Positions 1 through 64,000 of a stretch of DNA of 64,000 nt are shown piece by piece. Below the pieces are notes generated by a model, which was not told the origin of the DNA, ran no database searches, and saw only the letters and a list, made by a program, of their open reading frames with translations. Each line of letters starts with the position of its first letter. Position 1 is the stretch's first letter. The stretch spans positions 1,922,001 through 1,986,000 of the forward strand of contig NC_088794.1 of the NCBI RefSeq assembly GCF_011386835.1, in the 5' to 3' direction. The stretch is from Chrysemys picta bellii (taxonomy: Eukaryota). Both the position numbers and the translations under genes were made by a program.

Positions 1-59
1 GAAATGTCATTCCCCCCCTGCCACCGTCCCCCCAGCCCAAGTCCCTCCCCCTCCCCCTC

Positions 60-1140
60 TTCCCTCCCCCCCCGTGCTGCTCTGCCCCGTCCCCCCACCG
101 CCCAGCCTCCCTACTGCTTCCACCTCCTCACCCCAACCCTCCAGTCCCCAATAACCCCCCAATGCCCAATAACCCCCCAACCCACCCCAGACACCCCCAG
201 TGCCCAATAACCCCCCAGCCCACCCCAGACACCCCCAGTCCCCAGAAACCCCCCCACTGCCCAATAACCCCCCAACAGACCCCAGACACCCCCAGTCCCC
301 AGAAACCCCCCACTGCCCAATAACCCCCCAACCCACCCCAGACACCTCCAGTGCCCAGAAACCCCCCAGTGCCCAATAACCCCCCAACCCACCCCAGACA
401 CCCCCAGTGCCCAGAAACCCCCCAGTGCCCAATAACCCCCCAACAGACCCCAGACACCCCCAGTGCCCAATAACCCCCCAGCCCACCCCAGACACCCCCA
501 GTGCCCAGAACCCCCCCACTGCCCAGTAACCCCCCAACAGACCCCAGACACCCCCAGTGCCCAATAACCCCCCAGCCCACCCCAGACACCCCCAGTCCCC
601 AGAAACCCCCCAGTGCCCAATAACCCCCCAACCCACCCGACACCCCCAGTGCCCAATAACCCCCCAGCCCACCCCAGACACCCCCAGTCCCCAGAAACCC
701 CCCACTGCCCAATAACCCCCCAACAGACCCCAGACACCCCCAGTGCCCAATAACCCCCCAGCCCACCCCAGTCCCCAGAAATCCCCCACTGCCCAATAAC
801 CCCCCAGCCCACCACAGACACCCCCAGTCCCCAATAACCCTCCAGACACCCCCCAGTGCCCAATAACTCCCCAGTCCCCAATACCCCCAGCCCACCCAAG
901 AGTCTCCAATAACCCCCGACACCCCCCAGTTCCCAATAACCCCCAGCCTACCCCAACCAGACCTCCCATCTCCAATAACCCCCAACCCACCCGACACCCC
1001 CAATCCAGTTCCCAATAACGCCCCAGCCCTTCCCAGACACCCTCCCAGTCCCCAATACCCCCAGCCCACCCAAGAGTCCCCAATAACCCCCCAGACACCC
1101 CCAAGTTCCCAATAACCCCCCAGCCTCCCAACCAGCCCCC
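60..1140. repeat. C-rich minisatellite (units like CCCCCAGTGCCCAATAACCCCCCAGCCCACCCCAGACA)
   Basis: Dozens of imperfect tandem copies are visible. The Gly/Trp-rich ORFs here are its translation. Confidence 0.95.
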
Positions 1141-1167
1141 CCCCCCCCGACAGCCCCATGCTCTCAC

Positions 1168-1400
1168 CGGAAGCGGGAGTCTGGCGCGGGTCTCTGGTGG
1201 CACACGGCAGCTCCGGGCAGCGCTGGGTGACTGGGGTACCAAGGGGCCGTAGGGCTATAACGGGCTGGGGGGCGGGACGGGTGGGATAACCTTTTCCCTG
1301 ACCCCTGGCCTTTTGCTGGGGCGGCTAAAAATACCCCAGCCCGGGAATGTGAAACGCCCAGGCACTCGTAGTAGGGCAAAACGCTGAGTCATGGGGTGGG
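1168..1400 (-). promoter_or_regulatory. Probable promoter and non-coding first exon of a minus-strand gene continuing off the left edge (ALDOA expected by synteny)
   Basis: Minus-strand donor CCG|GTGAGA at 1168/1167, TTATAG at ~1255-1260, GC box at ~1270, MEF2-like CTAAAAATAC 1325-1334, AP-1 TGAGTCA 1385-1391. Gene identity is inference only. Confidence 0.4.
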
Positions 1401-1984
1401 GGGCCCAGCAGCCAGCACCCCCACCTCTTGCAGCCCCCCAGACACTCCCACTTCCCCCGCCAACACTGGTCCCCCAGACCCTGAACCCCTCAAAGCCCCC
1501 TGCAGCCCCCCAATGTCTGAGTCCTCTGTGTACCCCCCAAACCCAGACCCCCCCTTCTCCTCCTTTCCCTCCTTTGGGGAGGCCTCTGGACCTTGTCTTT
1601 GCCCCCCCAATCTACAGCTCCTGGTGCCCCTGGCTGGCCCCAGGGCTGGTCCACACCCCCCTCAGCGCTGGCTCCTGGGAAACAGATGGGTGGTTGGGGT
1701 GTCCCCCCCCAATAAAGGCAGGAGCCGCCTGGCGGGGGCCTGGGACCCTGGAAATGTGGATTCAAAGTCCAGTGATGGGGGGATGAGAAGGGGGAGGGGG
1801 AGCCGGTGGGGCTGGGAGTGAAATCCCCCCCTCCTCTCCATGTCCCCCCAACCCCCACTCAGCCCCCTCCTCTCTTCCCTCCTACTGACCTCCGTCCCCT
1901 CCCCATGGTTGGGGGTCAGAACTTGGGGTCACCCCCAGCACAAATGAGCCCCAGGGCAGGCCCCATCTGGGTCTCCATGGATAC

Positions 1985-3140
1985 CTTCTAGACCCCAGAT
2001 GGCCCCCCCAGGCTGGGATCCAAGTTACCATGGTGATGCTCTAGACCAGTGGTTCTTAATCTTTACTGCAGCCTGGTTCTCAAAAATATGTTCTCACACC
2101 TCTTATCAAAAATCGTTGAAGTACGTCAGTCCTTTCAACCTACATATATCCTAACTACAGAATGCAAGAGAGAGAACGAAATATTGATTTTAATTCTGCA
2201 GTTAAAACGTAACGCAGTAATCATTAAAAATGTATAATGTTAATAAATACATAGGTTTGATGAAACAAAGGAGTTGTGCTTACGTGCCTGTGCTTAATTT
2301 GTGTTTTCAATGATTTACCTTCTAAAAAAATCTGGCATGTCTCACACTGCCTGGGGGTACGTGCACCCCAGGTTAAGAACCACTGCTCTAGACCCCAGCT
2401 AGTCCTCCCCAGACTGGGATCCAAGTTACCATGGTGACACTCTAGACCCCCGTTAGCCCCCCGCCCGCCCCAGATCCAAGTTACCATGGTGACGCGCTAG
2501 ACCCCAGCTAGCCCCCCCAGGCAGGGATCCAAGTTACCATGGTGACGCTCAAGACCTGTTAGCCCCCTGCCCCCCAAGCTGGGATCCAAGTTACCATGGT
2601 GATGCTCTAGACCCCAGCTAGCCCCCCGCCCCCCAGGCTGGGATCCAAGTTACCATGGTGACGCTCTAGACCCCAGATAGCCCCCCCCAGGCTGGGATCC
2701 AAGTTACCATGGTGACGCTCTAGACCCCAGCTCGCCCCCCGCCCGTCCCCCAGGCTGGGATCCAAGTTACCATGGTGACACTCTAGACCCCAGCTAGCCC
2801 CTCCCAGGCTGGGATCCAAGTTACCATGGTGATGCTCTAGACCCCAGCTAGCCCCCCGCCTGGGATCCAAGTTACCATGGTGACGCTCTAGACCCCAGCT
2901 AGCCCCCCCCCCCCAGCCTGGGATCCAAGTTGGTGATGCTCTAGACCCCAGCTAGCCCCCACCCCCGGCTGGGATCCAAGTTGGTGACGCTCTAGACCCC
3001 AGCTGTGCCCCCCCAGGCTGGGATCCAAGTTACCATGGTGACGCTGTAGACCCCAGCCTGGGATCCAAGTTACTCTGGTGATGCTCTAGACCCCAGCTGG
3101 CCCATGGCCAAGGTCTGGGATACCATGGCGATGCTCTAGC
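1985..3140. repeat. Minisatellite, ~55-60 bp unit GGGATCCAAGTTACCATGGTGACGCTCTAGACCCCAGCTAGCCCCC
   Basis: About 15 visible tandem copies, interrupted by a hAT MITE. Confidence 0.95.
2047..2385. mobile_element. Non-autonomous hAT DNA transposon (MITE)
   Basis: TIRs CAGTGGTTCTTAA...TTAAGAACCACTG. Perfect 8-bp TSD CTCTAGAC at 2039-2046 and 2386-2393. Confidence 0.92.
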
Positions 3141-3942
3141 TCCCCCCCACCCCCCAAGGAGCTGAGTTCAGGCAAAGTCATCACCAGGAGCTTTAATGTA
3201 GCAGGAACACAGGGCGCATCACACACGTGGGGGCCTTCAGACCTCAGAGACGGGGAAGGGCCATTCGGACCCGGATCCAGACCTCAGTCGTCCAATGAGA
3301 ACCAGGATCCCCCCACCCCCAAATTAATTCATGTGCAAACAGCATCTGCATGAAATACACCATGGGTGCGTGTCGGGGGTCACGACACGGAAGTAATAGT
3401 GGTTAAAGTCAAGGGGTCAAAGAGCCAGAGGAGGCCCAAGGGCCAACAACCAGGGGGCTCAAAGGTCAGAGGCTACGAGTTCAACGGTCACACGTTCAAT
3501 GTAGTGAGGTTCAAAGGCAAATGACACACAGTCTTCTTCAAGTAGCCAAGGCTCAAAGGTCAATGAGCCAAAGGCTGAAGTACACAGGCAAGGGGCCAAG
3601 GGTCAAAGTTCAACACTCTGTAACCAACCCACAACAAATCAAAAGGTCAAAGTTCAGGGAGCTAACAAAGGGTCAAAGTTCATCAACAGAAGGGTCAAAT
3701 TGCAACCGTCCAAGGTTCGGGTGACCAGGGGGTCGCAGACGGCCACCCTGGGGTCAGATTTCAGGGGTCATGGGGCTCAGTCGACCGCCCCAGGTTGGAG
3801 TTCAGGGGTCACAGGGCTCAGTCAGCCACCCTGGGGTCAGAGTTCAGGGATCGCGGGGCTCAGCTGGCTGCCCTGGGGTCACAGTTCAAAGGTCGTGGGG
3901 CTCAGCCTGCTGCCCAAGGTCGAAGTTCAGGGGTCGCGGGGC

Positions 3943-5469
<1,527 letters not shown>

Positions 5470-6180
5470 TTAGGGGCACCCCCCAATTCCAATGCAGCCC
5501 TCTCAAATCCACAGGTGAGCCCTCATATTTAAGGGGAACCCCCGCAGTTCCCCAAATCTCCTGGGCATATAGCCCCCAAATTAACAGGGCCCCCTGAATT
5601 TCCCTGCAAGGAAACAGCCCCTCCAAATTACCAGGCACCCCCCTTCTCCCTCCCAAACCCTCTCACTTCGTTGGCAAGCAGCACCCCTCAAACTATTCTG
5701 CTGCTCCCTAGAGCCCTTCCCCCAAATGCAGCCGCCAGAGGAGCACCCCTAAATTATGCCCCACCCCAATGCGGACCCCCCACATAATGCCAACCCTGGG
5801 GCATCCCCAAATTCTGCCCTAGGAGCCCCTGTCCTCCAATGAACTGCTCCTGTGTGCCCCTAAAATCCCTCCCCAGCACCCCTTCCTCTGCACCCCCAAA
5901 TTCCAGAGCACCTTCTAAATCCCTGCCCAGGCGCCTGCTGCCCCTCTGCAGTCCCCCCAAGTCCTGTGTACCCCAAATCCCTCCCCAGTGCAGCCCACCA
6001 GTGCCGAGCACCCCCAAACCCTGCCCCTCCCCCTGCGCACCCCAAATCCCTCCCCAATGCAGCCCCTCCCGCCTGTGCACCCCCAAACTCTGCCCCCTCC
6101 CCCTGCGCACCCCAAATCCCTCCCCAATGCAGCCCCTCCCGCCTGTGCACCCCCAAACCCTGCCCCCTCCCCCAGCGCAC

Positions 6181-6355
6181 CCCGCCTCTGCCGGGGCTTG
6201 GCCCCGCTGGCACCGGCCGCTGCCCCTCCCCCCAATCCGCCTCCTCCAGCCCCAGCCCGGTCACCGCGGCAACATGGCGAGGGGAAGTGACGCGCTGGCC
6301 CCGGCGGCCGCCATGGCGGGGGCTGGCAGGAGGGGCCGGCGGCCATCTTGGGGGT
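6181..6355 (-). promoter_or_regulatory. CpG-rich promoter / putative non-coding first exon of the CRK-like gene
   Basis: YY1-type CAAGATGGCCGCC at ~6338-6350 (minus), ETS-like GGAAGTGACG, candidate donor GGG|GTGCGC at 6181/6180. The coding ATG at 5439 is preceded by an acceptor (CCCCAG|AGCC), so an upstream exon is implied. Confidence 0.55.
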
Positions 6356-6359
6356 GGGC

Positions 6360-6915
6360 AGGACGCCTGGGTTCTCTCCCGGGGAGGGGAGGGGGGGCTG
6401 GTGGGTTAAAGCAGGCGGGGCTGGAGCCCGGACGCCTGGGTTCCCTCCCTGGCTCTGGGACGGGGGGCTGGTGGGTTAGAGCAGTGGGGGCTGGAGCTCG
6501 GACGCCTGGGTTCTCTCCCTGGTTCTGGGAGGGGGGGCTGGTGGGTTAGAGCAGGGGGGGCTGGAGCCCGGACGCCTGGGTTCCCTCCCTGGCTCGGGGA
6601 GGGGAGGGGAGGGGAGGGGGGGCTGGTGGGATAGAGCAGGGGGGGCTGGGAGCCAGGACTCCTGGGTTCCCTCCCTGGCTCTGGGAGGGGAGGGGGGGCT
6701 GGTGGGATAGAGCAGGGGGGGCTGGAGCCCGGACACCTGGGTTCTCTCCCTGGCTCTGGGATGGGAGTGGGGGCTGGTGGGATAGAGCAGGGGGGGCTGG
6801 AGCTCGGACGCCTGGGTTCTCTCCCTGGCTCTGGGATGGGAGTGGGGGCTGGTGGGATAGAGCGGGGGGGCTGGAGCTCGGACGCCTGGGTTCTCTCCCT
6901 GGCTCTGGGATGGGA
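6360..6915. repeat. G-rich minisatellite (GGCTGGTGGGTTAGAGCAGGGGGGCTGGAGCCCGGACGCCTGGGTTCTCTCCCT)
   Basis: About 8 tandem copies. Related units occur at ~21290-21390 and ~27070-27230. Confidence 0.9.
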
Positions 6916-7684
6916 GTGGGGGGTCTCTCCAGTTCCTGCCAGAGCCCGGACTGGATTATGTTGTAATAATAATAGTTGATTTTTATGCCTAGATTTAGAT
7001 TCAACTCTGTTGGAATGAACGATGCCAATAAACCCCCTAATGGATTAGAAACACCTAAATCACCCATAAGCACTTTACTAATCAAATCCATCATCGAACG
7101 GGACTGCGATTGCCATTCGAAATCCAACAAGGAACTCTGCTAAGAACTCAACTCAGTAACTACACAGTGACTAAAAGAAAAGGTAAATTAGGAATACAAT
7201 AAAAATAAATATATCTACCAAAACACTTATAAAAAGTTGAGTAGGAATAAAACAGCACATATAAAAAAATACACTATCCCCAACCTTGGTAGACTTAGAT
7301 TTATCATTTGGATGGATAATACTAATGTTCATTTTTAAGCATTTTTTCAGTGTTTATTAATTTAAATTTTCAGTTGCAGGAAATGATGGGGGGTACAGCC
7401 AATTCTTTAATGACCCTAGCTTCTGAGATTCAAAAAGGAAATTGGCAATGACACAATAAATCCTCAGTACTAATAAATAATGAATTGGCTACAGACTGAA
7501 CAGACTAATATACTCCAATATCAATCGGTAATATCAAAATAAAACAAATTCAAATACACCAACTGTTATAAACGCAAAGTGAATGAAATAATAAACCCCA
7601 AACTACTATGAATAAAATAAATACACAATAACGCAGTGATAATAGTCACACTAGGAATAAAGCAGTGAGACACACGCTGCAGCT

Positions 7685-8177
7685 TTAATAAACAAGGGAA
7701 TCTTGAGCAGGAGCAGAGAGGTGATTTTTCCCTTGGTCTGTAGTCCTGGTGCGGCTGCTGCTGGAATCCTGTGTCCAGTTCTGGTGCCACAATTCAAGGA
7801 GGATGTTGCTCAGTTGGGGAGGGCTCAGAGAAGAGCCACAAGAATAATTAAAGGATCAGACCACCTCCTTACAGGTAGTGTCAAGGAGCTCCAGCTATTT
7901 AGCTTAACAAAGAGAAGGTGAAGGGGTGACTTGATCCCAGTCTATAAGTACTTACATGGGGAACAGAGATTTAATAACAGGCTCTTCAATCCAGGAGAGA
8001 AAGGCCTATCACCATCGAGTGGCTGGCAGCTGAAGTTAGACAAATTCAGACTGGAATGAATTTGTAACAGTGAGGGGACTTAACCACTGGAACAACTCCC
8101 CAAGGGTCGTGGTGGATTCTCCAGCCCTGGCAATTTTTTAAATCAAGATGGGGTGTTTTTCTAAAAGATCTGCTCTT
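7685..8177 (+). mobile_element. Degraded CR1 LINE fragment (ORF2 C-terminus)
   Basis: Translates to CR1-like SRSREVIFPL..QFKEDVAQLGRAQRRATRIIKG..LQLFSLTKRR, with frameshifts. Confidence 0.85.
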
Positions 8178-8495
8178 AATGGAGGTCAGCAGTAGGGTTC
8201 AGAGTTAACAAGAGATGAGCTACTGTTTCAGGACAGTTCTGCCCTGGAATGCAGTGGGCACTCATCCCCATCACCTCCTATAATTTTCTCCCACAAACGG
8301 GCTGCCTTAGCCTGGAGCTGGACAGTGTCATCAGTAAGGTTCGGAGTTAACAGCAGTGTGAGGTTTCATTTCAGCTGCCTTATCTAGACTGGGAACGCTG
8401 TCCCTTGCTTCTCAGCTGAGCACTGCAGGCGTAGACACCCCAAAACAGGGATAGTGGGGTTGTGAAGCTGGTGGGCAGGGACCCCCAATTGAGGG

Positions 8496-9679
8496 TGTGA
8501 CGTTGCCACCCATAAGGCTTTATAGAAATATGCTTATGGGTGTATATATAGAACATAACTAGAATGTGTTTTATGCTACATATGCCATGTAACATATCTC
8601 TGTAAAGGTTATGATCTACTGAATCTATTCATCCTATTTGTATGCATGTATCATTTTTGTATTCGAAGTTATAAATATTGGCTGCATACTTGTTTGATTC
8701 GGAGTAGGGTTTAGTGAAGCAGTTGGTCAGCTCCCTGAGAAAAGACTATTCTCAGTAAGTGCCCAATCAAGAAACCCTTAAGCCAACAATGAACTTGGAG
8801 ACACCAATCCACATCTGGATTTTCCCAGGAATGTGGCTTGGCTGGTAAGGAACTGAGTCATGCATGGACATGTGACTTGCCCAGGTGACTCCAGAACTCC
8901 ATTTGGTAGCTGGATTTTGCATAGGAGTGAGGAGGGGGTCTCCACCCACAAGAGAAAGTCTGTTTAAGCCCAGAGAAGACCCTTCCATTTTGTCTTCAGC
9001 TGGCTAAAGAGAGAGCCTCTCCACCCCCAAAGATACCTGAAAGAAACTGGAACAAAGGACAATAACTACAGGGGGTGTGAGTGATTGCTGGACCCAGGCT
9101 AAAAGGAGACTAGTCTGTAAAAGGAGCATTCTGGAACTAGTGAGATTATCTGTATTCAGTTTGATTAGACATAGATTTGCACATTTTATTTTATTTTGCT
9201 TGGTGAGTTACTTTGTTCTGTCTATTACTACTTGGAACCACTTAAATCCTACTTTCTGTATTCAATAAAATCACTTTTTACTTGTTAATTAACACAGAGT
9301 AGGTGTTTATACCTTGGGGGGCAAACAGCTGTGCATATCTCTCTATCAGTGTTATAGAGGGCGAACAATTTCTGAGTTTACCCTGTATAAGCTTTATACC
9401 AGGTAAAATGGATTTATTTGGGTTTAGACCCCATTGGGAGTTGGGCATCTGAGTGTTAGAGACAGGAACACTTCTGTAAGCTGCTTTCAGTCAAGCCTAC
9501 AGCTGTTAGGGGACGTGGTTCAGACCTGGGTCTGGGTTTGCAGCAGGCTAGCGGGTCTGGCTCAAACCAGGCAGGGCACTGAAGTCCTAAGCTGATGGGG
9601 CAGGAAAGCAGGGGCAGAAGTAGTCTTGGCACATCGGGTGGCAGCTCCCAAGGGGGGTTCTGTGATCCAACCCGTCACA
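8496..9679 (+). mobile_element. Solo LTR (~1.18 kb)
   Basis: Termini TGTGACG...CGTCACA, 5-bp TSD GAGGG (8491-8495; 9680-9684), internal AATAAA at ~9264. Confidence 0.88.
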
Positions 9680-10040
9680 GAGGGGCTCCAGGGCTAGTTG
9701 AGGGGGAGCAGTTACTGGACCAAGCATAGCTGTGATGGCTAATGTCTCCCTGATTTGGCCTGAATTCAGTAGACAGTCCGGAAAGTCTGATGGCCAGAAC
9801 GTTTTCATGGCTGCACCAGTTCTGATCCACCAACACCCAAGAGCAGACAGACAAGGCAAGGTATCTCAAAGCTGCTTTATTATAAAAGTTGGAGTTACAA
9901 ATATTGGGGGTCGTGTAACAAAATGAGGAAGGGATCACCCCACTTGGGGAGCAGGGGATCCCCACAATCCAGCATTAGTGAGTACATGCCAGTCAGAGTC
10001 TCTAATGGGGGAGTCCCCTGATTTTCTTGCGGGGCTCCCC

Positions 10041-11042
10041 TCAGAGCAGTTTGACCTCAAAGCAGATGCAATTGATGCTCTGACAGTCCGGGGGCTGGTA
10101 GGCACAGGCACAGTCACAGAGGGGGCAGCAGCGAGGGAAAGGGGGGCAGGTGCTGAGCTCCCAGCCCTGCAGAGAGAGAGAGAGAAAAAAAATGGGGCTG
10201 TTAACCTGCAGGACTACTCGCTCCTTGATATTAAACAGTGACTATTATGTGGCAGGTAGTCCTGATGTTAAGCAGTGGCTGGTAGCCCACAGGACTACCC
10301 GCCACAAGACATTTAAAGGCCGTATTAATCCGCAGGACGACGCTCCCAGGTTATTTACTAGGGGGTTGTAAACCCTGACTACCCACCACAAGAACATTTA
10401 TATACAGGACTGCCTGCCCCAGGATATGTAATGGGGCCAGTACCCCAAAGGGTTTGGGGGTCACTCACCTGGCGTCGGGGACAACAGGTGTCCAGGCAAC
10501 GGATGAGGGAGAGAGGGGCACAGTCGCACGCCTCGGCGCAGGCCAGGCAGCAGTGGCAGGGCCCCCCCAGCATCCCCTTCTCACACCAGCAACAGTCAGG
10601 GCAGAGTCCATGGGCCTGGGGAGTGGAGGGAGGGTGAGAGATGGAAGGGCCAACTCACCCCTCCCCTCAGCTGACCTGCCCAGCCCTGCTCTGACCCCCT
10701 AGGCCTGCCCCACCTGTGACACCCCTGAATATCCCCCCCATATCCACCCTGCCTCCCCCTCCACCATATCCTTCCCCACTGCCCCCCAGTATAGACCCCT
10801 GTCCCCCTATCTGTGCCCCCTTACCAGCAGGCAGTGGCGCAGCACGAGGATGAGGAGGAGGAGGAGCAGGTAGGCGGCCACAGTGATGAAGACAATGGCT
10901 GGGAGGGGCAGAAGGAGGGAGCTGGGGGGGCCCGGCGTGGGGGTCTACAACAGGGAGAGACAGGAGAGGGGGAGCAGGTCAGAGAGCCTGGGGGGAGACA
11001 CAAGGAGGGGGAGGCAGCGGAGGAGGGGAGACTTACAGCCAT
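10041..11042 (-). CDS. Small single-pass membrane protein with Cys-rich C-terminus (132 aa), LOC112694756-like; coding exons 11042-11037, 10944-10825, 10615-10469, 10166-10041
   Basis: Spliced product: MA|TPTPGPPSSLLLPLPAIVFITVAAYLLLLLLILVLRHCLL|AHGLCPDCCWCEKGMLGGPCHCCLACAEACDCAPLSLIRCLDTCCPRRQ|GWELSTCPPFPRCCPLCDCACAYQPPDCQSINCICFEVKLL*. All junctions are GT-AG phase 0. AATAAA (minus) at 9876-9881. It matches my recollection of the human protein encoded upstream of ALDOA (..PIPAIVFIAVGIYLLLL..PRCCPLCDCAC..DCQSLNCLCFEIKLR). Confidence 0.9.
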
Positions 11043-11689
11043 TCCTGGATTGGGGGGGATCCTCAGAGGGGTTGGGGTCTCTGCTCGCCCCTAGGGTGCC
11101 ACATCTGAGAAAGACAGACAGATCAGAGCCAACCCAGCAAGGACTGGTCCCCGTAAGCTGCCCCACTGAACCTCACCCCTATCCCCAAACCTACTGCCCC
11201 CACCAATCCACCCCAGCCTCAAACCTACCCACCCTAGGCAGGGAGCAGGTCCCAGAGGAGCAGGTTGCTGCCCCCAGCTACATGGTTCACTCTGAAACCT
11301 ACTGATCACGGTCCAACCCAGAGCCGTCCCTCGGGGGCGGGGCTTCAGCACCTGAGAGCGAGGCAAACGCTTATACCACATGACAGTGCATAGTCATCTG
11401 CTTAATTGATATTAATGATCCTCAGGCCCAGCCCATGATTGGTAGAGACCAGCTCCTCATGAATATTCATTGAAGTGGGGCCCCACCCCCTTCGTTAATA
11501 ACTAACATGCATATTAATTAGGCTGAGTTTGTCCCACCCCCAATTGACATTCAAATATGCAAATTATTCAAAAGACCTGTCCCTTATTATTGAAATATGC
11601 ATATTGATTAGGTCACGATCGCCCTCGTTGCTGTTCACATCTCATGAATATTGATTAGCACCAAACCAGTTCATGAATATTCATGAGTC

Positions 11690-22684: not shown

Positions 22685-25580
22685 CAGTGAAGGAGTCAGG
22701 GAACGGAGGAGGGATGCAGGATGGAGGGAAGCAGTCAGGGAATGGAGGAGGGATGCAGGATGGAGGGAAGCAGTCAGGGACCGGAGGAGGGATGCAGGAT
22801 GGAGGGAAGCAGTCAGGGACCGGAGGAGGGATGCAGGGATGGAGGAATGAGACAGGGACTGGAGGAGCAATGCAGGATGGAGGAATGAGACAGGGACTGG
22901 AGGAGCGATGCAGGGTGGAGGGAAGCAGTCAGGGAACGGAGGAGCAATGCAGGATGGAGGAATGAGACAGGGACCAGAGGAGGGATGCAGGATGAGGGAA
23001 GCAGTCACGGATTGGAGGAGGGATGCAGGGAAGGAGTCAGGGATGGAGGAAGGAGACAGGGATAGAAGAATGATAAAGGGAAAGAGACACTAGCATAGAA
23101 GGGATGGAGGAAAGGAAGCAGTGGAGGGAAGGAGGCAGTGCAGCAGAGGGATAGAAGCAGTGGAGGGATAGAGGGAAGGAGGCAGTGGCGGGAAGGAGGC
23201 AGTGGCAGTGGAGGGATGGGGGAAGGACGCAGTGGCAGCAGAGGGGTACAGGAATGGAAGCAGTGGAGGGATGGAGGTAAGGAGACAATGGCAGCGGAGG
23301 GATGGAGGCAGCGGAGGGATGGAGGCAGCGGAGGGATGGAAGGAAGGAGGCAGTGGCAGCGGAGGCAAGGAGGCAGTGGCAGCGGAGGGATGGGGGAAGG
23401 AGGCAGTGGCAGCAGAGGGATGGAGGCAGTGGCAGCGGAGGGATGGAAGCAGCGGAGGGAAGGAGGCAGTGTCAGCAGAGGGATGGAGGCAGTGGCAGCG
23501 GAGGGATGGGGGAAGGAGGCAGTGGCAGCGGAGGGATGGAGGCAGTGCAGCGGAGGGATGGGGGAAGGAGGCAGTGGCAGCAGAGGGATGGAGGCAGTGG
23601 CAGCGGAGGGATGGAAGCAGCGGAGGGATGGAGGCAGCGGAGGGATGGGGAAGGAGGCAGTGGCAGCGGAGGGATGGAGGCAGTGGCAGCGGAGGGATGG
23701 GGGAAGGAGGCAGTGGCAGCGGAGGGATGGAGGCAGTGGCAGCGGAGGGATGGGGGAAGGAGGCAGTGGCAGCGGAGGGATGGGGAAGGAGGCAGTGGCA
23801 GCAGAGGGATGGAGGCAGTGGCAGCGGAGGGATGGGGGAAGGAGGCAGTGGCAGCGGGAGGGATGGAAGCAGCGGAGGGAAGGAGGCAGTGGCAGCGGAG
23901 GGATGGAGGGAAGGAGGCAGTGGCAGCAGAGGGATGGAGGGATGGAAGCAGTGGAGGGAAGGAGGCAGTGGCAGCGGAGGGATGGAGGGAAGGAGGCAGT
24001 GGGAGCAGAGGGATGGAGGGATGGAAGCAGCGGAGGGAAGGTGGCAGTGTCAGTGGAGGGATGGGGGAAGGAGGCAGTGGCAGCGGAGGGATGGAGGCAG
24101 CGGAGGGAAGGAGGCAGTGGCAGCGGAGGGAAGGAGGCAGTGGCAGCGGAGGGATGGAGGCAGCGGAGGGAAGGAGGCAGCGGAGGGATGGAGGCAGTGG
24201 CAGCGGAGGGATGGAAGCAGCGGAGGGAGGAGGCAGCAGAGGGAAGGAGGCAGTGGCAGCGGAGGGATGGAAGCAGCGGAGGGAAGGAGGCAGCGGAGGG
24301 ATGGAGGCAGTGGCAGCGGAGGGAAGGAGGCAGTGGCAGCGGAGGGATGGAAGCAGCGGAGGGAAGGAGGCAGCGGAGGGATGGAGGGAAGGAGGCAGTG
24401 GCAGCGGAGGGAAGGAGGCAGCGGAGGGAAGGAGGCAGTGGCAGCGGAGGGATGGAGGCAGCGGAGGGAAGGAGGCAGTGGCAGCAGAGGGATGGAGGGA
24501 AGGAGGCAGTGGCAGCGGAGGGATGGAGGGATGGAAGCAGCGGAGGGAAGGAGGCAGCGGAGGGAAGGAGGCAGTGGCAGCAGAGGGATGGAGGGAAGGA
24601 GGCAGTGGCAGCGGAGGGATGGAGGGATGGAGGCAGTGGCAGTGGAGGGATGGAGGGAAGGAGGGCAGTGGCAGCGGAGGGATGGAGGCAGCGGAGGGAA
24701 GGAGGCAGTGGCAGCGGAGGGATGGAGGGATGGAAGCAGTGGAGGGATGGAGGCAGCGGAGGGAAGGAGGCAGTGGCAGCAGAGGGATGGAGGGAAGGAG
24801 GCAGTGGCAGCAGAGGGATGGAGGGAAGGAGGCAGTGGCAGCGGAGGGATGGAGGGATGGAGGCAGTGGCAGTGGAGGGATGGAGGCAGCGGAGGGATGG
24901 AGGCAGTGGCAGCGGAGGGATGGAGGCAGTGGCAATGGAGGGATGGAGGCAGCGGAGGGATGGAGGCAGTGGCAATGGAGGATGGAGGCAGCGGAGGGAA
25001 GGAGGCAGTGGCAGCGGAGGGATGGAGGCAGCGGAGGGATGGAGGCAGTGGCAATGGAGGGATGGAAGCAGCGGAGGGATGGAGGCAGAGGCAGCGGAGG
25101 GATGGAGGGAAGGAGGCAGTGGCAGCGGAGGGATGGAGGGATGGAAGCAGTGGCAATGGAGGGATGGAAGCAGCGGAGGGAAGGAGGCAGTGGCAGCGGA
25201 GGGATGGAGGCAGTGGCAATGGAGGGATGGAGGCAGCGGAGGAAGGAGGCAGTGGCAGCGGAGGATGGAGGCAGTGGCAATGGAGGGATGGAGGCAGCGG
25301 AGGGAAGGAGGCAGTGGCAGCAGAGGGAAGGAGGCAGCGGAGGGAAGGAGGCAGTGGCAGCGGAGGGAAGGAGGCAGTGGCAATGGAGGGATGGAGGCAG
25401 CGGAGGAAGGAGGCAGTGGCAATGGAGGGATGGAGGCAGCGGAGGGAAGGAGGCAGTGGCAGCGGAGGGAAGGAGGCAGTGGCAATGGAGGGAAGGAGGC
25501 AGTGGCAGCGGAGGGAAGGAGCAGTGGCAATGGAGGGATGGAGGCAGCGGAGGGAAGGAGGCAGTGGCAGCGGAGGGATG
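22685..25580. repeat. Purine-rich low-complexity tandem repeat (GGAGGCAGTGGCAGCGGAGGGAT variants) in a TLCD3B intron
   Basis: Directly visible. It produces the 800-aa pseudo-ORFs in several frames. Confidence 0.97.
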
Positions 25581-26171
25581 CAGCCATGCACTGGCTCATG
25601 AGGCAGAGGCTTGGAGGGCCCGTTTGTCAGGCCGAGGCAGCGGGCGGGGGGCAATGGGGTGTCCGTGCCGGCTGCTTAGCCTGGGTGGGTGGGACGTGCG
25701 AGGCCGGGGAGCAGCCTGCCCTGGTGGGCCACGCACAGCCCTGGGGGGGAGGGGGGGCCGCGAGGAGGGCAGCGGGCAGCTAGTGGGGGTGTTGGGGGGT
25801 AGTGCTGGGGAGTTGGCTGCTCTGGACAAGGATGGCCAGGGTTAGAGACTGCGGAGGGGTGACCTGGATGCCTTTGGCTTGGATTCCTGTGGGGGAGGGG
25901 GCCCCCTGGAGTCTGGGATCCCCGTGGGGGAGGGGCCCCCCAGAGGCTGGGGATCCCCCCACCTCTGCTCACAGCAGCACACCTGAGGGGATTTCAATGC
26001 AGTGACTTGGGACACCAGCTGGGCCATGTGCTCCCCCAGCAGCTCTCGCTAGGCCCCTCTGCACCCCACAGATTGCGGAGCAGCACTTATGGGCACAGAC
26101 CCTGGTGCCTCGGGCTGGCTGCCGGGGGGCTGTGGGTCGGCTCCCGTTAACCTCTCCTCCCTCCCCTGCAG

Positions 26172-26255
26172 GCTGGTCTCCTCCATCCAAGCCATCATGG
26201 CCTCCACAGCCGGATACATCATTTTCAGCTCCTGCCAGCACGTTATCGATGACCA
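26172..26255 (+). CDS. TLCD3B: TLCD3B exon 2 (LVSSIQAIMASTAGYIIFSSCQHVIDDQ); downstream exons not found
   Basis: Acceptor CCCTGCAG|, donor CA|GTGAGT. Matches human LVSSVQAIMASTAGYIVSTSCKHIIDDQ. Confidence 0.95.
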
Positions 26256-26690
26256 GTGAGTCAGCCCCCGGCCTGGCCCCCGCTCCCTCCCGGCCTGGCC
26301 TGCTCTCCCTGTTCCCCCCTGGCCTGGCCCCCGCTTCCCCCCCGCACATGGCCTAGCCCGCTCCCCCCCCCCCCGGCCCGGCCTACTTCCCCGGGCAGCC
26401 TGGCAGCAGGGCAGAGCGCTGGCGCTGCCCTTCCCAGGCCAGGTCCTGCCCCCCCAATGCCCAGCACCCCACAGGGCTGAGGAGACGGGCTGAGAGTGAC
26501 AGGGCCATGCTAGAGGCTGAGAGGGCTGTGGGGGGCGGGGGGCTCTGGCTAGGCCCTGCAGCAGCGTTGGCCTCCAGCCACTAGGAGTGCTGTGGGGAGG
26601 GGGCGGGGCACTGGCTCCAGGGGCAGCTCCCGGCCGCTCGGGGCCCGGCCTCGCCCAGCGGGGGGCGCTGTGAGGAGCGAGGCTGCGGTC

Positions 26691-26750
26691 TCCCCTGTCT
26701 ATGGTGCTGAAGGGCCTGTGGCTGCTTTGTTCAGCACAGTGGACAGGGCC
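26691..26750. promoter_or_regulatory. Pair of RE1/NRSE (REST)-like sites in opposite orientation
   Basis: Minus TTCAGCACCATAGACAGGGGA (26711-26691) and plus TTCAGCACAGTGGACAGGGCC (26730-26750), compared with consensus TTCAGCACCACGGACAGCGCC. Confidence 0.6.
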
Positions 26751-28229
26751 CTTTCCATGGGCTCCTTTAAGAGATTCCGGGCTAGGACCCACTATGGTGG
26801 AGGAGGGCTGGAGCCAGGACTCCTGGGTTCTATTCCTAACTCCTCTATGGAGAGCAGAGTGGGTAGGCTGGACACTGCCCCCTCCTGGCGCTGGGCAGCA
26901 GAATGTCCAGGAGGCTCCAGCCCCCTGCGCCATCCCCTCCCTGTGTCGCTGGCCTGTCCGCCTTCCTCCCCAGCGCTGAGCCGGAATTAGCCCCCGCCCG
27001 CTCCTGGGAGCACAGATGGGGCCAGCCAGCTAATCCCCTCGGCCTGACCTGGCAGCTGGGACAGCTCGGGCAGCCAGGACTCCTGGGTTCTCCTGGCTCT
27101 GGGAGGGGTGTGGGGCTGGTGGTTAGAGCGGGCGGGGGAGGTGAAGCCAGGACTCCTGGGTTCTCCTGGCTCTGGGAGGGGAGGGGGGGCTAGTGGTTAG
27201 AGCTGGGATTGGGCTGGAAGCCTGAACTCCTGGTTCTATCCCAGCTCTATGAATGCGGTGCCCCCCCCCAGGCTGTGTTCCTACAAGGACCCCCCGCACC
27301 CTGTCACACTCCAGCTGACTGAGAGATGAGGGCTGGTTTCCATGGCAGCTGCCCCCGCCCCCCCCGCCCCATCCCCACACTGCACCTGGAGCCTGCAGAG
27401 TCCTGAGCCTCTGACAGGCGCTCATGGGCTTGGGTCGGGGTGAGAGGAAAGCATCATGGGAAATCTTACACACACCTGGTTCTATCCCAGCTCCGCATCA
27501 TGGGCTGGGGACTAGACCGGCCCCTGCTGGCCGAGCCCTGGGCCCCTGCCCCCCACTCTGCTGGTACCCCTCACTCCCGACCCGCAGCCCCTGCCAGCCC
27601 AGCCCTGCCCCCACCCGCTCTGCCGGTGCCCCTCACTCCCGACCCGCAGCCCCTGCCCCCCCCCCCGCTCTGCCGGTGCCCCTCACTCCCGACCCGCAGC
27701 CCCTGCCAGCCCAGCCCTGCCCCCCCCCCCCGCTCTGCCGGTGCCCCTCACTCCCGACCCGCAGCCCCTGCCAGCCCAGCCCTGCCCCCCCCGCTCTGCG
27801 GTGCCCCTCACTCCTGACCCACAGCCCCAGAATCCTTTGTCCCACTGCAGCATCCTGGGCTGCGGCTCTGGCATGGGGCCTAATCAGCTCACACTGGGCA
27901 GAGGCCTCTGTCAGCACAATTTGGCAGCAGGACTGCAGCATGGGGGTGGGGTGCAGGTGGAGGGGCTGGGCGTGGGAGGAGGGACAGGGCATAGGGCTGG
28001 GCTAGCACGGGGGTGCGGGTCGGGAGTGGGGGCACCGGCAGAGCTGGGGGTGGCCCAGGGCTGGGCTAGCAGGGGGCTGCGGGGCAGGAGTGAGGGGCAC
28101 GGGCAGAGATCGGGGGGCCCAGGGCTGGGCTAGCAGGGGCTGCGGGTCGGGAGTGAGGGGCACCGGCAGAGCTGCGGGGGAGCAGGGCTGTGGGTCATGG
28201 TTGTGGCTGCCCCGTGGGCTGGAGGGGGG

Positions 28230-29380
28230 GAGGTGCCGGGCTCTGAGGGGGGAGGCGCTGGGCTCAGGCTCGCGGGGGGGCGGGACACGCTGGGCTCGGG
28301 CTCTGGGGGAGGTGCCAGGCTCCAGATGGGGGAGGTGCTGGGCTTGGTGGGGGGGGGCGCCGGGCTCTGCGGGGGGGCGCTGGGCTCAGGCTTGGGGGGT
28401 GGCACTGGGCTCAGGCTCGGGGGGGGGTGCCGGGCTCTGGGGGGGTGGCACTGGCTCAGGCTTGCGGGGGGCGCTGGGCTCAGGCTCTGGGAGGGGGGAG
28501 ATGCCAGGCTCTGAGGGGGGAGGCGCTGGGCTCAGGCTCGGGGGGGGGGGAGATGCCAGGCTCTGAGGGGGGAGGCGCTGGGCTCAGGTTCGGGGGGGGG
28601 GAATGCCAGGCACTGAGGGGGAGGCGCTGGGCTCAGGCTCGGGGGGGGGGGAGATGCCAGGCTCTGAGGGGGGTGGCACTGGGCTCAGGCTCGGGGGGGG
28701 GCGCTGGGCTCAGGTTCGGGGGGGGGGGAATGCCAGGCTCTGAGGGGGGAGGCGCTGGGCTCAGGCTCGGGGGAGGGGGGGAGATGCCAAGCTCTGAGGG
28801 GGGAGGCGCTGGGCTCAGGCTCGGGGGGGGGGGGAGATGCCAGGCTCTGAGGGGGGAGGCGCTGGGCTCAGGCTCGGGGGAGGGGGGGAGATGCCAAGCT
28901 CTGAGGGGGGAGGCGCTGGGCTCAGGCTCGGGGGGGGGGGAGATGCCAGGCTCTGAGGGGGAGGCGCTGGCCTCAGGCTCGGGGGGGGGAGGGAGGGGCC
29001 AGGCTCTGAGGGGGGAGGCGCTGGGCTCAGGTTCGGGGGGGGGGGGAATGCCAGGCTCTGAGGGGGGAGGCGCTGGGCTCAGGCTCGGGGGGGGGGAGAT
29101 GCCAGGCTCTGAGGGGGGGAGGCGCTGGGCTCAGGCTCGGGGGGGGGGGAGATGCCAGGCTCTGAGGGGGGAGGCGCTGGGCTCAGGCTCGGGGGGGGGG
29201 AGATGCCAGGGCTCTGAGGGGGGAGGCGCTGGGCTCAGGCTCGGGGGGGGAGGGAGGGGCCAGGCTCTGAGGGGGGAGGCGCTTGGGCTCAGGTTCGGGG
29301 GGGGGGGGATGCCAGGCTCTGAGGGGGGAGGCGCTGGGCTCAGGCTCGGGGGGGGGGGAGATGCCAGGCTCCAGAGGGGG
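28230..29380. repeat. G-rich minisatellite (GATGCCAGGCTCTGAGGGGGGAGGCGCTGGGCTCAGGCTCGGGGGGGG)
   Basis: About 20 tandem copies. Confidence 0.95.
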
Positions 29381-29730
29381 GAGGGTGCGTCCCCTCTGAC
29401 CTTGCAGCAGCTGTTGCCCGTCAATACTCCATCGATCCTCCCCGTCCCACCCACGAGGCCACGGTGCCGCCACGCCCCCCTGCCCCGCGCTCGCCAGCCT
29501 GAGCCCCACACACAACTCCCCCCCCAGTCCCTGGCACCCCCCAGCACTGCCCCCCTTCCCCAGCAGCCACCCATACCTTCCCTGCCCTGTGTGCCACCCC
29601 TGTCCCCTGTCCCCCCAGCACCCCCATACCTTCCCCTGCCCTGTGTGCTACCCCGGCCCCTGGCCCCCCAGCAGCCACCCATACCTTCCCTGCCCTGTGT
29701 GCCACCCCTGTCCCCTGTCCCCCCAGCAGC

Positions 29731-30230
29731 NNNNNNNNNNNNNNNNNNNNNNNNNNNNNNNNNNNNNNNNNNNNNNNNNNNNNNNNNNNNNNNNNNNNNN
29801 NNNNNNNNNNNNNNNNNNNNNNNNNNNNNNNNNNNNNNNNNNNNNNNNNNNNNNNNNNNNNNNNNNNNNNNNNNNNNNNNNNNNNNNNNNNNNNNNNNNN
29901 NNNNNNNNNNNNNNNNNNNNNNNNNNNNNNNNNNNNNNNNNNNNNNNNNNNNNNNNNNNNNNNNNNNNNNNNNNNNNNNNNNNNNNNNNNNNNNNNNNNN
30001 NNNNNNNNNNNNNNNNNNNNNNNNNNNNNNNNNNNNNNNNNNNNNNNNNNNNNNNNNNNNNNNNNNNNNNNNNNNNNNNNNNNNNNNNNNNNNNNNNNNN
30101 NNNNNNNNNNNNNNNNNNNNNNNNNNNNNNNNNNNNNNNNNNNNNNNNNNNNNNNNNNNNNNNNNNNNNNNNNNNNNNNNNNNNNNNNNNNNNNNNNNNN
30201 NNNNNNNNNNNNNNNNNNNNNNNNNNNNNN
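29731..30230. other. Assembly gap (500 N)
   Basis: Run of N of fixed placeholder size, flanked by VNTRs. Confidence 1.
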
Positions 30231-32010
30231 TCACACAAACCCCTCCCCCACCGTGTGACCCTCCCCTCACACAAACCCCTCCCCCACCGTGTGACCCTCC
30301 CCTCACACAAACCCCTCCCCCACCGTGTGACCCTCCCCTCCCCCGGACCCCTCCCCTCACAGAAACCCCTCCCCCACCGTGTGACCCTCCCTTCGCCGGG
30401 ACCCCTCCCCTCACAGAAACTCCTCCCCCACCGTGTGACCCTCCCCTCACACAAACCCCTCCCCCACCGTGTGACCCTCCCCTCGCCCGGACCCCTCCCC
30501 TCACAGAAACCCCTCCCCCACCATGTGACCCTCCCCTCACACAAACCCCTCCCCCACCGTGTGACCCTCCCCTCGCCCGGACCCCTCCCCCACCGTGTGA
30601 ACCTCCTCTCGCCCAGACCCCTCCCCTCACAGAAACCCCTCCCCCACCGTGTGACCCTCCCTTCGCCGGGACCCCTCCCCTCACAGAAACTCCTCCCCCA
30701 CCGTGTGACCCTCCCCTCGCCCGGACCCCTCCCCTCACAGAAACCCCTCCCCCACCGTGTGACCCTCCCCTCGCCCGGACCCCTCCCCTCACAGAAACCC
30801 CTCCCCCACCGTGTGACCCTCCTTCGCCGGGACACCTCCCCTCACAGAAATCCCTCCCCCACCGTGTGACCATCCCCTCGCCCGGACCCCTCCCCTCACA
30901 GAAACCCCTCCCCCACCGTGCGATCCTCCCTTCGCCGGGACCCCTCCCCTCACAGAAACCCCTCCCCAACCGTGTGACCCTCCCCTTGCCCGGACCCCTC
31001 CCCTCACAGAAACCCCTCCCCCACCGTGTGACCCTCCCCTCGCCGGGACCCCTCCCCTCACACAAACCCCTCCCCCACCGTGTGACCCTCCCCTCGCCCG
31101 GACCCCTCCCCTCACACAAACCCCTCCCGTCGCCAGGACCCCTCCCCCACCGTGTGACCCTCCCCTCGCCAGGACCCCCTCCCCTCACAGAAACCCCTCC
31201 CCCACCGTGTGACCCTCCCCTCGCCGGGACCCCTCCCCCACCGTGTGACCCTCCCCTCTCCGGGACCCCTCTCCTCACAGAAACCCCTCCCACACCATGT
31301 GACCCTCCCCTCGCCGGGACCCCTCCCCTCATACAAACCCCTCCCCCACCGTGTGATCCTCCCCTTGCCTGGACCCCTCCCCTCACACAACCCTCTCCCC
31401 CACCGTGTGACCCTCCCCTCGCCGGGACCCCTCCCCTCACAGAAACCCCTTCCCCACCGTGTGACCCTCCCCTTGCCTGGACCCCTCCCCTCACACAACC
31501 CTCTCCCCCACCGTGTGACCCTCCCCTCACAGAAACCCCTTCCCCACCGTGTGACCCTCCCCTCGCCGGAACCCCTCCCCTCACACAACCCTCTCCCCCA
31601 CCGTGTGACCCTCCACTCGCCGGGACCCCTCCCCTCACACAAACCCCTCCCCTCACACAAACCCCTCCACCACCATGTGACCCTCCCCTCGCCCGGACCC
31701 CTCCCCCACCATGTGACCCTCCCCTCGCCCGGACCCCTCCCCTCACAGAACCCACTCCCCCATCGTGTGACCCTCCCCTCGCCGGGACCCCCTCCCCTCA
31801 CAGAAACCCCTCCCCCACGGTGTGACCCTCCCCTCGCCCGGACCCCTCCCCTCACACAAACCCCTCCCCCACCGTGTGACCCTCCCCTCGCCCGGACTTC
31901 TCCCCTCACAGAAACTCCTCCCCCAACGTGTGACCCTCCCCTCGCCGGGACCCCTCCCCTCACAGAAAGCCCTCCCCCACCGTGTGGCCCCCTCCCTCAC
32001 GATCCTCCCC
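30231..32010. repeat. C-rich minisatellite (CCCCACCGTGTGACCCTCCCCTCGCCCGGACCCCTCCCCTCACAGAAAC)
   Basis: More than 30 tandem copies. Confidence 0.96.
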
Positions 32011-32789
32011 TCACAGGGACCCCTCCCCCATTATTTGACCGTCCCCTTCCGGGATCCCTCCACCACTGTGACACTCCCCTTACAGGGCTCCCTTCCCCTA
32101 CCATGTGGCCCCTTCCCCCACCACGTGACCCCTCCCCCACCTATATGATTCCTCCCCTCATAGGAACCCCGCCCACACCGGGTGATCCTTCCCTCATAGG
32201 AACCCCGTCCCCAACATGTGACCCCCTTCCCCACCTCCTCCCCTCAGAGGGACCACTCCCCTACCAACGCATGACCCTCCCTTCAGAGGAACCCCTCCCC
32301 CACCTTCCCTCTCAGAGACCCTGCCTCCCCCACCCCTCACAGAGACTCTCCTCCACTGCACTCCTCCCCCACTCTGTGACCCCTCCCCTCACAGAGAGCC
32401 CCACACCCACTGCCCTCCCATCTCATGATCCCTCAGAGAGACCCTCTCCCCGTGACCCCACTCTTCAGAGAGAACCCCTCCCCCACCCCTCTGCTCTTTC
32501 ACCCCATGACCCCTTCCTAGCCCTGTGACCCCTCCCCCACCCCACTGTGGGCTACCGTCCCACTGCTCCATACAACACAGCACCCTCCCCCTCCCTGCCT
32601 AGACCCTCCTCCCCAGGTCCCCCACTGCCTGGGGTGGAGGGGAGACTGTTCCACTGGGATGATCAGCAACAAAAGTGGCCATCATTAGGGACCAGAGTTA
32701 ACTCCCACACTGATGAGGCAGGTATTTCCCATCCCCTCCCCCGTCCCGTCTCCCATGGCTCCTCTGACCCACCTCTCCTCTCACATTAG

Positions 32790-35700
32790 CAGAGTCACAC
32801 ACAGAATCCCCTCCAGGTCGGGGCCGAAATCCAGTCCCGGTTTTTCGCCTCCCAGGGCTGCACCCAGAGCCCCTTCCAGGTGAGCAAATGCGGGGGCCAT
32901 GGGGTGCTGGGTCAGATATTTCCCCAGGGCAGGGCACTAGCTGGAATGGGACTTGGGGCCTTTCCCCTCTAGGGGGCGCCATTGAAATCCATCTCCAGAA
33001 GTGGCTGCATCTCATCCCGGTAGAGTTTAGTCCAGCAGAAACACTCTGCTCTCGTTAGCTTGACATTGTTCTCAGGAGTTATCGTAAAGCCTGTTCACAA
33101 ATGGCAAAGCAAGAACAGTATGGCTCAGAAAGAACGTATTTGCAGAAATATCTCGATTAAGGACCAAATTGGTTACAAAAATTCCCATGATAGATTTCCT
33201 TAACTGTGTCCTGCAGTTCATAATTGCATCTGATTGGATTATACAATTTCTAATTGATTATGCCATCTTCCTACTTGGATATGTGATCACTTACATGAAG
33301 TACCGAGCAACGGGGCTTGGGGATCACAGTAAGGTTACTCACGAAAAACAGGACAAGGAATTAACTTTAAATAAACAAAGATTTCTACAAATTGCTTTTT
33401 GCTAGTTAGAGCCAGTCTCGTCAGGTTTCGCTGGTTCGACCCAGCAATCTGACTGACACTTGCTCTGTCTCATGATAGACATCCCTGCCTCCAAAGTCGT
33501 CGACACCTTTATTTTTAGGAGTGTAAATTGACCCATTGAAATTAGTAAGAGGTTTTCATGCTAAAATAAGGCTCGTGCATAAATCTCCAGAGGAGTGGGG
33601 CCCTAGATGGTCAGAATAAAGTTAAGAGAGTTTTTTGGGCTTGAATTTCCTAGTTGTTTTCCTCAATTAAAATGAAATGAGCGGGGTTTGGGTTGAAATT
33701 TCTCCCAGTTTATTTTTGTAAATAATTTATTTGAAAAAGTGAGAAATTCCAGCACAATCTTTAACTTAACAGAGTTCATTGTTTCAGAATTTCTCCAGGG
33801 AAATAAGCCAAGGAAGCTTGATGTGTGTGGGAATTGGGTGGGTTTTCAAAAAATATATATAATCTGATTAGACATTTTACATTATAGATCTAATATAATT
33901 CTGTATGTATTACGAAAAAGTGCACTCAAAATATGTAAGGTCATATATTACATTATATTGTTTTTCTCATTATTTGTCCTTAATTAAGTTTTAAAAAATT
34001 GGGTTGGAATTTCTCATTTCATTTTGAAAATGGTACATTGAATTTTTTTGATCTAAAACATCCCAGTTGTTTTAAATTTTTGTGTATATATATATATATA
34101 TATATAAAAGGAGATTTCTTAATTGAAATGTGTTTCTCCCCCCTCCCCCCCCGTAAATATTTCACTTTATCTTTTAGCAAATGCGAAATTGCAGCTCCAG
34201 TATTTTGAATTTATTGAAAAACCCTTCAAATCTCTAGGACAAACTAACCCTGTCTCTTGGTTATTTTAAAGACCAGTATTTTTGTTGTGCTGGATTTTCC
34301 CCAGATTGTATTAAAATAAATCTTCAAAAATTTTTGCGCTGGAATTTTTTTTACAGATAACAAATTGTTTGGTTTCTTCAGTTGTTGTTGGGGAGGCAAA
34401 AGTTTTTTTCCAGGTATTTTTAAATAATTAAAATGAAATCTGATGCCGTTGGCTTTGAATTACAACGTCACAGGGCTTGAAACAAAAGGAAGTGATCACA
34501 CTTGTGTCGGGCCAGAATTCCCGGGTTAAAGAAATACAAGAAGAGGCTTTGCTCATGTCTTGCTATCCCATAACGTGAGGAAGCTTCCGGAGCGTGGAAC
34601 TTCCCAGGGCTCGTTTGTTTCTTTGTCATTAATGCAATGAAGAGGCTTTTGTCTCTGTTAACGAAGTTTTGGGGACTGGAATTTCCCAGGATTTTCAATG
34701 GAAAATCCAAAGCTTTGGGGGCTGGAATTTGCCCTGGTTGGTTTTGACCGTGATGCCCCTTCTGAGTCTGCCCCCGCCTCCCTCTAACCCCCTCTCCCTC
34801 CCCCGCAGGCTGCCGCCGCGGCGCCCCCGCCACCCGCTCCAGCCACCTCTGCTGATTCCCTGCAGGTGGACCTGCTCCCGGTGCTGGCGGCCGCCCAGGA
34901 GACGGCAGCGGCCGCGGCGGTGGTGGCGGCTGCCACGGCCTCAGCTCCAGCGGCCTCCACTGTGGACACGGCAGCCCTGAAACAGCCGCAGCCGGGGCCC
35001 GAGGGGAGTGGGGGACAGGTGGCCCCAGCCCCACAGGCCACCTCCCAGCCCCCCCCGGCCCAGCCGCCCGCGCCGCCCCCGCCCAGCGAGGCCCAGAAGA
35101 AGTCGAAGAGCAAGGGGCCGTACATCTGCTCGCTCTGCGCCAAGGAGTTCAAGAACGGCTACAATCTCCGGCGCCACGAGGCCATCCACACGGGCGCCAA
35201 GGCCGCCCGCGCCAGCCCCGCCGCCATGAAGATGCCCACCATGGTGCCCCTCAGCCTGCTAAGTGTCTCAGCCCTGGGGGCGGGCGGGGGCGGGGCGGCG
35301 CCGGGGGCGGAGGGGGGCGGGGCGGCGGGGCTGGTGACCACCACGGCCTCTGGCAAGCGGATCCGGAAGAACCACGCCTGCGAGATGTGCGGCAAGGCCT
35401 TCCGTGACGTCTACCACCTCAACCGGCACAAGCTGTCGCACTCGGACGAGAAGCCCTACCAGTGCCCCGTGTGCCAGCAGCGCTTCAAGCGCAAGGATCG
35501 CATGAGCTACCACGTGCGCTCGCACGACGGCGCTGTGCACAAGCCCTACATCTGCAGCCACTGTGGCAAGAGCTTCTCCCGGTACGGCCGTCGCGGGGCG
35601 GGGGGAGCCGAGCGGGGCGCGGGCTGGGTGCAGGGGGGCTGCAGGGGCGTTGCCAAGCCGTGACCTGTATTTGCTCCCCCCGTAGGCCGGACCATCTCAA

Positions 35701-38700
35701 CAGCCACGTGCGCCAGGTGCATTCGACAGAGAGACCCTTCAAATGTGAGGTACCTACCCACCCGCCTCCCCCTGCGCCTCACCAGGGGATGGGCTCCTCA
35801 AGGAGAGACTGGGATGGGGAACGGGATCCAGGCGTCCGGGACGGCTCCTCTAGGGGGGCCTCACAGCACTTCTGGAGGGACTGGAGTGGGGAACCGGGCA
35901 TCTGGGAGGGCTTCCCTGGGGAGTCCCACAGCGCTCCCAGAGACTGCAAAAGGGTATGGGACCCAGGCATCTGGGACAGCTCCCCCAGGGGATCCACTGG
36001 TGCTCCCAGAGACGGGACTGGGACCCAGATGTCTGGGACAGCTCCCCTAGAGGGGCCCCAGAGCACTCCTAGGGAGGGGAGATGTCTGGGGTGCCGGCCC
36101 CCCTAACGCCCCGCTCCCCCCAGACATGCGAGGCGGCCTTCGCCACGAAGGACCGGCTGCGGGCACACACGGTGCGCCACGAGGAGAAGGTGCCGTGTCA
36201 CGTGTGCGGGAAGATGCTCAGCGCCGCCTACATCACGGACCACATGAAAGTTCACAGCCAGGGGCCCAACCACATCTGTGAGCTGTGCAACAAAGGTAGG
36301 GAGGCCGGGGGTGTGAGAGAGAGAGAGAGCCGTGTACCCCTTTACCCGCCAAGTGAGAGAGCCGTGTGACCCCGGTGCTACCCGCCGAGTGAGAGAGCCG
36401 TATGACCCCGGTGCCACCCGCCGAGTGAGAGAGCCGTGTGCCCCCAGTGCCAGCCGCCGAGTGAGAGAGCCGTGTGCCTCCGGTGCCTGCCGAGTGAGAG
36501 AGCCGTGTGACCCCGGTGCCACCCGCCGAGTGAGAGAGCCGTGTGCCCCCGGTGCCACCCGCCGAGTGAGAGAGCCGTGTGCCCCCGGTGCCACCCGCCG
36601 AGTGAGAGAGCCGTGTGACCCCTGTACCCACCGAGTGAGAGAGCCGTATGCCCCCTGTACCCACCGAGTGAGAGAGCCGTGTGCCCCCTGTACCCACCAA
36701 GTGAGGTGTGGGCAGTGCCAGGCCAGGGGCGGGACTCGTCTCCCCAGGATGCCGGGCGTGGGGAGTGCTAAGCTGGGTGTGGGTCACTCTCTCCGGGATG
36801 CCGGGCATGGGGAGTGCCAGGCTGGGTGTGGGTCACTCTCCCAGGATGCCGGGCATGGGGAGTGCCAGGCCAGGGGTGGGACTCGTCTCCCCGGGATGCC
36901 GGGCATGGGGAGTGCTAGGCTGGGTGTGGGTCAATCTCTCCGGGATGCCGGGCATGGGGAGTGCCAGGCTGGGTGTGGGTCACTCTCTCCGGGATGCCGG
37001 GCATGGGGAGTGCCAGGCTGGGTGTGGGTCACTCTCCCCGGGATGCCGGGCATGGGGAGTGCCAGGCCAGGGGTGGGACTCGTCTCCCCGGGATGCCGGG
37101 CATGGGGAGTGCCAGGCCAGGGGTGGGACTCGTCTCCCCGGGATGCCGGGCATGGGGAGTGCTAGGCTGGGTGTGGGTCACTCTCTCCGGGATGCTGGGC
37201 ATGGGGAGTGCCAGGCTGGGTGTGGGTCACTCTCTCCGGGATGCCGGGCATGGGGAGTGCTAGGCTGGGTGTGGGTCACTCTCCCCGGGATGCCGGGCAT
37301 GGGGAGTGCCAGGCCAGGGGTGGGACTCGTCTCCCCGGGATGCCGGGCATGGGGAGTGCTAGCCTGGGTGTGGGTCACTCTCCCCGGGATGCCGGGCATG
37401 GGGAGTGCCAGGCAGGGTGTGGGTCACTCTCCCCACGATACTGGGTGTGGGGAGTGCTAGGCTGGGTGTGGGTTACTCTCCCCGGGATGCCGGGTGTGGG
37501 GAGTGCCAGGCCAGGCGTGGGCCCCATCTCCCCGTGGCACCAGGTGTGGGAAGTGCCAGGCTCAGGGCAGAGCCTGGAGCGCCGGGTGTGGGGAGTCCCA
37601 GGCCAGGGGCGCTGGGCCCATCTTCCTGGGTGCCGGGCCAGGCACGGGCTCTGTGTCCCCGGGGCGTCGGGGTGCCGGGCCAGGCACGGGCTGTGTGTCC
37701 CCGGGCGTCGGGGTGCCGGGCCAGGCACGGGCTGTGTGTCCCCGGGCGTCGGGATGCCGGGCCAGGCACGGGCTGTGTGTCCCCGGGGCGTCGGGATGCC
37801 GGGCCAGGCACGGGCTCTGTGTCCCCGGGGCGTCGGGATGCCGGGCCAGGCACGGGCTGTGTGTCCCCGGGCGTCGGGATGCCGGGCCAGGCACGGGCTG
37901 TGTGTCCCCGGGCGTCGGGGTGCCGGGCCAGGCACGGGCTCTGTGTCCCCGGGCGTCGGGATGCCGGGCCAGGCACGGGCTCTGTGTCCCCGGGGCGTCG
38001 GGATGCCGGGCCAGGCACGGGCTCTGTGTCCCCGGGCGTCGGGCGTCGGGGTGCCGGGCCAGGCACGGGCTCTGTGTCCCCGGGGCGTCGGGATGCCGGG
38101 CCAGGCACGGGCTGTGTGTCCCCGGGCGTCGGGGTGCCGGGCCAGGCACGGGCTCTGTGTCCCCGGGGCGTCGGGGTGCCGGGCCAGGCACGGGCTCTGT
38201 GTCCCCGGGCGTCGGGCGTCGGGGTGCCGGGCCAGGCACGGGCTGTGTGTCCCCGGGGCGTCGGGGTGCCGGGCCAGGCACGGGCTGTGTGTCCCCGGGG
38301 CGTCGGGGTGCCGGGCCAGGCACGGGCTCTGTGTCCCCGGGGCGTCGGGGTGCCGGGCCAGGCACGGGCTCTGTGTCCCCGGGGCGTCGGGGTGCCGGGC
38401 CAGGCACGGGCTCTGTGTCCCCGGGGCGTCGGGGTGCCGGGCCAGGCACGGGCTCTGTGTCCCCGGGGCGTCGGGGTGCCGGGCCAGGCACGGGCTCTGT
38501 GTCCCCGGGGCGTCGGGGTGCCGGGCCAGGCACGGGCTCTGTGTCCCCGGGCGTCGGGGTGCCGGGTCAGGCACGGGCTCTGTGTCCCCGGGGCGTCGGG
38601 GTGCCGGGCCAGGCACGGGCTCTGTGTCCCTGGGGCGCCGGCATGCCGGGCCAGGGTCGCGGGGCGGCACAAGCCACCTCCGGGTGACGGGACTCCCCCA

Positions 38701-40992
38701 CTAAGGAAGTTCCCTGCAAACAAGGCAGGCTGTTGCGGTGGGTGTGCCCCCTTGTGGCCGGGCCTGTTCCCGCACGGCCTCATCCTGCCGGTGAGCAGCC
38801 GGTTCCCCACCTTCCACCCCCGGCTCTGCCAGGACTGACCCGGGGCCAGCAAGAGCAGCTGAGCCTGCGGTGCTCTCTAGACGGGCGCCCAGAGCCTGGG
38901 CAGGGCGGTGGCAGGTGCTACGATGCAGCCGCCTCCGGGGCGGGGCGCCGGGGCTTTCCGTAGGGCGGTCCCCTCGCCCGGTGCTGAGACGCAGCCGCTT
39001 CCGGGGCGGGGCGCCGGGGCTTTCCGTAGGGGGACCCCTCGCCCGGTGCTGAGACGCAGCCGCCTCCGGGGCGGGGCGCCGGGGCTTTCCGTAGGGGGAC
39101 CCCTCGCCCGGTGCTGAGACGCAGCCGCCTCCGGGGCGGGGCGCCGGGGCTTTCCGTAGGGGGTCCCCTCGCCCGGTGCTGAGACCCAGCCGCCTCCGGG
39201 GCGGGGCGCCGGGGCTTTCCATAGGGGGACCCCTCGTCCGGTGCTGAGACGCAGCCGCCTCCGGGGCAGAGCGCCGGGGCTTCCCGTAGGGGGACCCCTC
39301 GCCCGGTGCTGAGACGCAGCTGCCTCCGGGGCGGGGCGCCGGGGCTTTCCGTAGGGGGTCCCCTCGCCCGGTGCTGAGACCAGCCGCCTCTGGGGCAGAG
39401 CGCCGGGGCTTTCCGTAGGGGGACCCCTCGTCCGGTGCTGAGACGCAGCCGCCTCTGGGGCAGAGCGCCGCAGTGGCAGAGTAGAACAGGCTGACCTGGT
39501 GGTTTGTCCTTCTCGCCCCCCCGTAGGGTTCACCACAGCGGCTTACCTCCGGGTGCACGCAGTCAAGGACCACGGACTGTCGGCCCCGCGGGTGGAGCGC
39601 TTCCTGTGCAAGCTGTGCGGCGTGCACTGTAAGACCCCGGCCCAGCTCAACGGGCACCTGCAGACGCACGCCGGGGCCGGGGCCGGAGCCGGAGAGGGGG
39701 CCGGGGCCGCGCCCGCTGAGGCCCAACCGCTGCGGTGAATCGCCGGGGACAGGCAAGCTGCTCACCTACTGGGGGAGGGGGAACCCCGGCGTCCAGGGGC
39801 GGCTGCGCCCCAAGGTCTAGAGCAGGGATCGGCAACCTTTGGCACGTGGCTCGCCAGGGAAAGCTCCCGGTTTGTTTACTTGCCGCATCGGCAGGTTCGG
39901 CCGATGGCGGCTCCCACTGGCTGCGGTTCATCGCTCCAGGCCAATGGGGACAGCGGGAAGTGGCGGCCAGCACATGCCTCGGCCCACGCCGCTTCCCACA
40001 GCCCCCATTGGCCTGGAGCGGCGAACTGTGCTTGGCAGGTAAACAAACCAGCCCGGCCAGCCAGGAGGCTTACCCTGGCGAGCCACGTGCCAAAGGTTGC
40101 CGATCCCTGGTCTGTAGGGAACCCCGGCGTCTGGGGGCAGCTGCCTCGGCCCTGGGCTCCGAGGTCTGTAGGGAACCCCGGCGTCCAGGGGCAGCTGCTT
40201 CTGGGCCCCAAGGTCCATAGGGAACCCTGGCTTCCGGAGGCAGCTGCATCTGGGCCCTGAGGTCTGTAGGGAACCCCGGCATCCGGGGGCGGCTGCCTCG
40301 CCCTGCGCTCTGAGGTCTGTAGGGAACCCCGGCGTCCAGGGGCAGCTGCCTCTGGGCCCTGCACCCCAAGGTCTGTAGAGAACCCAGGAGTCCTGGGGGC
40401 AGCTGCATCTGGGCCCTGCGCCCCGTGGTCTGTAGGGAACCCCGGCGTCCGGGGACGGCTGCATCTGGGCCATGCGCCCCAAGGTCTGTAGGAAACCCCG
40501 GCATCCAGGGATGGCTGCGTCTGGGCCCTGCACCCCGAGGTCTGTAGGGAACCCCGGCGTCCGGGGACGGCTGCATCTGGGTCCTGCGCCCCAAGGTCTG
40601 AAGGGAAACCTGGCGTCCAGGGACGGCTGCATCTGGGCCATGCGCCCCAAGGTCTGTAGGGAACCCCGGCGTCCGGGGATGGCTGCGTCTGGGCCCTGCG
40701 CCCCGAGATCAAAGGAGCTGGTGTCAGGACAGGCTTGACGCTCGGTCCGCGTGTGTAAACGCTTTGTGGGCAGGAGAGCACGTCCTGTCTGTCAGGGGGG
40801 TGTGGGTCAGTAGGGTTCAGAGTTAACAGGGTATGGGAGGCAAACCCCCCCTGATCTCTGTCTCCCCCCACAGGTACGGGCGAGCTGTGCCCCCTGGCAG
40901 CAGCAGCGGCCCCGCCCACGTCGGCCGTCACCGTCCTGCCCATGGAGGGGGCCCCGGTGGTGAGCCAGCCGCTCCCCACGCAGCCCTGGTGA
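32790..40992 (+). CDS. MAZ: MYC-associated zinc finger protein, 5'-partial; exons 32790-32879, 34809-35581, 35686-35749, 36124-36295, then either 39527-39738 (stop) or 40874-40992 (stop)
   Basis: QNPLQVGAEIQSRFFASQGCTQSPFQ; VDLLPVLAAAQE; C2H2 fingers YICSLCAKEFKNGYNLRRHEAIHTG, HACEMCGKAFRDVYHLNRHKLSHSDEKP and others; C-termini GFTTAAYLRVHAVKDHG..CKLCGVHCKTPAQL and GTGELCP..SQPLPTQPW. Splice phases are consistent. Confidence 0.97.
36310..39460. repeat. Four successive different GC-rich minisatellites in a MAZ intron (~36310-36700, 36710-37560, 37630-38660, 38925-39460)
   Basis: Visible tandem units, e.g. GTGCCGGGCCAGGCACGGGCTCTGTGTCCCCGGGGCGTCGGG. Confidence 0.95.
39823..40109. mobile_element. 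Non-autonomous hAT transposon (MITE)
   Basis: Long TIRs CAGGGATCGGCAACCTTTGGCACG...CGTGCCAAAGGTTGCCGATCCCTG. Flanks GTCTAGAG / GTCTGTAG form an imperfect 8-bp TSD. Confidence 0.88.
40110..40705. repeat. ~60-bp minisatellite (GGTCTGTAGGGAACCCCGGCGTCCGGGGACGGCTGCATCTGGGCC)
   Basis: About 10 tandem copies. Confidence 0.92.
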
Positions 40993-43429
40993 TTCCTGGG
41001 GGGCAGGAGCCAACCCCCCCCCATGTCGTCCCCCCACAACCCAGCAGCTGGAGCCCCCCACCGCGCCACCGGAACCGGACCCCGCGGCTGGAGAGGATGG
41101 AATGTTGGGCCCTTTCCTTGTGCTTGGCAAAGGGAGGACATGACACCGGACAGACGGGGGTCCCCCACCTTCCCCTGCCCCCCAGAGAGATGGGGACCGC
41201 CCACCTCCCCAGCCCGCCCGCCCCCTACCGTCCTCTTCCCCCTGGACAGAGGGCCCCCCCCCCCAAAATAAAAGTTATTCCATCCTTGGCAGGGGAATGG
41301 GGGGGGCGTAACCCCCTGGCCCCACAGCTCCCCCCTACCCCCCCCCATCAGCCAGATTCACAAAGGTGTGGGGGAGCCCAGGGCTGGGCTAGCAGGGGGC
41401 TGTGCGTGGGATGGGGGGTGTCACTGACATTGCTGGGGGCTAGTACCAGCCCCAGGCCAATCCCCCCTCCCACAGGGGAGACCCCGATTCCCTCCTGTCC
41501 TCGGGTCCCCCCAGTTTCCCCCTCAACCTTGGCACCCTTCTGTCCAGGGGTCCCCTGACCCCCCAGACTCCCCTGTTTTCTATGGGATTTTATGATTTGT
41601 TTTGTTTTCTCGTGTTCGTGTTCTCGGTCCAGCCGCGTCTCGCGTTGATTCCGCCCCCGCCCCCTGCATGGCCCCGACTTCGGGGGACCCCCCCCCGCGC
41701 TCTTTTGTATTGTATAAAACCAATAAACCACACACCGCCTGGAGTCTTTCTTCTCCCACGCCGGCACCGGGGACCCCCCCGGTACCCCACTTCCCACCCT
41801 GGGGGCCCCACTCCCCCCGGTATCCCACTTCCCTCCCTGCACCCTGGGGGGCCCCCTCCCCCCAGTACCCCACTTCCCGCCCTCCATCCCCAGTACCCCA
41901 CTTCCCTCCCTGCACCCTGGGGGCCCCACTCCCCCGGTACCCCACTTCCCGCCCTCCATCCCCAGTACCTCACTTCCCTCCCTGCATCCCTGGGGGCCCC
42001 ACTCCCCCTGGTATCCCACTTCCCTCCCTGCATCCCTGGGGGCCCCACTCCCCTTGGTATCCCATTTCCCTCCCTGCATGCCTGGGGGTCCCACTCACCC
42101 CCCCGGTACCCCACCCTCCATCCCCGGTACCCCACTTCCCTCCCTGGGGGCCCCACTCTCCCCCTTACACCCCATGTCTCGACGGTGAAAGATTTTAGTA
42201 AAAATGGTGACAAACCAGCAGCCCCATGTCGTTTGTTTATTGTAGGGTCTCTCAGAGCCAAGAGCGGGGGCCTGAGTGGAAAGAGGGGGAGATGGGGGGC
42301 GTCTGTGCTCCCCCCTCACAGCTCCTACCAGCCAGGATCCCCTGCCAGGCACCCCCCAGCCCTGCCCTCCTAATGGCTGGAGTCCCCCCCAGTTCCCTGC
42401 TCCACTGCTGCCCCCCCCCCCACGCCAGGTGCGAGTCGCTCCCTCCCCTGGGACCCCCTGGCGCCGCTCGCCCCATTAGCTGCTAATGAGCCCGGGCCTG
42501 AGTCACGGGGGGGGGGGGGGGGGGGAGCTGCCCCCCCCGGGCCTCCTGCGGGGGAGGGGATCCCAGCACAGCTGGGGGGGCAGGTGGGTCCTGGGGCTCC
42601 AGCTCCCCTGAGTCTCCCCCTCCCCCAACATTTGTAACCCGCCGACTGCTGTGCGCAGCCTCCTGCGATTAACCCCCCCACGCGGGGTGAGCCCTGCGGT
42701 GCCCCTCACTCCCGACCCGCAGCCCCTGCCAGCCCTGCCCCCCCCCCCAGCTCTGCCGGTGCCCCTCACTCCTGACCCGCAGCCCCTGCCAGCCCTGCCC
42801 CCCCCCCCAGCTCTGCCGGTGCCCCTCACTCCCGACCCGCAGCCCCTGCCAGCCCAGCCCTGTCCCCCCCCAGCTCTGCCGGTGCCCCTCACTCCCGACC
42901 CGCAGCCCCTGCCAGCCCAGCCCTGCCTCCCCCAGCTCTGCCGGTGCCCCTCACTCCCGACCCGCAGCCCCTGCCAGCCCAGCCCAGCCCTGCCCCCCCC
43001 CAGCTCTGCCGGTGCCCCTCACTCCCAATCCGCAGCCCCTGCTAGCCCAGCCCTGTCCCCCCAGCTCTGCCAGTGCCCCTCACTCCCGACCCGCAGCCCC
43101 TGCCAGCCCTGCCCCCCCCCCAGCTCTGCCGGTGCCCCTCACTCCCGACCCGCAGCCCCTGCCAGCCCAGCCCAGCCCTGCCCCCCCCCAGCTCTGCCGG
43201 TGCCCCTCACTCCCAATCCGCAGCCCCTGCTAGCCCGGCCCTGCCCCCCCAGCTCTGCCGGTGCCCCTCGCTCCCGACCTGCAGCCCCTGCCAGCCCAGC
43301 CCTGCCTCCCCCCAGCTCTGCCGGTGCCCCTCACTCCCGACCCCCAGCCCCTGCCAGCCCAGCCCTGCCCCCCCCAGGGGCTGCCCCATAGGCGGGGGGG
43401 GGGGGCGCAGTCCCGGGGCGGCTGTAGCT

Positions 43430-43622
43430 GCATGTGACGGGGGGGTTGGGGGGTCAATCTCAGCCCCAGACAAGCGGGGGGGGGGGCGAGGGGGCTGTTG
43501 CCTCCCTCCCTCCGCTAGCGCGTTTCCCTCGCTCTCTCCATCCCGCCTCCCGCGGGGGGGGGGGGAGCTTGTCTGCAGCCGCCGCGCCCGGGTCCCCCCC
43601 AGCATCTCGTGCAGCGCGACAG
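43430..43622 (+). promoter_or_regulatory. Probable non-coding first exon of PRRT2
   Basis: CpG-rich, ends in donor GACAG|GTAGGG at 43622. The downstream acceptor at 44445 precedes the ATG. Confidence 0.6.
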
Positions 43623-44454
43623 GTAGGGACCGACCCCCCGCCCCCCCCGGGCAGGAGCCGCCGACAAGGAGGGGCGGGGGTCCCTGGCCGGCTTCTCTCC
43701 CCCTCCCCCACCCTGGGGTAAAGGGAAAACAACCCGAGCCAGCCCCCGGGAGGGGTGGGCGGATGCGGGGGCTGCGGGGTGGGGAAATGGGGGGTGGGGA
43801 ACGAGGGGGGAGTGGGGTAGAGGATGGGAGGGTTTGGGGGGCAGTAGGGGGTGGGGGATGGGAGGGTTTGGGGGGGCAGTAGGGGGTGGGGGATGGGAGT
43901 TTGTTTGGGGGGTGGGGCACGGGGGGACGGGAGGGTTTGGGGGGCAGTAGGGGGTGGGGCATGGGAGGGTTTTTGGGGGGTGGGGCACCGGGGGACGGGA
44001 GGGTTTGGGGGGCAGTAGGGGGTGGGGCATGGGAGGGTTTTTGGGGGGTGGGGCACCGGGGGACGGGAGGGTTTGGGGGGCAGTAGGGGGTGGGGCCTGG
44101 GAGGGTTTTTGGGGGGTGGGGCACCGGGGGACGGGAGGGTTTGGGGGGCAGTAGGGGGTGGGGCATGGGAGGGTTTTTTGGGGGTGGGGCACCGGGGGAC
44201 GGGAGGGTTTGGGGGGCAGTAGGGGGTGGGGGATGGGAGGGGTTTTTTGGGGTGGAGCAGTGGGGGATGGGAGTGGGGGCAGTGAGTGATGGGAGGGTTT
44301 GGGGGGCAGTAGGGGGTGGGGGATGAGAGGGGGTTTTGGGGGTAGAGCAGTGGGGGATGGGAGGCTGTGGGAGGAGGTTGGGGGTATCGTGGTGAGTTGT
44401 GGGTCTGTGTCCCTGTGTCTCTACCCCCCCAATCTCTCCCCACAGGGCCCCCCA

Positions 44455-47400
44455 ATGTCGGACGACACGGAAAAGAAGGACGAGACGCCCCCACTGGGGC
44501 CAACAGAGCTGCAGCTACTGCCCCCCCAGAGTCCCCCCTCGGCCCCAGACGTTCCCCCCTCAGCCCCACTGTCCCCCCAGAGTCCTCCCTCGGCCCCAGA
44601 CATACACCCCTCGGCCCCACTGCCCCCCCAGAGGTCCCCCTCGGCCCCAGACACACACCCCTCGGCCCCACTGCCCTCCCAGAGGTCCCCCTTGGCCCTA
44701 GACACACCCCCATCAGCCCCAGATGTTCCCCCCTCAGCCCCAGATGCCCCCCCCTCACCAGCAGTGACTGTGATGGTGGAGGATGAGGGGGAGCCAGAGG
44801 AAGGGCCCCAACAAAATGGACAGGCCGTTGGTGTGGGGGGTGCCCCCTACTCCCCCCACACCTCCCCCCCTGCCCCAGGCCCCACCGGTGCCGTCAGCAC
44901 CCACCCTCCCACCCCGGCACCCGCACGCTCTAAATCGGCCTCCCTGGGCGACTTGGGAGGCAAGGCCAGTGTGAACGGGGGGCCCCGGGTGCGGGGCAGC
45001 CTGGTGGGGTCCCAGGTGCATCTGGCGGGGGCAGGGTCGCCCCGTCCCAGCCTGAGCCGCCAGCCCTCGGGGGCCGAGGTGGGCCTGGAGGTGGAGAAAC
45101 CGCGGGATTACATCCTGCTGGCCACCCTGTCCTGTTTCTGCCCCATCTGGCCCATCAACATCGTCGCCTTCGTGTACTCTGTCATGGTGAGAGCCCCCCC
45201 AGAGCCCTCCACTGCCCCCATGAGCCCCCCCCAGAGCCCGCCCCACCCCCTGTCCCCCTGAACCCCCACTGGCCCCATGCGCCCCCACCATCCCCCAGGG
45301 CCCCCAAGAGCCCACATCGCCCCCCCCAGAGCCTCCCCTGAGCCTGCACTGCTCCCATGAGCCCCCCCCAGAGCCCACATCACCCCCCGAGCCCCTCCTG
45401 AGCCCCCCACCACATTCCACTGCCCCCTGAACACCCACTGCTCCCCAGAGCCACCCCGAGCCCCTCACTGCCCCCATGAGCCCCCACCCCCCCAGGGCCC
45501 CCAAGAGCCCACATCGCCCCCCAGAGCCTCCCCTGAGCCCCTCCCCACTGCCCCCTGGGCCCCCCCAGAGCCAGCACCAGCCCCCAGGGCCCCCAAGAGC
45601 CCACATCACCCCCCAGAGCCTGCCCAGAGCCCCCCACTGCCCCCATGAGCCTGCACTGCCCCCCAGGACCAACCCCAGAGCCCTCATTACCCCCCAGAGC
45701 CCCCCCTGAGCCCACCCCCACCCCCCACTGCCCCCCTGAGCCCCCAGGGCCCCCAAGAGCCCCCCCAGAGCCTGCACTCCCCCCAGGGCCCGCCAGAGCC
45801 CCCACTGCCCCCAGAGCTCCCCACTGTGCCCCCAGAAACCCACCATGCTCACCTCGCCCCCCATGTCCCCTAGAAATCCAGCATGCCCCAAAACTCTCCA
45901 ACATGCCCCCAGCATCCCCCCACTGCACCTCAATATTCCATACTGTGTCCCCAACCCCGCATGTCCCCAAACAACCCTCCACTGCACCCTTATAGCCCCT
46001 GGGCCTATAATCCCTCTGCAGTCCCCAGCGCCCCAAATACTCCACACACCCCTCCTGCTGTACCCCAAACCACCAGCCCACCCCACCCCCCGTATCCCCC
46101 ACTGTTCCCCAATAGCTCTCGGGACAGATAGCCCCTGCCATGTGGGAGGGGGTCTCAGGGCGGTGATGTGGGGGGGGGGTTCCGGGGCCCCCCCGATCTC
46201 ACCCCGTGTCTCTCCCCGCAGTCCCGGAACAGCCTGCAGCAGGGGGACGTGGATGGGGCGCGGCGGCTGGGCCGTGTGGCCAAACTACTAAGCGTGGTGG
46301 CCCTGCTCGGGGGCGTCGTCATCATCATCCTCTCGGTGGCCATCAACTTCGGCCGTGAGTGTGGGGGGCGGGGCCCCCGGACCCCCCCATATATCCCCAG
46401 GACCCCAAATAGCCTCTGGGATCCCAAAATGCCCCCAGGATCCCTATACACCTCCGGGCCCCTGATATATCCCCAGGACCCCCCAGAATCTGGACATGCT
46501 CCCAGGATGCTGAAACACCCCTGGGACCCCAAAATGCCCCCGGGACCCCAATATATCCCCAGGATCTCGATATGCCCCTGTGAACCCCATACACCCCTGG
46601 GACCCTGATACATCCCCCTGGGACTCCAGTTCACCCCACATGACCCCCCAGGACCCCGGTATGTCCCGCCCAACTCCCCAAGACACAATACAGCCCGCGT
46701 GACACCCCCCGGTACACCATTTTGCTGCATATATTCCCCCTGGGATCGCCAAATGCCCTGCACAGCCTCTTGGGACCCTGAAATACCCCCCGAGCCCCAA
46801 TATGCCCTGCACAATCCCCCTGGGACCCTGATATGCCGTGGGACCCCCAAAAATTCCCTGGCACCCTGATACGCCTCATACAATCTCTGGGACCCTGATT
46901 CACCCCTGGGACCCCAGTTTACCCTGCATGACCCCTGGGCTCCCAAATGCCCCTCAAGACCTCAATAAGCCCCACACAATCCCATGGGACCCCAAAACGT
47001 CCCCAGGACCCCCTGGACTCTGATATGCCCCTGGAATTCTGATACACCCCCAGGACCCCAAAATGCCTCTCATGACCCCCTGGGACCCCAGGATACACCC
47101 CACGTGATCCCACTGGGACCCCAAAATGCCCCCGGGTCCCTAAAATGCCGCTCATAACCCCCTGGGACCACAGTACACTCCCTGGGACCCCAGGATACAC
47201 CCCACGTGATCCCACTGGGACCCCAAAATGCCCCGGGACCCTAAAATGCCCCACATGACACCCCAGACTCTGATAGGCCTCACACGACCTCCTGGACTGA
47301 TCCATCCCACACGATGCCCTGGGACCCCCAAATACTCCTGTGACAGGATCCCCGGGGTGCAGCCTGGGACTGTGGGACCGCTGTGCCCCCCGATCTCTCT

Positions 47401-48968
47401 CCAGCCTGGGCCGTCTCCCACAATGCCTTGCTAGTGACCAGCAGCAAACCCTTCCAGGCACTGCGATCACTCAGCCGTCAGCATGTGGAGCCAACGAGTC
47501 ACCCAGGGCAAGGCACCAGCCAGATCCCCCCAGCGCTCAGCCTTGCCTTGGGCTGCCCCCAAGGCTTTCGTGAGCAATGTACGGTTATTAATTGGTTCCC
47601 CACGTCCTCAATGGGACGTGGACATGCAGCAGCCTTTGTAACCTGAGCACATTCACCAAACCCTTCGGGCCAACGCCCGGGGACGGCTCAGTGCTAGACT
47701 AGGGTTCTGGATGGCAGACGCTGGCTTTTAAGCGCTAGGCAGAAGTCAGCGTCGTTACCAAGGGACAATCAAAGACGTGCGCAGCCTAAATTCTCCACCC
47801 AGAGACTAGGCAACACCTGGACTAAGTCGTGTTTCTCCCCCACTGGATCCTGCAGGTTGGTTACAGACTTTCCCACGCAGGCTCCCCTGTTAGCCCGGGG
47901 ACCAGGCTCCTCAGGGCTTCAGTGTGGGGTTGGGGAGGAGAAAGGGGAAACCACGTGGCCTCTGTCCCCTATTTTACATGGCCAGTCCCTGTCCTTGGGG
48001 AGCACAAGTCCAGGCCTGTCCGGGGGCCTTGCTGAGTCCCCAGGCCAGGCTGAGCAATCCCGTGCTGTGGCCTTGTGAAACGAGTCGTTGCATCGTAGCT
48101 CCCTTGCTGGACAGTGGCTGGCGATGGTTGTTCGCCACCCACCCGGGTGGCGATTTGCTCCCTTGTTGGTGTCTCTGGGGAGCCGGTTTCTGGGCGATTC
48201 CCCAGCTCCCAACCACACAACGTCACATGCACCGACGGTAGAACCGCGGCTCTCGGCAGATCACGACCTTTCCCCAATCCCTCACCTGGCCTGTTTTATT
48301 CGCAATATCCCAATATCCAAACGATGAATAGGGGGGTTACCTGAGGTATGGCGTGCCACAGCCCCACCCTGGAACCCCAAAACACCCTTGGGACCCAGAT
48401 ACACTCCCTGGGACCACAAAATACCTCCTTTGATCCCTATATGCCACACACAATCCTCTTGGACACCAAAACGCCCTCAGGGCCCCCCTATACCTCAGAC
48501 AACCCCATGATGCCGCACACGACCTCCCAGGACCACATTCTGCCCACATGACCCCCTGGAACCACCCCAAACAAGACCCCAAAAGGCCCACTGGGATCCC
48601 CAAAATAACTCCCACAGATCCCAATACACCCTGCATCACCCCCAGGGTCCTGAAACACTGCCCCCCCCCAGATCTTGATACACAATTCCCCCCCAAAGAC
48701 CCCAAAAAGCCCCACACAACCCCCCCTGGACATTCATACTCCCTGAATGGCCCTCCCTCAATACACCCCACATGACCCCTCAAGGACTTAAACCCCACCC
48801 CCGGACCCTGATATGCCCCATATGACTTTCCTGGGACCCTGAGATGCCCTGCATTAACTGTCCTTCTCTTCCCCACCCCCACCTCTCCCCGACCCTGTGC
48901 TGCCCCCCTGCTCCCACTCCCTGCTCCCCCTTCTCCGACCCCCCCATCCCTCCCCAGTGTTCCAGTGA
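44455..48968 (+). CDS. PRRT2: Proline-rich transmembrane protein 2 (291 aa); exons 44455-45186, 46222-46354, 48958-48968
   Basis: CD225/dispanin domain [31 protein letters not shown]|[35 protein letters not shown]|LFQ*. Intron positions match human. AATAAA at 50169-50174 and 51360-51365. Confidence 0.94.
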
Positions 48969-49199
48969 AGACGACTCCGTGCTGTCCCCAGCCCCCCAAC
49001 TCAGGAGCCCCCACCTGGCACCGCTCTAATGGGGACCAAACATCCACCCCTCAGGGGGGCTGAGGGGGCGGAGAGGGGGATTACGGCCGCCGACAGGGGG
49101 GTGCGGCCTCCAATCCCCCTTCTGCCTCAGGAACGGGGCCAGAAAAGAAGAACAGAAGGAGAGAATGGAAGAAGAAACCCCCCTCCATCTGTCCACCTG

Positions 49200-63069: not shown

Positions 63070-64000
63070 TCACCTCCAGGGCCGCCGGGCTGCGCGGGGG
63101 TCCCCGGGGGCGCTGCGGCGTGCCCCCCCGGAGGCAGCCCGGCCCCCCCGGGCCATGGGGCTAGTCCTGCGGCGCCCCCTGCCCGCCAGCCGGGGGATGC
63201 GGCTGGGCCGCTCCTCCCGCAGCACCCGCAGGCCCTTGAGGTGGTGGAGGGCGGCTGGGGGCAGGCGGGCGCTCAGCTCCCGCGCCAGCTGCAGCAGGCG
63301 GCGGTTGAGGGAACGCACAGGGTGGGCCAGCAGGGCTAGGGCGCGGCGGGGCCAGGCGGGCGGGGCAGGCAGGCGGGCAGGGTGGGGGGCGGGCACGGGC
63401 AGCCGGCTGCGGAAGTTGCCCTTGTTGGTCTTGGGGAAGAGGCGGAAGAGGCCGCCCTCGGTGACCAGCCCAAGGCCCTGCAGGGCACGGAAGGCGGGCA
63501 GGGGCAGGCCCAGCAGGACGCGCAGCCAGAGGCGCCGGGCGCGGCAGGGCAGCCCCCGCAGGGCGCCCCGGGCCAGCGCCATCAGCAGGTAGAGCGGCAG
63601 GAAGAGCCAGGGCGAGGCCAGCAGGTGGGAGGCCAGCAGGATAACGGGCACGTAGAGCCGGCCCCGGCTGGCACTCAGCCCCAGCACGCCCAGCGCCCCC
63701 GCGCCCTTGGCCAGGGCCAGGAAGGAGGCACCCGAGAGCAGGAAGAGCGAGTGGAGCAGGGCGTAGGAGACGCCCAGCCCCACCAGCGCCCCCTCCAGAG
63801 CCAGCAGCACTGCCTGGGCCCCGCCGCCCGAGCCCTGGGCCCACAGCGCCGCCAGCAGCAGCAGCAGCGCTGGCCCGCTGGGGTAGGCGGCCACCAGCAG
63901 TGCCAGCCCCGCACACACGGCGTGGGGCAGCAGGGGGGCCAGGGGGGCGGGTGCTGGCCTGGCCCCCTCCTCTCGGCCGCGCCGCAGCTCCACATAGGGG
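63070..64000 (-). CDS. TAOK2: TAOK2 alpha-isoform terminal exon, hydrophobic membrane-anchoring C-terminus (5'-partial, open beyond the window)
   Basis: LLALEGALVGLGVSY..RLWLRVLL..AFRALQGLG..LFPKTNKGNFRSRLPVP..ERPSRIPRL..RRPWR* matches the human TAOK2 isoform 1 tail (..LYPKTNKDGFRSRLPVP..ERPTRIPRL..PPWR). AATAAA (minus) at 60216-60221. Confidence 0.93.
   Translation of the reverse strand, partial: PYVELRRGREEGARPAPAPLAPLLPHAVCAGLALLVAAYPSGPALLLLLAALWAQGSGGGAQAVLLALEGALVGLGVSYALLHSLFLLSGASFLALAKGAGALGVLGLSASRGRLYVPVILLASHLLASPWLFLPLYLLMALARGALRGLPCRARRLWLRVLLGLPLPAFRALQGLGLVTEGGLFRLFPKTNKGNFRSRLPVPAPHPARLPAPPAWPRRALALLAHPVRSLNRRLLQLARELSARLPPAALHHLKGLRVLREERPSRIPRLAGRGRRRTSPMARGGRAASGGARRSAPGDPRAARRPWR

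What the first reader, a model, noticed from the sequence alone, without database searches (positions are those of the whole stretch)
10041..11104. Uncharacterised small membrane protein with an extremely Cys-rich tail, invisible in the ORF track
Seen: four phase-0 exons give a 132-aa protein with one hydrophobic segment (IVFITVAAYLLLLLLILVL) followed by ~90 residues containing over 20 Cys in CC/CxxC/CxC clusters, ending CQSINCICFEVKLL. It has its own AATAAA. Known from recall: it resembles the functionally uncharacterised human LOC112694756, whose exons were long treated as ALDOA 5' UTR. Inference: a conserved amniote protein, possibly heavily palmitoylated or metal-binding.
Basis: partly seen in the sequence, partly recalled or inferred. 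Interest (0 to 1): 0.72.

Follow-up and report, generated by a model that had tools for sequence, protein, structure and literature searches.

The report
Cysteine-rich membrane protein gene beside ALDOA
This is a real, expressed turtle gene for a 132-residue single-pass membrane protein with 23 cysteines in its tail; its human counterpart was found in 2019 inside the ALDOA 5' UTR and still has no known function, and relatives turned up here from sponges to mammals.

Summary
On the minus strand, four phase-0 coding exons (11042-11037, 10944-10825, 10615-10469, 10166-10041) encode 132 aa with one transmembrane helix and 23 Cys. Spliced contigs from runs in four studies reproduce every junction. 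They add a non-coding first exon (11842-11667) and a poly(A) end at 9862, after the AATAAA at 9881-9876.

It is the turtle orthologue of human LOC112694756 / ENSG00000285043. Mudge et al. 2019 (PMC6886504) described that gene as an uncharacterised 139-aa CDS inside the ALDOA 5' UTR. Gene order matches: a TLCD3B exon lies head-to-head upstream and a CRK-like gene lies downstream.

A profile search found 126 cluster representatives. Named members include lamprey, fishes, a hemichordate, an annelid, molluscs, crustaceans, horseshoe crabs, a priapulid, corals and four sponges. Two intron positions are shared with coral. There is no Pfam family, no solved structure and no functional paper.

Charge asymmetry around the helix (K+R 0.28 versus 2.56) predicts the N-terminus outside and the Cys tail in the cytosol. 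Sixteen Cys positions are conserved across animals. I infer metal-thiolate binding plus palmitoylation next to the membrane; neither is tested.

The gene itself is known. The wide distribution and the independent turtle transcript are additions.

The parts
11667..11842 (-). Exon 1, non-coding 5' UTR. An upstream ORF starts here at ATG 11777-11775.
   Evidence: All four RNA runs show the joint 11104->11667, which skips 562 nt with GT..AG ends on the minus strand. Contigs end at 11842, 11822 or 11814. The block 11719-11836 is 84% identical to Carettochelys L001 9230-9349.
11037..11104 (-). Exon 2. It holds the end of the 50-codon uORF (TGA 11065-11063) and the main start codon ATG 11042-11040 (context GGAATGG), followed by Ala.
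   Evidence: An AG acceptor lies before 11104 and a GTAAGT donor after 11037. All four runs show the joint 10944->11037. The ATG-GCx-GTAAGT arrangement is conserved in Carettochelys.
10825..10944 (-). Exon 3 (40 codons). It encodes a short Pro/Thr/Ser-rich N-terminal segment, the transmembrane helix and RHCLL.
   Evidence: Translation. AlphaFold2 gives a helix at residues 16-43 with pLDDT above 90. The intron after RxCL[LK] sits at the same position in gecko, hemichordate and coral.
10469..10615 (-). Exon 4 (49 codons). This is the first cysteine-rich block, containing the motifs CAEACDC and CLDTCCP.
   Evidence: Translation. It is 82-88% identical to tortoise orthologues and covered by RNA contigs.
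9862..10166 (-). Exon 5. It carries the last 41 codons (CCPLCDCACAYQPPDCQSINCICFEVKLL), the stop at 10043-10041, a 3' UTR, AATAAA at 9881-9876 and the cleavage site at about 9862.
   Evidence: The protein is 100% identical to the Gopherus C-terminus. The X6 contig runs into 23 T just before 9862 on the + strand, which is a poly(A) tail on the minus strand. The AATAAA was located.
4378..5439 (-). Downstream neighbour: a CRK-like adaptor gene (SH2 plus SH3). It is context, not part of the gene.
   Evidence: Pfam SH2 at 2.7e-16 and SH3 at 2.7e-15. Gecko has the same gene order.
22547..22684 (+). Upstream neighbour, head-to-head: TLCD3B-like exon 1 (MFHALVAGSIVFPGLFLL...). The start coordinate is approximate.
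   Evidence: tblastn with the first coding exon of the Carettochelys TLC-domain gene gives E 7.5e-29. That gene carries PF03798.

Best explanation
The locus is the turtle orthologue of vertebrate LOC112694756 / ENSG00000285043 (zebrafish si:ch211-198p11.6).

Shown:
- It is an independently transcribed, polyadenylated gene with five exons, four of them coding, giving an 816-nt mRNA.
- A 50-codon upstream ORF ends 21 nt before the main start codon.
- The product is a 132-aa single-pass membrane protein belonging to a family found across animals.

Predicted, probability about 0.8: the short Pro/Thr/Ser-rich N-terminus faces the lumen or outside, and the 90-residue tail with 23 Cys faces the cytosol (type III orientation).

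Inferred mechanism:
- The 16 cysteine positions conserved from sponges to mammals (C47, C53, C64, C65, C72, C74, C82, C87, C104, C105, C108, C110, C112, C119, C124, C126) fold only around metal ions. They would form Zn(II) or Cu(I) thiolate sites or clusters held at the cytosolic face of a membrane. Probability about 0.5.
- The less conserved cysteines next to the membrane (C40, C50, C51) are S-acylated. Probability about 0.6.
- The nearly invariant Tyr27 and the small residues in the helix suggest that the helix packs against itself or a partner. This is speculative.
For: Identity:
- Turtle, squamate, amphibian, fish and mammal orthologues with E 1e-76 to 1e-26, many named 'LOC112694756 homolog'.
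- Gene order TLCD3B / this gene / CRK-like in the window and in gecko and Carettochelys.

Expression and structure:
- Spliced contigs from four runs in four studies match the exon model exactly (814 = 303+147+120+68+176). There are no indels or base differences in the exons, and one contig has a poly(A) tail.

Selection:
- pN 0.205 against pS 0.77 versus gecko; dN/dS 0.13 in the last exon and 0.06 over the last 27 codons.
- Against Carettochelys, four of the six differences in the last exon are synonymous, all in its final part.

Breadth:
- 126 representatives with E<=1e-3.
- Named members in lamprey, hemichordate, annelid, priapulid, horseshoe crab, molluscs, crustaceans, an orthonectid, coral and sponges.
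- Intron positions shared with coral and hemichordate.

Topology, over 43 members:
- The 12-residue flanks carry K+R 0.28 on the N side and 2.56 on the C side.
- The N side is net acidic and has almost no Cys. The C side has a mean of 23 Cys.
- There is no N-terminal signal-peptide-like segment.

Tail:
- AlphaFold2 models the helix with confidence, but the tail only reaches pLDDT 40-60 even with 51 sequences. That fits a fold that needs a cofactor.
- Conserved Cys, Asp84 and Asn123 are mapped.
Against: - No metal-binding or acylation evidence exists for any member.
- No Pfam family, no solved relative and no fold match link the tail to a known metal-binding domain.
- An even number of conserved Cys would also fit eight disulfides if the tail were extracellular.
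- The low pLDDT could simply mean disorder.
- The window protein has Leu77 where 86% of members have Pro.
- Alligator and Carettochelys lack the CAEACDC motif. The Caretta protein model and the Carettochelys assembly are frameshifted in the last exon. The constraint may therefore be relaxed in this clade.
- E-values for very Cys-rich sequences can be inflated by composition. The distant homologies rest on shared architecture and motifs as well as on score.
Confidence: 0.55

Rival explanations
1. The tail is not a metal site. It is a heavily S-acylated cytosolic segment lying flat on the membrane and acting as a lipid-anchored organiser or a palmitoyl sink, in the way Cys-rich tails next to the membrane work in viral spike proteins or Sprouty domains.
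For: The Cys cluster begins two residues after the helix (RHCLL, then GLCPDCCWC) on the predicted cytosolic side. The tail is poorly ordered in AlphaFold2 models.
Against: The best conserved cysteines are 60-90 residues from the membrane, in fixed-spacing motifs (CxCxC...PxCxxxNCxCF) with conserved Asp, Asn, Pro and Phe between them. That pattern suggests a defined fold rather than lipidation alone. The membrane-proximal Cys (C40, C50, C51) are the least conserved.
Confidence: 0.25
2. The orientation is the opposite (N-terminus in the cytosol, tail outside). The tail would then be a disulfide-knotted extracellular domain acting as a ligand or receptor.
For: Sixteen conserved Cys is an even number. 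A short beta-hairpin is predicted at residues 122-129. Automatic annotators gave some members names of extracellular Cys-rich proteins, such as 'scavenger receptor class F' and 'protein delta homolog 2'.
Against: The positive-inside rule points strongly the other way: K+R 0.28 on the N flank against 2.56 on the C flank over 43 members, with an acidic N flank. N-x-S/T sequons are somewhat denser on the N side (1.3 against 0.8 per 100 aa), and 11 of 43 members have one in a segment of 8-67 residues. No EGF or other extracellular Pfam domain is hit. Those names reflect composition only.
Confidence: 0.15
3. The reading frame is only a regulatory upstream ORF or a chance ORF in ALDOA leader exons, and produces no functional protein.
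For: In human and mouse the CDS is co-transcribed with ALDOA and no separate poly(A) site is known (PMC6886504 supplement). The turtle mRNA itself carries a 50-codon uORF ahead of the main ATG.
Against: In the turtle it is a separate polyadenylated transcript, with a CRK-like gene between it and where ALDOA is reported to lie. Purifying selection acts at the amino-acid level. Motifs and intron positions are conserved from sponges and corals to mammals.
Confidence: 0.02

Closest known systems
Human LOC112694756 / ENSG00000285043 (Mudge et al. 2019, PMC6886504); mouse ENSMUSG00000114515; zebrafish si:ch211-198p11.6 / ENSDARG00000097765
   Same: Orthologous. It has four coding exons, about 132-139 aa, the same helix and Cys motifs, and a position between TLCD3B and ALDOA. 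It is uncharacterised in every species.
   Different: In human and mouse the CDS is reported only on transcripts that run on into ALDOA, with no poly(A) site of its own. In the turtle, as in zebrafish, it is a separate polyadenylated unit, and a CRK-like gene lies between it and the reported ALDOA position. Four of the six turtle orthologues compared end in KLL; most other members end in KLR.
Metallothioneins
   Same: Very high Cys density with CC, CxC and CxxC spacing, and no confident fold predicted without a cofactor. This is the working analogy for the tail.
   Different: There is no detectable sequence relationship and no Pfam hit. This protein is membrane-anchored, contains aromatic residues, and has fixed non-Cys residues (D84, N123, F127).
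Palmitoylated Cys-rich segments next to the membrane (coronavirus spike endodomain, Sprouty/SPRED domain)
   Same: A cluster of cysteines starts immediately on the cytosolic side of a membrane anchor.
   Different: The sequences are unrelated. Here the conserved cysteines extend 90 residues from the membrane in ordered motifs.
Keratin-associated proteins and SMCP (names given by automatic annotation to many orthologues)
   Same: Cysteine-rich composition only.
   Different: Those proteins have no transmembrane helix, different repeats and different loci. The names are compositional mis-labels.

Membership tests
LOC112694756 / ENSG00000285043 orthologue group | Significant full-length sequence similarity to named orthologues | tested here: met
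   The window exons are 82-100% identical to Gopherus and Chelonoidis 'LOC112694756 homolog' proteins. The turtle profile hits mammals, amphibians and fishes at E 1e-26 to 1e-45.
LOC112694756 / ENSG00000285043 orthologue group | Four coding exons with introns at conserved positions | tested here: met
   The window has four phase-0 coding exons. The same boundaries are found in gecko, and the RxCL[LK] and last-block boundaries in coral and hemichordate. The paper lists four coding exons for human.
LOC112694756 / ENSG00000285043 orthologue group | Position between TLCD3B and ALDOA in the block orthologous to 16p11.2 | tested here: inconclusive
   TLCD3B exon 1 lies head-to-head at about 22.55 kb. 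A CRK-like gene lies downstream, as in gecko. ALDOA itself was not found in the window. Its adjacency comes only from an earlier scan note that I did not check.
LOC112694756 / ENSG00000285043 orthologue group | Transcribed and spliced as predicted | tested here: met
   Spliced contigs in four runs from four studies, one with a poly(A) tail.
Metallothionein (Pfam PF00131 and relatives) | Sequence match to a metallothionein family model | tested here: not met
   No Pfam family at E<=10 for the window exons, and none at E<=0.1 for 51 family members apart from scattered transmembrane-helix noise.
Metallothionein (Pfam PF00131 and relatives) | Binds several Zn, Cd or Cu ions through Cys thiolates | not testable with these tools
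   This needs metal analysis of purified protein.
CYSTM (PF12734) small Cys-rich membrane proteins | Match to the CYSTM model, a Cys-rich C-terminal tail anchor | tested here: not met
   There is no Pfam hit. Here the helix is N-terminal and the Cys lie outside it.
S-acylated membrane proteins (a functional class) | Cysteines within about 10 residues of the cytosolic end of a transmembrane helix | tested here: met
   C40, C47, C50, C51 and C53 follow the helix, which ends at about residue 37-38, on the positively charged side. Acylation itself was not tested.

The most novel reading that the evidence does not exclude
This gene belongs to an undescribed protein family as old as animals, found from sponges to humans. 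Its members would be membrane-tethered proteins with a cytosolic tail that binds metal in clusters, like a metallothionein. The family has no Pfam entry and no functional literature. Its human member sits unnoticed inside the 16p11.2 BP4-BP5 deletion/duplication interval, fused to ALDOA transcripts. If so, it could be an overlooked dosage-sensitive gene of that interval and a new class of membrane-anchored metal or redox handling protein.
Probability: 0.35. Interest if true: 0.8.

Novelty: new member of a known kind. Interest (0 to 1): 0.55.

Why it matters
The turtle gene itself is an orthologue of a gene published in 2019 and already modelled in other turtles, so it is not a discovery. Three things make it worth attention.

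1. Sponges, corals and many bilaterian phyla keep the same helix, the same Cys motifs and two of the same intron positions. No domain database or paper that I could find describes it.

2. The turtle, like zebrafish, shows the separate-gene arrangement: a gene with its own promoter exon and poly(A) site, and a CRK-like gene between it and the reported position of ALDOA. That suggests the mammalian fusion with ALDOA transcripts is secondary.

3. The human member lies in the 16p11.2 BP4-BP5 interval, which is linked to autism, schizophrenia and obesity. It is usually ignored there. The topology and conserved-cysteine map given here make its biochemistry directly testable.

Tried and rejected
- **Pfam:** no family for the three coding exons at E<=10. 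Over 51 family members only isolated transmembrane-helix noise appeared.
- **PDB by profile:** only transmembrane-helix matches, at E>=0.046.
- **Foldseek against the PDB** with the better AlphaFold2 model: nothing. The tail pLDDT is only 40-60, so I did not use the VIA-align searches, which drop low-confidence stretches.
- **Literature** by gene identifiers (si:ch211-198p11.6, Gm57854, LOC103691235, ENSMUSG00000114515, ENSDARG00000097765): no functional paper. AC093512.2 has named different genes over time and is not informative.
- **The look-up of encoding contigs** failed for P0002, P0004 and P0012, whose products are not the longest on record.
- **A C-terminal di-leucine sorting motif (EVKLL):** rejected. 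Most members end in KLR or KMR, and the coral members carry long extensions.
- **N-glycosylation sequon enrichment on the N side:** only weak (1.3 against 0.8 per 100 aa), so it is not used as main evidence.
- **The N-terminal extension of Gopherus and Chelonoidis isoforms (MYPAVEAM...):** it maps to window 26219-26160. It is absent from all four RNA contigs and out of frame with the turtle start codon here. I treat it as a longest-ORF artefact or a rare alternative 5' exon.
- **Microsynteny with TLCD3B or aldolase outside vertebrates:** not seen within 10 kb in Ptychodera or Porites.
- **Rfam on 9000-12500:** nothing.
- **Sequences I left alone:** I did not fetch or compare contigs behind unnamed Logan-derived proteins that look primate-like (for example P0032, P0060, P0121). 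I did not use the human protein sequence printed in the paper's supplement as a query.

Full report
**1. What is in the sequence**

Read on the minus strand, window 11104-10041 contains four coding exons with GT-AG introns, all in phase 0:
- 11042-11037 (Met-Ala)
- 10944-10825 (40 codons)
- 10615-10469 (49 codons)
- 10166-10041 (41 codons plus TGA)

Joined, they give 132 aa. The order is a Pro/Thr/Ser-rich start, the hydrophobic stretch AIVFITVAAYLLLLLLILVL, then RHCLL and a tail of about 90 residues. The tail holds all 23 cysteines and ends CQSINCICFEVKLL. An AATAAA lies at 9881-9876. The only omissions are that the gene lies on the minus strand and that 11104 follows an AG acceptor, so it is not a transcript start.

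**2. Is it transcribed and spliced that way?**

A word index found two kinds of run.
- Five runs hold 100% of the sampled words. These are genomic DNA.
- Fourteen runs in four studies, under two organism labels, hold 39-41%. That fits a spliced transcript without its introns.

I laid four of the second kind, one per study, on 9500-13100. Each contains a single contig of 770-839 nt. The pieces are 9862/9864-10166, 10469-10615, 10825-10944, 11037-11104 and 11667-11842.

The 814-nt contig equals 303+147+120+68+176 exactly. The 839-nt contig adds 23 T before 9862 on the + strand, which is a poly(A) tail 14 nt past the end of the AATAAA. No base differences or indels fall in the exons.

The runs are only guessed to be RNA. 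Intron-less, poly(A)-tailed contigs are nevertheless what cDNA gives.

The gene therefore has five exons, and the first (11842-11667) is non-coding. The 816-nt mRNA has its longest ORF, the 132-aa protein, at position 239 in a good context (GGAATGG). A 50-codon upstream ORF (ATG 11777, TGA 11063) ends 21 nt before it.

**3. What is it related to?**

Pfam finds nothing for the exons, even at E<=10.

Word-indexed protein searches first found Caretta caretta LOC125638299, then other turtles. With a three-turtle profile they found 62 proteins. These include squamates, alligator, a caecilian, axolotl, coelacanth, sturgeon and many mammals, among them echidna and marsupials.

Many are named 'LOC112694756 homolog' by NCBI. 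Others carry compositional mis-labels such as 'keratin-associated protein 10-x' or 'SMCP'. Some 87-residue proteins lack the first Cys-rich block, and one of them is filed under 'Aldolase, fructose-bisphosphate A'.

LOC112694756 sits between TLCD3B and ALDOA in human 16p11.2 (PMC11354020).

Mudge et al. 2019 (PMC6886504) described the human gene ENSG00000285043 as follows:
- It is a new 139-aa CDS with four coding exons, found by PhyloCSF inside ALDOA 5' UTR exons.
- It is 'apparently conserved amongst vertebrates' and is an 'uncharacterised protein'.
- It is co-transcribed with ALDOA in human and mouse, but is a separate polyadenylated locus in zebrafish.

**4. Synteny**

In the window, a CRK-like ORF with SH2 and SH3 domains lies downstream at 5439-4378 on the minus strand. 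The first coding exon of a TLC-domain gene (MFHALVAGSIVFPGLFLL...) lies head-to-head at about 22.55-22.68 kb on the plus strand. A 74-bp minisatellite with 69 copies and a retroelement fragment lie between that exon and this gene.

Gecko has the same order: TLC gene (-), this gene (+), SH2-SH3 gene (+). Carettochelys has the TLC gene head-to-head, and its locus is colinear with window 24114-9680.

Earlier scan notes place YPEL3/TBX6 before the window and TAOK2, TMEM219 and KCTD13 after it, consistent with a block orthologous to 16p11.2. I did not find ALDOA itself inside the window.

**5. The family is much older than amniotes or vertebrates**

A coral protein (Porites, E 4e-6) appeared in the word search. 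I built a 15-sequence profile and ran the exhaustive search. It returned 126 cluster representatives at E<=1e-3, of which 54 were at E<=1e-10. Local hmmsearch over all 180 proteins fetched so far found 81 that match over essentially the whole profile.

Cluster look-ups named the following:

| Group | Named members |
|---|---|
| Vertebrates | lamprey, frog, smelts |
| Hemichordate | Ptychodera |
| Priapulid | Priapulus |
| Annelid | Capitella |
| Chelicerates | Limulus, Tachypleus |
| Molluscs | Argonauta, Pinctada, Aplysia |
| Crustaceans | an amphipod, a copepod |
| Orthonectid | Intoshia |
| Sponges | Amphimedon, Corticium, Geodia, Halichondria |

Cys-rich composition can inflate scores, so I did not rely on scores alone. 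These sequences also share the architecture and the non-Cys motifs:
- the helix pattern P-A-I-V-x-I-A-V-G-x-Y
- R-x-C-L directly after the helix
- A-E-x-C-D-C-x-x-P-S-x-x-x-C-L-D-x-x-C-P
- the terminal C-x-C-x-C ... P-[DE]-C-x-x-[IV]-N-C-x-C-F

The intron after RxCL[LK] is at the same place in turtle, gecko, hemichordate and coral. The intron before the last Cys block is also shared. Truncated database models that read into those introns show the same thing.

No bird, insect or nematode name appeared among the hits I could name. I cannot tell loss from poor assembly.

**6. Constraint**

Between turtle and gecko, over the 90 codons of the two Cys-rich exons, pN is 0.205 and pS is 0.77. dN/dS is 0.13 in the last exon and 0.06 over its last 27 codons.

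Across 51 animal members, 16 Cys positions are conserved in at least 65% of sequences. Tyr27 in the helix is at 96%. Arg38, Gly45, Pro77, Asp84, Pro88 and Asn123 are at 80% or more.

Some oddities occur within turtles and crocodilians:
- The window protein has Leu77 in place of the conserved Pro. The RNA contigs confirm it.
- Alligator lacks the CAEACDC motif, and the Carettochelys assembly lacks it too.
- The Carettochelys assembly has three single-base insertions in C-runs of the last exon.
- The Caretta protein model reads that exon in another frame.

Three of the four synonymous differences against Carettochelys lie downstream of the insertions (the fourth lies within the shifted stretch), and no amino-acid-changing difference follows them. 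So I suspect assembly errors, but real decay is not excluded.

**7. How it probably works**

Over 43 family members, the 12 residues before the helix carry on average 0.28 Lys+Arg and 0.81 Asp+Glu. The 12 residues after it carry 2.56 Lys+Arg. There is no signal-peptide-like start.

By the positive-inside rule this is a type III membrane protein. The short N-terminus faces out or into the lumen, and the Cys-rich tail faces the cytosol. In the reducing cytosol 16-23 cysteines will not be disulfide-bonded.

The realistic fates are metal coordination and S-acylation. I favour both, in different parts:
- **Distal motifs:** fixed spacing, with conserved Asp, Asn, Pro and Phe between the cysteines. 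These look like metal-thiolate sites.
- **Cysteines next to the membrane:** more variable. These look like acylation sites.

AlphaFold2 is confident about the helix (pLDDT above 90) but not the tail (40-60), even with 51 sequences. That fits a cofactor-dependent fold but does not prove it.

All of this is inference. No member has been studied biochemically as far as I could find.

**8. Comparison and verdict**

The locus passes three of the four membership tests for the LOC112694756 orthologue group (sequence, exon structure, expression). The synteny test is inconclusive, because ALDOA itself was not seen in the window. It fails the sequence tests for metallothionein and CYSTM, which remain analogies only.

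The gene is known. The turtle copy is a new member of that group.
- the verified five-exon, independently polyadenylated turtle transcript, with its uORF
- the distribution across animals, with shared intron positions
- a topology prediction and a map of the conserved cysteines

The turtle gene alone is of modest interest. The family is of higher interest: an old, unnamed family with a member in a disease-linked human interval.

Noticed in passing
window 11777-11063 (minus strand, spliced across exons 1 and 2): A 50-codon upstream ORF in the 5' UTR ends 21 nt before the main start codon, and shorter in-frame ATGs lie inside it. It could limit translation of the main ORF. I did not check whether it is conserved in other species.
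   Followed up: partly
window 26160-26219 (minus strand): This sequence encodes MYPAVEAMMAWMEETSLQGR, the N-terminal extension of the Gopherus and Chelonoidis 'isoform X1/X2' models. It lies 15 kb upstream, beyond TLCD3B exon 1. None of the four RNA contigs uses it, and it is out of frame with the main ATG in this genome.
   Followed up: partly
L001 12707-12857 (Carettochelys) and protein P0001 (Caretta): The last coding exon carries three single-base insertions in C-runs in the Carettochelys assembly, and the Caretta protein model reads it in a shifted frame. Carettochelys also has a 12-nt deletion that removes the conserved EACDC motif. These are either assembly errors in GC-rich DNA or relaxed constraint in some turtles.
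   Followed up: partly
window 13466-18636 and 20300-21014: A G-rich 74-bp minisatellite of about 69 copies at 94% identity continues on the far side of an insertion of about 1.6 kb. The insertion's ORFs look like a CR1/LINE reverse transcriptase (18.5-20.1 kb, + strand). Together they fill most of the gap between this gene's promoter and TLCD3B.
   Followed up: no
window 9603-9680: A segment of about 77 nt has very high contig depth in the RNA runs (up to about 6,500), and the loose ends on both sides run into many different sequences. It looks like a short interspersed repeat present in many transcripts. There was no Rfam match.
   Followed up: partly
window 23171-25580 and 28341-31998: There are further long GC-rich tandem arrays with periods of 17-40 bp and 52-105 bp. 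One of them flanks the 500-N gap at 29731-30230. They create very long spurious ORFs on both strands.
   Followed up: no
proteins P0048, P0050, P0052, P0055 (mammals): These 87-residue proteins lack the residues of the first Cys-rich coding exon. That exon is bounded by phase-0 introns in the turtle, so skipping it would stay in frame. They keep the helix and the terminal motif. Whether the same form exists in the turtle was not visible in the contigs.
   Followed up: no
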